DNA of 64,000 bases. Origin: Muribaculaceae bacterium. Lineage in GTDB: Bacteria > Bacteroidota > Bacteroidia > Bacteroidales > Muribaculaceae. Below the pieces are notes generated by a model that saw nothing but the letters and a program-made list of their open reading frames with translations, had not been told where the DNA came from and ran no database searches. Shown piece after piece: positions 1 to 64,000 of this stretch. The translations under genes and the position numbers were made by a program. Positions within the stretch are counted from its first letter, which is position 1. The number at the start of each line of letters is the position of its first letter. The stretch covers positions 54,259 through 118,258 of the forward strand of contig JAMPAX010000002.1 of NCBI GenBank assembly GCA_023667015.1. Direction: 5' to 3'.

Positions 1-83
1 ACTTGCAACCCCTTGTATGCGGAATCATTTTCTGGATGGTTCATAACTTGACAGTAAGCGTAATTTTTGCAAAAGTAACAAAA

Positions 84-128
84 TCTCCTCATTATTCAAA
101 GAGCAGAGCTCTTTGAATAATGAGGAGA
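84..128 (-). terminator. Perfect 21-bp stem / 3-nt loop hairpin, second of two hairpins downstream of the DUF1573 gene pair
   Basis: tctcctcattattcaaagagc-aga-gctctttgaataatgaggaga read directly as a perfect inverted repeat. Confidence 0.5.
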
Positions 129-160
129 TTGGGAATTGGGAATTGGGAATTGGGAATTGG
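128..160. repeat. Heptamer microsatellite (GGGAATT) x4-5; fits the G3N4 G-quadruplex consensus on the + strand
   Basis: attgggaattgggaattgggaattgggaattgg tandem copies seen in sequence. Confidence 0.9.
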
Positions 161-181
161 ATGCCGACAATTTATAAACCA

Positions 182-212
182 ACAAAAGATTTGGCTTTGC
201 CAAATCTTTTGT
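182..212 (-). terminator. Hairpin immediately 3' of the stop of CDS 217..942 (14-bp stem, ttt loop)
   Basis: acaaaagatttggc-ttt-gccaaatcttttgt perfect inverted repeat 5 bp after the stop codon. Confidence 0.55.
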
Positions 213-216
213 TCTA

Positions 217-942
217 CTATTCGACAACGGCCTTGACTTGGAAATAGCCGAGTTCCTCCCCTTCTTTGGTCCTTATTGGCACTCTCAGATTTAACGAGCC
301 ATTCCTTTGGGACTCCGGGAGATCGCGGGTATTCAGATAGAAACTGAAGGTGGCGATATCCCCCGGACCTATCGTCTTAGGATACACGTCTACATCGAGA
401 GCCACAGATGGGGATGCAGGAACTACCGACAATGAATCTGTGCTCTGATTATATGCGTTGACGAAAAGATGGCGTGTAGTGCCGAGTTTAATATTGCTCA
501 GAAAGACAATGCTGTCATTTAGGCGCAATGCGCCTAAATCTATCGGATATGTCTCAGAAAGAGACTCCGGGGTTCCGATGACGGTGCCGCGAATTTTGAT
601 ATCCACCCGGCGGTTGTCATCTCCGGTATAGACCTTTACCGTCTTCAGAAACGGGCCGGGACGTCGTTTGGGATTATATGTAAAGGAAACCCAAGCTGTG
701 TCGCCGGGGGCTACTGTGCCTTGCTGAAAGTCAGCACCGGTGCAGCCACATGAAGGGCGTACCTGGCGGATATAGGTAGCATCGGGGCCAAGATTCACCA
801 TCTTTACCACACCCGTAGCCGAACCTGCTGCTTCCTTGATGACACCGAAGTCATAGTCAGTATTAAGCAGCTTGACGTTATATTCAGCATAAGAGGGAGC
901 AACAACTATCAGTAAAATAAGAGATGACAGTAGACGTATCAT
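217..942 (-). CDS. DUF1573 domain lipoprotein/secreted protein
   Basis: Signal peptide MIRLLSSLILLIVVAPSYA; CGCTGADF motif typical of DUF1573; 4-bp overlap with the upstream paralog. Confidence 0.6.
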   Translation of the reverse strand: MIRLLSSLILLIVVAPSYAEYNVKLLNTDYDFGVIKEAAGSATGVVKMVNLGPDATYIRQVRPSCGCTGADFQQGTVAPGDTAWVSFTYNPKRRPGPFLKTVKVYTGDDNRRVDIKIRGTVIGTPESLSETYPIDLGALRLNDSIVFLSNIKLGTTRHLFVNAYNQSTDSLSVVPASPSVALDVDVYPKTIGPGDIATFSFYLNTRDLPESQRNGSLNLRVPIRTKEGEELGYFQVKAVVE

Positions 943-1340
943 TTCGGGACTACGGAGCCTTTGATTTTTAGTCTAACCTTCTTTGGGGACCCGTTAGTAC
1001 GGACAGTCACAACCTTGTCGAAACTTCCGGGGCGTCCGGCAGGATTATAGGTAACCTTAATTTTACCCTTCTTTCCGGGAGCTATTGGATTCTTAGGATA
1101 CTCAGGGCGTGTGCAACCGCACTCAGCAGTAGCGTCAATGATAACGAGATTGCCATTGCCGGTGTTGATGAATTCGAAAGTGTAGGACACCGGACCATTA
1201 GCTTCCTTAATAGTACCGAAATTGTAAGACTGCTCGGAGAACTTGATGATAGCATTACCATCATGCTTCTCCTTCCCGGCATACACACCAAAGACGGCGA
1301 AAACAGCAATCAGAGAAAATATCAAAAATTTAAGTTTCAT
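939..1340 (-). CDS. DUF1573 domain protein (paralog); likely start at MKLKFLIF (ORF extends to 1370)
   Basis: Signal peptide; AECGCTRPEY motif; tandem with the previous gene. Confidence 0.55.
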   Translation of the reverse strand: MKLKFLIFSLIAVFAVFGVYAGKEKHDGNAIIKFSEQSYNFGTIKEANGPVSYTFEFINTGNGNLVIIDATAECGCTRPEYPKNPIAPGKKGKIKVTYNPAGRPGSFDKVVTVRTNGSPKKVRLKIKGSVVPK

Positions 1341-1527
1341 AATCTGAGCAAAAAAATTATTAACATTCATTAGACAAACGGAAATTCGGAAGGTTTAGTT
1401 TATACAACTTTCGCAAGTTTTCCGGGTCTCATAGTTGCGGTGGGTATGCAATCCACCACCGGTAGAGGCAATTTATGACAAAATGACAAAATATTATAAA
1501 ATATTTTGGAGATTGCGGAAGATTTAC

Positions 1528-1535
1528 TAATTTTG
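1528..1535 (+). promoter_or_regulatory. Bacteroidetes -7 box TAATTTTG (extended TAATTTTGCA) upstream of tRNA-Pro
   Basis: Match to the TAnnTTTG consensus 22 bp upstream of the tRNA 5' end. Confidence 0.45.
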
Positions 1536-1556
1536 CAGTTGGAAATGAACAATCCT

Positions 1557-1629
1557 CGGGGCGTGGCGCAGTTGGTAGCGCACCTGCTTTGGGAGCAGGG
1601 GGTCGCAAGTTCGAGTCTTGTCACCCCGA
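1557..1629 (+). tRNA. tRNA-Pro (anticodon UGG)
   Basis: Cloverleaf parsed by eye: acceptor cggggcg/caccccg (one C-A mismatch at 6-67), D arm gcgc-agttggta-gcgc, anticodon loop tttggga (TGG, G37), T arm gcaag-ttcgagt-cttgt, discriminator A. Confidence 0.8.
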
Positions 1630-1698
1630 CTAAAAAGAAAGGAAAATTAGTTTTTTATATTTTTTGGTAAAAACATCGCAGTGATGCGACAATACCTT

Positions 1699-1738
1699 AA
1701 AGCAAAGCATGCACGAGAGTGCATGCTTTGCTTTTTTT
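1699..1738 (+). terminator. Rho-independent terminator after tRNA-Pro (16-bp stem, gaga loop, T7 tract)
   Basis: aaagcaaagcatgcac-gaga-gtgcatgctttgcttttttt. Confidence 0.75.
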
Positions 1739-1769
1739 ATGAGAGGGACTCTAAGTCAATTTTATTCAA

Positions 1770-1811
1770 TAAGTAGATGGTCGATTTAAATTTAAATTGA
1801 ACAGCTACTTA
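1770..1811. repeat. Palindromic element copy A (TAAGTAG..ATTTAAATTTAAAT..CTACTTA), 42 bp imperfect palindrome (18/21 arm identity)
   Basis: taagtagatggtcgatttaaa|tttaaattgaacagctactta; see finding on the dispersed palindrome family. Confidence 0.8.
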
Positions 1812-1868
1812 ATACAAATTTGTAACATATAATGTAACGGATATATCAATATCTGAGGTTGTTGGCTG

Positions 1869-1876
1869 TAATTTTG
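1869..1876 (+). promoter_or_regulatory. -7 box TAATTTTG 9 bp upstream of the amidase ATG (predicts a near-leaderless mRNA)
   Basis: gTAATTTTGcgcc then ATG at 1885. Confidence 0.35.
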
Positions 1877-1884
1877 CGCCTGTT

Positions 1885-2478
1885 ATGAAGATTCTTATTG
1901 ACAACGGCCACGGCACCGATACCCCGGGAAAGTGTTCTCCCGACCGCCGTCTTCTTGAGTATAAGTATGCGCGACAGATAGCCGCTGAAGTAGTAAAGCA
2001 ACTGAAAGGGATTGGTCTCGATGCCCAATTGCTCGTCTCAGAAGAGACTGACATTCCTTTATCTGTACGTGCTCAACGAGCTAATTCATTCTGCAATAAG
2101 CTGGGAACTGCAAATGTCCTTCTCATCTCGATTCATGTCAACGCTGCAGGGGGCGATGGCAAGTGGAAAAAAGCACGAGGTTGGGAAGCCTGGACATCCC
2201 CGGGACAGACCCGCGGTGATATCCTCGCTGAAGCTCTGTATCAGACGGCACGAGAATATCTACCCTCCGGCACACCAATACGCACCGACTTCACAGATGG
2301 CGACGCTGACAAGGAAGCTCGATTTACCATTCTTACGAAAACGAAATGTGCTGCCGTCTTGACAGAAAATCTATTTCAAGACAATCTTGAAGATGTAGAC
2401 TATCTGTTGAGTCCGTCAGGGAGGAAAACCATCGTCAACCTACATGTTGCGGGTATTCTCAAATTTCTAAAAGGATAA
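1885..2478 (+). CDS. N-acetylmuramoyl-L-alanine amidase (Amidase_3 family, endolysin-like)
   Basis: N-terminal MKILIDNGHGTDTPG motif characteristic of MurNAc-LAA amidase_3; no signal peptide. Confidence 0.75.
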   Translation: MKILIDNGHGTDTPGKCSPDRRLLEYKYARQIAAEVVKQLKGIGLDAQLLVSEETDIPLSVRAQRANSFCNKLGTANVLLISIHVNAAGGDGKWKKARGWEAWTSPGQTRGDILAEALYQTAREYLPSGTPIRTDFTDGDADKEARFTILTKTKCAAVLTENLFQDNLEDVDYLLSPSGRKTIVNLHVAGILKFLKG

Positions 2479-2481
2479 ATC

Positions 2482-2886
2482 ATGAGACGACTGAATATTC
2501 TTCCTCCTCTGCTTTTAGCAAGCGCTATAATACTCAGTGGGGGATGTACGAAGAAAATTTATGTGCCGGTAGAAGACACTCGCATTGTCCGCGACACTAT
2601 ACATAAGACTCTGTTGCGACAGGACTCAGTGGTACTTCGCGATTCCATCTTCGTGTATCAGAAGGGAGACACTATTGTGAAGACGGCTCTGAAAGAGCGC
2701 ACCCGCATAGTATGTCGCCACGATACCTTGCGACAGATAGTCCGCGACACCATAGTGCAAAAAAGCGTAACCCCCATAGCCGCAGATGCCAAACAGAAGA
2801 AAGGACTGAGGCTATGGAAGTTGCTGACTGCTACTATAATCATCGGAATCCTGTACTACCTAATAAAGAGGAGATATCGCAAATAG
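2482..2886 (+). CDS. Small lipoprotein with C-terminal transmembrane anchor (unimolecular-spanin-like architecture)
   Basis: Lipobox ILSGGC at the N-terminus; C-terminal TM LRLWKLLTATIIIGILYYLIKRRYRK; starts 4 bp after the amidase stop. Confidence 0.4.
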   Translation: MRRLNILPPLLLASAIILSGGCTKKIYVPVEDTRIVRDTIHKTLLRQDSVVLRDSIFVYQKGDTIVKTALKERTRIVCRHDTLRQIVRDTIVQKSVTPIAADAKQKKGLRLWKLLTATIIIGILYYLIKRRYRK

Positions 2887-2920
2887 TGCATAGTCGCGGG
2901 GGGGTGCATAGTTGCGCGTT

Positions 2921-5900
2921 TTATTTTACACGTTTTTTTACCTGCTTTTTGACAGCTTGACGCTTTTTTGGGGCTGTGAAGTTGACAGGCTGCTTGCCGT
3001 CTCGACCATTGATAGGCTCCCAGCCTACGTGGATCATCTTGATAGGACATGCATCGTTGAGATTATTGGCAGTGTAGGGACTATACGCCATTGAGAAATA
3101 GTTGAAGTCCCAACCGAACGATGATGATTTGCCGCTATTGTCAACGTGGCCATCGCTTACCGGAGCGCGAAGCCAATAAATAGCCCCGGCAACTGAAGGG
3201 AGGTCATATACAATCGGGCGATAAATATTACCGGGATTGCTCGCATTAGTCAGCGGATTCTGAACATCGGCATATCGAAGCATACCCTTCCAAGTAGTGT
3301 TGAAACCATCCTGAAGATTGAACTGTGTGCGTCGTCCCATACCGTTGGCACCAAGGGGGAAGATAATCTGGCGGCCGTCATAGTGGTTGTATACTATACA
3401 TGCACGCACACCACTTGCAGAACCCTTGCCACCGTTATTATCATTACCATGATCCTGGAATGATTGAGACCTGTCAATATTCAACTCCGTAGTCGTAGCA
3501 CCGTCTGAATAACAGATACCGCAAGCGAAGTCTGTAGGTGCTGTAGAGGAACGCAAAGCCTCGAATTGTGCGAGCGTCGGTATGGAGTAATAATGACGTT
3601 CGTTGGCATCGACATTATCATAATAGAAATTCACCCAGGGATGGTTCATATTATTCCATGCAGTAGAGCCCTTATCTGTGTTTGGGAACTTTGTATTCAT
3701 CACTCCTGAATTGGACTTAATATTTTCCCAAGTAAGACCTGCACCTCCCATACCCTGCGAGTATATTTTGAAGGGATGATTGTTGACGGGCTGTCCGGGA
3801 CCAAATATTCCCTCATGACCATACTCGCCATTGTTACCGATAAGAATAGCCTGTCGGTAATTTCGCATCTTAAACAGTGAACCTATCTGAAGGGGCGACA
3901 TGGTAATCTCAGCCGGATAATATTTGTTGTTTGAGGTATTGTTTGCCACATCGGCGCCCACCAAACACCATGAACTCCATTCGTCACCGCCATCAATTAC
4001 GGCAAGTGCCCGTCGGTAGCCCTGGCGCACAAAAATCAGATGTTCGCATTGATTACCATGATACAATACCCTGATAATCGCACATCGAGGAGTAGTAGAC
4101 GTATTCCGGCTGTCGAAATTGATCTTGAACTCAATTGGAGTCTTGGTCATACCCGAGACACTGTGTTTGTCCGTGTTAGGCAAGTTTCCTCCTGTGAGAC
4201 TCAAGAAGTCTCCTCCATACATAGCGGTGACAGTGGCCGACCACTCCCCTTCTGACTCAAACTGGGTATAATCTGTATCGTCAGGGTCGAGCTGTTGACA
4301 AAGCTTCACTTCAAAAGGCTCCGTATTGGTATCATCGTGCCATACAGCTTTTGGATTTACAATACGACGTACCTGATATATTGTCACATCACGCGTACGG
4401 GTCAGTTCCTTTCCACGGATATTGAACGTAGCCGTAAGCCGGACCACGGCCTTTCGCTGGAAAGAATCGTAAGGATTCGTGCCGGTGAAGCCGGAGTCAT
4501 TGATCATTGTCTTATTGCGGGTAAGCATCGGAATCCAAAAGATTCTGGAAGCTGCCCCACTCTCCACACAGGGCTCATAAGGATTTTCAGCGGCCGCATT
4601 TCTGACCTCATATCCGTTAAGATTGAGGTTACCCGTGCCGGGATAATTATTAGGCACGACTTCATACTCGCGATAGTTCTGGCTGTTGCCGAAATAATAG
4701 TCGCTCAAAGCATCCATACCTGCCTGCGAGAAGGATACGTTCTTAATTACATCAGTAGCAATCTCACCTGAGCTACCAACAATCGGAGCCTGAAGAGCAA
4801 GAAACCCGAGATATGAAGCATTATAACCATTAAATTTCTTGGCAGCCTCAACGTTCCACTTGAAAGACCCGTAAGGATTCATCGGCACAGAGTCGAGCAC
4901 ACCGTCATGAATCATCGTAGCTCTAACGGTGTCGCAAGGATACCAGCAGTTCTGAATAATTCGAGCAGTAAGCTTTGTACAGTTGCCGTTGATCTTCACC
5001 GGCATCACAGCCTTCTTATTGTAGAGATAAGATACCTGAAACTCATCAGCAGCGATGATATCCGGGTCTTCCTCTACGTAGTTGATGTGCCAGTCGGGCT
5101 GGTTGGCCCATCCTTTGAAACCGAGAGTGACTTTATAATGATGATTTCGCTGAGCGTTATAATTATACTTTTCATCCTGACCGAGCATGAAGCGATAGGT
5201 GATCATACCGTTGGTACAGTTCTCAAGGTTGGTAGAATTGTAGTAAGCTTGCACTTCAATATAAGTACCACATTCCACATCATCCTTATAGTCAGGCTGA
5301 CCGCTATGAGTAATATTGCCCATCACGGCCGGATCCTGGCGCTTGTCGTACTTCTTGCGCTCAGACTCCGGGGAGACATTAGAATAGTCACCCTGCATAT
5401 TCTCAAAGAAGAATAGAGAGGGGCTGTCATCATTGTGCCAGCGGTCAAGATTTGTAGAGCCACGACCCATGACGAGCCATCCCTTATAATCGGGAGAAGT
5501 AGAAGCCGCCGGTCCCTGCTTGGTATAGTAGATAGTTTGTCCTTTAGAAATGAGCTGTGAAAGGGTATCTGTCGGGGTATTGTCCTGACCGAGGTAGCAT
5601 TTCTTCGGGATATCTTTGATAGTTACACTCTTGATATATATCAGCACGTCAGGCTTGAGTCCTGAAGGGTCGAAACCTACAGTCACCTTACTTGCCTGTC
5701 GGCGCATCCATGAATGAAGTTCGGTTGTATTCCTATTGATGATAAGGGTTTGGGGACCGAAACCGAAAGGACGGTTAAAGTCGTCGCTATCTTCGATATT
5801 ACCCTCATCGAAATAGCCATAAAGAGCATCGTTGGCAGCGATATTCTCCGGATTCCAAGTTGTCTGAATTTTCTGCAGGGCGGCCACAGTAGAAGCATTG

Positions 5901-6337
5901 CTCTCATTGATATCGAGATTTCCGACGGCGAAAATCTGATACTTGCCATATGGGAAATTCTTAATACGAAGTTTAATCTGCTTTACCTTATCCTTCTGCT
6001 CGCCTCCAACATTATTAGTCATTTCCACAGAGACATCACCGGCACTCAGCTGCTCCACATCCTCATCGCCGGGACGATAGAACTTGAAGAGATTTCCCTC
6101 GCGGTCGTAGACAGCGATGGTGATATTTTTCACCTCGTTGATGGTATTGCCGGGGGTAAGGGCACGAGTACTGAGATCTACCGCCCTCATAGGAAGATAC
6201 TGTATGGTAAAGTCAATATCACGTGAGCCCTCCCCTATTTCAGAATCAACATAAAGGAGGTCATCTCGACATCCGGACAGGATTGTCGCAAAGAATAAAG
6301 TCAGTAAAAGCGAAAAGTATAAGGAAAGGCGTTTCAT
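2921..6337 (-). CDS. Large fimbrial-operon lipoprotein, putative pilus tip/adhesin (1138 aa)
   Basis: Lipoprotein signal MKRLSLYFSLLLTLFFATILSGC; last gene of the Mfa-like operon; no specific domain recognised. Confidence 0.4.
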   Translation of the reverse strand: MKRLSLYFSLLLTLFFATILSGCRDDLLYVDSEIGEGSRDIDFTIQYLPMRAVDLSTRALTPGNTINEVKNITIAVYDREGNLFKFYRPGDEDVEQLSAGDVSVEMTNNVGGEQKDKVKQIKLRIKNFPYGKYQIFAVGNLDINESNASTVAALQKIQTTWNPENIAANDALYGYFDEGNIEDSDDFNRPFGFGPQTLIINRNTTELHSWMRRQASKVTVGFDPSGLKPDVLIYIKSVTIKDIPKKCYLGQDNTPTDTLSQLISKGQTIYYTKQGPAASTSPDYKGWLVMGRGSTNLDRWHNDDSPSLFFFENMQGDYSNVSPESERKKYDKRQDPAVMGNITHSGQPDYKDDVECGTYIEVQAYYNSTNLENCTNGMITYRFMLGQDEKYNYNAQRNHHYKVTLGFKGWANQPDWHINYVEEDPDIIAADEFQVSYLYNKKAVMPVKINGNCTKLTARIIQNCWYPCDTVRATMIHDGVLDSVPMNPYGSFKWNVEAAKKFNGYNASYLGFLALQAPIVGSSGEIATDVIKNVSFSQAGMDALSDYYFGNSQNYREYEVVPNNYPGTGNLNLNGYEVRNAAAENPYEPCVESGAASRIFWIPMLTRNKTMINDSGFTGTNPYDSFQRKAVVRLTATFNIRGKELTRTRDVTIYQVRRIVNPKAVWHDDTNTEPFEVKLCQQLDPDDTDYTQFESEGEWSATVTAMYGGDFLSLTGGNLPNTDKHSVSGMTKTPIEFKINFDSRNTSTTPRCAIIRVLYHGNQCEHLIFVRQGYRRALAVIDGGDEWSSWCLVGADVANNTSNNKYYPAEITMSPLQIGSLFKMRNYRQAILIGNNGEYGHEGIFGPGQPVNNHPFKIYSQGMGGAGLTWENIKSNSGVMNTKFPNTDKGSTAWNNMNHPWVNFYYDNVDANERHYYSIPTLAQFEALRSSTAPTDFACGICYSDGATTTELNIDRSQSFQDHGNDNNGGKGSASGVRACIVYNHYDGRQIIFPLGANGMGRRTQFNLQDGFNTTWKGMLRYADVQNPLTNASNPGNIYRPIVYDLPSVAGAIYWLRAPVSDGHVDNSGKSSSFGWDFNYFSMAYSPYTANNLNDACPIKMIHVGWEPINGRDGKQPVNFTAPKKRQAVKKQVKKRVK

Positions 6338-6392
6338 TATATAAAAGATTCACTTATAACTTATATATTACCTGTATATTACCGGAGCTGAC

Positions 6393-7691
6393 TTAATGGA
6401 CAACTCCGGGCTGATTTATTTCAATATATGCTTTCTCTTCCTCGGTGAGGTCATTGTAATCATCAGGATGATAGATGACATTGCCATTGCCAAACTCAGG
6501 TTTAAGTACTGTGACATAGTACGGTACCAAAGCCGTTGACAACGTCAACTCTACAGGATTTACCCGGATGCGGACATCGACAATAGTATTGCGAGGAAGA
6601 TTGGGGAGATTCGGGAGCTTTACCGGACTGAAGGTTATTCTCGAATCATTGCCATCTGCAGAGTCAAAGCGAACTACCGCTGAGATGTAGAAAACCTTAT
6701 CCTCAGTCATCCTACATTCCGGGAAATATAGCAGAGGAGAATATGCCCTTTGGGAGGGTTTCAAGATTTTACCGGCAATACCAAAAGAAGAGGGGTTGAA
6801 GGTATAGCCATGAAGCATTGCTGTAGAAGGGATTGAGAATGAAGTAATAGCTCTTCCACCGTCAGGCTCTGTTGACCGGGCATATTTCTCCGGGGAGTAT
6901 ACAGCATCATGAGGGAAGAGGTATTCCTCGGTAGCATTATATAGGAATGTTATGCTTTCTATCTCGTATCCCGGTGTCTTTCCGTTGGTCTCATCTTTTG
7001 TAGTCGGTTCTACAGAAAAGCGAAATTTAGTGACAGCGCGAGTGATGAAGAAATCACGAATTATGGTAGTGACTCCATTATTCTGACTCTCCTTAGTGTC
7101 GATAAATAAGTCGAAGTACTCTGTCATCGGGATATACTTCTTGGACGATCCCGTATTATCGACTATAGGATTGCCACCTTCAGACTTCCATGTAATATCG
7201 AAGAAACCTTCGGGGAGCAGTTCTCCGGCATTAATAGCTGTCAGAGTCTGAACGATATTCTCCGGCAGTGAATTTTCATTGGCCACGAAGAATACTCGTT
7301 TATTCTCATCAGGAGTCACCGGAAAGCGGAGATAGCCGAGATTATCAACATTATTATTGTAGTTTACGAGACTGAAAAGCTGATTATGTTCCACCTTATT
7401 ACCCTCATCGGTACGCACGATAATCACACGCAGAGACTCCACAGCGGACTCATAAGGGTCTGTTGGCAATTGAAAGCTATAGTCTGCAGCGCGAGTAGCG
7501 GAAGGGCGCTGAGCCTCACCGATGCCGGATGAAGGGCTGTTGACCCTCACGCGGATGGCAAGCTCTACAGAGCCGTCGCCGGCGACAGGCACTTCGAGTC
7601 CATCCTCCCGACATCCGCTGAGGATGACCAGAAGGAGAATCATCGCCGTGGCGCTCCAATTTTTTAGCATGTGGGCAACTTTTGATATCAT
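6393..7691 (-). CDS. Fimbrillin-family accessory pilus subunit (lipoprotein)
   Basis: Lipobox VILSGC; ATGA overlap with the upstream Mfa2-like gene; alternative start at 7670 (MLKNW). Confidence 0.5.
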   Translation of the reverse strand: MISKVAHMLKNWSATAMILLLVILSGCREDGLEVPVAGDGSVELAIRVRVNSPSSGIGEAQRPSATRAADYSFQLPTDPYESAVESLRVIIVRTDEGNKVEHNQLFSLVNYNNNVDNLGYLRFPVTPDENKRVFFVANENSLPENIVQTLTAINAGELLPEGFFDITWKSEGGNPIVDNTGSSKKYIPMTEYFDLFIDTKESQNNGVTTIIRDFFITRAVTKFRFSVEPTTKDETNGKTPGYEIESITFLYNATEEYLFPHDAVYSPEKYARSTEPDGGRAITSFSIPSTAMLHGYTFNPSSFGIAGKILKPSQRAYSPLLYFPECRMTEDKVFYISAVVRFDSADGNDSRITFSPVKLPNLPNLPRNTIVDVRIRVNPVELTLSTALVPYYVTVLKPEFGNGNVIYHPDDYNDLTEEEKAYIEINQPGVVH

Positions 7692-8740
7692 ACAGATGCT
7701 CTATTAATTCTTACTGTCCAGTTCTGAACCTGAATCTGGACCTGAAACCAATTGAGACTTCTATCAAGGAAGAAAAAGAGAGTCCAGCGGCTTTCACGAT
7801 CAAGGAATTCCTGATCATCCATCTTTAAGCTCGCTGACTTCACCAACAGCAGATAATTGATCAGCGGGATGTTTACAATCTCCTTTCCGGAGCTACGCTG
7901 AGTAATCATGAGCGTTGGGGAATTCGACATAACAAGTCGGGGGAAGCTAAACTCCGCGAAGCATACCGTAGCCGGCTCCGGGGCTGTCTTGGTAGAAAGC
8001 AACTTCGGAAGAGAAGCCTCTTTAGACAATTCACCAACAGTAGCATTGCCGCGTGTCCAGGGCATATACTCGTAGGGAGATGTCGGGATAACATCATTGT
8101 TCCAAGCCATAAGCCTATTGTCGTCGACCACCTTAAAATCGAACATATCATCGGTAAGAACCTCGCCGTTAACTTGTTGGAGAATCACACGGAGATTATT
8201 GGTATCCTTCATCATTTCTACGGTAGCCTTGGTGTAGGATTGCCAGCGGTCCGGCACTTCCATGTCAAGACGTCCATAGAAAAGGGGATGGAGTTCAGTG
8301 CCTACAGGAGCGGTAAGGCAATTGGCATTAATCTCCACTTTGTTGTCAGAAAGGGGTACGTCAGCTCCGGGAGTATCAACAAAATGGAAAGAAGCTTCGC
8401 GACACTCCATGCCACCATAAGCTACAAACGTATAATTACCGGGTGCCAAATCGAGCGTCATACGATAGTTTTCGTCTTTAAGGAGAGACGAAGCCTCCGT
8501 ACGCGAGGTGACATACTTACCTTCGGCATCATATACAAGAAGCGTAAGACAATCTACCTGAGATGGGAAAGCATTGGCAAACTCCATATTGTAATCATAC
8601 ACGAAGCGCAGTTCCACACCCTGATGACACTCCGGGAGGTCATCATTGATCATGGAGCAAGACCCAAGAGAAGCAGCCGCAAGAACAATGGTAGCTGCAG
8701 TCAAACTTTTTCTGACTATGTTGTTGAATCGAACTTTCAT
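7688..8740 (-). CDS. FimB/Mfa2-family pilus anchor subunit
   Basis: Lipoprotein signal ..AASLGSC, about 350 aa, position directly downstream of the major subunit as in Mfa operons. Confidence 0.55.
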   Translation of the reverse strand: MKVRFNNIVRKSLTAATIVLAAASLGSCSMINDDLPECHQGVELRFVYDYNMEFANAFPSQVDCLTLLVYDAEGKYVTSRTEASSLLKDENYRMTLDLAPGNYTFVAYGGMECREASFHFVDTPGADVPLSDNKVEINANCLTAPVGTELHPLFYGRLDMEVPDRWQSYTKATVEMMKDTNNLRVILQQVNGEVLTDDMFDFKVVDDNRLMAWNNDVIPTSPYEYMPWTRGNATVGELSKEASLPKLLSTKTAPEPATVCFAEFSFPRLVMSNSPTLMITQRSSGKEIVNIPLINYLLLVKSASLKMDDQEFLDRESRWTLFFFLDRSLNWFQVQIQVQNWTVRINRASV

Positions 8741-8761
8741 ATTTGGGGACTGTTAAAGTCG

Positions 8762-8850
8762 GGAGGTGAGAGATGAGAGATGAGAGGTGAGAGATATCAG
8801 ATATCAGATATCAGATATTAGATATCTGATGTGAGATATGAGAGAGGTTT
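8762..8850. repeat. Intergenic short tandem repeats (GAGATGAGA and ATATCAGAT units, about 9-10 bp period)
   Basis: gagagatgagagatgagaggtgagagatatcagatatcagatatcagatattagatatctgatgtgagatatgagagagg. Confidence 0.85.
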
Positions 8851-8897
8851 TGTCATTAGGGAGAGAGAGACGTATAATTAATTGAGGTTTTAGGAGG

Positions 8898-8927
8898 GAG
8901 GCCGCTCCGCCCTTGCGGGGCGGCCTC
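8898..8927 (-). terminator. GC-rich hairpin between the major pilin gene and downstream minor subunit genes (candidate partial/attenuating terminator)
   Basis: gaggccgctccgcccttgcggggcggcctc inverted repeat; weak U-tract. Confidence 0.45.
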
Positions 8928-8953
8928 ATATTTAAGAAAAGTGAAGGGTCAGA

Positions 8954-10663
8954 TTAGAAACTGATTTTGTTGACACGAACTACCCAGGGAAGTACATGTA
9001 CGGAAACCTTGAAGTAAGACTTCGGAGTCTCATCGTCATCGCCGGGATCTTCGGGATCGGGATCATCGGAGGGGTTGGAGGGATGACCGAATTCCATTAC
9101 GTTGTCAACAGAGAGTTTGTAGACATTGTTGCGAACTACACCGAACTCCATGGGACCCATGACATTGTTGTTGCCATTATCGTTGTGACGATTGTAGTAG
9201 TAGTAGTAGCAATAGTAGTGGTAGTTGCCATCAGTACCTACAGGACGATAGATTGTAATGTTCTTCATAGAACGCACCAGAGCGCCGTCAGACATGTTTG
9301 CGGGGACGAAAGCTTCAGCAACGCTTGTCTCGAAAGTAGAGCCTGGCACCTTCTTGGAAGCTTTGATGATAGCATCCTTGTCGCCGTAGAGTACACCATT
9401 GTAAGCATAGAGAGTTTTACCGAGGGCCATAGCTTTAGCGATGTTGGAGGCCTGTTCGGGAGTAGCACCTTCAGCAGCTGTATAAGGCTTAATTTCGCCA
9501 CGGAACACAACGCCGGTAGTGATACCGCGATCTTGGTTAGCTACGCTGGGGATAGTGTTCTCAGTAGCGTAGCGCCAGATCTTGTAGCTGAGGTTAGCAT
9601 TGGGATTGGTCCAATTGGCGTCGTCGTCATCGCTAGTCAGGCTGGAGAAGAGAGTATAATTATAAGAGGCACCGGGCTGTCCGAGACCGAAGAGATATTT
9701 GTCCTTAAAGAAGTCGAGGTTGATAGGGTCGGCTGCTTTTTCTGCAGCGAAGGGAGATACAACCCAGTTGGTGGGAGTTTCCATGCCGCACAGAGTAGCG
9801 TTAACATTAAGACCATTTGGGGATACACGCTCAAGAGCATAATACTGCTTAGCCTCATTAAAGAGAGAGAGAGCATCGAGCTGTACATAAGCTACGGGGT
9901 CTTCAGTCACCTGGTCTTTGATCAGGTAGCGGTCCTTACCGGCATCAGTAGTAGTGCTGGCGAAGTCGAAACGAGCACTGGCTCTCTGCACGTCGACAGT
10001 ACCCAGGGAAAGAGCGCTGGCAGCAGTGCCATGATTAGCGATAAGAGTTTCAAGCACGGGAATCTTAGCAGTAGCAAGGCTTGAGTTAGACATCAAGAAA
10101 GCATTAGCGTTCCAGATGATATTGTCTTCTTCTTCGCTTTCAGCAAGAGCGATAGCGAGCTTCTGATTGGTGAAGTCGCCAACTTCAGCTGCAGTCTTGG
10201 TAGTGCCGTCTGTGTTGTAGAATACGTCTTTAAGAGCCTGAGTAGGGTTGCAGAATGCAAATACGTTTACAGTAGCCTCGTTGTCCTTAACGAGCTCATT
10301 GAGAGCCTGAGATTCAAACTGGACTACATAGGTAGGCTTATTCTGAGCGGAAGTATTTTCGCGAGCTTCAGAAACGGAGCTGGTCACGAAAGTGTAGCCG
10401 GATCCATTGTCCGTAGCGAGAACAACAAGCACTTCAGACACGCTGTTTTCAACGTTCTGACCAACTTCATAGCCGGATGAGGATACGGAAGGATTCTGTT
10501 CTGTCGGAGTGACAGTTTCACTTCTTGTGGGCAGGTTGAGGGTAAGCTTGGCGTAAACATCGCCTTTGGTTTCAATGCTTCCGGGTCCTGCGGGATCGTC
10601 GCTGGAGCAGGCAGTCATGCCGGCTACAAGAGCGCCGAGGAGAAATAGTTTTAAACCTTTCAT
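8954..10663 (-). CDS. Mfa1/FimA-family major fimbrial subunit (type V pilin)
   Basis: Lipoprotein signal MKGLKLFLLGALVAGMTACSSDD; 569 aa; operon position after DUF3868. Confidence 0.6.
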   Translation of the reverse strand: MKGLKLFLLGALVAGMTACSSDDPAGPGSIETKGDVYAKLTLNLPTRSETVTPTEQNPSVSSSGYEVGQNVENSVSEVLVVLATDNGSGYTFVTSSVSEARENTSAQNKPTYVVQFESQALNELVKDNEATVNVFAFCNPTQALKDVFYNTDGTTKTAAEVGDFTNQKLAIALAESEEEDNIIWNANAFLMSNSSLATAKIPVLETLIANHGTAASALSLGTVDVQRASARFDFASTTTDAGKDRYLIKDQVTEDPVAYVQLDALSLFNEAKQYYALERVSPNGLNVNATLCGMETPTNWVVSPFAAEKAADPINLDFFKDKYLFGLGQPGASYNYTLFSSLTSDDDDANWTNPNANLSYKIWRYATENTIPSVANQDRGITTGVVFRGEIKPYTAAEGATPEQASNIAKAMALGKTLYAYNGVLYGDKDAIIKASKKVPGSTFETSVAEAFVPANMSDGALVRSMKNITIYRPVGTDGNYHYYCYYYYYNRHNDNGNNNVMGPMEFGVVRNNVYKLSVDNVMEFGHPSNPSDDPDPEDPGDDDETPKSYFKVSVHVLPWVVRVNKISF

Positions 10664-10771
10664 GTTAAAATAAATATAGTTAATTATTTTTGTTATTCTA
10701 ATTTTGATACCCCCGCAGGTTGGGACTTGCGAGAAGTTTGAGGTTTTAGGTTAGGAGTCTTCGTCTTAGTC

Positions 10772-12217
10772 TTACCTGCGGAATCGAATCTGTTCCTTAG
10801 AATTGATGATTGCCTCCACCTGTTCAAGGGCATCTGCGGCCCGGGTCACTCCGGCATCTTTGGCTGCGCGAAACCGATTGGCGGCGGATTCGTAGTCCTT
10901 ATTGAGGGCATCGAGAATACCGCGAGCGTATTCAGCCTCAGGGGAAGCACCGGCCTTGGCGAGATATCTGCGTGCTCGGTCGAGCTCCCCGCGACTCATA
11001 GCCGCATTGGCGGCATTAAGGTTGGCCTCCGGATATGACGGATAGTAGGCTGCAGCCTGTTCTAAGATATCGCAGAATTCAGGACTGTTCTCAGGGTAGG
11101 AGCGTGCTACGGTGAAGAACTCGTTGAGAGATAGATTTCGCGGATCGCGCTCTAAGGCCTCCTTGATTTCATCTAAGGTCGTGTACTGCTTGATTACATA
11201 GTGGATGTAATAGTCAGTGTGGCGAAGCCAGGGATATTCATTCTGCAGGAGGAAGGGATATTGCTTGGGGAACTTCTGACGGAACTTATCGTTTTTCTGA
11301 GCTATCGGGCATCCGGGATTGTCGATAAAGGCTATCATGGCTTCCTTGTCGGCAAGATTGCTCGCAGCGATATATTCGCGCAGTCCGTCCCAGTCTTCCG
11401 GCACCGAGTTGGTCTTGTAGACCTTTGCAGGGAAGTCGTATAGACTCATGACATACTCCTTGACAGCTTTCACACGTCCCTCAGCCAGACGGACGTTGTT
11501 GGAGTAGGCACCCTCAGGGGAAGCGTAGCCGGTCAGCAGGATTGTATCTACAGTTGCGTCCGGATTGTTTCTGACTGAGTCGATAGAGCTCAGAATCTTG
11601 CGAAGCTCTACCGCATTGTTCATATACGTCGGTACGATATTAGTCTTGTTGACAATAAAGTTGACGTATGCTCGCCCCGAAAGAGCTCGCTCTTTGGTCA
11701 CTGCCTTGATGGGCACTACGTAGGCGAAGTTCGAAGTAGAGAACACCGGCGGGGTGAAGTTCAGATCAGCTACCGGAAGATCCTCTACGACATCTTTGGG
11801 AGATTCGCCACAGCAGGAGATCTTACGCACCTGCATTCCGAGAGTCGAATTGTTCATCCAGGGGAGGAAGGCTGTCCGGTCTGTATAGCTGACAGATGAG
11901 CCTTTACCGGAGCGGATAAGGTCGTGGATAAGGTCAAGGCCCTGACGCTGTGCATAGTAGTAGGCGTTCTTACCGGTTACGATGAAGGGCTTTAGCATTA
12001 CGCTGTCTGCGGACTCATTGGCACGAATAACGGGGGTTACAACCCACTGGGTATTGGTCTTCAGAGAATAGTCTGCGGGATGGATTGTCATCGCCAAGCT
12101 AATCTTGTCGGCAGTATGGTCGATGGCTACATCGGTGATGTTAAGCTGCGGAAGGGACTGCGCACCGCAAATCATGGCGGACACACAGAGAGCAAGAGTC
12201 AGTAAAGTCTTTTTCAT
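10772..12217 (-). CDS. DUF3868-domain protein with OmpA-like and TPR-like regions (pilus operon accessory)
   Basis: Signal peptide MKKTLLTLALCVSAMICGAQS; TGYASPEGAYSNNVRLAEGR (OmpA-like) motif; DUF3575-DUF3868 pair typically precedes Bacteroidales fimbrial genes. Confidence 0.55.
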   Translation of the reverse strand: MKKTLLTLALCVSAMICGAQSLPQLNITDVAIDHTADKISLAMTIHPADYSLKTNTQWVVTPVIRANESADSVMLKPFIVTGKNAYYYAQRQGLDLIHDLIRSGKGSSVSYTDRTAFLPWMNNSTLGMQVRKISCCGESPKDVVEDLPVADLNFTPPVFSTSNFAYVVPIKAVTKERALSGRAYVNFIVNKTNIVPTYMNNAVELRKILSSIDSVRNNPDATVDTILLTGYASPEGAYSNNVRLAEGRVKAVKEYVMSLYDFPAKVYKTNSVPEDWDGLREYIAASNLADKEAMIAFIDNPGCPIAQKNDKFRQKFPKQYPFLLQNEYPWLRHTDYYIHYVIKQYTTLDEIKEALERDPRNLSLNEFFTVARSYPENSPEFCDILEQAAAYYPSYPEANLNAANAAMSRGELDRARRYLAKAGASPEAEYARGILDALNKDYESAANRFRAAKDAGVTRAADALEQVEAIINSKEQIRFRR

Positions 12218-12236
12218 TGTGATTGATTTGCGGAAT

Positions 12237-12824
12237 TTAGAATAGGTATTCAACGCTGAGGGAGGCCTTTGTGGGTCCTACATAGTTGTGGACGCGGTCA
12301 TCCTCGAGTTTATGGCCACATTCGGCACAGGGATATTTGTCGAAGCGGGTATAGATCCACCCGATACCGATTTCAGCCTCGATATTCCAATGCTTGGCAA
12401 CGGGCCAGGCGTAGCCGTAGCCAATACCGGCACCTACACCCCAACCCTCATAACGATTGTTGAGCAGTTCACGGAAGTCACTACCAAGGAAATTGGCATT
12501 GATACCGAGGTGGCCCCAGTTGTACTGGCCGCCGATAGCGTGAAGGCCGAGGAAATGGCCGCCAAAGCGCTGGCAGAACCAGTAGCGCAGTTCCGGCTGA
12601 GCAAACCAGTGTTTCCACTTGTGTCCGTCGATAGTCCAGGCGTTGATTTCGCCGGTGACGTCGAGAGTCCACTTTGGAGCGAGACCGACCTCTATGCCAA
12701 GGTTAGGGCTCAGAAGGGCGTCTGTAAGAAGGTTAGACTTAATACCGACATTTTGAGCCCTTGCAGACAAAGAGATGCCTACAAAAGCCGTCAGAGCAAA
12801 AGTCAATTTAGCTATGAACTTCAT
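12237..12824 (-). CDS. DUF3575-domain outer-membrane beta-barrel protein (first gene of the pilus operon)
   Basis: Signal peptide ending ARAQ, 195 aa, aromatic-rich with terminal F; genomic context. Confidence 0.55.
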   Translation of the reverse strand: MKFIAKLTFALTAFVGISLSARAQNVGIKSNLLTDALLSPNLGIEVGLAPKWTLDVTGEINAWTIDGHKWKHWFAQPELRYWFCQRFGGHFLGLHAIGGQYNWGHLGINANFLGSDFRELLNNRYEGWGVGAGIGYGYAWPVAKHWNIEAEIGIGWIYTRFDKYPCAECGHKLEDDRVHNYVGPTKASLSVEYLF

Positions 12825-13087
12825 AGATATGCTATTAATTTATAGATCTATTCGATACATTTATCGATATGCTTAGTGGTGCGTCTGTAATCTTAGAGCT
12901 AAGTTTAAAATTTGCACAGCGGTCAGACCAAGGATAGTCTGCACATAGCTATAAACACAAGACTATAGGCATTGGTTCAGATGCCAAAAGAATTAAAAAT
13001 ATAAACTAACGTTGCAAAAAAAGACTTAGAGCATAATACTCAATAAGATATGCTATACGTAGGATTACAGTCATCTCTAACGGGTAG

Positions 13088-13095
13088 CAAAATTA
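13088..13095 (-). promoter_or_regulatory. Candidate -7 box (TAATTTTGC on the minus strand) for the pilus operon; implies a leader of about 260 nt
   Basis: caaaatta on + strand is the reverse complement of TAATTTTG. Confidence 0.35.
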
Positions 13096-13172
13096 TAAAA
13101 AGGTTTTCTGATATGCAATTAAAAATTGAAAAATTTTTCTAATAGGTTCAAAAAAAATGCAGTTATTAAAGA

Positions 13173-13218
13173 CCTGGTTCAACATATAATGGAAAAAGAT
13201 ACTTGGTTCAACATATAA
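13173..13218. promoter_or_regulatory. Direct repeat TGGTTCAACATATAA x2 (29-bp spacing) in the divergent region between the pilus operon and the 13341 gene
   Basis: gacctggttcaacatataatgg ... acttggttcaacatataacaagg. Confidence 0.4.
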
Positions 13219-13242
13219 CAAGGAAAAGACAGCAGTCCAACG

Positions 13243-13250
13243 TAATTTTG
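13243..13250 (+). promoter_or_regulatory. -7 box TAATTTTG (extended TAATTTTGCA) for the 13341 gene
   Basis: acgTAATTTTGcag. Confidence 0.4.
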
Positions 13251-13340
13251 CAGTAAGATTGTAGAGATCCGGATTGAGACTGTTGCTCAATAAGCAAGGC
13301 CTACTTCATACTCATGACTAATACTTATAACTTAAATTAA

Positions 13341-13700
13341 ATGGATTGGGAAATGATGATACAACTATTGGGGGCTATAGGTGGCTTGGAGGCTATCAAG
13401 TGGCTAATGAATCGCAAGAATGCGAGCAGGATAGTTCGTGCTCAAGCAATGACGGAAGAGCAATCGGCACTTTCAGCGCGCGAGAAGCTTTACGAGGACA
13501 CCATCCTCTTTCTTCAGCAACAATTGAAAGAGAAGGAGGAGAGGTTTGCACAGCAGACTGAACTTCTAAGGCAATCTACGTCCTCAGAGTTGGAGCTGAC
13601 TCGCCAGTTGGGGCAGCTCGAGTTGCGACTGCAACGCTGTCGCTGCGACAAATTCAACTGTGCTGACCGCCAACCCCCATTAGCCCAAGACACTAAGTAG
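13341..13700 (+). CDS. Hypothetical small coiled-coil protein with Cys-rich C-terminus
   Basis: Coiled-coil heptads (LQQQLKEKEERFAQQTELLRQ); RCRCDKFNCADRQ tail; no recognised family. Confidence 0.3.
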   Translation: MDWEMMIQLLGAIGGLEAIKWLMNRKNASRIVRAQAMTEEQSALSAREKLYEDTILFLQQQLKEKEERFAQQTELLRQSTSSELELTRQLGQLELRLQRCRCDKFNCADRQPPLAQDTK

Positions 13701-13759
13701 TATAACCGGTCGGACCTGTCTGACTGGTCGGAGGGGTAGGAGGGTCTGATGGGGAAGCA

Positions 13760-13802
13760 AAAAGAGCGCATCCTTTTGAGAATGCGCTCTTTTTACTTTT
13801 TG
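13760..13802. terminator. Bidirectional hairpin terminator between the convergent 13341 gene and secDF
   Basis: aaaagagcgcat-ccttttgaga-atgcgctctttt followed by tacttttt. Confidence 0.65.
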
Positions 13803-13811
13803 GAATTTTAA

Positions 13812-16784
13812 TTATTTGAAGCGGCGGTTGCCTTCGAGTCTTACCTCTGTGCTGGCAGCAGCAGCGTTTTTCTTGCCTTCGCGCTTGATGATGCTGTAGG
13901 CGATGGGGGCTGCACAGAAGAGTGAGCAGAAAGTACCTACTACCACACCGAAGATCATTGCGAATGTGAACGAACGGATGGTGTCGCCACCGAGGAAGAA
14001 GATGCATAGGAGCACGAGCAGTGTTGACAGAGATGTCATGATTGTACGTCCCAAGGTAGTGTTGAGCGACTTATTGAAGGTCAAGTAGCGATCTTCCTTA
14101 GGATAAATCTTCATCATCTCACGAACACGGTCGAATACTACCACGGTGTCATTGATCTGATAACCGATAATAGTCAGCACAGCTGCGATAAACGACTGGT
14201 CAACCTCCATAGAGAAGGGAAGGAATCCCCAGCAAATGGAGTAGAAGCCGATAATCAGGAATGCTGTGAGGGCTACGGCGCATACCGCGCCTACAGAGAA
14301 GGCGATATTGCGGAAACGCAGAAGGATGTAGAGGAACATGCAGACTACGGCGATACCGACAGCCCAGTAAGCATCGCGGCGCATGTCATCGGCCACGGAG
14401 GGACCAACCTTCTGGATAGAGATAATACCATTGTCCTCATCAGCCACAGTGAAGTTCTCCTTAGCCATCACCTTACCGTTGACAGTAAGTTCAGGTTTCA
14501 GAGTTTCGTAGAGAATATCTGTGATTTCGTTCTCTACGCCCTCGCTTTCCTGAGAAATTTTATAATTGGTAGAGATACGAGCCTTAGTTAGGTCATCGAT
14601 AGAGATAACGCCTACAGAGACAGTCTTATCGTTGGCCTTAGTCTGAAGCACATCAGCCAAGCGAGCCTGAATATCCTGGGGGTTGACATCCTTTTCAAAC
14701 TTCACAACGTAGTTGCGACCACCGGAGAAGTCGATACCCTGATTCATGCCGCGAAGAGCGAGAGAAGCGATTGAGACAATGATCAGGATTACCCAGACTA
14801 CACCCGCTACCCTGCTCTTAGCGAGGAAGTTGATATTAGTATTCTGGAGCCATTTGCGAGACATTCCTGTTGAGAAGGTCATGTTGGCGCAACGACCATT
14901 CTTGGTGATAAGGTCGAAGGCAATACGGGTCAAGAATACAGCTGTAAAGAAGGAGCATACAAGACCGATGATAAGAGTAGTCGCGAAGCCCTTAATCGGA
15001 CCGGAACCAAAGATAAGGAGGATGATGCCGGTGATTACAGATGTAAGGTTAGAGTCAAAGATTGCGGAGAAGGCATTGGAATAACCATCGGAGATAGCCT
15101 GACGGAGTTTCTTGCCGGAGCGGAGTTCCTCCTTGGTACGTTCGAAGATAAGCACGTTGGCATCGACAGCCATACCGAGGGCGAGGACGATACCGGCAAT
15201 ACCGGAGAGGGTCAGCACAGCCTGGAGGGATGCGAGGATACCAATGGTGAAGTACAGGTTGAGCATCAAGCCTACGTTAGCCACAAGACCGGGAACGACG
15301 CCATAAATGCAGATCATGAAGATCATGAGCAATACGAGAGCCACGATGAAGGAGATGAATCCCTGCTGAACGGCCTCAGAACCAAGAGAGGGGCCGATAA
15401 CGTTGGTAGAGATAACCTCTACTTTAGCGTTCATCTTACCGGACTTCAGGACGTTGGCAAGGTCATTGGCCTCAGCATCGGTGAAGTTACCGGTAATTTC
15501 TGAATTACCGCCGGTAATCTCAGCATTTACGTTAGGATAGGAATATACGGCATTATCGAGAACGATAGCTATAGGTCGACCGATGTTGTTGCGGGTAAGG
15601 GTAGCCCATTCACGAGCACCGCGGTCGGACATGGTCATGTTGACGGTGTTGCCCTTGAAATTGTCGCGGTCGGTAGAAGCGCCTGTGACAGCATCACCCT
15701 CGAGAGCAGCCTCACCCTTAAGGGCAACGAGCTGCCAGTATGGGGTAGTCACGGGAGTGTCTTTATCACGCATCTTCGGCTGGCCCTTCTCGTCCATGAC
15801 GGGATATTCAGTAGCCTTTACTTCCCAGACAGCAGAGAAGTCGCTGGGGAGCATCTTCTTAGCAAGGGGAGAGGCGAGGATAGAGTCAACCATAGCCTTG
15901 TTTGAGGGCATAACCACACCGATAACAGGGCTTTCAGCGCCAACGGAACCTCCGAGGAGGGCCATCAGGTTGGTATGGTTGATAGTATCTTGAGCTGCAT
16001 AAGCCTGGGCGAAGGCTTGGAGGTCGTTGCCGATCTCCTTATATTTATATACTTCGAAGAATTCGAGGTTTGCGGAAGACTTCAGCAGGTCTGTCACACG
16101 TTCGGGCTCCTTAACGCCCGGGAGTTCGAGAAGAATCTGGCCTGTTTTGTCCTGGAGCTTCTGAATATTGGGAGAAACAACACCGAATTGGTCGATACGG
16201 GTACGGAAAATGTTGAAAGCCGCGTCAACCTGGCTGGACACTTGCTGTTCAAGAGCAGCAGTCACTTCTTGATTGGAAGAACCGGAATTGAGCTTACCGA
16301 GATGCTCACCCTCGCGAGTGAAGAGGCCGGCCATAGTGCCGGGCTGCATGTGGGAGGCAAACTTAGAGATAAAATTCTTGTCTGAACCCTTCACGCCCTC
16401 ATTCTCAGTCTGCTGGATAGCGCGATTGATCTGAGCGAGTTGTTGCTGGCCGGAGGCATACTGACGAAGGATGTCGGGTACGGAAATTTCGAGTACGACA
16501 TTCATACCGCCCTTGAGGTCAAGGCCGAGGCCCATTTCCATCTTGCGAGCCTGATTGAAGGTGTAGAGCCCCATCATTACTTTTTCCTTGTCGATGGAGT
16601 CGTTGAATTGTTTCAGACTTTGCTTGTAGAGGTCGTTGGTGACGTCTGTGGTCTTGGAGACTCTGGCGGCATACTCCTTGGCCTCTTTCTCATAGTGAGA
16701 AGTGATGAACGAGAAGGAAATATAAAAACCGCAAATCAGAATCAACAGGACTGCAATAGTACTGATAAACCCTTTGTTCTGCAT
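13812..16784 (-). CDS. secDF: Protein translocase subunit SecDF (fused SecD-SecF)
   Basis: 990 aa, N-terminal TM then large periplasmic domain then 12-TM core; the fused SecDF is typical of Bacteroidetes. Confidence 0.85.
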   Translation of the reverse strand: MQNKGFISTIAVLLILICGFYISFSFITSHYEKEAKEYAARVSKTTDVTNDLYKQSLKQFNDSIDKEKVMMGLYTFNQARKMEMGLGLDLKGGMNVVLEISVPDILRQYASGQQQLAQINRAIQQTENEGVKGSDKNFISKFASHMQPGTMAGLFTREGEHLGKLNSGSSNQEVTAALEQQVSSQVDAAFNIFRTRIDQFGVVSPNIQKLQDKTGQILLELPGVKEPERVTDLLKSSANLEFFEVYKYKEIGNDLQAFAQAYAAQDTINHTNLMALLGGSVGAESPVIGVVMPSNKAMVDSILASPLAKKMLPSDFSAVWEVKATEYPVMDEKGQPKMRDKDTPVTTPYWQLVALKGEAALEGDAVTGASTDRDNFKGNTVNMTMSDRGAREWATLTRNNIGRPIAIVLDNAVYSYPNVNAEITGGNSEITGNFTDAEANDLANVLKSGKMNAKVEVISTNVIGPSLGSEAVQQGFISFIVALVLLMIFMICIYGVVPGLVANVGLMLNLYFTIGILASLQAVLTLSGIAGIVLALGMAVDANVLIFERTKEELRSGKKLRQAISDGYSNAFSAIFDSNLTSVITGIILLIFGSGPIKGFATTLIIGLVCSFFTAVFLTRIAFDLITKNGRCANMTFSTGMSRKWLQNTNINFLAKSRVAGVVWVILIIVSIASLALRGMNQGIDFSGGRNYVVKFEKDVNPQDIQARLADVLQTKANDKTVSVGVISIDDLTKARISTNYKISQESEGVENEITDILYETLKPELTVNGKVMAKENFTVADEDNGIISIQKVGPSVADDMRRDAYWAVGIAVVCMFLYILLRFRNIAFSVGAVCAVALTAFLIIGFYSICWGFLPFSMEVDQSFIAAVLTIIGYQINDTVVVFDRVREMMKIYPKEDRYLTFNKSLNTTLGRTIMTSLSTLLVLLCIFFLGGDTIRSFTFAMIFGVVVGTFCSLFCAAPIAYSIIKREGKKNAAAASTEVRLEGNRRFK

Positions 16785-17076
16785 TGTTTAGGTTGTTTTA
16801 TTATTGATGTTAATTAATTCGTCAATGACACCGACACTCGCAGTCTTTACCTCTCTGCGAGAAGTTCAGATTGCGGGAGCTGGCGTTTCAGCTTGCAAAT
16901 ATAAGCTAAATTTTTCAACAAGCGAAATTATCAGCCATTTATTTCGATTTTTACTACTTTTTATGTAGTTTTCATCAAACCTCACTTGAGCTTTATCAGC
17001 TTTTTTGTTAATTTCGTAGTTTGAAATTTTGGCTTGAATTGATTTCTCAACCTCTTTTATCTCGCCTCTATTAATT

Positions 17077-19005
17077 ATGAAGAATATATTCTGGTTTATA
17101 ATACTTTTATTCTTGGTTGCTTGCGCTTCTATCGGCAATCCTTCCGGTGGGCCGCGCGATGAGGAGCCTCCACGTTTCGTCCGCTCAAATCCCGACCCCG
17201 GGGCTACAAACTTCTCAGGCGACCAGATTACGCTCTATTTCAATGAGCTTGTCAATGTAAAAGATGCCTTCTCAAAGGTAGTCATCTCTCCCCCATCGAC
17301 CTCAACTCCCCGTGTCAGCTCTTTGGGCAGAAGGGTTACTATAAAATTTGAAGATACCCTTCGCGCTAACACTACATATACTATTGACTTTGCCGATGCC
17401 ATCGAAGACAATAATGAGAACAATCCCCTGACTAATTTCTCATATACTTTCTCTACAGGCCCGGACATTGACTCCCTGGGTTTCTCCGGTATGGTGCTTA
17501 GCGCTGAAGCTCTCGAGCCGATGCAGGGTAAACTCATAGGGCTCCACCTCAACCATGCTGACTCGGCAATTCGCATGCTTATCCCGGACTATGTAGCTCG
17601 CACTGACGATTATGGTCGCTTCTTCTTCCAAGGTCTAAAGCCCGGTGCATATCGTGTCTTCGCCCTCGATGATGCCGATGGCAACCGCGTGTACTCCTCA
17701 CCGGAGGAGGAATTCGGAGTCCTTGACTATTTTGTAGAGCCATGGGTTGACTACGCCATAGTTGCCGATACTATCCGCAACATAAAGACCGGAGAGATCG
17801 ACACCATTAAGATGCGAACACGCCGCATGCTGATGCCAAACGACGTGTTGCTACGTTCTTATACCTCTCGCTTTAAGCAACAATATATGACAAAGTATGA
17901 GCGTATAGATTCAACGCGTTTGCAATTCCTCTTCAACTCACCCTCGCTGAGTACACCTGAATTCGCTATCGCCGGTGCTCCGCGGCTAAAAGACTGGGCT
18001 ATTATGGAACGTTCGGCCACCAACGATACTATCCTCCTATGGCTAAAGCCCCGCAGTCTGGTAGGAGCTGATACTCTGCGTGTGGCCGTAGCCTTTATGG
18101 CTACAGATTCGGCCATGAACCTCTCAGAGCGTCGCGACACTCTGCGTATGACGTTCGACCGCAAAAAATTCAATCGCCAGAAAGCTGATGAGATTAAAGC
18201 TGCTGAGAAAAAATGGAAAGCTGAGCATAAAGCCATGGGAGACTCCGCGCCTCCATTTGAACCTCCGGCCGTATTTATGAACATCAACATAGTTGGGAGC
18301 TCAGTTCAGGAGGTGAACCTTCCCCTCTATTTTGAGACTGATAAGCCATTGGCAGCTCTCGACACAGCGTCGTTCCACTTAGAAATAATGCAAGATTCTA
18401 CCTGGACACCCATTGCAGTAGACATCTCTCAGAGCGACAGTCTTAAACCACGATCATTTCAAATCCGAAATCCGTGGAAATACGAGACAAAATATCGACT
18501 CCGGGTTGACTCATTAGCTATGACAGATATATATGGAGTACAGAGTCGTCCCTTCTCCCATGAATTCACCACACGAGCTGAGGGGGATTATTCGTCGCTG
18601 ACCATGCGACTAAGGGGCCTCGATCCCGGCATACCGGCATTTGTTGAGTTGCTGACACAGGATAAGCCCGTAAGGCGAGGTATAGTCGCAGATGGAGTAG
18701 TAACGTTTGAATATCTCTTGCCCGGCTCCTATTATGCTCGAATGTATGAGGACTACAACGGCAACAGCGTCTACGATCCGGGGGATTTTGACAAAGGAAT
18801 CGAGCCGGATGTTAGCTACTATTATCCCAAAGAGATAAATCTGAAGAAAAACTGGAGCAAAGACGAGACCTGGGATGTCTTTGGCACACCCATCAATCTG
18901 CAGAAGCCGGAAGCAATCCGTAAAAACAAGCCTAAACAGCGCCACACACCCACCCCAGGCAAGAAAAAGGAAAAGATCCGGGAAGAAGAAGAGGATGAAG
19001 AATGA
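17077..19005 (+). CDS. Ig-like domain-containing lipoprotein with Lys/Glu-rich C-terminal tail
   Basis: Lipobox FLVACAS; beta-rich repetitive body; C-terminus KKEKIREEEEDEE. Confidence 0.4.
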   Translation: MKNIFWFIILLFLVACASIGNPSGGPRDEEPPRFVRSNPDPGATNFSGDQITLYFNELVNVKDAFSKVVISPPSTSTPRVSSLGRRVTIKFEDTLRANTTYTIDFADAIEDNNENNPLTNFSYTFSTGPDIDSLGFSGMVLSAEALEPMQGKLIGLHLNHADSAIRMLIPDYVARTDDYGRFFFQGLKPGAYRVFALDDADGNRVYSSPEEEFGVLDYFVEPWVDYAIVADTIRNIKTGEIDTIKMRTRRMLMPNDVLLRSYTSRFKQQYMTKYERIDSTRLQFLFNSPSLSTPEFAIAGAPRLKDWAIMERSATNDTILLWLKPRSLVGADTLRVAVAFMATDSAMNLSERRDTLRMTFDRKKFNRQKADEIKAAEKKWKAEHKAMGDSAPPFEPPAVFMNINIVGSSVQEVNLPLYFETDKPLAALDTASFHLEIMQDSTWTPIAVDISQSDSLKPRSFQIRNPWKYETKYRLRVDSLAMTDIYGVQSRPFSHEFTTRAEGDYSSLTMRLRGLDPGIPAFVELLTQDKPVRRGIVADGVVTFEYLLPGSYYARMYEDYNGNSVYDPGDFDKGIEPDVSYYYPKEINLKKNWSKDETWDVFGTPINLQKPEAIRKNKPKQRHTPTPGKKKEKIREEEEDEE

Positions 19006-19018
19006 GAACGCAACCGGA

Positions 19019-19150
19019 TTAATCATGCTGCAACAAGATTAACCAAACTGCATCAGGATTCATCAAGCTTCATCAAGCTGTATCAGGCTGCAACAAGATG
19101 TATCAAGCTACATCACAGGCTGTATCAGGCTGTATCTGTTGCATCAGGCT
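19019..19150. repeat. Degenerate approximately 10-bp periodic repeat (CATCAAGCT / GTATCAGGCT units) in the convergent intergenic region
   Basis: tgcatcaggattcatcaagcttcatcaagctgtatcaggctgcaacaagatgtatcaagctacatcacaggctgtatcaggctgtatctgttgcatcaggctgtatcaagctt. Confidence 0.8.
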
Positions 19151-19169
19151 GTATCAAGCTTAAAATATC

Positions 19170-19207
19170 AATAAGAGGGCACTTCCGGATGGAAGTGCCC
19201 TCTTATT
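19170..19207. terminator. Bidirectional hairpin terminator (17-bp stem) between the Ig-like gene and frdB
   Basis: aataagagggcacttcc-gga-tggaagtgccctcttatt. Confidence 0.7.
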
Positions 19208-19225
19208 ATTGATTCTCGGTTGGGA

Positions 19226-19984
19226 TTATTCTTTGCACTTGGCGGCAATAAACTGGCGATTCATGCGGCCGATGTTGTAAAGTTTGATGTTCTTGGGGCA
19301 TTCAGCGGAGCATGCACCGGTGTTGGTACAGTTGCCGAAACCGAGTTCATCCATCTTTTCAACCATAGCGCGAACGCGACGATCTTTCTCAGCCTGACCC
19401 TGGGGAAGGAGGGCAAACTGGCTGACCTTAGCGCTGACGAAGAGCATAGCAGAACCGTTCTTGCAGGCAGCAACGCAGGCACCGCAACCGATGCAAGTAG
19501 CAGAGTCCATAGCCTCGTCGGCCATCTCCTTGGGAATGGGAATTGCATTAGCATCCTGAGCGCCTCCGCAATTGAAAGAAACGTAGCCACCGGCTTGCTG
19601 GATTTTGTCGAACGCATTGCGGTCTACCATCAAGTCCTTGATTACGGGGAAAGCTGCAGAACGCCAGGGCTCAACAGTGATAGTCTCGCCATTAGCGAAT
19701 CTGCGCATATAGAGCTGACAGGTAGTAGCACCGGTAGCAGGGCCATGAGGATGTCCGTTGATATACAGGGAGCACATACCGCAGATACCTTCACGGCAGT
19801 CATGGTCGAAAACGATAGGTTCCTCGCCTCTTTCAACGAGAGTTTCGTTTAGGATGTCGAGGGTTTCAAGGAATGAGGTGTCGGGAGTAGTTTCAACATC
19901 GGGATAAGTCACGAACTCACCCTTGGCCTTGGGACCAGCCTGACGCCACACCTTGAGGTTGACTTTCATTATTTTATCATCCAT
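19226..19984 (-). CDS. frdB: Fumarate reductase/succinate dehydrogenase iron-sulfur subunit
   Basis: [10 protein letters not shown] 2Fe-2S motif, CIGCGAC and CP cysteine clusters; directly downstream of the flavoprotein gene. Confidence 0.9.
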
Positions 19985-20011
19985 AGTAGATTCGAATTTT
20001 AGAGGGTTTGT

Positions 20012-22033
20012 TTATGACTTATAGTTACGTGTCTGAACTTTGATAGCCTCATAGTGGAGGGGCTCCTTGATGAGAGTGGGTGCTTCGCCATCGTTGCCGG
20101 CGTAATCCCAGCAGCTCACGTAGAAGTAGTTTTCATCATCACGCTTGGCCTCACCTTCCTCGGTCTGGTATTCTTCGCGGAAGTGGCCACCGCAGGACTC
20201 GTTTCTGCTGAGGGCGTCGTAGGCCACGAGTTCACCCATAGTGATAAAGTCATTGAGGCGGAAAGCTTTATCGAGTTCCACGTTCATGCCCTCAGCAGTG
20301 CCGGGGACGAAGAGGTCAGAGTTGAAGGTCTTACGGATTTCTTTGAGCTTGGCGATAGCAGTCTCAAGGCCCTCTTTAGTACGACCCATACCTACATATT
20401 CCCACATGATGTGGCCGAGTTCCTTATGGATGGAGTCTACGGTGCGTTTACCCTTGATATTGAGGAGGTGTTCCTGCTTGCTGATACAAGCAGCCTCAGC
20501 CTTGTCAAACTCGGGGAGATCTGTGCGGAAGTGGGGCACTGTGATCTGGTCGCTCAGGTAGTTCTGAATAGTGTAGGGGAGCACGAAGTAGCCATCGGCG
20601 AGACCCTGCATAAGGGCAGAAGCACCGAGACGGTTGGCACCATGGTCGGAGAAGTTACATTCACCGATAGCAAACAGGCCACGTACGGAAGTCTGGAGTT
20701 CATAGTCTACCCAGATGCCACCCATAGTATAGTGGATAGCGGGGAAGATCATCATCGGGTTGTAGTACTTCACACCGTCAATTTCCTTAGCGAGCTCACC
20801 GGGGTTTACGTCAGTGATTTCCTCATACATATCAAAGAGGTTACCATAGCGCTGACGAACCTGGTCGATACCCAGACGGTTGATAGCTTCAGAGAAGTCA
20901 AGGAAGACAGCGAGGCCGGTGTTGTTTACGCCGAAGCCCTTGTCGCAACGCTCCTTAGCTGCACGAGAAGCCACGTCGCGAGGCACGAGGTTACCGAAAG
21001 CGGGGTAGCGACGTTCCAGATAGTAGTCGCGATCCTGTTCGGGGATATCGGAGCCCTTGATTTCGCCGCTTTGAAGCTTCTTGGCGTCTTCGATGTTTTT
21101 GGGCACCCAGATACGACCATCGTTACGCAGAGACTCAGACATCAGAGTCAGCTTCGACTGCTTGTCACCATGGACGGGGATACATGTCGGGTGGATCTGT
21201 ACGTAGGCCGGGTTTGCGAAGTAAGCACCCTTGCGATAGCAAGCCATAGCTGCGGAGCAGTTGCAGGCCATTGCGTTGGTGGATAGGAAGTAAGCGTTGC
21301 CATAACCGCCCGTAGCGATAACTACGGCATGAGCAGCGAAACGCTCGAACTTACCGGTCACCAGATTTTTAGCTATAATACCGCGAGCGCGCTCTACGCC
21401 GTCCTTGTCTTTGATGAGGACAACGTCGTGCATCTCATAGCGATTGTAGCTCTTGACCTTACCGAGCTTAATCTGACGGTTGAGCGAGGAGTAAGCACCC
21501 AGAAGGAGCTGCTGGCCGGTCTGACCCTTAGCATAGAAAGTACGAGACACCTGAGCGCCACCGAAAGAGCGGTTAGCGAGGAGGCCACCGTATTCGCGGG
21601 CAAAAGGAACGCCCTGAGCTACGCACTGGTCGATGATATTGTTGGACACCTCAGCGAGACGGTAAACGTTGGCTTCGCGAGCACGATAGTCACCACCCTT
21701 GACGGTGTCGTAGAAAAGGCGATATACAGAGTCGCCGTCGTTCTGATAGTTTTTGGCAGCGTTGATACCACCCTGAGCGGCGATAGAGTGGGCGCGACGA
21801 GGGCTGTCAGAGATGCAGAAGTTGAGGACATTGAAGCCCATTTCTGCGAGGGTAGAGGCGGCGGATGCACCGGCCAGACCTGTACCGACAACGATAACGT
21901 CGAGCTTACGTTTATTGGCGGGGTTCACCAGCTTCTGGTGAGCCTTATAGTTGGTCCATTTCTCAGCGACAGGACCCTCCGGGATTTTAGAATCAGCCGG
22001 ATTCATTACTTTGATTTCTTTATTTGTTTCCAT
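20012..22033 (-). CDS. frdA: Fumarate reductase/succinate dehydrogenase flavoprotein subunit
   Basis: [17 protein letters not shown]-binding motif; HYTMGG active-site motif; 673 aa. Confidence 0.9.
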
Positions 22034-22045
22034 ATCGCTAAAGTA

Positions 22046-23044
22046 TTAGTAAGGCATCTGTTGGAGTGCGGGGTTCTGTTGAGCCTGAGGGCCTTCGAGG
22101 TAATCGAGGAATTTAACTCCGTTTTTAAGGATTTCAGCTTGCTTCTTCATGTCGTCGATTTGCTTCTGAGCTTCAGGATTAGCCTTAAGTTGAGCTGCAA
22201 TCTGAGGATCGTTGAGTTGCTTGAGCTGAGCGTCGAGCTGGGCATCGCTCTGACGAAGCGCCATAGAGATTTCCTCGAAAGAAACCATCTTAGCCTGAGT
22301 CTGGAAAGCAGCCACGGGCATATTCATGATAGTGCCTTCTCCGACTTCCTTGCACATTTCATCGATAAGCATGTCCTTGTACTGAGCGCGGAGCTCGGTG
22401 TTGGTCTTGTAGTAGTCATCGTTGGAACGAACGTAGAAGACTACGGCCTCAGCCACGAACAGAGCGATAACGATAGTCACCCACCAGCAGCCGATACATT
22501 TCAAGCGGGGAATCCAAGCTGTAGAATCCCAGCCGATAGATTGGAACATAGACCAGAAGCCATGGTTCATGTGGAACCAGAGAGCGCAGAAACCGATGAT
22601 GTAAACGATCGGAGTCCAAACCTGAGAGAAAGCCTCTTGGATGAAGAGTGTACCTGCGACAGCGGGGATTTCAGTTTCCCACCCCATCACTTCGACGAGC
22701 TGCATCTTGGCCCAGAATTGAATCATGTGGACCGCGAGGAAAGCGAGAATAACGATGCCGAGAACGAACATGTTCCGACTTGACCATTCCACATTTTTAG
22801 GCATCTTGCTGACCAGATAGCGTTCAGAGCCGCGAGCACGGCGATTTTGCACAGTCAGCATGATTGCGTAGATAATGTGGATAAGGATGAGAACGGCCAA
22901 ACCTGCCGAAGCCAGAAGGGCGTACCAATTGGCGCCGAGGAACATACAAACCTGGTTGTATGCTGCCGGCCAGCAGATTGCCACCGCGTTCATCAAACAG
23001 TGAAAAGTAACAAATAGGACGAGACATGCACCCGTAAGGGCCAT
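22046..23044 (-). CDS. frdC: Fumarate reductase cytochrome b subunit with an unusual C-terminal extension of about 100 aa (Gln/Ala-rich)
   Basis: Five TM helices with conserved His residues; start chosen at MALTGAC (ORF extends to 23197); C-terminal AQLDAQLKQLNDPQIAAQLKANPEAQKQIDD. Confidence 0.65.
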   Translation of the reverse strand: MALTGACLVLFVTFHCLMNAVAICWPAAYNQVCMFLGANWYALLASAGLAVLILIHIIYAIMLTVQNRRARGSERYLVSKMPKNVEWSSRNMFVLGIVILAFLAVHMIQFWAKMQLVEVMGWETEIPAVAGTLFIQEAFSQVWTPIVYIIGFCALWFHMNHGFWSMFQSIGWDSTAWIPRLKCIGCWWVTIVIALFVAEAVVFYVRSNDDYYKTNTELRAQYKDMLIDEMCKEVGEGTIMNMPVAAFQTQAKMVSFEEISMALRQSDAQLDAQLKQLNDPQIAAQLKANPEAQKQIDDMKKQAEILKNGVKFLDYLEGPQAQQNPALQQMPY

Positions 23045-23167
23045 TATGAACTTACGTCCTACAGAAGAGCTTGATAACCACATAGCAGTTCTTAGATTTA
23101 GGTATTGTTTATTATTGTTGTATTCAAAGAGAAGGAAGGAGCATAAGGGCGACCTCCCAATATCATG

Positions 23168-23175
23168 CAAAATTA
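23168..23175 (-). promoter_or_regulatory. Candidate frdCAB promoter -7 box (TAATTTTGCA on the minus strand)
   Basis: caaaatta on + strand is the reverse complement of TAATTTTG; about 120 bp upstream of the frdC start. Confidence 0.4.
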
Positions 23176-23300
23176 TGACAAAAACGGGTATGAGCAAAAT
23201 TTTTGGCCAATTGATTTTAACTTTTCTTATAAAAATTTAAATAAGGAGTAAAAAAGCACCCAAAAACAGGTTATAATTTGGTAAATTCAAAGATTCGTTG

Positions 23301-23308
23301 TACCTTTG
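23301..23308 (+). promoter_or_regulatory. -7 box TACCTTTG upstream of tRNA-Arg, with a TTTG about 20 bp further upstream (-33)
   Basis: TAnnTTTG match 13 bp upstream of the tRNA 5' end. Confidence 0.45.
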
Positions 23309-23320
23309 CGCCACAAATAG

Positions 23321-23394
23321 GGTCTGGTAGCTCAGCTGGATAGAGCAACAGCCTTCTAAGCTGTGGGTCCTGGGTTCGAATCCCAGCCGGATCA
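23321..23394 (+). tRNA. tRNA-Arg (anticodon UCU)
   Basis: tagctcagctggatagagca D arm; anticodon arm acagc-cttctaa-gctgt (TCT); T arm ctggg-ttcgaat-cccag; resembles E. coli argU-type tRNA. Confidence 0.8.
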
Positions 23395-23456
23395 CTAAAA
23401 CGTGTGAAGGTGAGAGAGAAATCTCCCGCCTTCGCTTGTTATAATCTCGTTATAAT

Positions 23457-23552
23457 TAAGTAGCTGTTCAATTTAAATTCCTTATTCGAGTGAAGAAACT
23501 GTCACAAAAATAACCGCGCATAAAGTTTAAATTTAAATCGACCATCTACTTA
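23457..23552. repeat. Palindromic element copy B: reverse complement of copy A with a 46-bp central insertion
   Basis: taagtagctgttcaatttaaatt-[46 bp]-ttaaatttaaatcgaccatctactta, 63 bp after tRNA-Arg. Confidence 0.8.
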
Positions 23553-23611
23553 AGACCTCCTTTCATAATAACTTTATGGTTCAAGGGACTGAGAGTCCGT
23601 CTATATAAAGC

Positions 23612-24532
23612 ATGAATGTCAGATTGATAACCCTGTTGTTGAGTTGTTTTTTTCTCAATACAGTTGTGGGGTTTGCGGAGAATATTTGTTTTAACAGTAC
23701 GCAATATAAAGAGGTCGAGTCTCTGCGCAAAGAGGGGTATGCTGAAAGTTTGGGATGGCACCCGGGGGATTCCTTAATTAACGTTCCGGCTTCGGTCAAG
23801 GTTATTCCGGCTTTTGCCTTTGCCGACATCTCTGAATTGCGGGTGGTTCGCTTCGATGATAATAGCCGGATTTCTTCTATTGGCAGCTATGCTTTTCTCG
23901 GATGTTCAAATATTGAGACTATCGCATTGCCATCTTCTTTAAAATCACTTGAGGAAGGGTGTTTTCGTGATTGTATATCTCTGAGTGAAATTACCATTCC
24001 CAATAGCATTACAAATATTCCGGCACAAGCATTCCGCGGATGCACCAAACTCCGGAAAGTACTTCTATCGCCAAACATAGTTAAAATCAGTGCATTTGCT
24101 TTTATATATTGTGAGTCTCTCGAAGAGATTTCCTTTCCTTCAAAGCTGCGCACTATTGGCAACAATGCCTTCAGTCGATGCCTGAGGCTGAAGGAGATAG
24201 TACTCCCCCCTACTTTGACGCATCTTGATTCATATGCTTTCTCAGACTGCATCAGTCTGCAGCGTGCTACTCTGCCGGGAAATTCTTCCCTTTTGGGAGA
24301 ATTGATTTTCAGTGGTTGCGCAAGTCTGGAGGAAATTACAGAACCCTCTGTGCGGGTGCCGAAATTTGACTGCAACAGTTATATCTTTGAGCCTACCGAC
24401 ACTGCTGCCTACCGTCGGTGCCAACTTATAGTTCCTGAAAGAAGCATTGATGCCTATCGGAAATCCCCGTCGTGGGGACTATTTGAGAATATCCTCTTTC
24501 CGGCACAGAAACCTCTACTAATCTATATGTAG
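23612..24532 (+). CDS. Leucine-rich repeat (BspA-type) domain protein
   Basis: Repeated about 23-aa units with the L..I.IP.SV..IG..AF..C..L pattern; signal peptide. Confidence 0.65.
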   Translation: MNVRLITLLLSCFFLNTVVGFAENICFNSTQYKEVESLRKEGYAESLGWHPGDSLINVPASVKVIPAFAFADISELRVVRFDDNSRISSIGSYAFLGCSNIETIALPSSLKSLEEGCFRDCISLSEITIPNSITNIPAQAFRGCTKLRKVLLSPNIVKISAFAFIYCESLEEISFPSKLRTIGNNAFSRCLRLKEIVLPPTLTHLDSYAFSDCISLQRATLPGNSSLLGELIFSGCASLEEITEPSVRVPKFDCNSYIFEPTDTAAYRRCQLIVPERSIDAYRKSPSWGLFENILFPAQKPLLIYM

Positions 24533-24931
24533 TGTTCTTATCCCTCTATCATCTACGGTTATGGATACGCGGACTGTATTCTCAGGGAGAAGGGGATCAA
24601 GATATTCGGGCCATTCTATCAAGCAAAGGTTGCCACTCTCAAGATAGTCTTCAGCACCCATATCGTGTGCTTCGGCTGTAGATTCGAGACGATAACAGTC
24701 AAAATGATATATCGACTCGCCATCGCCACCTACATATTCATTGACAATACTGAAAGTTGGAGAATTGACGTCATCCTCCACTCCCAGCAGGCGGCAAACA
24801 GCTGAGATAAAAGTGGTCTTACCGGCGCCCATCGGAGCTTCAAATGCAACGACTTTGCGGTTGTCCAGGGCTTTCAGAAATTCCCGGGCCGCTTCCTTCA
24901 GATTCTCTATATTTTTAATCTCTATAGTCAT
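24518..24931 (-). CDS. tsaE: tRNA threonylcarbamoyladenosine biosynthesis ATPase TsaE
   Basis: Walker A EAPMGAGKTTF; 137 aa with start at MTIEIKN (the upstream ORF extension covers a tandem repeat and is likely spurious). Confidence 0.75.
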   Translation of the reverse strand: MTIEIKNIENLKEAAREFLKALDNRKVVAFEAPMGAGKTTFISAVCRLLGVEDDVNSPTFSIVNEYVGGDGESIYHFDCYRLESTAEAHDMGAEDYLESGNLCLIEWPEYLDPLLPENTVRVSITVDDRGIRTLHID

Positions 24932-24953
24932 AGCTTTAGGATTGACTGTTATT

Positions 24954-24990
24954 TTATAAGTCTTATAAGATTTATAAGTCTTATGAGTTA
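24954..24990. repeat. Short tandem repeat TTATAAGTC x4 between tsaE and the divergent methyltransferase gene
   Basis: ttataagtcttataagatttataagtcttatgagtta. Confidence 0.8.
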
Positions 24991-25030
24991 ATCTAAGGGC
25001 AAAATTAGCTAATTTTTGTAATTTTGCCGT

Positions 25031-25828
25031 ATGGATATACAAGAAATCACCTGTATTAATGATCAACGTGTAGCCGCATATCGTTCGCTGACAGAGGCTC
25101 AGCTCAAGCAGGGTAATGAGGAAATTCCCGGAGGACTATTCATCGCGGAGTCGCCGAAGGTGATTCGTACTGCTCTTGGGGCGGGCTACGAGCCGGTGTC
25201 GCTGCTATGTGAGCGACGCCACATCGCCGGAGATGCAGCCGACATCATTTCTCGCATTGACGTACCCGTCTTCACCGGTGAGCGCGATGTATTAACTTCT
25301 CTTACAGGCTACAAGCTTACTCGGGGAGTACTCTGCGCAATGAAGCGTAAAGAACAGCCCACAGTTACAGAGATTTGTCATGGCGCCCGACGTTTGGCCG
25401 TCATCGATGCTGTTTGCGACACTACTAATATCGGGGCTATCTTCCGCTCTGCCGCTGCCCTTGGTATAGATGGGGTTATGCTGACCAAGGATAGTTGCGA
25501 CCCATTTTGTCGTAGAGCAGTGCGCGTGTCTATGGGAAGTGTGTTTCTTGTACCCTGGGCTTGGGTTGATGATCCTGTGGAAGACCTGCGCCGCGAAGGT
25601 TTTGCCACAGCCGCCCTCGCCCTTCGTCAAGATTCCATTACTCTTGACGACCCGACACTCAAGAAGCAGGAACGCTTAGCAATGATATTCGGCACTGAGG
25701 GGGATGGACTTCCTCAGGATGTCATTGATCGTGCAGACTATACTGTCATTATCCCAATGGCCCATGGCGTAGACTCACTCAATGTCGCTGCCGCCTCGGC
25801 CGTTACTTTCTGGGAGCTTAGAACCTAA
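25031..25828 (+). CDS. TrmH/SpoU-family RNA 2'-O-methyltransferase
   Basis: C-terminal SPOUT motifs (IGAIFRSAAALG, LNVAAASAV); 265 aa. Confidence 0.7.
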   Translation: MDIQEITCINDQRVAAYRSLTEAQLKQGNEEIPGGLFIAESPKVIRTALGAGYEPVSLLCERRHIAGDAADIISRIDVPVFTGERDVLTSLTGYKLTRGVLCAMKRKEQPTVTEICHGARRLAVIDAVCDTTNIGAIFRSAAALGIDGVMLTKDSCDPFCRRAVRVSMGSVFLVPWAWVDDPVEDLRREGFATAALALRQDSITLDDPTLKKQERLAMIFGTEGDGLPQDVIDRADYTVIIPMAHGVDSLNVAAASAVTFWELRT

Positions 25829-25849
25829 AATCGGCATAGCCGATTTTAG
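25823..25849 (+). terminator. Hairpin terminator overlapping the methyltransferase stop (11-bp stem)
   Basis: cctaaaatcgg-cata-gccgattttagg. Confidence 0.6.
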
Positions 25850-25852
25850 GTT

Positions 25853-25884
25853 GGTTTATTAGTTTATTAGTTCATTAGTTTATT
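25853..25884. repeat. Short tandem repeat GTTTATTA x4
   Basis: ggtttattagtttattagttcattagtttatt. Confidence 0.8.
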
Positions 25885-25919
25885 GCGAGCCGGAAGCTTG
25901 GGTTCATTGGACGCCGGGG

Positions 25920-26660
25920 TCATTGAAGGAGGAAAGAGATTTCCTTGAAGGCGTATTCGTGGGGGATTAGATCGCCCTCGTGGATTAGACGGATTATCCC
26001 TGAGGGGAGGACATCTATTATGCATGCCATTACATTTTCGTCTGTGCTCGCTATTTGGAACGGATACATACTTCCATCTCCTCGCCAGAGATTTTTCATA
26101 AATTCAGCATGCAAATTATCCCTTCCCCGGGGTGTGGTTGTCCTTGGCAGATAGCGGTCGAAAGACTCACCAAGTGCCTTTGCCACCTCCTCAAGATTAT
26201 ACTCAATCCCCGTAAGATTCGTCATACTTACAGGGTTGGGGGCATCACTATGGAACACTCGTTGATTGACATTCAGACCTGCTCCGGCTATAGTATACAT
26301 AATTTTGCCAACAGTCACTGAATGCTCAATTAAGATTCCGCAAATTTTCCGGTCGCCGACATATATATCGTTGGGCCACTTTACCATAGCCGGGATATCA
26401 AGATTCCTCAATACTCTGACAATTGCAAGGGCTACAGCCTCGCTGATTGCAAATTGATCGCGAGGATGTACACCTTCCGGATGATATATAAAAGAAAACG
26501 TAAGATTCTTATGCGGCTCACTCTCCCAGGAATTGCCACGTTGGCCACGCCCTGCCGTCTGATCCCTGGCAATAATCATGGTAAGCTCCTCTTCGTCAGA
26601 ATTATTCTCCCGAAGATAGGTATTAGTAGAATCTAAAGAGTCAAAGACCTTAAACTTCAT
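25920..26660 (-). CDS. birA: Biotin--[acetyl-CoA-carboxylase] ligase
   Basis: GRGQRGNSWES biotin-protein ligase motif; 246 aa with no N-terminal HTH (group I BPL). Confidence 0.8.
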   Translation of the reverse strand: MKFKVFDSLDSTNTYLRENNSDEEELTMIIARDQTAGRGQRGNSWESEPHKNLTFSFIYHPEGVHPRDQFAISEAVALAIVRVLRNLDIPAMVKWPNDIYVGDRKICGILIEHSVTVGKIMYTIAGAGLNVNQRVFHSDAPNPVSMTNLTGIEYNLEEVAKALGESFDRYLPRTTTPRGRDNLHAEFMKNLWRGDGSMYPFQIASTDENVMACIIDVLPSGIIRLIHEGDLIPHEYAFKEISFLLQ

Positions 26661-27415
26661 TGTTTGAAAAGAGGATTCTTGACAGCCTTGGTTTGGTTGT
26701 CCGCCTTTGGTTTGCTCGCTTTCGGATTGTCGACCTTGGGGTTGTCCGTCATTGAGACCTTTTGTTCCTGCTTAGGGGAAGGCTTCTTCCCGGAAATAGT
26801 ATCCGGTTGGGCTACACGCGTTTTCCGATATGGGCGTTCTGGGATATACTCCGGACGGAATTCAGGAGGGAGAATCTTGCGAGCATCGACAGAGTCAACA
26901 CGCGTCACAATAATCTTGGAATCGCCACGCCAAGGCAACACACCGCGATACACCTTATAAAACACTCTTACAGGATAGCCGCGAGACTCCATATGCTTCA
27001 GAGCAATAGCCACGCTCTCGTTTTCAGCGGTAAATTTAAAATCCTCACGATATACGCGGGTAGTGTCCATAATCTCGCGATATGGAAGGATTGTACCCTC
27101 GTATGTCTTAAAAAACATACCTTTGCTGCTAATTTTTTCAACATATCCAGCCAAGGAGGCATCCTCTTCAGCGGGAGAGAACCATTTGAGCCATATAGTA
27201 ATAACGAGGCCAAGAACCAACCCGGCCAAGATTAACCACATGTAAAAGCGTCCGCGACGTCGCGGTTTTAGATGTTCCCATTCCGTCTCGTCGGCATCCC
27301 AATAACGGGGATCATCCGGTTTAAATTCCGGTTGTTTAGGGGGCTTCGGCTTCTGCTCGGGAGCCGGAGAATTAAAATAGTCTTCCTTGTCGGATTCTCT
27401 ATCTGGATCGAACAT
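26657..27415 (-). CDS. Hypothetical single-pass membrane protein with Pro/Lys-rich termini
   Basis: One TM (FYMWLILAGLVLGLVITIWL); overlaps both neighbours (operon with the flippase-like gene and birA). Confidence 0.35.
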   Translation of the reverse strand: MFDPDRESDKEDYFNSPAPEQKPKPPKQPEFKPDDPRYWDADETEWEHLKPRRRGRFYMWLILAGLVLGLVITIWLKWFSPAEEDASLAGYVEKISSKGMFFKTYEGTILPYREIMDTTRVYREDFKFTAENESVAIALKHMESRGYPVRVFYKVYRGVLPWRGDSKIIVTRVDSVDARKILPPEFRPEYIPERPYRKTRVAQPDTISGKKPSPKQEQKVSMTDNPKVDNPKASKPKADNQTKAVKNPLFKQ

Positions 27416-28553
27416 GCGTCTTATTGTTTGTCAATATGTTGGATTTATTATTGGATTGAATATTATCGGCATGATTCTTAGAGCTTACCGAAATATATAT
27501 CATTGTGAATATGCCGAGGATAATAAGCATAACCGTCTGCCCGCTCCATTGAAGCATCGAGAAGGCTGTACCTTTGGCGTCTGAAATGCCATAAATAGCC
27601 AGGCCAAACATGACAGCAATGTTCCAGGGACCCAAGCCACCGTTTGAGGGAATTGCCATACCAATAGAAGAAAGTACAAAAGCCACAAGACAAGGCACGA
27701 GGCCAAACGCTAATGACGACTGAGCACAGAGTTCGCGAGTGAATGGAAATGCAAAGAAAGCTACGTACAGCTGAAAATAGTAGCAACCCCATATGCATGC
27801 TGTCAATAAGAGGAATTGAGAGCGCCCCTTCATGTGAGCAACGGCTGCAAAGCCGGTCCACAACTGACGTAGTATCCTCTTCAGCTTAGATACCCCGCGC
27901 GAGTAGCGAAAGGCGTAAAGCAAAATAGCAACGAGAACAACAAAAAAGGCAACCCCTATCCATACGCGCCAATCGGAGAAAAGAGAAAGGAGGTCGCGTC
28001 CTACGGGATATTCAACAAGGAAAGAATTGATAGCTGAAGTAGCGACTATAAATGTAATCACCAAGAGCAAAGCCACCATGACTGTATCAGCAAGGCGGTC
28101 GGCCATCATAGAGCCGAAAACTGTGGAGAAAGAAGCCTTCTGTCGATGTGAGATATAAGTACACCGCCACACCTCGCCAAGCCTGGGGAACACCAGATTG
28201 AGAGCGTAGCAACCAAAGATTGAGCAAGTAAGCGCCATCAGAGGAGGGTTTATGCCGACGGCGCGAAGTTGCAATCGCCAGCGCATAGCCCTGAAAATAT
28301 GAGAGAAGACGCTAAGTCCCATAGCGAAGAGGATCCACCAGTAGTCTACCCCATGGCGGATAATTTCCATCATATCTGAGAAATTCACCTTCCGGAACAT
28401 ATACCATACCAGGATGATGGTCAGAGCAAGGGGAAGGAGATATCTGAGGGCAACAGACAGCAAACGCTTCCAGAGAGGGGCCTTAATCTCAGGTCTCTCA
28501 GAGGGGAAATTGCTCGGTGCAGAGTTGTTGACGTTGCCAGTCATGACAGTCAA
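27399..28553 (-). CDS. Flippase-like / lysylphosphatidylglycerol-synthase TM-domain family (UPF0104) membrane protein
   Basis: Multi-pass membrane protein about 380 aa; family assignment from remembered UPF0104 features, moderate. Confidence 0.45.
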   Translation of the reverse strand: MTVMTGNVNNSAPSNFPSERPEIKAPLWKRLLSVALRYLLPLALTIILVWYMFRKVNFSDMMEIIRHGVDYWWILFAMGLSVFSHIFRAMRWRLQLRAVGINPPLMALTCSIFGCYALNLVFPRLGEVWRCTYISHRQKASFSTVFGSMMADRLADTVMVALLLVITFIVATSAINSFLVEYPVGRDLLSLFSDWRVWIGVAFFVVLVAILLYAFRYSRGVSKLKRILRQLWTGFAAVAHMKGRSQFLLLTACIWGCYYFQLYVAFFAFPFTRELCAQSSLAFGLVPCLVAFVLSSIGMAIPSNGGLGPWNIAVMFGLAIYGISDAKGTAFSMLQWSGQTVMLIILGIFTMIYISVSSKNHADNIQSNNKSNILTNNKTHVRSR

Positions 28554-28677
28554 AATTCAGTATAATTACGACGTAATCACAAAGTTTAGGAGAATTAACG
28601 CAAAATTAACAAAAAAAATTGTAAATTTGCCCTATAAAAACACAACTCAAAAGAAATCACAAACGAAACGAATATAA

Positions 28678-29874
28678 ATGGGAAAAGTCTTAATCATTGG
28701 TGCCGGAGGCGTTGGCACCGTCGTGGCCGCCAAATGCGCCCAGAATCCGGAAGTTTTCAGTGAAATCGTCATCGCCTCGCGCACAAAAGAGAAGTGTGAC
28801 CGCATTGCTGCCAAGCTCGGCAAAAGCAATATCACTACAGATCGCGTAGACGCTGACAATGTCGATGAACTATGCACACTCTTCGAGAAACATCGTCCTG
28901 ACATTTGCATCAACGTTGCCCTCCCCTATCAAGACCTTACAATCATGGAGGCCTGTCTGAAGTGTGGTGTCAACTATCTGGACACCGCCAATTATGAGCC
29001 CAAAGACGAGGCCCATTTTGAATACTCTTGGCAGTGGGCATACCGTGAGCGCTTCGAGAAAGCCGGACTGACAGCCATTCTTGGCTGCGGCTTCGACCCG
29101 GGAGTAAGCGCCATTTTCGTGGCCTATGCCGCCAAACATCATTTCTCGGAAATGCAGTACTTGGATATCGTAGACTGCAACGCCGGCAACCATGGCAAAG
29201 CATTTGCCACCAATTTCAATCCTGAAATCAACATCCGCGAAATCACCCAGAAAGGTCGCTACTGGGAAGATGGCAAGTGGGTAGAGACAGAGAATCTCGA
29301 AATCCACAAGCCTCTGAACTACCCCAATATCGGTGAACGGGAGAGCTATTTGCTATATCATGAAGAGCTCGAGAGCCTCGTAAAGAACTTTCCCACAATA
29401 CGCCGCGCGCGCTTTTGGATGACCTTCGGCCAGGAATATTTGACCCACCTCCGAGTAATTCAAGATATCGGCATGGCACGTATTGACCCCGTCATGTATG
29501 AGGGGCGTGAGATTGTGCCTATTCAGTTTCTCAAGGCCGTGCTCCCCGATCCGGGAAGCCTTGGAGAGAACTACACCGGAGAGACATCCATAGGCTGTCG
29601 TATCCGTGGCCTCGACAAGGAAGGGAAAGCGTCGACCTATTATATCTACAACAACTGCTCCCATCAGGAGGCCTACAAAGAGACCGGAGCTCAGGCCGTC
29701 AGCTACACCACCGGCGTTCCGGCAATGGTTGGCGCCTACATGTTCCTTACCGGAAAGTGGGTGAAGCCCGGTGTCCACAATGTTGAGGAATTTGACCCGG
29801 ATCCCTTCCTGGCTAAGCTTGCAGAGAGCGGACTTCCTTGGCATGTCATCGAAAACGAAGACATTGAATTATGA
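28678..29874 (+). CDS. Saccharopine dehydrogenase-family NAD(P) oxidoreductase (carboxynorspermidine dehydrogenase-like)
   Basis: N-terminal Rossmann MGKVLIIGAGGVGTVVA, strong resemblance to the CANSDH N-terminus; 398 aa. Confidence 0.6.
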   Translation: MGKVLIIGAGGVGTVVAAKCAQNPEVFSEIVIASRTKEKCDRIAAKLGKSNITTDRVDADNVDELCTLFEKHRPDICINVALPYQDLTIMEACLKCGVNYLDTANYEPKDEAHFEYSWQWAYRERFEKAGLTAILGCGFDPGVSAIFVAYAAKHHFSEMQYLDIVDCNAGNHGKAFATNFNPEINIREITQKGRYWEDGKWVETENLEIHKPLNYPNIGERESYLLYHEELESLVKNFPTIRRARFWMTFGQEYLTHLRVIQDIGMARIDPVMYEGREIVPIQFLKAVLPDPGSLGENYTGETSIGCRIRGLDKEGKASTYYIYNNCSHQEAYKETGAQAVSYTTGVPAMVGAYMFLTGKWVKPGVHNVEEFDPDPFLAKLAESGLPWHVIENEDIEL

Positions 29875-32315
29875 AACTACACTACACCCTACCCAAGACG
29901 GCCGCAGTTGCGGCCGTCTTGGCTACATTGATGGGGGGCGCCTACGCCTCAGTACATCGCGGACATATCCACGGCCGTCAAGGTAGCTACGAAGTGGCCA
30001 CGCCGGCAGGGAGAGTAGCTGTCGACGTCCTCGATGCCGACATTATCCGCGTCAGCACCTTGCCCAACGACACCTCCATCGACTACGCCATCTCTCAAAG
30101 CGCCAGCCTCGAACCCGGCTTCGCCAATGTCCACACTATGGCTACAGACTCCTCATTTGTAGTCGCTACTCCCTCAACAATCCTGAACATCAACCGCAAT
30201 TCGGGGCTTATTACCTTCCGCGATTCGTTAGGACGTGTACTGCTGACAGAAAACGGAGGCGTAGACAACCGGAATAGACTTAAGACTGTCAAGCTCAAGG
30301 ACGTAGCGTCCGGCAGATTCTATGGAGCCGGAGAACGCGGCCACCGTCTTACCCTCAACGGAGATTCGCTCAGCATGTACAACCGTCAGAACTACGGATA
30401 TACCGAAGGAGACCCGCGTCTTTCCCAGATGGGAATATCGGTGCCCTGGATTAGTTCCGATGCAGGCTATGGTATTCTCTTCGATGACTACAACCAAGCA
30501 GCGCTCGATCTTCGGGGAGACTCCATAGTTTACACATCACTAACAGACCTGCCACTGAGCTACTACTTCGTCAACGGACATGGCACTCTTGCCGGCAACA
30601 CCGAAGGATATACACGGCTTACCGGACGCCAAGATCTGCCCCCCTTCTGGGCTCTCGGCTATATAACTTCCAAATATGGCTACCACAATCGCGAAGAGAC
30701 CCTCGGTGCTGTAGATTCCCTTAAGACTCGCGGATATCCTCTGGATGGTATTGTACTTGACCTGTATTGGTATGGCAAAGAAACAGACATGGGGCGCCTC
30801 GAATGGAACAGGGAGCAATTCCCGGCACATGGGGCTATGCTCGACTCCTTGAAGAAATTGGGTGTCAACACCGTATTGATATCTCAACCCTACATCAACA
30901 AAATCGGAGCCCTCGACAATTACAACCTACTTGACTCCTTAGGGATGCTGACACGCGATGAGAAAGGAGCCACCCACGATGTCACCACGTGGGTAGGAGA
31001 AGCCGGCATGTTCGACATATCCAACCCCGCCACTCGCGAATGGCTATGGAATCGACTGAAAGGACTGACGGCTGAAGGTGTGGCCGGATGGTGGGGCGAC
31101 CTCGGTGAGCCGGAAGTCCATCCTCTCTCTATCGTACACGCTAATGGACAGACAGCTTCCGAATACCACAACGTCTACGGCAATGAATGGTCAAAGACTA
31201 TCTACGATGGCCTGCGCAAGGACTTCCCAAAGATGCGTCCGTTGCTGATGATGCGCGGTGGAACAGCCGGCCTGCAAAGATACTCCGTGTTTCCTTGGAC
31301 CACCGACGTCTCCCGCTCTTGGGGAGGTCTTCAGCCACAAGTAAAACTCATGATTTCATCGGGACTTTCCGGCCTGGGATATATGGGTTCTGATGTGGGT
31401 GGATTCGCCGTTGACCCCGCTCATCCCTACGATCCTGAACTCTACGTCAGATGGATGCAAGCCGGCGTATTCTCTCCGATGCTCCGCACTCATGCTCAAG
31501 ACCGTCCTGAGCCCTATCATTATCCCAAACAGCAGGATATTACCCTCGAGTTGGTGAAGACTCGCTATCGCTGGCTCCCTTATAACTATACATTGGCCTA
31601 TGAGAATGCATCGATGGGACTTCCCTTAGCTCGTCCGCTAAACTTCCGTGGTGATAACCCCGAAGCTAAGTATACGGGTGTTGAGGATGAATATCTATGG
31701 GGCGATAATGTGCTCGTGGCTCCGGTCATGAAACAAGGTGCCCGTTCACGCAAAGTCCTCTTCCCTAAAGGTGAATGGTATGACTTTGCCAACCCACGAC
31801 TCAAATATCGTGGAGGTACTACCGCTACCGTTCAAGCCCCCTTGGAGAAACTCCCTCTGTTCGTAAAAGCAGGCAGCTTCATCCCTCAATACATGGAGGC
31901 TATTGCAAATACCGGTGAGTATAATCCTGCAACACTGTGTGTGAAATACTTCCCATCCTCCTCCGAAACTTCCTACACACTCTTCGATGATGACCGCAAG
32001 AATCCCACATCACTGGAAGACAACAGCTATCAGCTGACCCGCTTCACCGGATTCATGAGCAGAAAGGAACTTGATATTAACATTGAGTCCACCGGCTTAT
32101 ACCCCGGCATGCCCGCCGGAAGGATGCTGACTATCGAGGTGGAAGATGTCAAGACTCAGCCCAAGAGTGTAGGATGTGGAGACCGGACCATGGAAAAAGC
32201 AGCCTCAGTAAAGGCCATGCAGCAAAGTAGTTGGACCTACGATAAGCAAACCCGCAGACTGACAATAGTAGTACCCTACGACTATCAGCCCACCAAGATC
32301 ACAGCTACCTTCTAA
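29871..32315 (+). CDS. Glycoside hydrolase family 31 (alpha-glucosidase/alpha-xylosidase-like), secreted
   Basis: GWWGDLGEPE (nucleophile region), PWTTDVSRSW and GSDVGGFA motifs matching GH31 signatures; signal peptide; ATGA overlap with the upstream gene. Confidence 0.7.
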   Translation: MKLHYTLPKTAAVAAVLATLMGGAYASVHRGHIHGRQGSYEVATPAGRVAVDVLDADIIRVSTLPNDTSIDYAISQSASLEPGFANVHTMATDSSFVVATPSTILNINRNSGLITFRDSLGRVLLTENGGVDNRNRLKTVKLKDVASGRFYGAGERGHRLTLNGDSLSMYNRQNYGYTEGDPRLSQMGISVPWISSDAGYGILFDDYNQAALDLRGDSIVYTSLTDLPLSYYFVNGHGTLAGNTEGYTRLTGRQDLPPFWALGYITSKYGYHNREETLGAVDSLKTRGYPLDGIVLDLYWYGKETDMGRLEWNREQFPAHGAMLDSLKKLGVNTVLISQPYINKIGALDNYNLLDSLGMLTRDEKGATHDVTTWVGEAGMFDISNPATREWLWNRLKGLTAEGVAGWWGDLGEPEVHPLSIVHANGQTASEYHNVYGNEWSKTIYDGLRKDFPKMRPLLMMRGGTAGLQRYSVFPWTTDVSRSWGGLQPQVKLMISSGLSGLGYMGSDVGGFAVDPAHPYDPELYVRWMQAGVFSPMLRTHAQDRPEPYHYPKQQDITLELVKTRYRWLPYNYTLAYENASMGLPLARPLNFRGDNPEAKYTGVEDEYLWGDNVLVAPVMKQGARSRKVLFPKGEWYDFANPRLKYRGGTTATVQAPLEKLPLFVKAGSFIPQYMEAIANTGEYNPATLCVKYFPSSSETSYTLFDDDRKNPTSLEDNSYQLTRFTGFMSRKELDINIESTGLYPGMPAGRMLTIEVEDVKTQPKSVGCGDRTMEKAASVKAMQQSSWTYDKQTRRLTIVVPYDYQPTKITATF

Positions 32316-32328
32316 GAGTCTATTTCAT

Positions 32329-32360
32329 AAAAATGGGGTCGCCGGAGCGACCCCATTTTT
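32329..32360. terminator. Bidirectional hairpin terminator (14-bp stem) after GH31 and after the convergent 32369..33547 gene
   Basis: aaaaatggggtcgc-cgga-gcgaccccattttt. Confidence 0.75.
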
Positions 32361-32368
32361 ATGGAATG

Positions 32369-33547
32369 TTAACTGAGTTCCACGCGGAACTCGGGGTTGG
32401 ATGCCCCTCGGGGCTTGGGAAAGCTATAGCCAAAACATGCCTTGTAGCTCCCTTCCGGAATCTGAAGCCGGAGATGCTTCTCGCCCCCATCATGATAAAA
32501 CAATACCGGTCCCGATGACTGAGCTACCTCTGCCAAACGACTACTCGAAGTACGCGCGGACTCACGCCATGTAATCGAACCTTCAATCCTTGTTCCGGAA
32601 TAATGAGACTGCAGAATTTCCCCGTTTTCATCGTAGAAAACAGCTATTGCATGCGACTCATCATCCGGAGAGTCGATATTCGTAGTCACCTCCACAGATT
32701 CAAAAGCGGAGACTTTCACATGTCGACTTATTCCCATGTCAGTAGCCTTCGAGGTTGAGCCATCGGCATGCAGACAGCCGCCGGATTGACGGCGCGAACC
32801 GCTCATCAGACTGCCATCAACAGCTATCAGACGGGTACACACTTTGCAAGCCACCTCCCGATAGATAAACAAAGAGCAAGGGGCACCTTTAAGACTCACC
32901 ATCACCCGATCTCCCTTCTCCGATGTATACCTATAACTTCTCGCACCTGCAGACAGATCCATACCTATTAACGGGAAATCCCACCATCCATCCGGTTGGT
33001 CTGTTGCTTCAAGTACTATCGGCATAGAAAGGCCTCCGGTGTCACCCACACATATAATCGTTTCACCCGGAAGCAATTCAATCCATTGTGAACGGCAAAA
33101 ACCTGCTGCCTGACTCCCGGCTACGAGCTTATTAGCTTGAGAGACACACTCATCTTCATTCCATTCAAACGAGGGAAAACGGAGATTAGCAACTGATGCC
33201 AAAGCCCCTATCAAAGACTCGTCAGTGGCCGTCAGACGGGCCGTCTCCTCCTGTAACAAAGAATTCAATTTAGATTCAATAACGGAGAGATCCGGAGCTA
33301 CAGGTTGCTGCACAGAAATTGAAGGCCCCGACCCACCCGTAGCACGCCAAGTACCCTCAGCGGCAACATACACCTTAGCAGGCAACGACTCGCCAACCAG
33401 AGCAGCCCAGCCGGGCAGAGGTCGGGGAAAAGCCTCCATCAAAGCCCCGACAGAAGGGAACAGACCCTTCAGAAAACCGCGAATATTAGGTGCGTCAAGC
33501 CAACCCTCCACGCGGAGATTTCCGGAAATAACATTTTCATTCACCAT
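32369..33547 (-). CDS. Hypothetical protein (392 aa), left end of the phage-like island
   Basis: No recognised motifs; Gly/Ser-rich beta-like composition. Confidence 0.3.
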   Translation of the reverse strand: MVNENVISGNLRVEGWLDAPNIRGFLKGLFPSVGALMEAFPRPLPGWAALVGESLPAKVYVAAEGTWRATGGSGPSISVQQPVAPDLSVIESKLNSLLQEETARLTATDESLIGALASVANLRFPSFEWNEDECVSQANKLVAGSQAAGFCRSQWIELLPGETIICVGDTGGLSMPIVLEATDQPDGWWDFPLIGMDLSAGARSYRYTSEKGDRVMVSLKGAPCSLFIYREVACKVCTRLIAVDGSLMSGSRRQSGGCLHADGSTSKATDMGISRHVKVSAFESVEVTTNIDSPDDESHAIAVFYDENGEILQSHYSGTRIEGSITWRESARTSSSRLAEVAQSSGPVLFYHDGGEKHLRLQIPEGSYKACFGYSFPKPRGASNPEFRVELS

Positions 33548-33570
33548 AATATTAATTAATTAGATAAGAC

Positions 33571-33608
33571 TAAGCAGCTATTCAATTTAAATTCAAACAT
33601 TCTGCTTA
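33571..33608. repeat. Palindromic element copy C (TAAGCAG..ATTTAAATT..CTGCTTA variant)
   Basis: taagcagctattcaatttaaattcaaacattctgctta, 24 bp upstream of the 33547 start. Confidence 0.6.
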
Positions 33609-33631
33609 AACGATATAGATGATCCTGAGAG

Positions 33632-34018
33632 TTAGGCGCGAGAGAGGATTGTACGGATACTACCCGGGGTCAGATAGAACGAAGGAGCCGGAGAATTGAC
33701 GATATCGAATATCAGATCGTAGTCCGAATCCACCTTATTAATACCGCGAACACTGACGAAACGCCGCCAGATCTCCTCATACATACTCAGACGTGAACCC
33801 ACCAAGATGGGGAACTCACCGGTACGCTGGCGATGACGTATGACCGTAAGCGCACGCGATTCATTGACAAAAAAGCGCGGTGCCGGTTGCACGGCCATAG
33901 CCGCAAAAATAGCCTTTGCAGAGCGAAGACGAGTGTCTGCCAACATCTTCCTGTAGACCTTCCGGAGCTGACGATTACGCTCCTCAGAGAAGTCACAAAC
34001 ATTACCTTTCTTTTTCAT
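33632..34018 (-). CDS. Hypothetical small basic protein (possible regulator), divergent from the packaging operon
   Basis: 128 aa, Arg/Lys-rich; no confident family. Confidence 0.3.
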   Translation of the reverse strand: MKKKGNVCDFSEERNRQLRKVYRKMLADTRLRSAKAIFAAMAVQPAPRFFVNESRALTVIRHRQRTGEFPILVGSRLSMYEEIWRRFVSVRGINKVDSDYDLIFDIVNSPAPSFYLTPGSIRTILSRA

Positions 34019-34105
34019 AATCTGTTTTGCTTATTTTATGTTTTGCATTGCAAATTTATGAATAAATTATGCAACGGATATGATAAACGTTGATAAATCT
34101 TGATA

Positions 34106-34113
34106 TAATTTTG
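34106..34113 (+). promoter_or_regulatory. -7 box TAATTTTG (TAATTTTGCA) driving the capsid/packaging operon
   Basis: tgatataattttgcagag about 20 bp upstream of the 34133 ATG. Confidence 0.45.
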
Positions 34114-34132
34114 CAGAGTCAAACAAAAACAA

Positions 34133-34882
34133 TTGATAATGAAAAAAGAAAAGGAAGAAAAAAAAGGAGATGTAGCCGGATTAGAATCTGGCAAGACACA
34201 GGAGTCGGTAATTGAATTTGCGAATCAAGAGACCGAATCAAGTGCTGAGTCGAAGGAAGAGCCGGAGGCTGAAGCAGTGACTCAAGCTGAGACCGCAGTA
34301 GAGACAGGGCCGGAGACTGAGGCAGAGGTAAAGACAACGGAAGAGACAGAGTCGGAAACAGAGTCGGAAACAGAGTCGGAAACAGAGTCGGAGGTTAAAT
34401 CGGAGGTTGAGACTGATGAGAATGTTGAAGATAAAGCAGACATATTAGCAGTATGGAGAAATCTCGAGGAAAAGACTGATGCTCTGGAGCAACTTCGAGC
34501 GTTTGCAGAGTATCAGAGCGATACAGCCTTGAAAGTCAAAGACTCCCTCACGCGTATTGATGGTTTCCGCAATGGGTCGCACGAACCAGACAGTAGGATA
34601 TCGATGGCAGTGGGACAATTGCTGGACATTGCGACAAACGCTGCCAATGGAATCATAGATCCTGAGGCTATAGCAATGATACTGCGGGCCAATGACTTCG
34701 ATGAAGCAATAGAGCGTGCCCATAATGAGGGTGAGATCTGTGGTAGAAATGCTTTAATCCGGGAGAAGTTTTTCAGTCCCAAGAGCAACGTAGAGAGTGT
34801 ACCGGCACTTGGAGGAACTTCAGCATCTGCCGACACACGCCGACCGGGAAGCATCTTCGACCTTGCCAGCTTCGCCCGATAG
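34133..34882 (+). CDS. Acidic repeat protein, candidate capsid scaffolding protein
   Basis: Glu/Thr-rich N-terminal half with (TESE)4 encoded by a 12-bp tandem DNA repeat at about 34356-34395; helical C-terminal half; immediately precedes the capsid-like gene. Confidence 0.35.
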   Translation: MIMKKEKEEKKGDVAGLESGKTQESVIEFANQETESSAESKEEPEAEAVTQAETAVETGPETEAEVKTTEETESETESETESETESEVKSEVETDENVEDKADILAVWRNLEEKTDALEQLRAFAEYQSDTALKVKDSLTRIDGFRNGSHEPDSRISMAVGQLLDIATNAANGIIDPEAIAMILRANDFDEAIERAHNEGEICGRNALIREKFFSPKSNVESVPALGGTSASADTRRPGSIFDLASFAR

Positions 34883-34947
34883 ACAATCTCAATCTACAAA
34901 GTAATAGACAAATAATACGATAAACCAATAATCTAAAAAACTAAATT

Positions 34948-36405
34948 ATGAACAAGACCATTCATGGCGGTCAGTCCGCCACCGTCACCAACACAGCGAT
35001 GCTGACAGGAGGGATAGCTCCCGGCAACTTCCTTGAGACCGGTATCGATGAAGAGCTCTTTCGATTTAACTCCGACGACACTCCTCTAATGAACCTCATG
35101 CTCAAGGCCAAACGAGTGAAAGTCGACTCTCCGGAAGTAGACCACTATATGATCGATGAGCCGACATATCAGAGTGTCACCACGAAGAACTTTACCGGCT
35201 CAATTCAGGGAGCACTTCCTGTAGACCCTCGTGATGCTACCATTATTCGTCCCTATTCTACATTGCTGATCAAAGGTGTGGATGGTTACGACGATGATGG
35301 CAAGGAGAAAACTCCGGGAAGAGATCTTATGCTGTTTGTGGTGAGTCATGACAATTTATCGGGGATGCCGGTAGTGAAAGCTGTCAATGGCAGGAAAAAC
35401 AATCCTTCCGATGAATCCGGCTACATCCCTGAAATTCCGGCAGGCACGAAGGTAATCATCCTTGCCAACTCGCTCTACGAGACACAGAAGGAGGTAGAGC
35501 CGGACCTGATAGTTCCCCAGCCAACGCGTGTATTCCTTCAGAAAAGAGGTATGAACCAAGTAGTGTCAGACTACTTCGATGCACAGCGCAAGCGTATTCC
35601 CTTCAGCAAAGCAATCCTTGCTGAGCAGGCAATTGCCAACTTCAAAGTACGCGGTAATCGTACACTATGGGCAGGAAGAAAGGGATGTTTCAAGCTTCCG
35701 GTAGACAAAATGGGCATGCAGACCGTCTATACCACGGAAGGCCTTCGCTGGCAATTCAAACGAGAGTTGCAACATACCGGCAAATGGACTGTAGAGCAAG
35801 TAATAGCACTAGCCAAAATGTTCTTCACAGGTGAAGACGTGCCCAAATCGGCTCTGTTGTTGGCAGGAAAGAACATGCTTGAGCAAATTCAATGTATAGA
35901 TTTCTCGAAGCATCCTGAGATTCAAATCTCCACAAAGACCAACAAACTGGGTTGGACCGTCACCAACTTCCATACCGTATTTGGCGATATTGAAATCAAG
36001 CGTGAGCCCACACTCGACCGCCTTGGTTGGAGCAATTCCGGAGCGTTGATAGGTGAAGACCGACTGGTTCACTATGTATATTCTGCCGAGCACTCTTTCT
36101 CCGACAGAGTAGAAGGACAGGAAGCCACTCGCAACGGCATTCTTATCTGGGACGCCTTGGCACTCAAAGGCAGCTGCCATATATGGATTGACGGCGAAAA
36201 TGACGGCAATTGCACACCTGAGCTGAGCTATCTGATGTGGGATAAAGCTGAGGCACCCGAGCCTGTGGAGGGTGGGGCATCTCGATTCTATCTTCTCAGC
36301 GACTGTCCCGGAATTTCAGAGAGCGCCAAAGCCGGTCAGGTCTGGGAATATATCAAGGAGGATGGAACATCTTCAGGAACGTGGGTACCACAGGTTTTGA
36401 TATGA
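34948..36405 (+). CDS. Putative major capsid protein (485 aa)
   Basis: Assigned by context (after scaffold-like gene, before terminase/portal) and size; not verifiable by motif from memory. Confidence 0.4.
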   Translation: MNKTIHGGQSATVTNTAMLTGGIAPGNFLETGIDEELFRFNSDDTPLMNLMLKAKRVKVDSPEVDHYMIDEPTYQSVTTKNFTGSIQGALPVDPRDATIIRPYSTLLIKGVDGYDDDGKEKTPGRDLMLFVVSHDNLSGMPVVKAVNGRKNNPSDESGYIPEIPAGTKVIILANSLYETQKEVEPDLIVPQPTRVFLQKRGMNQVVSDYFDAQRKRIPFSKAILAEQAIANFKVRGNRTLWAGRKGCFKLPVDKMGMQTVYTTEGLRWQFKRELQHTGKWTVEQVIALAKMFFTGEDVPKSALLLAGKNMLEQIQCIDFSKHPEIQISTKTNKLGWTVTNFHTVFGDIEIKREPTLDRLGWSNSGALIGEDRLVHYVYSAEHSFSDRVEGQEATRNGILIWDALALKGSCHIWIDGENDGNCTPELSYLMWDKAEAPEPVEGGASRFYLLSDCPGISESAKAGQVWEYIKEDGTSSGTWVPQVLI

Positions 36406-36415
36406 TTCCGGAGTT

Positions 36416-36452
36416 AAAGATTAGATATTAGATTTATATATAGATATTAGAT
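36416..36452. repeat. Short tandem repeat GATATTAGA units
   Basis: gattagatattagatttatatatagatattagatc. Confidence 0.7.
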
Positions 36453-36453
36453 C

Positions 36454-36750
36454 ATGACAACTAAAACTTATGGGGTATATGGGATGCTTGAATGGCATGC
36501 ATTGATACCGGCGGGGAGGATGACACTTAGTCTGGTGTTCACCGACGGGAAGGTATCAGGCTACGGAGTCATACCGGCACGTTACCAGACGTCCGACCCC
36601 GTCATACAATCCGCCATTGAGGCCTCCGGCCACTTCAGAAACGGAAAAATCCGACTGCTAAATACAGAGAATATGAATAGAAGACCAATAGAGAATCGAT
36701 CCACAGCGAAAACAAGCAATGATATATCGACAAGAAACAGTACTCGCTGA
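36454..36750 (+). CDS. Hypothetical small protein (98 aa) within the packaging operon
   Basis: ORF only; overlaps the next gene. Confidence 0.3.
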   Translation: MTTKTYGVYGMLEWHALIPAGRMTLSLVFTDGKVSGYGVIPARYQTSDPVIQSAIEASGHFRNGKIRLLNTENMNRRPIENRSTAKTSNDISTRNSTR

Positions 36751-37342
36751 CGTCACGGCAGCTCTGGGGGAAACTCCGGAGTTGCCCATGATTCTGAATC
36801 CCAAGGAGTTGCCATCATTGACAATAAATACGTTGATAATGCCAATTTTACCGGAAGTAGCGGCTGAGGTGATGAGAAATGAGCCAATTCAAGAGATGGA
36901 AGACTGCATTATACCTCTGAGAGGGACCGTGGAAACTCGCGGAGCTAACTCAGGGATAATAACATTGCCCTCAGATTATCTAAGGCTTGTATGCTTCAAG
37001 ATGTCCGGATGGTCCGGGTCATTGACTAATATAGAGCCTACTACGACATTACGGGCACAACTCAGCTGGCGCATCCCTGAAGAGCTTCACAGGATGTGCA
37101 CCCCGGAAGATCCCTTTTTATTGTTAAGCTCCGGAATAGAGGGTATGCAACTTGAATATTACGGCATAAGAAGAGAGGGTTGCTCAGAAATAGAAGCGAC
37201 ATATATAGCCAAGCCGACTTGGAATCATGGATTTACGGAAACAAGTATATCGCTACCCAAGAGGCTATATCGAAAAATCATAGAAGAGACGGCCAAGAAA
37301 ATAAGAGAAAATGACAGAGAAAACTATACAGGATATACTTGA
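36719..37342 (+). CDS. Hypothetical protein, possible small terminase subunit by position
   Basis: 207 aa; 32-bp overlap with the TerL start (translational coupling); no HTH recognised. Confidence 0.3.
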   Translation: MIYRQETVLADVTAALGETPELPMILNPKELPSLTINTLIMPILPEVAAEVMRNEPIQEMEDCIIPLRGTVETRGANSGIITLPSDYLRLVCFKMSGWSGSLTNIEPTTTLRAQLSWRIPEELHRMCTPEDPFLLLSSGIEGMQLEYYGIRREGCSEIEATYIAKPTWNHGFTETSISLPKRLYRKIIEETAKKIRENDRENYTGYT

Positions 37343-39407
37343 TGAGAACAAAAGAAGAAATGAAGAAATCAGACGGGAATATAATCCTCTTTTCGGGGTT
37401 GGAGCTCTTGGAGAACGCTTCCCACTTCTTCTAAAGCCGGGAGGGAAAGAATTGCATCTTCCCATAGAAATGGCCGATTTCATCGTAGTATCGGAATCAT
37501 TAAGGGCCGGCTCGGTCAGCGAATATATTGCTGAACTCACAGAGAAATGTCCTTGGAAAAAGCCCGATGAAATACGCACTCAGATATTGGGGAATATTCT
37601 CTATCATTGGGGCCATTGTGACTTTGAATTCTGGGCTGCAAGCTATGTACGGATAAAGAACAAGGGGGGAGGAGCAGATGTTAACTTCGTGCTCAACAGG
37701 CCACAACGACGACTAGTCGAGCGATTTGAGAGGATGCGTCATAGAAATCAGCCAATACGATTGATACTCTTGAAAGCCCGACAATGGGGAGGGTCGACGT
37801 GCACTCAACTTTATATGGCATGGTTGCAACTATGCCGACAGGAAGGACTCAACTCGTTAATAATTGCTCATCAGGGGATAGGGTCTGATGAAATACGCGA
37901 TATGTTCACACGTATGATTCAGGCTTATCCGCTCCGCATGCTTTACCCGCCGGGAAAGATACGGCGAGGAGCCAAGAAAATAGTCAGAGTAGGGAGAGCC
38001 GGAGGAATCTCAAGAGTGCCGCAGCGAAATTGTAAAATCAAGATAGGGACTGCTGAGCGGCCTGACTCTTGTCGTGGAGGGGACTATAATCTTGTACATT
38101 TATCGGAAATAGGAATATGGAAAGCGACAGACGGGAAGAAACCTGAAGATATCGTACGTTCTGCCTGTTCGGGCATTCTATTGAAGCCACTGACCATGAT
38201 AGTCATGGAATCTACGGCAAATGGCGTTGGCAACTACTTTCATCGGGAATATCTTGCAGCAAAGGATTCTACCAGTCAATTTGAGCCAATGTTTGTAAGC
38301 TGGTATGAGATTGACCAATACTCACAGGCATTCAATGATGAAGAAGAGCGTAGAGCAATGGCCGAAAAACTCTTTGAGAATCGGCAAGACACACGCGAGA
38401 GCAGTCGCCGGGTTTCGGGAGCATATCTATGGAGACTATGGGAATTGGGAGCTACGCTGGAGGCTATCAACTGGTATGTCGGAGAGAGAAAGAAATACTC
38501 TGATCAGGGACAGATGGCCGCAGAATATCCCACGGACGATCTTGAGGCCTTTGCGCATTCCGGAAGGATGGTGTTTGCGCGCGAATCGGTAGAGAAACTT
38601 CGCGAAGAATGTCGTGAGTCGAACGTATGCGGAATTTTGGAAACTCCGATGGAATCGGGACTTCCGGTGTTATCGAGGATAGAATTTGTAAGGGAAGCGG
38701 GGGGAGCATTGCAGATTTGGGAAATGCCGCAGGCTGAAGAGACAGAGCGTTTCTCCGACAGATATTTGGCCGTCATGGATATCGGAGGGAGGTCAGCCCG
38801 GGCAGATTGGACAGTCATCAGTGTATTCGACAGACGAAGAATGGCAGATGGGGGAAGGCCGGAGATCGTAGCGCAATGGCGGGGACACGGAGATATGGAT
38901 ATTGTAGCCATGGAGGCAGCCAAGTTAGCAGCCTTCTATAATGAGGCATTATTAGTCGTAGAGAGCAACACCGCTGAGACTCGCTTTCCGACATCACTGT
39001 TTGATGCCGACAATATGCCCTATGTAATGGCTCAACTCAGGCAGGTATATACCAATTTGTACGTCAGGCGCCAGTCGCCGGAAGATATCCGCGAAGGGCG
39101 GCCGGCGAAATATGGCTTCCATACGAATGTATCGACCAAGCCATTGGTCATTGCAGAATTAGTCAGAGCCGTACGCGAAGGGCTTTATATAGAGCGCGAC
39201 GTGCGAGCTCTGGAAGAGATGCTACAGTATGAACAGCGTCCCAATGGCAGTTATGGAGCTATTGCAGGATGCCACGACGACATCTTGATGACTCGAGCCA
39301 TAGGACTTTACATCTGTTTCCACGAAATGGAAACGCCGCGAAGAATCCTTCCCCGAAATTATCGGAACGGATATTCGGGCTATTTATCAGAAGCTTTTAT
39401 GAGCTAG
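37311..39407 (+). CDS. Terminase large subunit (TerL)
   Basis: Walker A-like KARQWGGST, Walker B-like IVMEST, RNase-H-like nuclease motifs VMDIGGRSARADWTV, VESNTAE and CHDDILMT. Confidence 0.7.
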   Translation: MTEKTIQDILDENKRRNEEIRREYNPLFGVGALGERFPLLLKPGGKELHLPIEMADFIVVSESLRAGSVSEYIAELTEKCPWKKPDEIRTQILGNILYHWGHCDFEFWAASYVRIKNKGGGADVNFVLNRPQRRLVERFERMRHRNQPIRLILLKARQWGGSTCTQLYMAWLQLCRQEGLNSLIIAHQGIGSDEIRDMFTRMIQAYPLRMLYPPGKIRRGAKKIVRVGRAGGISRVPQRNCKIKIGTAERPDSCRGGDYNLVHLSEIGIWKATDGKKPEDIVRSACSGILLKPLTMIVMESTANGVGNYFHREYLAAKDSTSQFEPMFVSWYEIDQYSQAFNDEEERRAMAEKLFENRQDTRESSRRVSGAYLWRLWELGATLEAINWYVGERKKYSDQGQMAAEYPTDDLEAFAHSGRMVFARESVEKLREECRESNVCGILETPMESGLPVLSRIEFVREAGGALQIWEMPQAEETERFSDRYLAVMDIGGRSARADWTVISVFDRRRMADGGRPEIVAQWRGHGDMDIVAMEAAKLAAFYNEALLVVESNTAETRFPTSLFDADNMPYVMAQLRQVYTNLYVRRQSPEDIREGRPAKYGFHTNVSTKPLVIAELVRAVREGLYIERDVRALEEMLQYEQRPNGSYGAIAGCHDDILMTRAIGLYICFHEMETPRRILPRNYRNGYSGYLSEAFMS

Positions 39408-39409
39408 AA

Positions 39410-39485
39410 AAGAATAAGGAGCTTAAGGAATTCAAGGTGCTTAAGAAACCTAAGGAATTTAAGGATAGATTTAAAAAAATTTAAA
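39410..39485. repeat. Degenerate repeat of CTTAAGGAATT-like units between TerL and portal
   Basis: aataaggagcttaaggaattcaaggtgcttaagaaacctaaggaatttaaggat. Confidence 0.6.
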
Positions 39486-39487
39486 AG

Positions 39488-41008
39488 ATGAAAGAAACAG
39501 AAGGATTTGGAGAGCATCGGGAGGATCTGCTACGCTTGGCGCAGGCTCATTGGAATGCCATGGCCGGCTTCCGCCTGGACCGTGAACGCTGTAAGCGCTA
39601 CACGTATGGGCGGCAGTGGGAAGACACAATACAGGTTGAAGGGCGCACGATGCGCGAGGCGGACTATATTCGCCGGCAGGGTAACATACCCTTGAAAAAC
39701 AATCTCATCCGACGAATTGTCAGGAACGTATTAGGGGTTTTTCGCAATCAGTTTGTTCCCCCGTCGGTTACAGACCTGGACCTGCCGGACACTCCGGAGA
39801 CTCAGCGTACGTTAGAGAGACTCAACGTAGCTGCTCGGCGCAACATGCTTGAGGAACTTTATGCCCGCACGATGGAAGAGTTTCTCATCTCCGGGCTTGC
39901 TGTCCATCGCAAATGGGTGGGGGAGCGTCGGGGACGCTATGATGTCTGGACAGACTATGTTCAGCCCGACTATTTTATCATTGACACTGATATGCGCGAC
40001 TTCCGGGGATGGGATGCGACACTTGCCGGAGAGATCCACGATGTAGACTTTACTGAGCTATGCACACGCATAGCCCAAAGTCCGGCACAAATGAAACGAC
40101 TACGAGAGATATATCTCGAAAGTGAAGACAATGGACTGAGAGAACTCTCCGAGAGCTTTGGTAATCCTGCTTCGGCTCTTAACTTTCTACAACCTACCCA
40201 TCCGGGACGATGTAGAGTCATCGAAATATGGCGCAGAGAACCGCGGGGTTATTATCATTGCCACGACACTCGCGATGGTTCCCTTTTCCGCATTCGGGAG
40301 AATGAATATACTAAATGTGTGGAGGAGGAAAACTCGAGGAGGCTGAAAAGAGCTGTAGATGAAGGGCGAACAGAGAGGGAGGCTCGACTTATACGCTACA
40401 AGTGGGTGATGGAAGAATGCTGGCGATATTACTTCTTATCGCCCCTGGGAGATGTGCTTTGCTCCGGAGACTCACCATTTCCGGATGGATCCCATCCTTA
40501 CGTTTTCAAGGCCTACCCCTTTATCGACGGAGAAATCCACTCCTTCGTCAGCGACTTGATCGACCAGCAAAGATACGTCAATCGTCTGGTGACACTCTAC
40601 GACTGGGTCATGCGAGCCTCAGCCAAGGGAGTGTTACTCTTTCCGGAGGGATCACTCCCGGATGGAATAGACATCGACGATATCTCGAGCGAGTGGAGTC
40701 GTTTCAATGGTGTCATAATGTTCCGACCCAAGCCGGGCGTTCCTTTGCCGCAACAAATCAGCGGAAACGCAGCCAACATCGGCATTACTGAGCTTCTGCA
40801 GGTGCAGCTGAAGATGATGGAAGATGTCAGCGGTGTGAACGGTGCACTCCAAGGGAAACTCGAAAGTGGAGCCGTCAGCGGCACGCTCTACAATCAGCAG
40901 ACGCGACATGCACTGACCGGGCTACTCGACATCCTTCAGAGCTTCGGAAGCTTTATCCGCGAAGGAGTGAGGAAGGAAATCAATATCTTGCAAGATGAAA
41001 TCTTGTAA
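39488..41008 (+). CDS. Phage portal protein
   Basis: 506 aa directly after TerL; YTYGRQWED N-terminal region resembles portal family proteins. Confidence 0.55.
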   Translation: MKETEGFGEHREDLLRLAQAHWNAMAGFRLDRERCKRYTYGRQWEDTIQVEGRTMREADYIRRQGNIPLKNNLIRRIVRNVLGVFRNQFVPPSVTDLDLPDTPETQRTLERLNVAARRNMLEELYARTMEEFLISGLAVHRKWVGERRGRYDVWTDYVQPDYFIIDTDMRDFRGWDATLAGEIHDVDFTELCTRIAQSPAQMKRLREIYLESEDNGLRELSESFGNPASALNFLQPTHPGRCRVIEIWRREPRGYYHCHDTRDGSLFRIRENEYTKCVEEENSRRLKRAVDEGRTEREARLIRYKWVMEECWRYYFLSPLGDVLCSGDSPFPDGSHPYVFKAYPFIDGEIHSFVSDLIDQQRYVNRLVTLYDWVMRASAKGVLLFPEGSLPDGIDIDDISSEWSRFNGVIMFRPKPGVPLPQQISGNAANIGITELLQVQLKMMEDVSGVNGALQGKLESGAVSGTLYNQQTRHALTGLLDILQSFGSFIREGVRKEINILQDEIL

Positions 41009-41052
41009 GATATTGAGGGTTGAGGGTTGGGGGTTGTTGAGGGTTGAGGGTT
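41003..41052. repeat. Heptamer microsatellite (GAGGGTT) x about 6; G-quadruplex-capable on the + strand
   Basis: ttgagggttgagggttgggggttgttgagggttgagggtt. Confidence 0.9.
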
Positions 41053-41072
41053 AAAGATGAAAATTATAAAAT

Positions 41073-43964
41073 TTAAAGATTCTGGAGGTAGGTGGTCAGA
41101 TTTACTTCGCGCTCAAGCCCCATCTTCCTTCTCAGTCTATAACGACTCATCTCCACTGATCGAGGATTAATGTTAAAGAGGGGTGCTATCTCCTTACTCG
41201 AAAGCCCCATCTTCAGATAGCAACATATTCTGAGCTCAGTCTTACTCAGACTTGGGTATAGCTCCATAAGTCGTTTGGTATAGTTCTCATAGACTATATC
41301 GAAATTCTGATTAAAATTCTTCCAATCATCATCGTGTGAGATATTATGTGAAATCGACTTTCTAATACGCTGAATCTCCAATGCCACGCCATCTTCGCGA
41401 CTCTCAGCTTGTTTGCACAATCGGTCAAGACGCGAAGAGATATTAAGCAAGATTTCATTCTTACGGATGACGTTCATCGTAATATTGCTCAACTCCGAGC
41501 TTTTGTGTTTGATATCTTTTTCGAGCTGTTCACTCTTGAGAGCCGCAATTTCATAATCCTTCCGGAGATTTTCCTGTTCGGCTGCCTGCTTCAGCCGTTG
41601 ATATTCCTCCTCCTGCCGTTGAGTAATCCTTCGGGCAGCGCGCGCATAGGCATTCTTTATCATCTTGAAGGAGAAATACAAAGCTACGATAGCCAAGACC
41701 ATATATACCACATTTGCAGGCATTGAGCGCCACCATGGAGGGAGCACCCTAAAAGAGAACGATGATTCGGAGAGTTGCCCGGTAGAAGGGTTGAAAGCCC
41801 TGACATGCAGGGTATATGAACCCTCATGCAGACGGGTATATTCCTTTGAAGCCACAGCTGAGAGAGGGGTCCATGTCTTATCATAGTCCTCCAGGAGGCA
41901 TGAGAAGAGAATCTCCCCATCACCGCGAAACTCCGTCATGGCCAAGTCAAACCTCAATGAATTTAATGAGAAAGGAACCTGAAGTAGAAAATCCTTAGAA
42001 TTCTCCTGAGTCGTCGGAGCACTATAAAGCAACGAGTCGCCCTGAGCATAAACAGAAGCGATAAAAGTCTTGGGAAGCCATCGCGACACAACATGCTTAT
42101 GCGGGGAAATGAGAAAGAAACCATCCTGGTTCCCTACAATTATATCATTGCCGGCGCGGCCGATATTCTCAAAACCGGGAATCATATGTCCACACATCCG
42201 GCGAAGAGAGATCGTATCGGCATTCCAGGAGTCCTTATCTCTTCGAAGGAGAGACATGCCACGCGATGAAAACGAAAAAATATGATCCCTGCCCAGGGGC
42301 AAAAGATGAACCGCCTCCCCCGGGTACGTACCGGCTGAAAGAGTATTATCCTTTACAGCCCTCCCCGAAGGGAGCATCCTATAGACACCATATTCCGTGC
42401 CAATATATATTGTCCCATTACTGATAAGTACTGAGTTGTTATTGTTCGAAGGGAGACCATCTTTAGTGGTAAAAAGTCGTATATTCTTGAAAGACCGTGA
42501 AGAGAGGTCGAATTTCATTCGATATACGCCATTAAGCCAATGTCCGAGCCATATATTACCCGCATTATCCTCCGCAAATCGGCCACCGACATCGTCATAA
42601 CCCTTTACGACTCCCAAGTCAATCCATCCTGAAGGACGCTTTTGGAGCAAGTGGAAATGATTATAGGTAGAAGCTAAGGCATAGCCGGCATTGCTATTCA
42701 ACGAACGCACCATCCAAGTACCCGGCAGATTCGGGATAACGGATAAATTATCAGCCGAACCGGTACTTGACTGAAACAAGCCGCGGTCGGAGCAGATAAA
42801 GAGGGTATTACCAATCGTATCAATACTCCACACCTGCCCGTTAAGAATTTTACGCGGCCCTGCGGGAGAAGCGGAAGAAACCGAAGGCCAAGGGAGGGAA
42901 AAGAGAGCCTGGTTTGTACCCAAAAGTAGATTTCCCCGATACAGAATTGAAGCATACCCGGCACCCGTATCATGATTAGCACCCAACAGGTTCCAGACTG
43001 GAGAATTCGGAAAAGCCACAGCCAATCCATTGTCGAGACACATCCACAAAGAGCCGGAGCGGTCATAACCCATATTCAGTACGGTATTGTTGAGCAATCC
43101 CGTGTTTCGATTGACGAAAGAGATGTCGCCCGACTTAAGATTCATGATTGCCACTCCGGCATTCACCGTACCCAGAGCAATGTCATCTCCGAGGCGACGG
43201 GAGCAAAAAAGCTGATTCTCAATGATAAAAGAGTCCAGAGAAGTTGGAAAAGGAATAGTCTTAAATCCGTCATGGTAAAAGAGACCATTAAGGTTAGTAG
43301 CGATTAGAAAATTCCCGTTGAAATCGAGGATTCCACATATTCTTTTCCCCATAAGGGGGGTATTATCGGCGATATCTATGAGGCGTCCATTACGACAGCG
43401 AGCCACTCCTCCCGTGTCAAAACCAACTATAGGAGCCGACTCTCCCGGAAGAATGGTAGAAGTAGAGATTTTCCGAGTTGACTTAATAACAGTAGGACTA
43501 TTCTCAGATTTAGGATTAATACATATTATACAAAAATCAGATTGAAAATATATATATCCATTATCAGACTTCATGATATTCCACACCTCAGAGATTTTCA
43601 CACTCTTGGACACAGTCGCAGAAAGAGAATGATAAGACTCAACTCCCGTGTTGGCATCTGCAATAAAATACCCGAATTCATCGGAGCCTCCGGCATATAT
43701 CCTACCGGAGTCAGTATCCGCGAGAACTGACCGTACAGTAGTATGGTTTGGAAGATTGAAGAGACGCCAACGGAGTCCATCAAACCGGAGGAGGCCATTT
43801 CTATTGGCCACATACACCCTGCCGAGGTTATCACAGTCCATACACCAGTTTTGGGCACCGGCACCATACGTTGATGCAGGGAAATTTCTTAAAGGAATAT
43901 ACCCCGTGGCGGCTACTGAAAAGGGAAAAAGCAAAAGGATGAAGAGCGACTGTAGATATTTCAT
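41073..43964 (-). CDS. One-component PUL regulator: beta-propeller sensor + Y_Y_Y domain + TM + LuxR-type HTH (no kinase domain)
   Basis: Signal peptide, repeated propeller-like segments, Y_Y_Y region (YTLHVRAFNPSTGQ), TM VVYMVLAIVALYF, C-terminal LuxR HTH (ELRICCYLKMGLSSKEIAPLFNINPRSVEMSRYRLRRKMGL). Confidence 0.7.
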   Translation of the reverse strand: MKYLQSLFILLLFPFSVAATGYIPLRNFPASTYGAGAQNWCMDCDNLGRVYVANRNGLLRFDGLRWRLFNLPNHTTVRSVLADTDSGRIYAGGSDEFGYFIADANTGVESYHSLSATVSKSVKISEVWNIMKSDNGYIYFQSDFCIICINPKSENSPTVIKSTRKISTSTILPGESAPIVGFDTGGVARCRNGRLIDIADNTPLMGKRICGILDFNGNFLIATNLNGLFYHDGFKTIPFPTSLDSFIIENQLFCSRRLGDDIALGTVNAGVAIMNLKSGDISFVNRNTGLLNNTVLNMGYDRSGSLWMCLDNGLAVAFPNSPVWNLLGANHDTGAGYASILYRGNLLLGTNQALFSLPWPSVSSASPAGPRKILNGQVWSIDTIGNTLFICSDRGLFQSSTGSADNLSVIPNLPGTWMVRSLNSNAGYALASTYNHFHLLQKRPSGWIDLGVVKGYDDVGGRFAEDNAGNIWLGHWLNGVYRMKFDLSSRSFKNIRLFTTKDGLPSNNNNSVLISNGTIYIGTEYGVYRMLPSGRAVKDNTLSAGTYPGEAVHLLPLGRDHIFSFSSRGMSLLRRDKDSWNADTISLRRMCGHMIPGFENIGRAGNDIIVGNQDGFFLISPHKHVVSRWLPKTFIASVYAQGDSLLYSAPTTQENSKDFLLQVPFSLNSLRFDLAMTEFRGDGEILFSCLLEDYDKTWTPLSAVASKEYTRLHEGSYTLHVRAFNPSTGQLSESSFSFRVLPPWWRSMPANVVYMVLAIVALYFSFKMIKNAYARAARRITQRQEEEYQRLKQAAEQENLRKDYEIAALKSEQLEKDIKHKSSELSNITMNVIRKNEILLNISSRLDRLCKQAESREDGVALEIQRIRKSISHNISHDDDWKNFNQNFDIVYENYTKRLMELYPSLSKTELRICCYLKMGLSSKEIAPLFNINPRSVEMSRYRLRRKMGLEREVNLTTYLQNL

Positions 43965-44149
43965 GGTGCAAATATCCGAAAAAACAATAGATAGAGTGCA
44001 TACTGAAAATATGTTTTAAAACATAAAAAATATTATATTCATATTTCTCAATGAATTGGATATTTTTTGTTGAGTGATTGTAGGGGTAGAATTTTATCAT
44101 TGTTGAGTTTTTTTAGCATAATATTTTTGAAATGATATAAAAAGATATG

Positions 44150-44157
44150 TAATTTTG
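44150..44157 (+). promoter_or_regulatory. -7 box TAATTTTG (TAATTTTGCA) for susC; leader about 220 nt
   Basis: atgTAATTTTGcaacg. Confidence 0.45.
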
Positions 44158-44292
44158 CAACGCATTCAGTTGCAATCCGCAGATGCTACATAAAAAAGTG
44201 GCAAGTACGGAAAAAGCCGAAGCGAATCAAGTATTATATTCGGAAGTGTCCGCTCACTGCCTTTTCACATTCACATTCTAAAGCGGGCATTT

Positions 44293-44335
44293 GAAAGGGT
44301 CGGACAGTCGACCGAAACGCATCCGACCCTTTCTT
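44293..44335 (+). promoter_or_regulatory. Stable hairpin in the susC 5' leader (12-bp stem, 17-nt loop)
   Basis: gaaagggtcgga-cagtcgaccgaaacgca-tccgaccctttc about 45 bp upstream of the susC ATG. Confidence 0.5.
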
Positions 44336-44380
44336 CTTTAGAGCTCGTCTCATACAACAATGACAACTAAATCCTGACTC

Positions 44381-47300
44381 ATGAAGAAATATTTACTTCT
44401 CATTCTGCTATCAGTCGTCTGCCTCGGAGCAGCGGCTCAGACGCTGAAAGTCTCGGGAACCGTCAGCTCCGCCGAAGACAACGAACCCCTGATAGGGGCT
44501 ACAGTCCAGGTAAAGGAGAACCGATCGGTTGGCGTAGCCACCGACATTGACGGCAACTACGAAATAACCGTAGCCCCCGGCCAGACTCTCATCTTCTCCT
44601 ATGTAGGCTATACCCCTACCGAAAAGAAAGTAACCTCATCCGGCAAACTTGACATCACCCTCGACTCGAGTGCTGAGATGCTACAAGAAGTAGTAGCCAT
44701 CGGCTACGGCACCGTCAAGAAGAGCGACCTCACCGGCTCTGTATCAACCGTAGCGGCCGACAAACTCAGTCGCACTCCGGCAGCCTCACTATCCAATGCA
44801 CTTCAGGGACAAGCCGCCGGTGTGACAGTCAACTCTCTGACAGGACGTCCGGGAGCATCCGCCGAGGTGCGTATTCGCGGTGTCGGCACCGTCAACAACG
44901 CCTCTCCCATATACGTAGTAGACGGCGTCATCACCGATGATATCAGCTTTCTCTCCCCCAACGACATTGAGCACACTGAGATACTGAAAGATGCCTCAGC
45001 CACGGCCATCTATGGTTCTCGTGGTGCCAACGGTGTCATCATCGTCACCACACGCAGCGGCAAACTCAACAAAGATGCGCGCGTAAATTTCGACGCGTAT
45101 ATCGGCATGCAACAGCGTTGGAAAAAACTTGACGTCATGAACGCCTCCCAATATGCAGATGCCATCGTAGCCATCAACGGCAATCCCAACTCTAAAAAAT
45201 ATTATCAAGAAAATGGCTTCAACGAATGGCTGAAAGTCTTTAACGGTGTGGGAGCTTCCGACTTCTTCCCCACTGTCTACAATCCCGACACCAACCCTAC
45301 CGGATTTGACTATGCCTCCCAGGAGACAGACTGGCAAGATGAAATCTTCCGCAATGGACTGATCCAGAACTACCACCTTGGCATTGATGGCGGTGGCGAG
45401 CGCTTCACATACTCCGCATCCGGCTCATGGTTTGGCCAGCAGGGTATCATCCGCGGTTCTGACTACAGCCGCTTTACTGCCCGTCTGAACACTACATATC
45501 AGGCATTTCCCTGGCTAAAAATCGGTGAGAATATCTCCTTCACGGCCTCCAAGGCTCAGAATGCTTACGAAAGTGGCGACAACTCCGAATCTGCCGGAGC
45601 TTCCATCATCTCTGCTGCATTCGCTATGGCTCCTTGGGATCCTGTACGCTATCCGGAAGGAAGCGTCAACCGCAAAGGTCAAGACCTCAGCGGTGGACTT
45701 GCAGCGGGATCAAACTTCAAGAATGTCACAAACCCCTTCTCAATGATAGAGTATAGCCATCCCAAAGTACGCAACGAGCGCTGGGTAGGCAACGTGTTCC
45801 TCGAGCTAACACCTATCAAATATTTGACATTCCGCTCATCTTTCAACTTCGACTATCGCATTACTACCGACAAGAGCTTTATGGACTCCTATATAGTCTC
45901 CGCCTACGATAAGCGCGATGACAACTTCCTGAGTTCCTCAATGGCTCGTGCATATTACTATAATGTCGACAATATCCTGACCTACGCCCGTACTATAGGT
46001 AAACACGACTTCTCAGCGATGGTAGGCCAGACAGTAGAACAATACGACTACTACTCCATCGGCAACTCCGGAAGCACCATCCTCAACCCGGTGGAAAACA
46101 ACTGGTATCTGTCTCAAGTCACTGAGAACTTTGGGCGACCCTCCGACTCCGTAAGTCGCAACCGCCGCTTCTCCTGGCTTGGTCGACTAAACTATAACTT
46201 CGACGGGCGCTACATGGCTACAGTCAATTTCCGCGCTGACGGCTCCTCACGCTTCCCGGAAAACTCTTGGGGCTACTTCCCCTCCTTTGCACTCGCATGG
46301 CGTCTTAGCCGCGAGAAGTTCCTCAGCGACTTCTCCAATCTCAACGACCTCAAACTCCGCTTCGGCTGGGGTAAGGTCGGCAACGACAATATTGGCAACA
46401 ACGCCTTTATCCTCAACATGTTTAACAATGGACCCACATTCGTTGACTATCCCTTTGGCGTTATCCCCGCGTTGCAACCCGGAGCTACCGTGCTGACATG
46501 GATCAACAATGGTGGCCACTGGGAAAATACCGAACAGTGGAGCTTGGGTGTGGACTTCGGATTCTTCAACAATAGACTGACCGGCTCCGTCGATGGTTTC
46601 ATCCGCAAGACAAACGACATGCTCATGAGCGTCAACGCTCCGGCCCACGTCGGCAACCGCTACCCCGGCACCGCCAACGTTGGACGCGTCCGCAATCAGG
46701 GTATCGAAATCTCCCTCGAACATCGCAATACTGTCAACGACTGGTTCCACTACTCCGTAGGTGGCAACATCTCCTTCATTGGCAACAAGCTGACCGACCT
46801 TAATGGCGGATCACCCATTTACACCAACTACGACCAGGTGCAGGTAGTCAACCAAGGGTTCCCCCTCTACTACTTCTGGGGCTACAACTACGAGGGTGTC
46901 TACCAAACAGATGCTGAAGTGCTCGAATACCTCAACGGCTATACCGCTGCGGACTCCCCATTTGCGGCCGGCGATGCCAAATATCGCGACAACAATGGCG
47001 ATGGCGTCATCAACGGTGATGACCGTGTATTCCTCGGAAGTTCCATTCCCAAAGTCAACTACGGCATCAATCTTTCGGCATATCTCAAGGACTTCGACAT
47101 ACAGCTCTTCTTCCAAGGTGCCGGTGGCAACAAAATCTACAACCAGATGCGCCATCGCCTGGAGAGCAACGGACAAAGCTCCATTCTCTCCCCCATCATG
47201 ACCGACGCCTGGACCGTAGACAATACCGACGGATCTATCCCCAACCCAAGAAATTCCGTCAACTACTATACTTCAGACCGTTTCTTGGAAAAAGGAGACT

Positions 47301-47515
47301 ACTTCCGCCTGAAAAACCTTCAGATAGGCTACACGCTTCCCCAGAGCATACTCGGAAAGTCCGGACTGAAGAACTGCCGCTTCTACGTGCAGATTTCCAA
47401 CCTATTCACGATCACCAAATATAAGGGTTTCGACCCCGAGGTCAGCGGAGGTGTGGACTATGGCAACTACCCGCAGTGTCGCACATTCCTCTTCGGTGTA
47501 AACATCTCTTATTAA
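44381..47515 (+). CDS. susC: SusC/RagA-family TonB-dependent outer-membrane transporter
   Basis: Signal peptide, N-terminal carboxypeptidase-like regulatory domain, TonB box region, 1044 aa, C-terminal beta-barrel ending in aromatic residue. Confidence 0.9.
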   Translation: MKKYLLLILLSVVCLGAAAQTLKVSGTVSSAEDNEPLIGATVQVKENRSVGVATDIDGNYEITVAPGQTLIFSYVGYTPTEKKVTSSGKLDITLDSSAEMLQEVVAIGYGTVKKSDLTGSVSTVAADKLSRTPAASLSNALQGQAAGVTVNSLTGRPGASAEVRIRGVGTVNNASPIYVVDGVITDDISFLSPNDIEHTEILKDASATAIYGSRGANGVIIVTTRSGKLNKDARVNFDAYIGMQQRWKKLDVMNASQYADAIVAINGNPNSKKYYQENGFNEWLKVFNGVGASDFFPTVYNPDTNPTGFDYASQETDWQDEIFRNGLIQNYHLGIDGGGERFTYSASGSWFGQQGIIRGSDYSRFTARLNTTYQAFPWLKIGENISFTASKAQNAYESGDNSESAGASIISAAFAMAPWDPVRYPEGSVNRKGQDLSGGLAAGSNFKNVTNPFSMIEYSHPKVRNERWVGNVFLELTPIKYLTFRSSFNFDYRITTDKSFMDSYIVSAYDKRDDNFLSSSMARAYYYNVDNILTYARTIGKHDFSAMVGQTVEQYDYYSIGNSGSTILNPVENNWYLSQVTENFGRPSDSVSRNRRFSWLGRLNYNFDGRYMATVNFRADGSSRFPENSWGYFPSFALAWRLSREKFLSDFSNLNDLKLRFGWGKVGNDNIGNNAFILNMFNNGPTFVDYPFGVIPALQPGATVLTWINNGGHWENTEQWSLGVDFGFFNNRLTGSVDGFIRKTNDMLMSVNAPAHVGNRYPGTANVGRVRNQGIEISLEHRNTVNDWFHYSVGGNISFIGNKLTDLNGGSPIYTNYDQVQVVNQGFPLYYFWGYNYEGVYQTDAEVLEYLNGYTAADSPFAAGDAKYRDNNGDGVINGDDRVFLGSSIPKVNYGINLSAYLKDFDIQLFFQGAGGNKIYNQMRHRLESNGQSSILSPIMTDAWTVDNTDGSIPNPRNSVNYYTSDRFLEKGDYFRLKNLQIGYTLPQSILGKSGLKNCRFYVQISNLFTITKYKGFDPEVSGGVDYGNYPQCRTFLFGVNISY

Positions 47516-47527
47516 CAAGCAAAGTTT

Positions 47528-49126
47528 ATGAAACTCAATATAAAAACTGCGGCACTGGCCGCTATGGCTACGGTTGCTCTCACTTCCTGCAACGACTGGC
47601 TGAAGGAAGAGGGACCGGCCACTACCAAACTCGAAGATTTCTACACTACCGGAGAAACATGCACGCAGACCGTTAATGCCTGCTATGCTCCCTTAGCCTG
47701 GGAGTACAACACCACCTACTTTCCTGAGTGGATGATAGGAGACATCGCCTCCGATGATGCACTCAAGGGAGGGCAGAATGTCTCCGATATGGCAGATGCC
47801 TACGACATAGAAAACTTCAAGACCAACCCCAACAACACCCTGCTCCGCGACTATTATCGCGCCAAGTATCAAGGTATCATACGTTGCAACCTCGCTTTGC
47901 AAGAAATTCCCAAATATGACCCCGATGAGACTCTATCGCAGAAACGTAAGGACTGTCTGCTGGGAGAAGCAAAATTCCTCAGAGCCTTCTACTACTTCCA
48001 GCTCGTCAGAGTGTTTGGCGGTGTACCACTCGTAGACTTCGTAATAGATAGCGCTGAGAAATGGAAACAGCCACGTGCTACCCGGGAAGCTGTCTACGAA
48101 CACATAATCGCCGACCTTAAAGATGCGGAAGAGCTGCTCTATGAAAAGAACGCTTATGCCGATGAAGACCTCGGACGTGCTACCCGCGGAGCCGCTATAG
48201 CCATGCTCTGCAAGGTAAACCTCTATCGCCACAACTACGAAGAGGCATACACCTGGGGCAAAAAATTCATCGACGAGGAATATAACAAGGGACTCTATAC
48301 TCTCGAAAACGACTACGCACAGAACTTTACACTCACCGGTGAAAACGGCGTTGAAAGTGTCTTCGAAATCCAATATATAGCAGAACCCACCTCCGACTAC
48401 GGCGAGGGCTTCGGCTTCACCCGCGGAACCTTCGGCTCCATCCTCACCCGCCCCCGTGCTGACTCTATGGGCGGCAATCAGGGTTGGGGATTCGATCATC
48501 CTACCGACAACCTTTATGCCGAATATGAGACCAACGACCCCCGTCGCGACATGACTATCGGCCAGGTTAGCGAAAACGACCTCAACAACATCGCCGTCAA
48601 TTACTTAGGCTCCACCTACTATAATATCAAGACATCCCTTTACGAAGGTGGAACCTTCCCGGCTCTCGACCACAATACTCGCGGACCGCTCAACTATCGA
48701 CTGATTCGCGCCTCCGACGTGCTGCTTCTTTACGCCGAGGCAGCTCTGGAGAGTGGCAAGGACATAGCCGGAGCAAAATGGGCTCTTGAGCAGGTCAGAA
48801 GTCGTGCTCGCGCACAGGCTCCTGCCGGGGCTCTTCCTGCCTTTCCGGGATATCGCGGATATACCGACAATGTCGAATCCCTGCGCGCAGCAATCCGCCA
48901 CGAACGTCGCGTAGAGCTCGCTATGGAGGGTCATCGCTGGTTTGACCTCGTACGTTGGGGGATAGCCTACGATGTAATGGATAAGGACAAGGGCTCCTAC
49001 GGCAAGAACGAATCTGAAGAAGCTCGCGCCGAAATGGCATCCTTCATCGAGGGGAAACATGAACTTTTCCCCATCCCGGCAGAAGAAATCTCCCTCAACC
49101 CAATGGCCCAAAATCCGGGATATTAA
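47528..49126 (+). CDS. susD: SusD/RagB-family nutrient-binding outer-membrane lipoprotein
   Basis: Lipobox LTSC immediately after susC; 532 aa; TPR-like helical content. Confidence 0.85.
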   Translation: MKLNIKTAALAAMATVALTSCNDWLKEEGPATTKLEDFYTTGETCTQTVNACYAPLAWEYNTTYFPEWMIGDIASDDALKGGQNVSDMADAYDIENFKTNPNNTLLRDYYRAKYQGIIRCNLALQEIPKYDPDETLSQKRKDCLLGEAKFLRAFYYFQLVRVFGGVPLVDFVIDSAEKWKQPRATREAVYEHIIADLKDAEELLYEKNAYADEDLGRATRGAAIAMLCKVNLYRHNYEEAYTWGKKFIDEEYNKGLYTLENDYAQNFTLTGENGVESVFEIQYIAEPTSDYGEGFGFTRGTFGSILTRPRADSMGGNQGWGFDHPTDNLYAEYETNDPRRDMTIGQVSENDLNNIAVNYLGSTYYNIKTSLYEGGTFPALDHNTRGPLNYRLIRASDVLLLYAEAALESGKDIAGAKWALEQVRSRARAQAPAGALPAFPGYRGYTDNVESLRAAIRHERRVELAMEGHRWFDLVRWGIAYDVMDKDKGSYGKNESEEARAEMASFIEGKHELFPIPAEEISLNPMAQNPGY

Positions 49127-49230
49127 TCCGGAATCCGACCTGACGCATCAAGATGATTCGGGATGCGTCAGGCAACATCAGAAATTGTCAAGATTCCAAA
49201 AACTATTATAAATCACTAATAATTAATTCT

Positions 49231-50157
49231 ATGAAAAAGCTCTACATTGCTTCTTTCGCTGTGTTAGCTGCCATGAGCGCCAACGCACAGTTTGTGACCG
49301 AGACTCCCTACATGGAGCCCACCGTGTCTAACGGTCAGATATTCGACCTTATCGTAGCCGACCAATCTTGCATTGACGGACTCACCGCCGCCGGCAAGAC
49401 AGTCAACGACTACAGAACCAACGACGAGACCCGCTGGCTCTATGTATGGGAGAATACCATGAATGCCGGAGACTCCTCCTATCCCGGAGTAGGCTACAAA
49501 GAAATGCAGTTTGAAGGCTATCCCTCATTCGTTGTCAGCAATATTGGCTGGTCCGGAGCCGGTTTCAACATCAACAAGGGTGCCGGCATCAACCTCAGCC
49601 ACTGGACAGACGAGACCCGCTTCCATTGCGCATTAATGACCCAGGGGACTGCTCCTGAATCATTGGCATTTGTAATTGCCAATTATGATGATGAAAACCA
49701 AAAACCCGGCAACATTGCCGTCGGTGCACCTTTCAACGACAATGGCACCGTATTCCCGGCCATAGCTCCCAAGATTACAGACGATTGGCAAGCCTTCGAT
49801 ATATCTTTCGGAGATATCAAGAAACTGCAGCCTAACTTCGACTGCCACGCATCCTCCGATTGGACCGGCAATATTGTCTCCTTCCTTGCAGGAGGCGTTG
49901 AAGGTCGTTCCTTTTCCATGGACTGCATGTATTTCTACACACCGAAAGAGGACTCTGCCGTTGAGGGTATCGAAGCTGACGCCACTCTGCTCATTGGCAA
50001 GTCTACTATCAACTCTACAGTAGCCGGCATTGAGGTTTATGACCTCGGTGGCGCTCTTGTTGCTAAAACCAACTCTACAGTTCTTGGTATCGAAAACCTC
50101 GCCAAGGGTGTATACGTTGTCAAGGGCGGCAACACCGTACAAAAATTTGTGAAGTAA
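49231..50157 (+). CDS. Surface protein (SGBP-like) with T9SS C-terminal sorting domain
   Basis: Signal peptide MKKLYIASFAVLAAMSANAQ (start adjusted from 49153); C-terminal GVYVVKGGNTVQKFVK CTD-like tail; position after susD. Confidence 0.45.
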   Translation: MKKLYIASFAVLAAMSANAQFVTETPYMEPTVSNGQIFDLIVADQSCIDGLTAAGKTVNDYRTNDETRWLYVWENTMNAGDSSYPGVGYKEMQFEGYPSFVVSNIGWSGAGFNINKGAGINLSHWTDETRFHCALMTQGTAPESLAFVIANYDDENQKPGNIAVGAPFNDNGTVFPAIAPKITDDWQAFDISFGDIKKLQPNFDCHASSDWTGNIVSFLAGGVEGRSFSMDCMYFYTPKEDSAVEGIEADATLLIGKSTINSTVAGIEVYDLGGALVAKTNSTVLGIENLAKGVYVVKGGNTVQKFVK

Positions 50158-50316
50158 CGCTACTACGCAAGTAAGATTACTACACAATTCAAACTACTAC
50201 ACTAAGGTATGAGGCTCTAACGAGCCTTATACCTGCCAAATCTCTTCCTCTTCATACACCCTAAGATTGTGGGTCTCTCCTTATGAGACTCATTCATAAT
50301 TCTTATATTCAATAAA

Positions 50317-51501
50317 ATGAGACTCTTAAACAGTTCTATTCTACTCCTCTGCATGGCTACTGCCCCCGGCATATACGCGGCAAATCCTCAGATTGGTTCC
50401 GGCGAAACAGGCGGCTATAAGCTCGTGTGGCAAGACCTTTTCGATGAGGGCACAATCAATCCTCTGCGGTGGAATATAGAAGTTAATGGATCGGGTGGTG
50501 GCAACAATGAATTGCAGTACTACACCAATCGCGAGGAAAATCTCCGTGTGGGCGATGATGGCGAGGGGAATTCCTGCCTGATTATTACCGCTCGCCGTGA
50601 GAAATACAAAAACAAAGAGTTCACTTCGGGTCGTCTCAATACCATGAATTTCGTCACCTTCACTCATGGCAAGATTGAGGCCTCTATAAAACTCCCCACC
50701 ACCAACGCCGGGCTCTGGCCGGCCTTCTGGATGATGGGCAACGACTACTCACAAGTAGGATGGCCTAAATGTGGAGAGACGGATATCTTAGAGATGGGTC
50801 ATTCCGACGGTATGCGTGCCGGAACTTCCGACAGATACTTCAATGGCGCCGCCCATTGGGGTCAGGGATGGCCAAACGCCAGCCACGCTATGAATGCTAC
50901 GAAGAACTACAGCCTGCAGGACGGCCAATTTCATCTCTACACCCTTATCTGGGATGAGAATTCCTACAAGATGTATGTCGACCTCGACAAGATGCCCGTG
51001 CAGACTCCCTATTTCCGCATGGATATCACCCCCAACGACCCCGGCAATGAATGGAGTGCGGGCAACTATTTCCATAAGGATAATTTCATAATCTTCAACC
51101 TCGCTATCGGCGGCAACTTCCCCGGCATTCACTCAGCTGAGAGTATCACTGCGCTCAACGATGAGAATGGCCAACAGGCATCGATGTATGTCAACTATGT
51201 AAAGGTCTATCAACTTGAGGACAATGCCTCCAACACCTTCTTCAGCGCCATACCCTCCGATAATCTTTCCGTTGGTTCGGAAAGCAGCGTCTCTGCCATC
51301 TCTATTGAACACCCCTTGAGCATAGACAACGCCGATAACACTGTTCGCAGCCTGCATCCGGCGGATATCGAGGTTTTTAACATGGGAGGAATTCTTGTCG
51401 CCGGCATTTCCGCCTCTACAAGCCTTGACATCTCCGGGCTCCCCGCCGGCATATATTTCGCACGTTGTGAAGGACATTCCTTGAAATTCGTTAAGAAATA
51501 A
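50317..51501 (+). CDS. GH16 beta-glucanase (laminarinase-like) with T9SS C-terminal sorting domain
   Basis: ELQYYT and catalytic GETDILE (ExDxxE) GH16 motifs; C-terminal ...GIYFARCEGHSLKFVKK tail. Confidence 0.8.
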   Translation: MRLLNSSILLLCMATAPGIYAANPQIGSGETGGYKLVWQDLFDEGTINPLRWNIEVNGSGGGNNELQYYTNREENLRVGDDGEGNSCLIITARREKYKNKEFTSGRLNTMNFVTFTHGKIEASIKLPTTNAGLWPAFWMMGNDYSQVGWPKCGETDILEMGHSDGMRAGTSDRYFNGAAHWGQGWPNASHAMNATKNYSLQDGQFHLYTLIWDENSYKMYVDLDKMPVQTPYFRMDITPNDPGNEWSAGNYFHKDNFIIFNLAIGGNFPGIHSAESITALNDENGQQASMYVNYVKVYQLEDNASNTFFSAIPSDNLSVGSESSVSAISIEHPLSIDNADNTVRSLHPADIEVFNMGGILVAGISASTSLDISGLPAGIYFARCEGHSLKFVKK

Positions 51502-51515
51502 CTAACAGATATGTC

Positions 51516-53750
51516 ATGAAGAAAATCATAGCCGGGGCTATGCTCGCCCTTTTAACCGTCATTCCGACCTATGCCGTGAAGCGCACGGAGGCTCAAATAG
51601 ACTCATGTGTCAATGCCCTACTTTCGCGCATGACACTCGAGGAGAAAATCGGTCAGCTCAATCAATATTCCATTGGTAGCATCGATGACAACGTACTCGG
51701 ACAGGTTCGAGGAGGGAGCATTGGTTCCTACCTGAATATCGTAGATCCGGAAGCTGTCAACCTACTGCAACGCGAAGCCGTAGAGAACTCCCGCCTCGGC
51801 ATACCTTTAATTTTTGCTCGCGACGTTATCCATGGTTTCAAGACAATCTTCCCTCTTCCGATAGGCCAGGCGGCAAGCTGGAATCCTGAACTCACCCGCC
51901 TGGGGAGTGCGATTGCTGCCGACGAAGCCTCCTCTACAGGTATTCGTTGGACATTCTCACCGATGGTAGACGTCAGCCGCGATGCGCGCTGGGGACGACT
52001 CGCTGAAGGATATGGCGAAGATCCTCTTCTCAATGCCCGCTTTGGAGCTGCTGCCGTCAAAGGGTATCAGGGGGATGACCTTACCAATCCCTCTACCATG
52101 GCAGCATGCGTAAAACACTTCGCCGGCTACGGGTTTGTAGAGGGAGGTCTGGACTACAACACCACTTGGCTACCGGAGCCACTCCTCAGAGACGTAGTCC
52201 TCCCCTCCTATAAGGCCGCCATTGATGCCGGAGCAGCTACTGCTATGTGTTCCTTCAATGATATCAATGGTATTCCACCCAGTGCCAACGCCTATTTGCT
52301 CGACCGGATACTTCGCAAAGAATGGGGGTTTGATGGCTTGATGGTATCTGACTGGGGTTCTATCAGCGAGCTTATGAATCATGGCATAGCAGCCGACCGT
52401 AGCGAGGCTGCACGTCTGGCGGCAGTAGCGGGAGTAGACATGGACATGGAAGGACATTGCTACGACAATGCACTGCGACAGCTCGTAGCTGATGGCGTCA
52501 TTCCCGAGGCTCGCATTGACTCTCTATGTGGCAACGTTTTGCGCCTGAAGTATCGACTTGGACTCTTTGACAATCCATATGTAGATCTTGCCAAGGCCAA
52601 CAGTTTCTATGCCCCGGAGTCGCTCGAAGCTGCCCTCAAGAGCGTGGAAGAGAGTGCTATCCTTCTGAAAAACGATGGGGCAATTCTCCCCGTAGATTTC
52701 TCCAAGGTAAAGAAAATCGCCGTAATCGGCCCTATGGCCGATGCCCCCCACGACCAGAATGGCACCTGGGTATTTGACCTTGACAAATCTCACAGCGTCA
52801 CCCCTCTTGCCGACCTTCGGGAGCGTTATGGCGACAAAATCGTATATTCCCCCGGGCTTGAATTCAGCCGCGATAAACGTACGGACGGCTTTAAAGATGC
52901 CCTAAAGGCTGCTCGTAAATCTGACATAGTATTCCTTTTTGCCGGCGAAGAGGCTATTCTCTCCGGTGAGGCTCATTGCCGTACCGACCTTACCCTCCCC
53001 GGTGCTCAGGAGGCCCTGATAAAGGAGCTTAAAAAAGCCGGAAAACCTGTAGTTCTCATCGTGCAGGCCGGGCGCCCCCTTGTAATGGGTAATATTGAAA
53101 ACGACGTAGACGCTATTCTCTATCTCTTCCATGGCGGCACTATGGCCGGTCCCGGCCTTGTCAATATCCTTAACGGATCTGTCAATCCCTCCGGCCACCT
53201 CCCTATGTCATTCCCCATGACCTCCGGCCAAGTACCTATCTACTACAGCCACAAGAATTCCGGACGACCCTCCGACTCCGGAGCAAATATCGATGACCTC
53301 CCCCTTGAGGCTCCACAGACCTCTACGGGTTGCAACCGCTTCTATATGGATGCCGGAAGTCGACCCCGTTATCCCTTTGGCTACGGACTGAGCTATACTG
53401 ACTTTGAAATCTCGACTCCGGAGCTCTCCGCTACTGAGATTTCAACTGATGGCACCTTGCGTGTAAAAGCTACCGTTAAGAACATCGGCAATCGTGAGGG
53501 ACAGCAGGTAGTACAGCTATATGTTCGCGACCTCGTTGGCTCGCTGACACGCCCTGTACGCGAGCTCAAAGACTTCGCTAAAATCTCCCTCAAACCCGGT
53601 GAGTCTAAAGTAGTTGAATTTATCCTCCCCGCCTCCTCTCTGAGTTTCTCCAACATCAACGGCAAGCAAATACTTGAACCCGGAGAATTCCAAGTATGGA
53701 TTACCGACTCTGCAGAGTCCGGCACCCCCGTATCATTCACACTTAAATAA
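51516..53750 (+). CDS. GH3 periplasmic beta-glucosidase (BglX-like)
   Basis: Signal peptide; GH3 N-terminal (LEEKIGQL..) and C-terminal domains plus fibronectin-like domain; 744 aa. Confidence 0.85.
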   Translation: MKKIIAGAMLALLTVIPTYAVKRTEAQIDSCVNALLSRMTLEEKIGQLNQYSIGSIDDNVLGQVRGGSIGSYLNIVDPEAVNLLQREAVENSRLGIPLIFARDVIHGFKTIFPLPIGQAASWNPELTRLGSAIAADEASSTGIRWTFSPMVDVSRDARWGRLAEGYGEDPLLNARFGAAAVKGYQGDDLTNPSTMAACVKHFAGYGFVEGGLDYNTTWLPEPLLRDVVLPSYKAAIDAGAATAMCSFNDINGIPPSANAYLLDRILRKEWGFDGLMVSDWGSISELMNHGIAADRSEAARLAAVAGVDMDMEGHCYDNALRQLVADGVIPEARIDSLCGNVLRLKYRLGLFDNPYVDLAKANSFYAPESLEAALKSVEESAILLKNDGAILPVDFSKVKKIAVIGPMADAPHDQNGTWVFDLDKSHSVTPLADLRERYGDKIVYSPGLEFSRDKRTDGFKDALKAARKSDIVFLFAGEEAILSGEAHCRTDLTLPGAQEALIKELKKAGKPVVLIVQAGRPLVMGNIENDVDAILYLFHGGTMAGPGLVNILNGSVNPSGHLPMSFPMTSGQVPIYYSHKNSGRPSDSGANIDDLPLEAPQTSTGCNRFYMDAGSRPRYPFGYGLSYTDFEISTPELSATEISTDGTLRVKATVKNIGNREGQQVVQLYVRDLVGSLTRPVRELKDFAKISLKPGESKVVEFILPASSLSFSNINGKQILEPGEFQVWITDSAESGTPVSFTLK

Positions 53751-53807
53751 ACTCTTAAAGTTCAAATTTATAATTAACAGCCACTTAAACCAAAAAAAAC
53801 TAAACAT

Positions 53808-55010
53808 ATGAGATTGAAAAGTAAACTCCTTGGAGTCTCCCTTGCACTTGCATGCTCAGGTGCAAACGCTGCCATCCTCGACAGAGTTGAGACATCTGTT
53901 GAAGAGCTGACATTCACATACTACAATGATGTCCACGATGACGGCTCATATTATCCCAACTGGGTCATCAACTTCCCCAAAAAAAATGGAAAGACCTTTG
54001 GATCACAGGCTTCTCTGACTTATACCCTTTCCAAAGACAACACGACTGTAAACAGCGGTACGGTCAACCCCTCACGCTTTGATGATGATGTTCTCTCCTT
54101 TTATACGGCAGAAGGCGTTCTCACCCCGGGCGAATATGTGATGACCTCGATCATTACCTTCTCCACCGACGGCAAAGCTGACAAGACAGTGACAATTCCG
54201 GCAATAGCCTTCAGCATAGCCGATACCAGCGCCAATCCCCGTGTAGACATAACTTATACCCTTATCCCGGGAGAAAAGTATACTGAACTAAACTATACGC
54301 TCACACCAAAGAACCTGAAATCAGATGTAGTCAGTGCCCGGGTATGGGCTGATGTTCCCGGCAATATCACAGTTGCTGAAGCCACAGGACTTACAGGAGT
54401 TCTCCGTGTAGACGTATCTAAGGGCAACGTTTTGGCATGGGTAAAGTCTGAAGTGAAGCTTGCCGACGGCACTACGATGAATGGTGTGCCCAACGACTTC
54501 GCCCTTACCTTCGAACGCAAACTCTCTGACAAAGCTCCGGTAATCTCCCTTATCTGCTCTAATCCGACCCCCACATCAAACACTACCGGCACAATAGACT
54601 ATGCTATCTCCGGCACAAACCTTGATCAGGTAGAGTCCTACGAAATATTTGTAGTTACAGAAGGGGACCGCGCCGTTTCCGATATTATCACAACTAAAGT
54701 CGCTACCGGCACCATCGACCTTAAAAATCTCAATGCCGGGACAACAACAAATTTATGGGTGAAAGTTTGCGCTACCACTCTTAGCGGTGTAAAGACAGAG
54801 CCGGTTCAGTATCCGGGAGAAGCTCAAGGATGGACCGGTCTCAGCATTGACACCAATTCCGATGCTGTCGAAGCCGTCTTCTCAATAGAAAATTCCGATG
54901 TATTCTCTATCGACGGCCGTATTATAGGCAGCAAGCTCAGCGCTGATGAGATTGCCAACCTTCCCTCAGGTATATATATATCTGCCGGAAAGAAATTCAT
55001 TGTGAAATAA
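53808..55010 (+). CDS. Hypothetical secreted protein with T9SS C-terminal sorting domain
   Basis: Signal peptide; Thr/Val-rich beta-like body; C-terminal PSGIYISAGKKFIVK. Confidence 0.4.
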   Translation: MRLKSKLLGVSLALACSGANAAILDRVETSVEELTFTYYNDVHDDGSYYPNWVINFPKKNGKTFGSQASLTYTLSKDNTTVNSGTVNPSRFDDDVLSFYTAEGVLTPGEYVMTSIITFSTDGKADKTVTIPAIAFSIADTSANPRVDITYTLIPGEKYTELNYTLTPKNLKSDVVSARVWADVPGNITVAEATGLTGVLRVDVSKGNVLAWVKSEVKLADGTTMNGVPNDFALTFERKLSDKAPVISLICSNPTPTSNTTGTIDYAISGTNLDQVESYEIFVVTEGDRAVSDIITTKVATGTIDLKNLNAGTTTNLWVKVCATTLSGVKTEPVQYPGEAQGWTGLSIDTNSDAVEAVFSIENSDVFSIDGRIIGSKLSADEIANLPSGIYISAGKKFIVK

Positions 55011-55110
55011 TATTCAAGAGGATGTAATAAACAGATGGAATTTAAAACCCTATAATACATCCTCTTGATTTATCAAAGACTTCACTTGTTTTTTCCTGAT
55101 CGTTACTTCC

Positions 55111-56562
55111 ATGAAGAAATTTTTGACATTTGTCCTTCTAATTTTTATGGTCGGTGGCATCAACGCCAAGAGCGACAAACGCGGTGTCAGCGAGAACCAG
55201 TTCTCAATGGGTTCCATGCTGGAAGCTCTTGCGCCGGGTGTCACATGGTATTACAACTGGGGCAACACCCCGGGGAAAGGGTATCAAAATGAGGTCATCA
55301 ACAATGACGACCTGGAATTTGTCCCCATGTGCTGGAATGCCAACTACAATGCCGAAGCCATACGTGAATACTGCAAGACACATCCCAAGACCAAGTATCT
55401 ATTGGGCTTCAATGAGCCTAACTTTACCAAACAAGCCGACATGACACCACAGGAGGCTGCCCTGGCATGGCCTGCAGTCAAAGCTCTTGCCGATGAACTC
55501 AATCTGAAGCTCGTAGCCCCTGCACTCAACTACAGCCCCAACCCTCCATACACCGATCCGCTGAAATGGATGGATGAGTTTGTGGCTCTCGTAGGTCTCG
55601 ATGCTTTCGACTATACAGCCATTCACAACTATGGCGGACTGGGAGTAATGAAGACACTTGCCGGAAATTTCCACGACAGATACGGCAAGGATGTATGGGT
55701 CACCGAGTTTTGTCTATGGCCCAATGAGGGAGATGCAAATTCGTATGTCGCGCCCGCATCTCAAATAGCATCTATGGTGGAAACCGTAGGATGGCTTGAG
55801 TCCACCCCCTGGATTTTCCGCTATGCCTGGTTTAAAGCGTTGGGTAACTACGATGCTTCAAAGGGTCCAAACTACGGACTCCTGCGCCACGAAGGGGTAA
55901 ACACCGACCCCTGGGTATTGACAGACCAGGGAAAGGTATACGTAGGATTGGCAGCATACGATCCCGCACTTTGCCATCAGATTAACACATCGATACCGGT
56001 GGGCAACTACCTGAACTCCTCTCTATTGCAGCTCGGGACCACCGCTGATACCGAAAACATCTCCGGAGTGGAGATTACCCGGTTTGTTTCCGGAGCCAGT
56101 GCAGACTATCGTTTTGAAGTTCCGGCAGACGGGTCTTATACTCTCCATCTACGTGTCAGCGGCTTCGGAGCCCCCTCCCGCTTTGATCCATCAATATCGT
56201 TGCATGAGGTGGATACTGATGGAAAAGTGCTCTGTACTTTGCATCCCGCGTATTCCTTCACTCTTCCCAATTCCGATGACATCTACACGGATGTTGTCTT
56301 CCCCATAGAATTGGCGAAGGGAAAACGTATCATCCGCATTCAGGATGCCAATACATATATGCCCTCCGGGATACGGATTTCCACAATCTGTCTCAACGAT
56401 GCCAGCGATGTTGAAATGATTGAAGTTCTCCCGGGAAATACGACTGCGGACGTATATTCGCTGACAGGAATATGTCTGAAGAAAGGTGAGGAAGTCTCCA
56501 AAGCACTTGAAGGGCTCCCCGAAGGAATATATATTGTAGGAGGGAGAAAAATCCGGAAATAA
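55111..56562 (+). CDS. GH-A clan glycoside hydrolase (Glyco_hydro_cc / GH128-like, candidate beta-1,3-glucanase) with T9SS C-terminal sorting domain
   Basis: WYYNWG, NEPN (acid/base) and WVTEF (nucleophile) motifs; C-terminal EGIYIVGGRKIRK tail. Confidence 0.5.
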   Translation: MKKFLTFVLLIFMVGGINAKSDKRGVSENQFSMGSMLEALAPGVTWYYNWGNTPGKGYQNEVINNDDLEFVPMCWNANYNAEAIREYCKTHPKTKYLLGFNEPNFTKQADMTPQEAALAWPAVKALADELNLKLVAPALNYSPNPPYTDPLKWMDEFVALVGLDAFDYTAIHNYGGLGVMKTLAGNFHDRYGKDVWVTEFCLWPNEGDANSYVAPASQIASMVETVGWLESTPWIFRYAWFKALGNYDASKGPNYGLLRHEGVNTDPWVLTDQGKVYVGLAAYDPALCHQINTSIPVGNYLNSSLLQLGTTADTENISGVEITRFVSGASADYRFEVPADGSYTLHLRVSGFGAPSRFDPSISLHEVDTDGKVLCTLHPAYSFTLPNSDDIYTDVVFPIELAKGKRIIRIQDANTYMPSGIRISTICLNDASDVEMIEVLPGNTTADVYSLTGICLKKGEEVSKALEGLPEGIYIVGGRKIRK

Positions 56563-56591
56563 ACGGATTGCCCGGCGAATCGTCTTCTAAA

Positions 56592-56628
56592 AAAAACAAG
56601 CCTGCGGAAAATCCGCAGGCTTGTTTTT
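56592..56628. terminator. Bidirectional hairpin terminator between the PUL and pckA
   Basis: aaaaacaagcctgcgg-aaaat-ccgcaggcttgttttt. Confidence 0.8.
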
Positions 56629-56649
56629 ATAATTTCTATAAGGATTATA

Positions 56650-58254
56650 TTATAGTTTCGGACCGGCTTCTACGAGCTTCTTGCCGGCTTCGTTGTTCTC
56701 AAACTTCTTGAAGTTCTCGATAAACATTCCGGCGAGCTTCTTGGCCTTTTCGTCCCATTCCTTGGGGTCGGCATAGGTGTCGCGAGGATCCAGAATCTTG
56801 GGATCTACACCGGGGAGCTCGGTAGGAATTACGAAGTCGAAGTATGGAAGCACCTTTGTCGGAGCCTTGTCGATATCGCCATTGAGGATATCATCGATGA
56901 TACCACGTGTATCCTTGATGGAGATACGCTTGCCGGTACCATTCCAGCCGGTATTGACCAGATAAGCCTTTGCACCGCTGAGTTTCATTTTCTTGACAAG
57001 TTCCTCAGCATACTTAGTAGGATGCAGGGAGAGGAAAGCCTGGCCGAAGCATGCGGAGAAAGTAGGAGTAGGCTCAGTGATACCACGTTCTGTGCCGGCG
57101 AGCTTAGCAGTGAAGCCGGAGAGGAAGTAGTACTTAGCCTGCTCGTGGTCGAGAAGCGCTACGGGAGGAAGCACACCGAAGGCGTCGGCAGAGAGGAAGA
57201 TTACACGCTTAGCTGCGGGGCCCTTAGATATAGGCTTAACGATGTTCTTGATATGATATATGGGGTAGGAAACGCGGGTGTTTTCAGTCACAGACTTGTC
57301 AGCGAAATCGCAGTGTCCTTCAGCATCTACAGTAACGTTCTCGAGCAGAGCGTCGCGGGTGATTGCGTTGTAGATATCAGGTTCGGCATCCTTGTCGAGG
57401 TTGATAACCTTAGCATAGCAACCACCTTCATAGTTGAATACGCCGTCATCGTCCCAACCGTGCTCGTCATCGCCGATGAGCAGACGCTTCGGGTCGGTAG
57501 AGAGGGTAGTCTTGCCGGTACCGCTCAGACCAAAGAAGATAGCAGTATTTTTACCCTCGAGGTCAGTGTTGGCAGAGCAGTGCATGGAAGCGATACCACG
57601 CAGGGGGTTGAAGTAGTTCATCATTGAAAAGAGACCCTTCTTCATTTCGCCGCCATACCAAGTATTGATGATTACCTGCTGACGCTCCTTGATATTGAAA
57701 GCAACGACAGTCTCAGAGTGCAGGCCGAGTTCCTTGTAGTTTTCAACTTTAGCCTTGCTGGCGTTGAAAACAACGAAGTCAGGCTCGAAGTCAGCGAGTT
57801 CCTCTTTTGTGGGGCGGATGAACATATTGGTCACGAAGTGAGCCTGCCAAGCTACTTCCATGATAAAGCGTACGCGAAGACGAGTGGCAGCGTTGGCACC
57901 GCAGAAGCAGTCTACAACGTAGAGAGTCTTATCGGAGAGTTCCTTAACGGCCTTTTCGCGAAGCTCGTCCCATACCTTGGTGGTGATAGGCTTGTTGTCG
58001 TTCTTGTATCCGTCGGTAGTCCACCATACGGTATCTTCAGTGACCTCGTCCTTTACGAGATATTTGTCTTTGGGGGAGCGACCTGTATAGACTCCGGTGA
58101 AGACGTCGACAGCGCCAAGGTCTGTAAGATAGCCTTTTTCATAGCCCTTTAAATCGGGATTGGTCTCATCTTTGAAGAGATCCTCATACGAAGGATTGTA
58201 AATTACATTCTTTACATCCTTGATTCCATACTGGGACAAATCTATTTTTGCCAT
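56650..58254 (-). CDS. pckA: Phosphoenolpyruvate carboxykinase (ATP)
   Basis: 534 aa; kinase-1a GLSGTGKTT; PEPCK-ATP family features. Confidence 0.9.
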
Positions 58255-58308
58255 GAGATGTTAAGATTTTTGGGTTGATATTTTACCTGTTTCTGTTTTA
58301 ATTACTTA

Positions 58309-58349
58309 TATTACTGCTTAAGTAGCATCTCCCTATAATTCGAATAGGA
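58309..58349. repeat. Palindromic element copy D (TAAGTAG...CTACTTA ends, different interior) within the predicted pckA 5' leader
   Basis: taagtagcatctccctataattcgaataggacatctactta. Confidence 0.6.
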
Positions 58350-58431
58350 CATCTACTTATGCACCTATATTTTTAACAATCAATTCAACTCTTTGGATTG
58401 ACCTATATAAATTTTCTATAGATATTTTCCG

Positions 58432-58439
58432 CAAAATTA
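58432..58439 (-). promoter_or_regulatory. Candidate pckA -7 box (TAATTTTGC on the minus strand); leader about 170 nt
   Basis: caaaatta on + strand is the reverse complement of TAATTTTG. Confidence 0.4.
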
Positions 58440-58470
58440 ACATTTTTTTTGCACACCGCAAAAAAATTAA

Positions 58471-58478
58471 TATCTTTG
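58471..58478 (+). promoter_or_regulatory. -7 box TATCTTTG for the 58522 gene
   Basis: TAnnTTTG match 44 bp upstream of the start. Confidence 0.35.
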
Positions 58479-58521
58479 CATCTGCAACAAACGCACCGAC
58501 TGTAAAACTCTTCATATAATT

Positions 58522-59964
58522 ATGAGTCCTAAAATAATTATGAGTCTTAAAAGAACCACAAGCCTTCATCGCATTGCGCTGGCAGCTCTCCTCTTCTGCG
58601 GCTTCAGCCTCTCGATGATGGGTGTCACCAAAGAGGAGATGGAGAAAGCCCGCGCTATCTCTGCCAAGATTTATCTTCGCTGGGCCAACAATGGTTCTGA
58701 CTATCTCGACAAGCAGAACCCCTCAAATGTCTCCGACCTCCAGCTCCGCGAAAAGGAGAAGACCAATATTAAGGCCTTTTTGAGCATCCCCCTTCCCTCC
58801 GACTATTCAAGTTGGGACAAGAAGAAACTCGTAGAATACTGGAGCTCCACAGCCCTATCTACCTCCGGACTTAACGCTGACGGTGTGCGTTCCGGAGCTA
58901 AGAAAGCGATCCGTAGCGCGCTGAACGCCATGAGCGTTGCCGAGCCTGCCCCTGAGGCTGAGGCCCCTGCAAAAGAGCCGGAAGCTGTTGACACCCCTAA
59001 AGTTGCCGAGGATCTTCCTCAGGAGGTAGAACAGCTGACTGAGGTTGTTACTGAAGAAATAGATACAATCGATTCGGCAGCCGTCAACGACTCTCTGCAG
59101 ATTCCTGCCAAGAAAGAGAGCTCCTCCACATGGATCTACGTCGTAGCTCTGGCTCTGCTCGTCATTGCCGTGATCGTTTTAGTTGTCTACGCCTCTAAGA
59201 ATATGAACAAAGGGAACTCCACAGATGAGCCGCACGAAAGAGATACTCGCCACAAAGCCGAGCCTAACGTCTCTGAGCCTGCGAATCGTAAAGAAGAAGT
59301 ATATAAACCCTCAGCTCGCAACACTTCAACAATTCCCACAGACTCCTACGTAGTCACCGCCACGGAGCCGGAAGGTGACACCTCCTCCAGGATGCGTGAA
59401 AAGTTTGCTGAGACCTTGGCGGCCAAGCAGGAGGAAATCCGTATGCTTTCCCGCCGGGTAGAATCCCTCGCTGCAGAAAACAAGTCATTAGCCGAAGAGA
59501 ATGAACGTCTTCAACTTGAGGCGGATCGTCTCCGCAAGGAGAAGGATGATTTGCTCGTAGCCGGACATCCGGCAACGCCTGCTCCGGGCACAACAGCCTC
59601 AACACCATTCTCTTCCAAGGCATCCACAACACCCGAGCCGGGGCGTCCACGAGTGATATACTTAGGACGCGTCAACACCAATGGCATCTTTGTCAGAGCC
59701 GACCGCTCGCTGAATCCCGGCAATTCCATATATACTCTGGAGACCACCGATGGCTTCACCGGCACCTTCCGCGTTGCAGACCATTCGAGTGTATATGATC
59801 TGGTGTTCCCCCGCCCGCAAGAGATGCTCTCCGGAGGATGTGTGGCCATGGACATTACCGACACTAAAGGGCGTAGCCGCATAGAGACAGAATCACCCGG
59901 CACGGCCATCTTCGAAGACAACTGCTGGCGCGTCGTACGCAAAGCCCGCATACGCTATATTTAA
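58522..59964 (+). CDS. Hypothetical membrane protein with central TM and coiled-coil region
   Basis: Signal/TM at N-terminus, TM WIYVVALALLVIAVIVLVVY, coiled coil LAAENKSLAEENERLQLEADRLRKEKDDL. Confidence 0.35.
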   Translation: MSPKIIMSLKRTTSLHRIALAALLFCGFSLSMMGVTKEEMEKARAISAKIYLRWANNGSDYLDKQNPSNVSDLQLREKEKTNIKAFLSIPLPSDYSSWDKKKLVEYWSSTALSTSGLNADGVRSGAKKAIRSALNAMSVAEPAPEAEAPAKEPEAVDTPKVAEDLPQEVEQLTEVVTEEIDTIDSAAVNDSLQIPAKKESSSTWIYVVALALLVIAVIVLVVYASKNMNKGNSTDEPHERDTRHKAEPNVSEPANRKEEVYKPSARNTSTIPTDSYVVTATEPEGDTSSRMREKFAETLAAKQEEIRMLSRRVESLAAENKSLAEENERLQLEADRLRKEKDDLLVAGHPATPAPGTTASTPFSSKASTTPEPGRPRVIYLGRVNTNGIFVRADRSLNPGNSIYTLETTDGFTGTFRVADHSSVYDLVFPRPQEMLSGGCVAMDITDTKGRSRIETESPGTAIFEDNCWRVVRKARIRYI

Positions 59965-60000
59965 AAAGGTTGCCTCTTCGGGCAACCTTTTTAAATAAAG

Positions 60001-60086
60001 CGGGAAATTGGGGATTGGAAATTGTTTAGTTAGGGCTATCCCCTAATTCCTAATTCCTAATTCCTAATTCCTAATTCCTAATTCAA
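60001..60086. repeat. Heptamer microsatellite (CCTAATT) x6 preceded by partially complementary GGGAAATTGGGGATTGG segment and a short palindrome
   Basis: gggaaattggggattggaaattg...ttagggctatcccctaattcctaattcctaattcctaattcctaattcctaattc. Confidence 0.9.
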
Positions 60087-61200
60087 TAAGCTCTGCTGCG
60101 TATTTGGGGGCTATGAAAGTGCCCAACTTGCGACGCAACTGACGACAGCCGGCGAGCTGACCGTCTCGCTGTGGCGAGGGCTGTAATAATGGCGACAACT
60201 CTCGCGAGATAGCCTCCGGCGTACAATAGCACACCAATAACTCCGGCACCATCTCATACCCCACGATCAGATTGGGCAACGAGACATACCTCACCTTCAG
60301 TAATTTCTCCATAATCTTATATGACAGCCTGCTACCATTAGCACGATAGCACACCACCTGTGGCGTGCCGATAAGAGCCGTCTCCAGAGTAGCCGTGCCG
60401 GAGGTCACAAGGGCCGCCTGACTATATTTCAGAAGCGTCGGGGTTGCGTTGAAGACCACGGTGATTCCCGGATCTTGCGCCACCTCCCGATAAAACCTCT
60501 CCGGCATTGCCGGAGCTGCCGCCACTACATACTGGAACTCCGGATAACGCTTGGCTGCCTCAATCATCAACGGGAGATTATTTCGTATTTCTCCACGACG
60601 AGATCCCGGCAGAAGTGCTATCATTGGACGAGAATCGGTGATTCCCTGTCTTTCCAAGAAATGCTTCTTCGGAGCAATATGCCCCAGGGCATTGTCAATC
60701 TCCTCCACTGACGGGTTGCCAACATATTCTACAGCATTGTACCCCCTTTTAGCATAGAACGATGTCTCAAAAGGAAGAATGGAGAGGATACGGTCCACGT
60801 ACTTTTTGATTTGCTTAACCCGATACTCCTTCCAGGCCCAAACTTTAGGAGAGATGAAATACTCTGTGCGTATTCCCAACGAATGAGCATACTTGGCGAG
60901 GGTGAGATTAAAGCCGGGATAGTCCACGAGAATAAGCACGTCCGGGCTGAACTCACGAAGCGTCTTCTTAGCCAGACGCATAGAGCGCCATATAGTAGGA
61001 AGCTTTCGAAATACCTCTGAGAAACCCATGACGTTCATCTCCTTATAATGGAGTGTAGGGGCAACATGCGCCTCAGTAGCCATCCTGTCACCACCGAAAA
61101 ATCGGAATTCCGCCTCCGGATCCTCCTCTCTAAGAGCTTTAATAAGTCGCGAGGCATGAAGGTCTCCACTGGTCTCGCCGGCAATTAGCATATACTTCAT
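60064..61200 (-). CDS. lpxB: Lipid-A-disaccharide synthase
   Basis: N-terminal MKYMLIAGETSGDLHASRLIKAL typical of LpxB; 378 aa. Confidence 0.85.
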   Translation of the reverse strand: MKYMLIAGETSGDLHASRLIKALREEDPEAEFRFFGGDRMATEAHVAPTLHYKEMNVMGFSEVFRKLPTIWRSMRLAKKTLREFSPDVLILVDYPGFNLTLAKYAHSLGIRTEYFISPKVWAWKEYRVKQIKKYVDRILSILPFETSFYAKRGYNAVEYVGNPSVEEIDNALGHIAPKKHFLERQGITDSRPMIALLPGSRRGEIRNNLPLMIEAAKRYPEFQYVVAAAPAMPERFYREVAQDPGITVVFNATPTLLKYSQAALVTSGTATLETALIGTPQVVCYRANGSRLSYKIMEKLLKVRYVSLPNLIVGYEMVPELLVCYCTPEAISRELSPLLQPSPQRDGQLAGCRQLRRKLGTFIAPKYAAELIELGIRN

Positions 61201-61344
61201 TTTCTACAACTCTTCTCTTGTTTCTAATATCGAACTTTTGGGTCTTTCCTCTGCACTATCAGGGCTGTTTTTGCGTTTAAAGATTATAATAGCCTCTGTA
61301 AGATTCCGGCATCGGGTCTGCAATTCCGGCACAACAATATCCAA

Positions 61345-62787
61345 ATGAAGTCATTACGCCTTTTTATAGTCATCATGATAACGTCGGTCGGCATCCTGCT
61401 TAGCGGATGTATCTCCGACGATTTCACTACGTCCTCATCCGACGTCCTTACCTTCTCCACAGACACGGTCAGCTTTGATACTGTCTTCACCGGCATCGGT
61501 ACCCCAACCGCTCGCCTGAAGGTCTACAATCGCGCGAAGAAGTCTATCAACATCTCCTCGATACGGTTTAAGAAATCCGACAGCAACTTCACCTTCAACG
61601 TTGATGGTGTCAGCGGCTCGTCGTTTTCCGACGTCGAGATTCGCGGAGGCGACTCCATATTTATCTTCCTGGAATGCTTTATCCCTGAAAGTGCCTCAAA
61701 GAAGCCCGCCCTCGTGGAAGATGAGCTCCTCTTTCTCACTAACGGAGTTGAGCAAAAGGTATTGTGTGAGGCATGGGGCCAAAACGTAATCCGCATGAAG
61801 AGGACTACTATCGACAAGGATATGACACTTGGCGCAGAGCAGCCCTACGTACTCTTCGATACCATCACCATAGCTCAGGGAGCTACCCTAAAAATAGAGC
61901 CGGGAGCACAAGTGCTCTTCCACGACAAGGCCTTCCTTAACGTCAAGGGACGCATAGAGGCTGTAGGGAAACCCGGCAAGATGATCGACATTCGCGGTGA
62001 CCGCCTTGACAACGTACTCCCCGACGTGGGCTATGACATACTCGCCGGCCAGTGGGGCGGCATACGTATCCATCCGGAAAGCTTCGACAACCGATTGGAA
62101 TACGTCAACATGCGTTCCTCCTCCGCCGGGTTGGTTGTCGATTCGTGCGCAAATCTCGATCAGCGCAAGCTACTTCTCGTCAACTCCTGGCTCCACAACT
62201 GCCAGGCATCGGCACTGAAATCGAGCTATTCGTGGGTTGACTCCTACGGTTGCGTTTTCTCAGAGTCGGCAGATGCTGTAGTCAACCTCACCGGTGGTCG
62301 TCACGAGTTTATACAGTGTACTCTTGCCAACAATTACCTCTTCTCGGCGATATCTCAACCCCTGCTAAGCATCTTTCACTGCATGCCGGACCATTCTGAA
62401 GAAAACTCTCAGCCCCTGATGCAACTAAGCCTTGAGAATTCAATAATCTACGGACTCGCAGGCGATATCAATGAGGGAGATCTCAGCGGCAGTAATGTAT
62501 ATCTAAGGAATGTACTATTGAAATCAAATGGCAATGACGATGACCACTTCATCGACTGCATATGGGGAGAAGACCCTCTATTCTATACTATTAGGGCTGA
62601 TTACTACTTCAATTATCGGGTGAAGGATGATTCGCCGGCTATAGGCGCCGGCAATCCGGCCTTCGTAGGCTCCCTCTGCCGCATAGATATGGATGGACTA
62701 TCCCGATTGGGCAACGGCAATCCCACACTCGGCGCCTACGTCTACACGCCGGAGCCTGCCGGAAGGGCGATTTTCAATCGCCCCTGA
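61345..62787 (+). CDS. Hypothetical lipoprotein (480 aa)
   Basis: Lipobox LLSGC; no recognised domain. Confidence 0.35.
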   Translation: MKSLRLFIVIMITSVGILLSGCISDDFTTSSSDVLTFSTDTVSFDTVFTGIGTPTARLKVYNRAKKSINISSIRFKKSDSNFTFNVDGVSGSSFSDVEIRGGDSIFIFLECFIPESASKKPALVEDELLFLTNGVEQKVLCEAWGQNVIRMKRTTIDKDMTLGAEQPYVLFDTITIAQGATLKIEPGAQVLFHDKAFLNVKGRIEAVGKPGKMIDIRGDRLDNVLPDVGYDILAGQWGGIRIHPESFDNRLEYVNMRSSSAGLVVDSCANLDQRKLLLVNSWLHNCQASALKSSYSWVDSYGCVFSESADAVVNLTGGRHEFIQCTLANNYLFSAISQPLLSIFHCMPDHSEENSQPLMQLSLENSIIYGLAGDINEGDLSGSNVYLRNVLLKSNGNDDDHFIDCIWGEDPLFYTIRADYYFNYRVKDDSPAIGAGNPAFVGSLCRIDMDGLSRLGNGNPTLGAYVYTPEPAGRAIFNRP

Positions 62788-63402
62788 TTACTTAGGTGTG
62801 ACGCCTGTGCTACTGTTGGAAGAGCGATTTTCAATCGCCCCTGATTTCCAAAGGCCTACGGCTGTGGTGCTCGCAGGAACGTTGGCTAATACTGTTGTGC
62901 CGGCGCCTACTATTGCCCAGGCACCTACCTCCACTCCGGGAAGGACTACGGCTCCGGCGCCTATCCAAGCCCCCTCACCGATATTTACACCTCCACACAA
63001 TACAGCTCCGGGACTGATATGCGCGAAGTCGCCGACCCGGCAGTCATGCTCTACAATAGCCCCTGTATTGACTATGGCATGCCTCCCAATCGTGGCATCT
63101 GCTTGAACTCCGGCCATCGGCATTATAGCCGTCCCCCCTCCAATAAGAGCCGTCGGAGAGACATATGCCGCCGGAGAAATCAAAACAGGATAATCAGCCT
63201 CAAGATTCTTGCCGATTATTGAACGGCGCTTATTGTCGCCAATGGCTATAAATAGCGGAGAATCAATACTATCAGGAATCGTAACACCCTCAACTTCGCG
63301 AGTACATTCCTCTTTCCCCAGCATTCCATTGATTGTAATACCAAGGCTATCAGCCAGTTGAGCCACAACCTTAGCATGACCTCCGCTACCAAGAATCTTC
63401 AT
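62788..63402 (-). CDS. Hexapeptide-repeat sugar N/O-acetyltransferase (NeuD/PglD family)
   Basis: N-terminal MKILGSGGHAKVV Rossmann-like region plus C-terminal left-handed beta-helix hexapeptide repeats. Confidence 0.7.
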   Translation of the reverse strand: MKILGSGGHAKVVAQLADSLGITINGMLGKEECTREVEGVTIPDSIDSPLFIAIGDNKRRSIIGKNLEADYPVLISPAAYVSPTALIGGGTAIMPMAGVQADATIGRHAIVNTGAIVEHDCRVGDFAHISPGAVLCGGVNIGEGAWIGAGAVVLPGVEVGAWAIVGAGTTVLANVPASTTAVGLWKSGAIENRSSNSSTGVTPK

Positions 63403-63429
63403 AATCTTTTATAATTTATGAGATGGACT

Positions 63430-63975
63430 CTAAAGGAGTTTAAGATCTCGCAGACGGGGATGGGCGGCATCTTTGCTACTGAGGATAATTTCAGACGGAT
63501 CGAGTTGCCAGTCTATATTCAGGTCGGGATCATCCCAAGCTATAGCCCCCTCAGCTTCCGGGCAGTAGTAATTGTCACACTTATATTCAAAGACAGCAGT
63601 CTCCGACAATACAGCAAATCCATGAGCCATACCGCGAGGAAGGAAAAGCATTCTATGATTTTCATCGGAGAGCTCTACGACGGTATGGCGACCAAAAGTC
63701 GGAGAATCGGGGCGTATATCTACTACCACATCGAGTATCTTACCCCAGGCCACTCTGACGAGCTTAGCCTGAGCATGTTCACCCTTTTGGAAATGCAGTC
63801 CGCGAACCACACCGCGTTGGCTACGACTCTCATTGTCCTGCACAAAGTCTACATCGCCCAATAGTCGCTGACTTTCGCGCCTTGTGAAAGACTCGAAGAA
63901 ATATCCCCGCGAATCTCCAAAAACACGCGGTTCAATAATCACCACTCCGGGAATATTCGTTTCTATCCTACGCAT
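63430..63975 (-). CDS. rfbC: dTDP-4-dehydrorhamnose 3,5-epimerase
   Basis: IPGVVIIEPRVFGDSRGYFFESF N-terminal motif of RmlC; 181 aa. Confidence 0.85.
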   Translation of the reverse strand: MRRIETNIPGVVIIEPRVFGDSRGYFFESFTRRESQRLLGDVDFVQDNESRSQRGVVRGLHFQKGEHAQAKLVRVAWGKILDVVVDIRPDSPTFGRHTVVELSDENHRMLFLPRGMAHGFAVLSETAVFEYKCDNYYCPEAEGAIAWDDPDLNIDWQLDPSEIILSSKDAAHPRLRDLKLL

Positions 63976-64000
63976 AATAGACCTGTTAATAGACTTTTAT

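Follow-up and report, generated by a model that had tools for sequence, protein, structure and literature searches.

A 42-bp imperfect palindrome that begins with TAAGTAG and ends with CTACTTA lies shortly after a tRNA-Pro gene in the 64,000-nt stretch of DNA analyzed here (the window), and both of its halves recur in opposite orientation after a tRNA-Arg gene. What kind of element is this, and how did it come to be dispersed? In this study, we collected the copies of this palindrome in the window, on the adjoining contig and in other genomes, and weighed a mobile-element origin against recombination sites, operators and RNA structures. Our results suggest that, most likely, the copies are remnants of tiny non-coding transposons and not a new system for recombination or regulation. 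The window itself is Bacteroidales DNA: besides SusC/D genes it has T9SS sorting domains and an operon for Mfa-type fimbriae, and Muribaculaceae proteins are the nearest ones to its FrdC and PckA (P0241, which appeared as the top PckA match, was rejected as an internally duplicated chimera).

Copies in the window and on the same contig

The copies and their parts are as follows (window positions, except for copy F):

Copy A, 1770-1811, no strand assigned: 42-bp form, read as collapsed, with two terminal arms only
Copy A arm 1, 1770-1796: TAAGTAGATGGTCGATTTAAATTTAAA
Copy A arm 2, 1789-1813, minus strand: TAAGTAGCTGTTCAATTTAAATT, overlapping arm 1 in the AT core
Copy B, 23457-23552, no strand assigned: 96 bp, two-armed, in the orientation opposite to A
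Copy B arm 2, 23457-23479
Copy B centre, 23480-23525: 46 bp, unique, between direct TTTAAATT 8-mers (23472-23479 and 23526-23533)
Copy B arm 1 in its extended form, 23519-23552, minus strand: TAAGTAGATGGTCGATTTAAATTTAAACTTTATG
Copy C, 33571-33608, no strand assigned: 38-bp short form of the GCAG subtype, with ends TAAGCAG/CTGCTTA
Copy D, 58319-58359, no strand assigned: 41-bp diverged palindrome with termini TAAGTAG/CTACTTA
Copy E, 53765-53787, minus strand: diverged solo arm TAAGTGGCTGTTAATTATAAATT
Copy F, L193 6399-6426, same contig but outside the window: solo arm 1, 27/28 match

Pairs of the form TAAGYAG-N15-45-CTRCTTA were observed three times in the window against 0.02 expected, and the version with N60-90 between the heptamers once against 0.00 expected; all but one of the window's seven TAAGTAG/CTACTTA heptamers are part of these pairs. 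Copy E was detected by a position-weight scan built from seven arms, with a score of 21.9 (a threshold of 14 gives 0.46 hits per shuffled window), and the extended-arm motif TGAACTTTAAG lies inward of its arm, reaching approximately 53753. All five window copies (A-E) fell wholly within the non-coding fraction, which makes up 8.2% of the window (P about 4e-6). Beyond the window, 20 kb were read on a contig given as GCA_023666405.1, JAMPCB010000002.1 (about 84 kb in total). Copy F was found there, its solo arm preceded by a degenerate arm in direct orientation, and the copy number was six to seven in the approximately 84 kb of contig. An earlier note on this DNA had listed copies A to D. All four are real and related, and A, B and C lie where they had been placed, but D had been put 10 bp off, at 58309-58349.

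Copy A is the imperfect palindrome TAAGTAGATGGTCGATTTAAA|TTTAAATTGAACAGCTACTTA, whose arms match at 18 of 21 positions. Both of its arms were 100% complementary to those of B (1770-1796 vs 23526-23552, 27 nt; 1789-1813 vs 23455-23479, 25 nt), i.e., 52 of 52 arm nucleotides are identical in two copies that are 21.7 kb apart, inverted relative to each other and otherwise unrelated in their flanks. B had been described as the exact reverse complement of A with 46 bp inserted at the centre. The identity of the arms was borne out, but the added part amounts to 54 bp (46 unique bases plus a second TTTAAATT 8-mer), and the direct TTTAAATT repeat in B lies exactly where A is joined. The 52/52 identity of A and B and the 27/28 identity of F argue for recent copying rather than convergent binding sites, and the evidence fits an element that has been active in this lineage. 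We also asked whether A and B might delimit a composite transposon or an island; this was rejected because secDF, frdCAB and the fimbrial operon lie in the 21.7 kb between the two copies, and because the frdCAB-Big_5 synteny is conserved in L190 and L191, two loci from other Muribaculaceae.

Copy C consists of one full arm (33571-33598, TAAGCAGCTATTCAATTTAAATTCAAAC) and, at the other end, the terminal heptamer CTGCTTA only; the full arm has 19 of 21 positions in common with arm 2 as found in A and B. Copy D had been thought to share nothing except its termini with the other copies, yet its right arm also agrees with 17 of 23 positions in arm 1 of A, TAAGTAGATG included.

The arm as the conserved unit and its relatives in other genomes

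With all arms aligned from the head inward, the conserved unit was a terminal arm of 23-34 nt, TAAGTAG-MTG-NTC-RAYTTAAATT-(N)AAACTTTATG, of which the outermost heptamer TAAGYAG is the best-conserved part. Arms were arranged either as inverted pairs, from 0 to about 150 bp apart, or solo. The head faces outward, with arms of 23-34 nt, in A and B as well as in four elements from other genomes described below (L041, L063, L030 and L061). An extended arm of approximately 34 nt was found in arm 1 of B, in E and on either side of L041, while F has part of it; in addition, TTTAAAC-T is common to B and F where A reads TTTAAAT-T. Since B and F share sequence beyond the part present in A, and the AAACTTTATG continuation occurs in arm 1 of B, in L041 and in E, it appears that the long arm is ancestral and that A is truncated. 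The elements measure 38-197 bp and are free of ORFs. MITEs usually measure about 50-500 bp and have TIRs of about 15-40 nt; the arms are within the latter range, whereas copies A, C and D (38-42 bp) are under the lower size bound and are read as collapsed derivatives. Arms end in TA in all cases but one (TG in the left arm of L063), and no direct repeats flank the arms on the outside, even in the young copies A and B; a TA duplication at the arm ends would be inseparable from the TIR.

Between the two arms of an element there are uncompensated differences at positions 8, 11, 14 and 16, although each arm stays near the family consensus. Position 5 alone varies on both arms together (T/T in A, B and D; C/C in C and in the Saprospiraceae copies) and splits the family into GTAG and GCAG subtypes. 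The uncompensated differences suggest that conservation acts on the arm sequence rather than on base pairing, and the pattern points to descent or to selection on arm sequence, as expected for TIRs.

The heads (TAA-GTAG in A, B, D and F; TAA-GCAG in C and Saprospiraceae) raise the possibility of a REP/REPIN-like family, moved as single-stranded hairpins by a Y1 HUH (RAYT-type) transposase that would cleave at the GTAG/GCAG at the hairpin foot. GTAG, which the copies carry with CTAC on the other arm, is the tag of the major REP superfamily, and REP, BIME and REPIN sequences are likewise imperfect palindromes of 35-40 bp, extragenic and arranged as inverted dimers with variable linkers (PMC3733652). 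The short forms of 38-42 bp have the size of a REP, the copies are strictly extragenic and mostly between co-directional genes, and the joint change at position 5 would also fit. However, the REP tag, GTAG or CGTC, ends a unit that is itself a stem-loop, whereas GTAG is located here within the stem, paired with CTAC, and single arms (F, E and the Saprospiraceae solos) have no internal stem save a weak AT-only palindrome, AATTTAAATT. Moreover, the arms tolerate uncompensated mismatches, and centres of 46-150 bp together with solo arms suit TIRs better. No Y1 HUH transposase gene flanked by the repeats (a REPtron) and no RAYT were seen within the approximately 84 kb of contig. To our knowledge, REP-type families are little described in the phylum Bacteroidota. 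Thus, we consider a REP-like origin unlikely. A PATE of the IS200/IS605 type, which had been suggested earlier, is unlikely as well because the ends are true inverted repeats.

A genome collection that did not contain the window's own assembly was scanned with the degenerate half-site TAAGYAGNTNNTCNATTTAAAT. The scan returned 65 loci, mostly chance matches in AT-rich or coding DNA, of which three were from Muribaculaceae: an element of about 197 bp whose arms are alike over approximately 34 nt (L041), an element of about 103 bp located 24 nt upstream of era in Duncaniella (L063), and a solo arm 14 nt from a start codon (L017). None of the three loci is orthologous to a window locus, and the centres of L041 and L063 are similar to the centre of B only beside arm 1. 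The genomes of other Muribaculaceae species in the scan had at most one strict half-site match each, and no copies were found in approximately 50 kb of other Muribaculaceae loci (L188, L190, L191, L197-L201 and L210-L214). The copy density is specific to this lineage.

A second group came from Saprospiraceae, with 14 loci in several MAGs, 13 of which share TAAGCAGGTRTTCAATTTAAATT; L059, which sits inside an ORF, was rejected as a chance match. All 13 copies were intergenic with the head outward, and solo arms were among them. They include palindromes of 32 and 48 bp (L013 and L015) and two-armed elements of 164 and 167 bp (L061 and L030); the layout of L013, an arm plus a terminal heptamer, is that of copy C. 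Three copies in a single MAG share up to approximately 90 nt of their interior. No transposase was found beside the Saprospiraceae copies, and the neighbouring genes were functionally unrelated. Arms from Muribaculaceae and Saprospiraceae agreed at four of the five free positions, the other 17-18 of 22 being forced by the search pattern. On the basis of this agreement and of the same architecture, the two families were judged to be probably homologous. On the other hand, a metagenome scan with TAAGTAGMTGNTCRAYTTAAA gave, among the matches listed, one eukaryote-like high-copy repeat (GC 0.33-0.40) in which the 21-mer is internal, which indicates that unrelated repeats can fit such a pattern by chance. 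Two scans of viral contigs and a BLAST search of copy B against plasmids and phages yielded nothing relevant.

The arm motif recurs in two, possibly three, classes of Bacteroidota. One reading of this distribution is that the TAAGYAG...CTRCTTA pair with its arm of 23-34 nt is the putative recognition site of a Bacteroidota-wide DNA-processing enzyme, i.e., a phylum-specific REP-like or recombination-site system and not IS debris. The classes concerned may be Bacteroidia, Saprospiria and perhaps Flavobacteriia, and both the arm-plus-heptamer form and a preference for sites downstream of tRNA genes or terminators may be products of the mechanism of such an enzyme. We regard this proposal as speculative and rather improbable.

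Genomic setting, RNA folding and corresponding loci in relatives

The location of A and B downstream of tRNA genes, pointed out in the earlier note, was confirmed: A lies 139 nt past tRNA-Pro and 73 nt ahead of the ATG of an amidase gene, and B 61 nt past tRNA-Arg and 59 nt ahead of the ATG of a gene for a BspA-type LRR protein. Copy C is found within the 84 nt that separate two minus-strand ORFs, at a distance of 23 nt from either one (23 nt before the ATG), at the edge of a phage-like capsid/portal block. Copy D is located between pckA and a divergent gene, 64 nt before the ATG, with the pckA ATG (58254) on one side and the -7-like box TAATTTTG (58432-58439, minus strand) on the other. This pckA box is also present in the orthologue L197, and, judging from the sequence, D is probably inside the pckA leader or 5'UTR. 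Copy E occupies a 57-nt gap between a GH3 gene and the next ORF, within a polysaccharide-utilisation locus. C was also considered as an att site of the phage-like block, which was rejected since the opposite edge has no matching copy and an integrase is lacking.

Each of the two tRNA genes in the window is closely followed by a copy (roughly P 0.01, post hoc). The earlier idea of a tRNA-proximal integration hotspot found no support, as only two of seven copies are so placed and the tRNA-Arg locus of another Muribaculaceae genome lacks the element: L191 has a divergent frdC and tRNA-Arg as in the window (FrdC 66%) and no B downstream of the tRNA. Proximity to tRNA genes is at most a weak preference.

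Copies A, B, C, E and F are just past the 3' end of a gene or tRNA, and D is probably in the pckA leader. Such placement might suggest RNA hairpins under host selection that stabilise or process mRNA, attenuate transcription or, lacking a U-tract, terminate it at the ends of transcription units, tRNA genes included. Copies A and D fold well, with RNA hairpins of -14.1 kcal/mol (z -5.4) for A and -13.5 / -16.5 kcal/mol (z -3.4 to -3.9) for D. However, the hairpin of C is weak (z -1.3 / -1.9), B is marginal, and solo arms cannot form a hairpin. The stems are AT-rich, unlike the G+C-rich stems of intrinsic terminators, and no U-tract follows the copies. Terminator scans flagged 1699-1734 but not A, and found no signature at B; the flagged segment is a canonical terminator after tRNA-Pro, and A starts 29 nt past its T-run. 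In addition, A and B are oppositely oriented relative to transcription, the arm mismatches are uncompensated, the copies are not conserved at orthologous positions, and Rfam recognized only tRNAs above the gathering threshold in the window (permissive thresholds at A and B gave noise). Selection for RNA hairpins thus appears quite unlikely. The simpler possibility that the motif marks transcript ends as an ordinary terminator, which the earlier note had set against its own proposal, also fails: a U-tract is lacking, A follows a separate terminator and D is located in a divergent promoter/5'UTR region.

Comparison with corresponding loci in relatives revealed that the copies are absent at the amidase, frdC/tRNA-Arg and pckA loci. 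First, in L187 (amidase 86% identical, on a 1-kb contig) the start-proximal 50 nt are kept, including the -7 box, and a terminator is present where A would sit. Second, besides the L191 locus without B, five 21-kb frdC loci from one abundant Muribaculaceae species had no copy at all. Third, the pckA orthologues of the five strains with the closest PckA (91% amino-acid identity) had no D. Thus, the copies are unlike a conserved operator or RNA element, which would be expected to persist at these loci. With regard to presence/absence variation, which the earlier note proposed as a check, these comparisons showed absence at corresponding loci but no exact empty site, the nearest relatives being too distant (66-91% protein identity).

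These absences also bear on the idea that the arms are operators of a transcription factor or nucleoid protein, each arm of 21-23 bp being bound by one monomer and paired arms permitting looping or cooperative binding. In favor of this idea, start codons are 14-75 nt away from the copies, an ATG follows the outward head at 12-25 nt in C, E, F, L063, L017, L013 and L015, and the arm recurs in more than one class. Nevertheless, the genes beside the copies differ in function (they include amidase, LRR protein, pckA, PUL gene, MatE, era, thioredoxin-like, outer-membrane protein and others), copies are missing from the orthologous promoters of relatives, their orientation relative to genes is mixed, and similarity over 34 nt with 52/52 identity exceeds the needs of a binding site. 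Copy A lies upstream of the amidase core promoter (-7-like box TAATTTTG at 1869-1876), which L187 conserves without A. The earlier reasoning that a variable centre argues against a fixed-spacing operator was sound, and we consider operators very unlikely. Arms as promoters were rejected too, as no consistent -33 TTTG / -7 TAnnTTTG was present in them or at a fixed distance from them; none of the copies includes the -7 box of the amidase gene or of pckA.

A site-specific recombinase is another candidate, with the arms as binding or crossover sites, B, L041 and L063 as invertons, or as attC-like sites that share one global recombinase, and their centres as cargo. Global invertase regulons in Bacteroides combine conserved arms with unrelated centres, and known invertible segments are about 170 bp and more. 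The inverted-repeat consensus of Mpi is ARACGTWCGT. The family described here resembles such regulons (reviewed in PMC12632263 and PMC11602134) in its conserved arms and unrelated centres, and resembles the Bacteroidales invertons (Mpi/Tsr) in having inverted repeats around a short variable segment upstream of a surface-protein gene. B is 59 nt upstream of a BspA-type LRR gene, a typical phase-variable class, and its centre contains CAAAAATA (23505-23512); read on the minus strand as TATTTTTG, this box fits the Bacteroidetes -7 consensus perfectly and points away from the LRR gene. The arm-plus-heptamer layout, in turn, recurs in C and L013. However, half of the copies, A, C and D among them, have no segment to invert, and the arms of B are no more than 46 bp apart, far below the size of familiar invertible segments. 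L063 is upstream of the housekeeping gene era, the centres of L041 and L063 have no exact TAnnTTTG box, and finding one -7 box by chance among 46 AT-rich bases would be no rarity (about 0.05). Solo arms exist, the arm sequence is unrelated to the Mpi consensus, and no invertase lies nearby. We therefore consider a recombinase system unlikely. The likeness to integron attC sites noted earlier (an imperfect palindrome in which the outer parts are conserved and the centre varies in length) had no support either: conservation of attC is structural (extrahelical bases), whereas the arms are conserved in sequence and occur solo; moreover, the window has no integrase, attI or cassette array, and the copies are 10-25 kb apart among housekeeping genes.

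A probable MITE-like element and comparable systems

The reading that we favor, with a confidence somewhat above even, is that the copies represent a MITE-like non-autonomous element of which A is a collapsed derivative reduced to its TIRs. On this point the earlier note was upheld: the family is dispersed and intergenic, its arms are inverted, its centre is variable or absent, and relatives occur at other loci in other genera. We counted as support the near-identical copies at unrelated sites and in either orientation, the long conserved TIRs around a dispensable centre, the strictly intergenic location beside functionally unrelated genes, the lineage-specific copy density, the absence from corresponding loci of relatives and the related elements elsewhere. 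Against it, no parent transposase or IS with matching TIRs was found in the window, in the neighbourhood of related copies, or in collections of phages, plasmids and viruses; nor was there an exact empty site or a target duplication longer than TA, and no transposase or recombinase/integrase domain was present in any window ORF scanned. Classic MITE families share interiors, whereas the interiors of these copies are mostly unrelated, and copies downstream of both window tRNA genes are not predicted by random insertion.

According to the MITE-like reading, the copies and their decay products would belong to a small non-autonomous transposable element whose functional unit is the TIR of approximately 23-34 nt. 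A transposase encoded elsewhere in the genome, now or once, would bind both arms and move whatever lies between them into AT-rich intergenic DNA. The target duplication would probably be TA, as in IS630/Tc1-type elements, given that all arms but one end in TA and no longer duplication flanks them; transposition itself and the kind of enzyme are likewise deduced from such features. A dispensable centre would allow the length between arms to vary from 0 to about 150 bp. Copy A is best explained by a deletion that joined the direct TTTAAATT 8-mers, one at each inner arm end, of a B-like copy, and the solo arms E and F as well as the arm-plus-heptamer form C would be further decay products. Where transcribed, paired copies would fold as hairpins, and they may affect neighbouring genes as a side effect.

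Several known systems show a similar pattern, and some of what follows on Correia/NEMIS, RUP and Nezha is general background. The Correia/NEMIS elements of Neisseria and the IS630-type MITEs (RUP, Nezha) are also intergenic and non-coding, with TIRs of approximately 26 nt that begin with TA. Correia/NEMIS-type MITEs further share length variants due to internal deletion, proximity to gene starts, transcribed hairpins and the lack of an encoded transposase (PMC3733652). In contrast, Correia elements are 100-155 bp long with conserved interiors and hundreds of copies, whereas the present family has mostly unrelated interiors, several members of 38-42 bp or solo arms, 6-7 copies per approximately 84 kb and a TA duplication deduced from the arm ends. 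ERIC/IRU sequences of enterobacteria are imperfect palindromes with conserved ends as well, extragenic and transcribed, whose short forms arise through internal deletions and long forms through insertions at fixed sites. On the other hand, ERIC is 127 bp long with a conserved core, its mobility itself is unproven, and it has no sequence similarity to the window family. It appears that the family behaves like Correia/NEMIS, ERIC and other bacterial MITEs, a resemblance in behavior that does not by itself assign it to a named family.

In Bacteroidota, MITEs are a common feature, as seen from a minisatellite-bearing MITE in Porphyromonas gingivalis (PMC4596501) and from a cMITE catalogue of 81,380 unique candidates in 46,051 genomes, the main text of which does not mention Muribaculaceae (bioRxiv 10.1101/2024.01.18.576219). 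A less routine point is that repeat families with nearly the same arm heads occur in two distant Bacteroidota classes. If this similarity reflects homology, it would imply an old, widespread and undescribed lineage of transposase and TIRs in Bacteroidota. The practical value of the family is modest. Annotators should be aware that such palindromes are neither terminators, att sites nor operators, and host genes might be affected by D, which probably sits in the pckA leader, and by B, ahead of the gene for the BspA-like surface protein. Finally, the family marks an uncultured deep-branching Muribaculaceae lineage, and its 34-nt arm offers a sequence tag for tracing the parent transposase.

Flanks and layout of the repeat family

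A 24-nt motif, GACTnAGAGTCCnTCT-ATAnAAA, which includes a small hairpin, was common to copies A (1770-1811) and B (23457-23552) of the dispersed MITE-like inverted-repeat family (TAAGYAG...CTRCTTA ends). It lay in the left flank of A (1746-1769) and the right flank of B (23586-23609), the same side once orientation was corrected. Its local alignment score was 26, whereas 300 shuffles gave no score above 23. The repeated unit may extend, at a variable distance, past the palindrome on the side of arm 1, one of the two terminal arms of A and B. Furthermore, short forms from two distant lineages followed one layout, a full arm and then only the terminal heptamer CTGCTTA:

33571-33608 of the window: copy C, 38 bp
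5993-6024 of L013, a copy of the Saprospiraceae family (reverse complement): short form, 32 bp

Random decay would not obviously be expected to produce this recurrence. The matches listed in the metagenome scan were taken up by a high-copy repeat of eukaryote-like character (GC 0.33-0.40) with TAAGTAGATGTTCGACTTAAA in its interior, which was rejected as a relative of the bacterial family, the match being an unrelated chance occurrence:

L067-L186: eukaryote-like repeat, metagenome contigs Ga03254xx / Ga03075xx

Loci beside copies B and C

At the locus orthologous to that of copy B, another Muribaculaceae genome (L191), which lacks B, carried a second, incomplete version of the tRNA-Arg(TCT) 3' half (3641-3678), adjoining the complete gene (3724-3798). 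This att-like scar suggests that tRNA-Arg(TCT) is an integration hotspot in the Muribaculaceae family. In addition, the site flanked by leuS and the DHQ synthase gene differed in content among strains of an abundant Muribaculaceae species (L210-L214, about 2500-3890), some having a BspA-type LRR gene and others an unrelated 210-aa gene; thus, the gene class adjoining copy B is strain-variable elsewhere too.

Copy C lay at the left edge of a phage-like block:

34133-41008: phage-like block encoding a major capsid protein (SU10-like) and a portal (P22-like)

Four further ORFs of this block matched no known family, and copy C had no partner at the right edge of the block. Neither an integrase nor a terminase was recognised within the window.

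Tandem repeats and taxonomic source

Short tandem repeats were unusually numerous in the intergenic DNA of the window, and direct repeats were also present:

128-160, 8763-8843, 36420-36452, 41013-41052 and 60042-60084: heptamer arrays
19022-19160: 10-mer array, ATCAAGCTGC x14
62756-62869: tandem pair of 57-nt direct repeats, both containing the hairpin GGGCGATTTTCAATCGCCC

The heptamer units were ATTGGGA (x4.7), GAGATGA/AGATATC, ATTAGAT, TTGAGGG and CCTAATT (x6). The 10-mer array began immediately 3' of the Big_5 stop codon and preceded a strong hairpin, and the 57-nt repeats occupied the junction of two convergent genes.

Proteins of the source MAG (GCA_023666405.1) carry the NCBI label '[Clostridium sp.]'. 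This taxonomic label appears to be wrong, because the gene content of the window is clearly that of Bacteroidales: it includes SusC/D, T9SS tails and Mfa fimbriae, and both FrdC and PckA are most similar to Muribaculaceae proteins. The lineage is deep-branching, its nearest FrdC being 66% identical.

Follow-up and report, generated by a model that had tools for sequence, protein, structure and literature searches.

A conserved phage-derived head and packaging module in Muribaculaceae chromosomes

Gene content and boundaries of the island

The window analysed here is a stretch of 64,000 nucleotides from a Muribaculaceae bacterium (assembly GCA_023667015.1, contig JAMPAX010000002.1). According to the list of open reading frames and the Pfam and PHROG matches, it contains an 8.7-kb island (32369-41008) of eight intact genes. 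The first three products are, in order, fibre-like, terminase-associated (128 aa) and scaffold-like; they are followed by a major capsid protein (MCP) of the SU10 type, two small proteins of the head, the large terminase (TerL) and a portal of the P22 type. The open reading frames listed in an earlier note on this DNA are all present where it placed them, although it counted seven genes instead of eight. The features, in window positions, are the following:

32322-32367, left boundary hairpin (arms of 21 nt, 95% complementary) lying between the stop codons of GH31 and orfA
32369-33547 (-), orfA, 392 aa, fibre-like, with an anchor domain in common with a phage giant protein
33632-34018 (-), orfB, 128 aa, phrog_27246 by PHROG match, located upstream of TerL in relatives
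34019-34132, divergent intergenic region of 114 bp with putative promoters (-7 motifs)
34133/34139-34882 (+), scaffold-like acidic protein, phrog_22323, adjoining the MCP
34948-36405 (+), MCP, 485 aa, SU10-type (Pfam PF17236)
36454-36750 (+), 98-aa head-associated protein, homologous to the N-terminal domain of a phage protein
36719-37342 (+), 207-aa protein, phrog_22135, in a conserved position after the MCP and 98-aa genes
37311-39407 (+), TerL, 698 aa, PHROG_2, with Walker A and nuclease motifs
39415-39465, tandem repeat of the 9-mer TAAGGAACT (5.7 copies) in the spacer between TerL and portal
39488-41008 (+), P22-type portal, 506 aa, with Pfam, PHROG and PDB portal matches
40980-41016, right boundary hairpin with 17-nt arms, overlapping the portal stop codon
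41013-41052, G-rich repeat (TTGAGGG)x5 after the right boundary hairpin

The left boundary hairpin is a probable bidirectional terminator. Pfam annotation of the flanking genes identified a lysyl-PG synthase-like gene, a saccharopine dehydrogenase and a GH31 gene to the left of the island, with SusC, SusD and a regulator of the LuxR type to its right, bearing out the ordinary chromosomal setting described previously. No flanking direct repeats or att-like repeats were found around the island in the window, nor were integrase, replication, tail or lysis genes found within it. Among the eight island proteins, Pfam and PHROGs retrieved no match to an AlpA/MerR/Stl-type regulator or a primase-replicase. 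These searches support the earlier view that head assembly and DNA packaging are the sole gene content, without integrase, replication or tail genes.

The intergenic region between orfB and the scaffold-like gene contains the Bacteroidota-type -7 motif TAATTTTG at 34106(+), as previously pointed out, and a mirror motif, TAAATTTG, at 34051-34058(-). Both are regarded as putative promoters; the 8-mer is not enriched across the window (41 found, 30.6 +/- 5.7 expected).

Head and packaging proteins

The 485-aa protein matches SU10_MCP (PF17236) with E=1.4e-6, above the curated cut-off of Pfam, and 37 of 40 members of its family match the same profile (best E=1.5e-29). By its Pfam assignment it is an SU10-type MCP of the HK97-fold family, in agreement with the capsid identity proposed earlier. 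Its AF2 model is poor (pLDDT 53, core unresolved), so that Foldseek matches are meaningless. No other island gene is as well conserved as that of the MCP, which has 67-74% identity to its best 80 species matches, all from Muribaculaceae; in the related phages, it is the portal and TerL that are conserved best. The scaffold-like gene is always found immediately 5' of the MCP. Its product has 249 aa if read from the TTG at 34133 and 247 aa from the ATG at 34139, the latter being the more likely start. The (TESE)4 repeat recognised earlier in this protein is a perfect 12-nt x 3.9 array at the DNA level (34346-34392), and the extreme C-terminus (..SIFDLASFAR) is kept in islands and phages.

The 506-aa protein matches the Pfam P22_portal family (PF16510, E=2e-26, profile positions 5-441 of 594, covering the clip, stem and wing) and a PHROG portal (E=3e-56), and the profile of its family matches a solved portal structure (8jov, E=1e-13), confirming the portal identity suggested before. 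A C-terminal domain of ~125 aa, present in 38 of 38 related phage portals, is found in none of 24 island portals, which all end at the same point. The lengths do not overlap: island portals have a median of 485 aa (385-517) and phage portals 653 aa (632-706). The window portal also lacks an N-terminal extension of ~30 aa present in all related phage portals. The short form occurs in ~45 of the 150 best portal clusters at 50% identity. The C-terminal loss could mean impaired rather than adapted function.

TerL matches PHROG_2 (E=1e-16), and the motifs by which it had been recognised as a large terminase (KARQWGGST, D..GG, E.N and HDD) are invariant across 25 island and phage homologues, including the Walker A segment K155-T163 and the nuclease residues D490, G492, G493, D499, E551, N553, H655, D656 and D657. 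The small terminase subunit had been sought in the 207-aa protein, for which nothing was found in support; in the parental phages and most islands it is orfB, not the 207-aa gene, that lies directly upstream of TerL. By position, orfB is a candidate small terminase or regulator (it has no match to solved structures), and the 207-aa protein, which phages and islands alike encode next to the MCP/98-aa pair on its 3' side, is a candidate head-completion or adaptor protein. The 98-aa protein corresponds to the N-terminal domain of a phage protein of 170-250 aa, the C-terminal domain of which is missing in the islands.

Residues ~10-75 of orfA (LRVEGWLDAPNIRG..KGLF..YP.P..GW.ALVG) form a conserved anchor domain that is also found at the N-terminus of the ~2,700-aa giant protein of the phages, the DGR target gp14 in BS-TP4. 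It is followed by a long helix (87-120) and C-terminal beta-sandwiches. Homologues of the phage giant proteins and tail, ejection or injection families were not found in the window or the island loci. The description of the island as tail-less needs some qualification, since orfA carries the N-terminal anchor of a giant receptor-binding protein and, being fibre-like, makes the element not strictly appendage-free.

Parental phages and gene order

The parental-type phages are ~60-kb Bacteroidales temperate phages resembling BS-TP4 (PQ571277), and also include BKO1-TP3 (PQ571269), BF1-TP2 (PQ571263) and IMG/VR contigs of 40-67 kb; the three named are Bacteroides temperate phages (Gut Microbes 2025, PMC12694917). 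Full phages of this lineage have MCPs with 55-67% identity and portals with ~50% identity to those of the island. Related phages are frequent among Bacteroidales of the gut. Their gene order comprises a giant gene and the portal, then TerL and orfB on the minus strand, divergent from the scaffold, MCP, 98-aa-type and 207-aa-type genes and giant gene A. The giant proteins (2,600-5,400 aa) are absent from the island. The order portal, TerL(-), orfB(-), scaffold and MCP is that of the parental phages and most sister islands, and the window order was found elsewhere in only three loci (L005, L025 and L050). The earlier note had explained the latter as the rotation of a circular element. As at least one inversion is needed to derive it from the order in phages and sister islands, such a rotation cannot produce it.

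As shown by comparison, the island originated from a ~60-kb BS-TP4-like Bacteroidales temperate phage that became fixed in the chromosome. The ancestral phage lost its giant proteins (likely the ejection and receptor-binding proteins), the replication and integration functions, the C-terminal domain of the portal and that of the ancestor of the 98-aa protein. The remaining head genes have since evolved mainly by vertical inheritance, with local shuffling and under purifying selection.

Distribution and selection

Matches were found in 159 species-level genomes, of which the best 80, each a different species-representative genome, were all Muribaculaceae. Each of these 80 has a small similar island, and none has a giant gene nearby. 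The earlier note had proposed looking in related genomes for a neighbouring integrase or att repeats; similar islands are found in these 80 species, and no integrase was seen in the annotated flanks of the window island and related loci (Pfam on the flanking genes of the former and on selected conserved neighbours in the latter, the remaining genes read by eye). In a tree that covers the nearest clade only, the 80 genome loci having been picked by similarity to the window MCP, the island MCPs are monophyletic within phage MCPs (93/100 NJ bootstraps). The island portals are monophyletic as well (60/60), with the TerL clade recovered in only 30/60 bootstraps.

The saccharopine dehydrogenase-GH31 left flank is common to the window and four other loci (L018, L021, L062 from Lepagella muris, and L069), and the right-hand SusC is also common to the window and L021, showing that the same chromosomal site is kept across several genera. 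In addition, MCP divergence co-varies with that of host genes in the flanks (rho 0.68 with p=1e-13 for a DHQS-like gene, rho 0.86 for Obg), and MCP identity (70-78%) ranks between that of the housekeeping genes for PEPCK, IF2 and NusA (85-90%) and that of GH31 (61%). The monophyly, the common site and this co-divergence are consistent with long-term vertical inheritance. In other relatives, the island neighbours are sufB, murF-alr, rimP-nusA-infB, dnaX, obg or pckA; dnaX lies between TerL and MCP in two loci (L022 and L027), and in another (L181) a solitary short portal is located between fabF/gyrB and lptE/nadK/pdxJ.

The dN/dS estimates, for which dS is near saturation in most pairs and comfortably unsaturated only in L006/L009 and L077/L081, are 0.02-0.15 for the MCP, 0.04-0.15 for TerL, 0.05-0.14 for the truncated portal, 0.06-0.26 for orfB, 0.16-0.35 for the scaffold and 0.13-0.49 for the 207-aa protein. 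In the L077/L081 pair, they are 0.05 for the MCP and 0.17 for the 207-aa protein.

In many of the MCP loci, neither TerL nor a portal lies within 10 kb, and in at least 20 of 84 genome loci the available sequence shows the four-gene MCP core alone; packaging may have been lost in some lineages. Many relatives carry lysis genes beside the module (a holin-like gene and Amidase_2), or a LexA/CI-type S24 repressor with three phrog_19255/35482 paralogues; neither lysis genes nor a repressor are adjacent in the window.

Possible function and alternative explanations

The function proposed for the island is inferred from homology and conservation. On these grounds, the island resembles a system for making particles that belongs to the host, more than it does a dead prophage or a mobile satellite. 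With roughly even chances, it could be one lineage-specific arrangement of a head-and-packaging module domesticated long ago and present in many Muribaculaceae species, GTA-like (viriform-like) and with no recognisable tail. A domesticated GTA-like packaging module, one of the two possibilities raised by the earlier note, fits the monophyly, the common site, the purifying selection and the dispersal of parts among housekeeping genes.

In such a module, divergent host-type promoters at 34051-34113 would transcribe orfB and orfA to the left and the operon from scaffold to portal to the right. The scaffold, MCP and shortened portal would assemble into procapsids, which TerL, possibly with orfB as small subunit, would fill with DNA. 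As there are no replication or excision functions, the packaged DNA would most likely be chromosomal. The 98-aa and 207-aa proteins might serve in head decoration or closure, and orfA could be a short trimeric fibre held by its conserved N-terminal anchor. Release might depend on lysis genes, which adjoin the module in many relatives and possibly lie elsewhere in the window genome, and the S24 repressor beside the module in many relatives suggests SOS-type control.

It is possible, if somewhat doubtful, that this is a family-wide, host-controlled system of Muribaculaceae making DNA-filled, tail-less phage heads. Were that the case, no GTA-like viriform would have been known before in Bacteroidota, and no "head-only" viriform anywhere. 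DNA would then have to be delivered by a new route (binding and uptake through the fibre, or tails taken from elsewhere), or the packaged capsids would serve the host in a new way. The unexplained, uniform signal of Muribaculaceae DNA in virus-like-particle fractions from mice could have its source here as well. No description of such a module for Bacteroidales was found in the searchable literature, in line with the earlier remark that it is uncharacterised in this order.

In the mouse virus-like-particle (VLP) "transductome", ~19% of the DNA is from Muribaculaceae, and Duncaniella contigs show uniform VLP coverage by an unexplained mechanism (bioRxiv 10.64898/2026.07.08.737213). For the particle reading, this signal is circumstantial.

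An immobilised capsid-forming satellite, the other possibility raised earlier, seems rather unlikely. It would fill its own heads with DNA and obtain the giant tail and ejection proteins from a co-infecting or resident BS-TP4-like helper; the 207-aa protein and portal would be the docking interface, and in situ packaging would transduce the element and the neighbouring chromosome, as in lateral transduction. The gene content does correspond to the morphogenetic half of a capsid-forming PICI (cf-PICI), namely TerL, portal, capsid and a candidate adaptor without a tail, full phages of the same lineage exist at the identities given above, and orfA retains the anchor domain of the phage receptor-binding protein. 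However, an integrase, an AlpA-type regulator and a primase-replicase are absent from the window and the related loci examined, the chromosomal site is conserved with parts scattered among housekeeping genes, and many relatives have holin and endolysin genes, which cf-PICIs lack by definition. Moreover, the islands have lost a portal domain kept by every helper-type phage, which argues against preserved helper compatibility, and no Muribaculaceae helper phage was identified in this analysis.

This same universal loss, as expected of a dominant-negative subunit, would suit a role in anti-phage defence, in which the head proteins serve as decoys when BS-TP4-like phages enter the cell: dead-end capsids would result from co-assembly of phage proteins with the scaffold, MCP and shortened portal, and phage DNA would be diverted or cut by the terminase, comparable to the sabotage of helper capsid assembly by PICIs and PLEs. 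The abundance of related phages in gut Bacteroidales and the shift in relative constraint, from portal and TerL in phages to the MCP in islands, point in the same direction. Nevertheless, defence genes are usually patchy with fast turnover, in contrast to the conserved site, host co-divergence and low MCP dN/dS observed here, and the invariant ATPase and nuclease motifs of TerL, together with the lysis genes linked to the module in relatives, would be easier to reconcile with the production of particles than with a decoy alone. We consider defence quite unlikely.

The loci reduced to the four-gene core, under purifying selection in the L077/L081 pair, and the conservation of the MCP far ahead of the other components would be expected if the scaffold, MCP, 98-aa and ~200-aa proteins formed a DNA-free shell, as an encapsulin-like compartment or a secreted particle, with TerL and portal as slowly decaying leftovers in some lineages only. 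This is very unlikely given that TerL and the short portal remain constrained (dN/dS 0.04-0.15) with invariant catalytic residues, and no cargo-type gene is consistently linked. Solitary intact short portals also persist among housekeeping genes, so that a gene missing from the surrounding 10 kb may still be present elsewhere in the genome. Finally, a functionless, decaying prophage remnant, in keeping with the descent from a temperate phage lineage and the loss of most of its genome including part of the portal, is highly improbable, since the eight open reading frames are intact and all 80 species examined have kept this subset of genes, with monophyly, a common site, dN/dS well below 1 and invariant catalytic motifs; independent decay would not be expected to spare the same genes each time.

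Comparison with known systems

BS-TP4-like phages have homologous orfB, TerL (55% identity), portal (52%), scaffold, MCP, 98-aa-type and 207-aa-type genes, the divergent orfB/TerL and scaffold/MCP layout kept in most islands, and a gp14 N-terminus matching that of orfA. In contrast to the island, they are 60-68 kb long with giant proteins, a DGR, endolysin and toxin-antitoxin genes, all of which it lacks; the island is chromosome-fixed, its portal lacks the C-terminal ~125 aa and its 98-aa gene the C-terminal domain.

Encapsulins, HK97-fold shells that are domesticated or of cellular origin, are also HK97-family shell proteins kept by the host without a virus life cycle. However, they are loaded with cargo enzymes and lack a scaffold, terminase and portal, whereas the island conserves TerL and portal, with no linked cargo gene.

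Capsid-forming PICIs, reportedly described by Alqurainy et al. in 2023, have their own capsid, TerL, portal and possibly connector proteins without a tail, similarly to the island, in which a connector role of the 207-aa protein is positional. Unlike them, the island has no integrase, AlpA-type regulator or primase-replicase and, with its conserved site and no att repeats, does not look mobile. The SatelliteFinder definition of cf-PICIs, reported in Proteobacteria and Firmicutes only, forbids tail and holin genes (NAR 2023, PMC10085698); none occur in the window, and a holin-like gene and Amidase_2 are found in many sister islands.

The known GTAs used for comparison are RcGTA, BaGTA and, from the gut, FpGTA of Faecalibacterium (Nat Commun 2026, PMC12946183). 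Known GTAs possess tails, and their particles have been demonstrated and package random host DNA, whereas the island is known from its genes and belongs to an unrelated lineage (SU10-type MCP, P22-type portal, Bacteroidota host). Of the tail or delivery apparatus that completes a GTA particle, only the short fibre-like orfA was found in the window and island loci; with no tail, ejection or injection genes found, the delivery step of a GTA is missing. Like GTAs, the island consists of host-resident, phage-derived structural and packaging genes without replication, integration or excision functions, it is under purifying selection, its inheritance in many species of the family agrees with vertical descent, and its relatives have parts spread over several loci, lysis genes linked or separate, and suggested repressor/SOS-type control.

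Gene content and local features of the island

ORF inspection of window 32369-41008 found eight intact ORFs, arranged in two divergent groups:

left flank: lysyl-PG synthase-like, saccharopine dehydrogenase and GH31 genes
32322-32367: left bounding hairpin
minus strand, leftward: orfA (392 aa), orfB (128 aa)
plus strand, rightward: acidic scaffold-like protein, then proteins of 485, 98, 207, 698 and 506 aa
40980-41016: right bounding hairpin
right flank: LuxR-type regulator, SusC and SusD genes

Profile matches establish the identities of the principal genes. The 506-aa product was identified as a P22-type portal by Pfam (E=2e-26) and by the PHROG portal family (E=3e-56), and its family profile matched 8jov among solved structures (E=1e-13). 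PHROG_2 (E=1e-16) marks the 698-aa product as a large terminase (TerL), in which the Walker A motif KARQWGGST and the nuclease residues D490, G492, G493, D499, E551, N553, H655, D656 and D657 are invariant across 25 homologues. A match to PF17236 that passes the curated cut-off (E=1.4e-6) identifies the 485-aa product as a major capsid protein (MCP) of the SU10 type, and 37 of 40 relatives match the same family, with a best E of 1.5e-29. These matches confirm the portal-like, terminase and capsid-like proteins proposed in an earlier note made without database searches; its (TESE)4 repeat is present in the scaffold-like protein, and its description of ordinary chromosomal flanks without an integrase is borne out, none being found at the island. 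Att-like repeats flanking the island were sought with nothing convincing found, no notable composition shift occurs at the island, and Rfam matched two tRNAs and nothing else in the window.

The 114-bp divergent spacer contains TAATTTTG at 34106(+) and TAAATTTG at 34051-34058(-), both matching the Bacteroidota -7 consensus, TAnnTTTG. Of the host-type promoter previously proposed here, the motif at 34106(+) stands; an 8-mer alone is too short for significance, and the promoter is best called putative. Further tandem repeats were also observed: ATTAGAT x 5 at 36420-36452, between the MCP and 98-aa genes; TAAGGAACT x 5.7 at 39415-39465, in the TerL-portal spacer; and a G-rich (TTGAGGG)x5 at 41013-41052, directly 3' of the portal stop codon and hairpin. 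The last, found in 0 of 131 related loci examined, possibly forms a G-quadruplex.

Phage parentage

The portal and TerL are 52 and 55% identical, respectively, to those of the Bacteroides temperate phages BS-TP4, BKO1-TP3 and BF1-TP2 (64-68 kb; Gut Microbes 2025, PMC12694917). BS-TP4 carries giant gp3 (5,391 aa) and the portal on one strand, followed on the opposite strand by TerL, gp8 and an orfB homologue, and next in order come scaffold, MCP, gp12, gp13 and the DGR target gp14 (2,645 aa). The same layout is found in IMG/VR contigs of 40-67 kb, whose MCPs are 54-67% identical to that of the window. The similarity is at the protein level only, as megablast found no match to the island in 50,697 phage records. 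Phage ancestry is established and, judged by this homology and common layout, the island represents the head and packaging genes of a BS-TP4-like phage lineage. The suggestion that its gene order arose by opening a rotated circular element is rejected, because rotation cannot change gene orientation.

The scaffold-like, 98-aa and 207-aa proteins, orfA and orfB have candidate roles, drawn from position and weak structure matches. Residues 7-154 of orfA align with the N-terminus of BS-TP4 gp14. In most relatives the orfB family (phrog_27246) is found immediately 5' of TerL, making it, by position only, a small-terminase or regulator candidate. The family profiles of orfB and of the 207-aa protein found no meaningful match among PDB sequences, and a homologue search with the latter returned solely the query itself. 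Nothing favours the earlier assignment of the 207-aa protein as the small terminase; the roles of both are positional guesses. An AF2 model of the MCP built from 41 close homologues (pLDDT 53) was unusable, its Foldseek matches being ribosomal proteins; it was confident solely at residues 71-170 (a beta-rich insertion domain) and 430-485 (the C-terminal domain), the former giving a weak, non-significant Foldseek match to the I-domain of the CUS-3 (P22-like) coat (E=0.26).

Single origin, probable vertical descent and selection

In neighbour-joining trees, used throughout, the island MCPs form one clade nested in phage MCPs (93/100 bootstraps) and the island portals one clade nested in phage portals (60/60), establishing a single origin for both; the island TerL clade was recovered in 30/60 bootstraps only. 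The portals also have a common truncation. A C-terminal domain of ~125 aa and an N-terminal extension of ~30 aa are present in 38/38 phage portals and 0/24 island portals, all 24 of which have the same end point, and the median lengths (485 aa in islands vs 653 aa in phages) come from distributions without overlap. Short-form portals account for ~45 of the best 150 clusters at 50% identity in a library of 1.8 billion proteins. The 98-aa gene has lost its C-terminal domain too (median 89 aa in islands vs 189 aa).

The chromosomal site is likewise conserved. The saccharopine dehydrogenase-GH31 left flank is common to the window and four sister islands (L018, L021, L062 of Lepagella muris, and L069), and the right-hand SusC to the window and L021; the internal order of the islands varies among these loci. 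The divergence of the MCP co-varies with that of flanking host genes (DHQS-like, rho 0.68, p=1e-13; Obg, rho 0.86), and its identity lies between those of core housekeeping genes and GH31. In closer pairs, dN/dS was 0.02-0.15 for MCP, 0.04-0.15 for TerL, 0.05-0.14 for the short portal and 0.06-0.26 for orfB, and higher, yet below 1, for the scaffold and the 207-aa protein; many of the dS values are near saturation, the island pairs L006/L009 and L077/L081 being unsaturated. Purifying selection is thus evident. Taken together, monophyly, common site, co-divergence and dN/dS rule out a functionless remnant and, as far as sequence comparison can tell, also argue against present-day mobility of the island. 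Mean identity among islands decreases from MCP (71.5%) to TerL (60%) and portal (52%), an order reversed among phages (portal 68% and TerL 67%, MCP 61%).

Distribution and dispersal in Muribaculaceae

In the protein collection the MCP has over 1,800 close relatives (~70% identity), and many of these lie on 0.1-1 Mb contigs. Scanning one genome per species with the MCP gave 159 matches, of which the best 80 are all from Muribaculaceae, at 67-74% identity, each in another species-representative genome; the search was made with peptide words taken from the window, and its 80 best matches were retained. None of these 80 loci is part of a full prophage; each is a small island with a core of scaffold, MCP, small protein and ~200-aa protein. 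The placement of TerL, orfB and portal around this core varies:

to the left, in opposite orientation: e.g. L006, L010, L046, L076
to the right, as in the window: L005, L025, L050
several kb away, past host genes: L022, L027, L034, L075, L084
absent within 10 kb: other islands

Housekeeping genes (sufB, murF-alr, rimP-nusA-infB, dnaX, obg, pckA) neighbour the islands in these relatives. A metagenome scan with the portal retrieved chiefly full phages from the human gut; five of its 80 loci were informative, each with a lone short portal. In one of them (L181, 9950-11581), a C-terminally truncated P22-type portal lies between gyrB/PNGase-like/fabF and sigma-54 activator/lptE/nadK/pdxJ genes, with no capsid or terminase gene within 10 kb. 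Therefore, parts of the module are dispersed among host genes in some genomes. Three IMG/VR contigs of 8-11 kb (L085, L086, L088) have the island arrangement with short portals and no phage genome, with a CI-like repressor and paralogues in all but the shortest.

Lysis and repressor genes

Linkage to lysis or repressor genes is established in relatives. In many sister islands (L061, 7040-7658; also L015, L064, L074, L079 and others), the ~200-aa gene is followed at once by a pair coding for a holin-like membrane protein of 70 aa and an Amidase_2 endolysin of 132 aa (PF01510, E=1e-16), and some islands have just one of the pair. Many others end in a LexA/CI-like repressor of the HTH + Peptidase_S24 type, encoded on the opposite strand; behind it lie three paralogues in tandem, each ~150-200 aa long (phrog_19255/35482), as in Lepagella muris (L062, 12315-14634) and in L067, L072, L073, L078, L082-L086 and L088. 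The triplets also occur in full phages (L091, L092, L111), with two copies in L099.

In the window, no holin/endolysin pair, S24 repressor or phrog_19255/35482 paralogue adjoins the island. Three loci farther away deserve mention, the first two being isolated phage-family genes:

1885-2478, plus strand: gene for an endolysin-like Amidase_3 protein of 197 aa (PF01520, E=4e-21; phrog_435, E=9e-38)
13341-13700, plus strand: orphan gene for a 119-aa protein (phrog_32423, E=1e-9) that has a TM segment at its N-terminus and a coiled coil
23001-24600: low-GC (39%) segment beside tRNA-Arg (23321-23395), with a BspA-type leucine-rich-repeat protein at 23612-24532

The amidase, 54% identical to BS-TP4 endolysin gp21 and 30 kb from the island, adjoins tRNA-Pro (1557-1630) and has TAATTTTG just upstream, at 1869; it may be either a lysis gene that belongs to the system and has become dispersed, or a host amidase with no link to it. 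The 119-aa protein is 44% identical to a gene beside endolysins in one island (L011) and one phage (L093), and may be an accessory gene for lysis, left isolated in a host-gene neighbourhood. The low-GC segment appears to be a small, separate insertion with no relation to the island.

Proposed function and alternatives

The reading that we favour, with about an even chance of being correct, is that the island is a domesticated, head-only phage module. Divergent host-type promoters would express it; scaffold, MCP and short portal would form procapsids; and TerL would package DNA, probably chromosomal because no replication or excision functions are present. The small proteins would complete the head, orfA would decorate it, and lysis genes would free the particles. 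Judged by gene content, the organisation is that of a GTA minus its tail and ejection apparatus. As the portal C-terminal domain was lost alongside the giant proteins, our comparison suggests that this domain perhaps served them. Abundant Muribaculaceae DNA and an even coverage of Duncaniella contigs, for which no mechanism is known, are reported from mouse virus-like particles (bioRxiv 10.64898/2026.07.08.737213); they are compatible with this model and are not evidence for it.

An immobilised capsid-forming satellite borrowing tails from related phages would fit the gene content; we consider it unlikely, though the strongest competitor, given the absent integrase and replication module, the fixed chromosomal site, the linked holins and the altered portal. 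Somewhat less probable still is defence by interference with phage assembly, which the portal truncation common to the islands would fit, whereas the slow evolution, resembling that of host genes, and the intact catalytic motifs of the terminase fit it poorly. A DNA-free, encapsulin-like shell would account for loci holding only an MCP, but we regard it as improbable and reject it as the main explanation, because TerL and portal are under selection; lone portals also persist. Finally, a plain prophage remnant, to which phage ancestry and much gene loss would point, is contradicted by selection and monophyly and has very little probability left, being rejected as the main explanation on the same ground of TerL and portal selection.

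Significance and comparison with known systems

Few bacteria of the mouse gut are as abundant as the Muribaculaceae, which are also common in humans; to our knowledge, how they exchange genes is poorly understood. A module of this kind, with capsid, terminase and portal conserved and under selection, would be a concrete candidate source of the unexplained bacterial DNA in gut virus-like particles, and would extend the biology of domesticated viruses (GTAs, tailocins, encapsulins) into Bacteroidota. The islands also offer a natural experiment on a tail-less phage head, e.g., in the joint loss of the portal C-terminal domain and the giant proteins. In addition, virome pipelines call such islands viral, as with L085, L086 and L088, so prophage and virus counts may be inflated by a host module.

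A literature search, with most subscription journals outside its scope, found no published account of such a module in Muribaculaceae or Bacteroidales, and GTA-like packaging in the gut has been reported chiefly from Ruminococcaceae, Oscillospiraceae and Christensenellaceae (PMC12946183). The cf-PICI, an option raised in the earlier note, are near in gene content only: their definition requires an integrase, a regulator and a primase-replicase (PMC10085698), all absent here, and the island falls outside the group. GTAs and other viriforms are the nearest by organisation; a tail, one of the GTA criteria, was not found in the island. By lineage, the island belongs with the BS-TP4-like phages.
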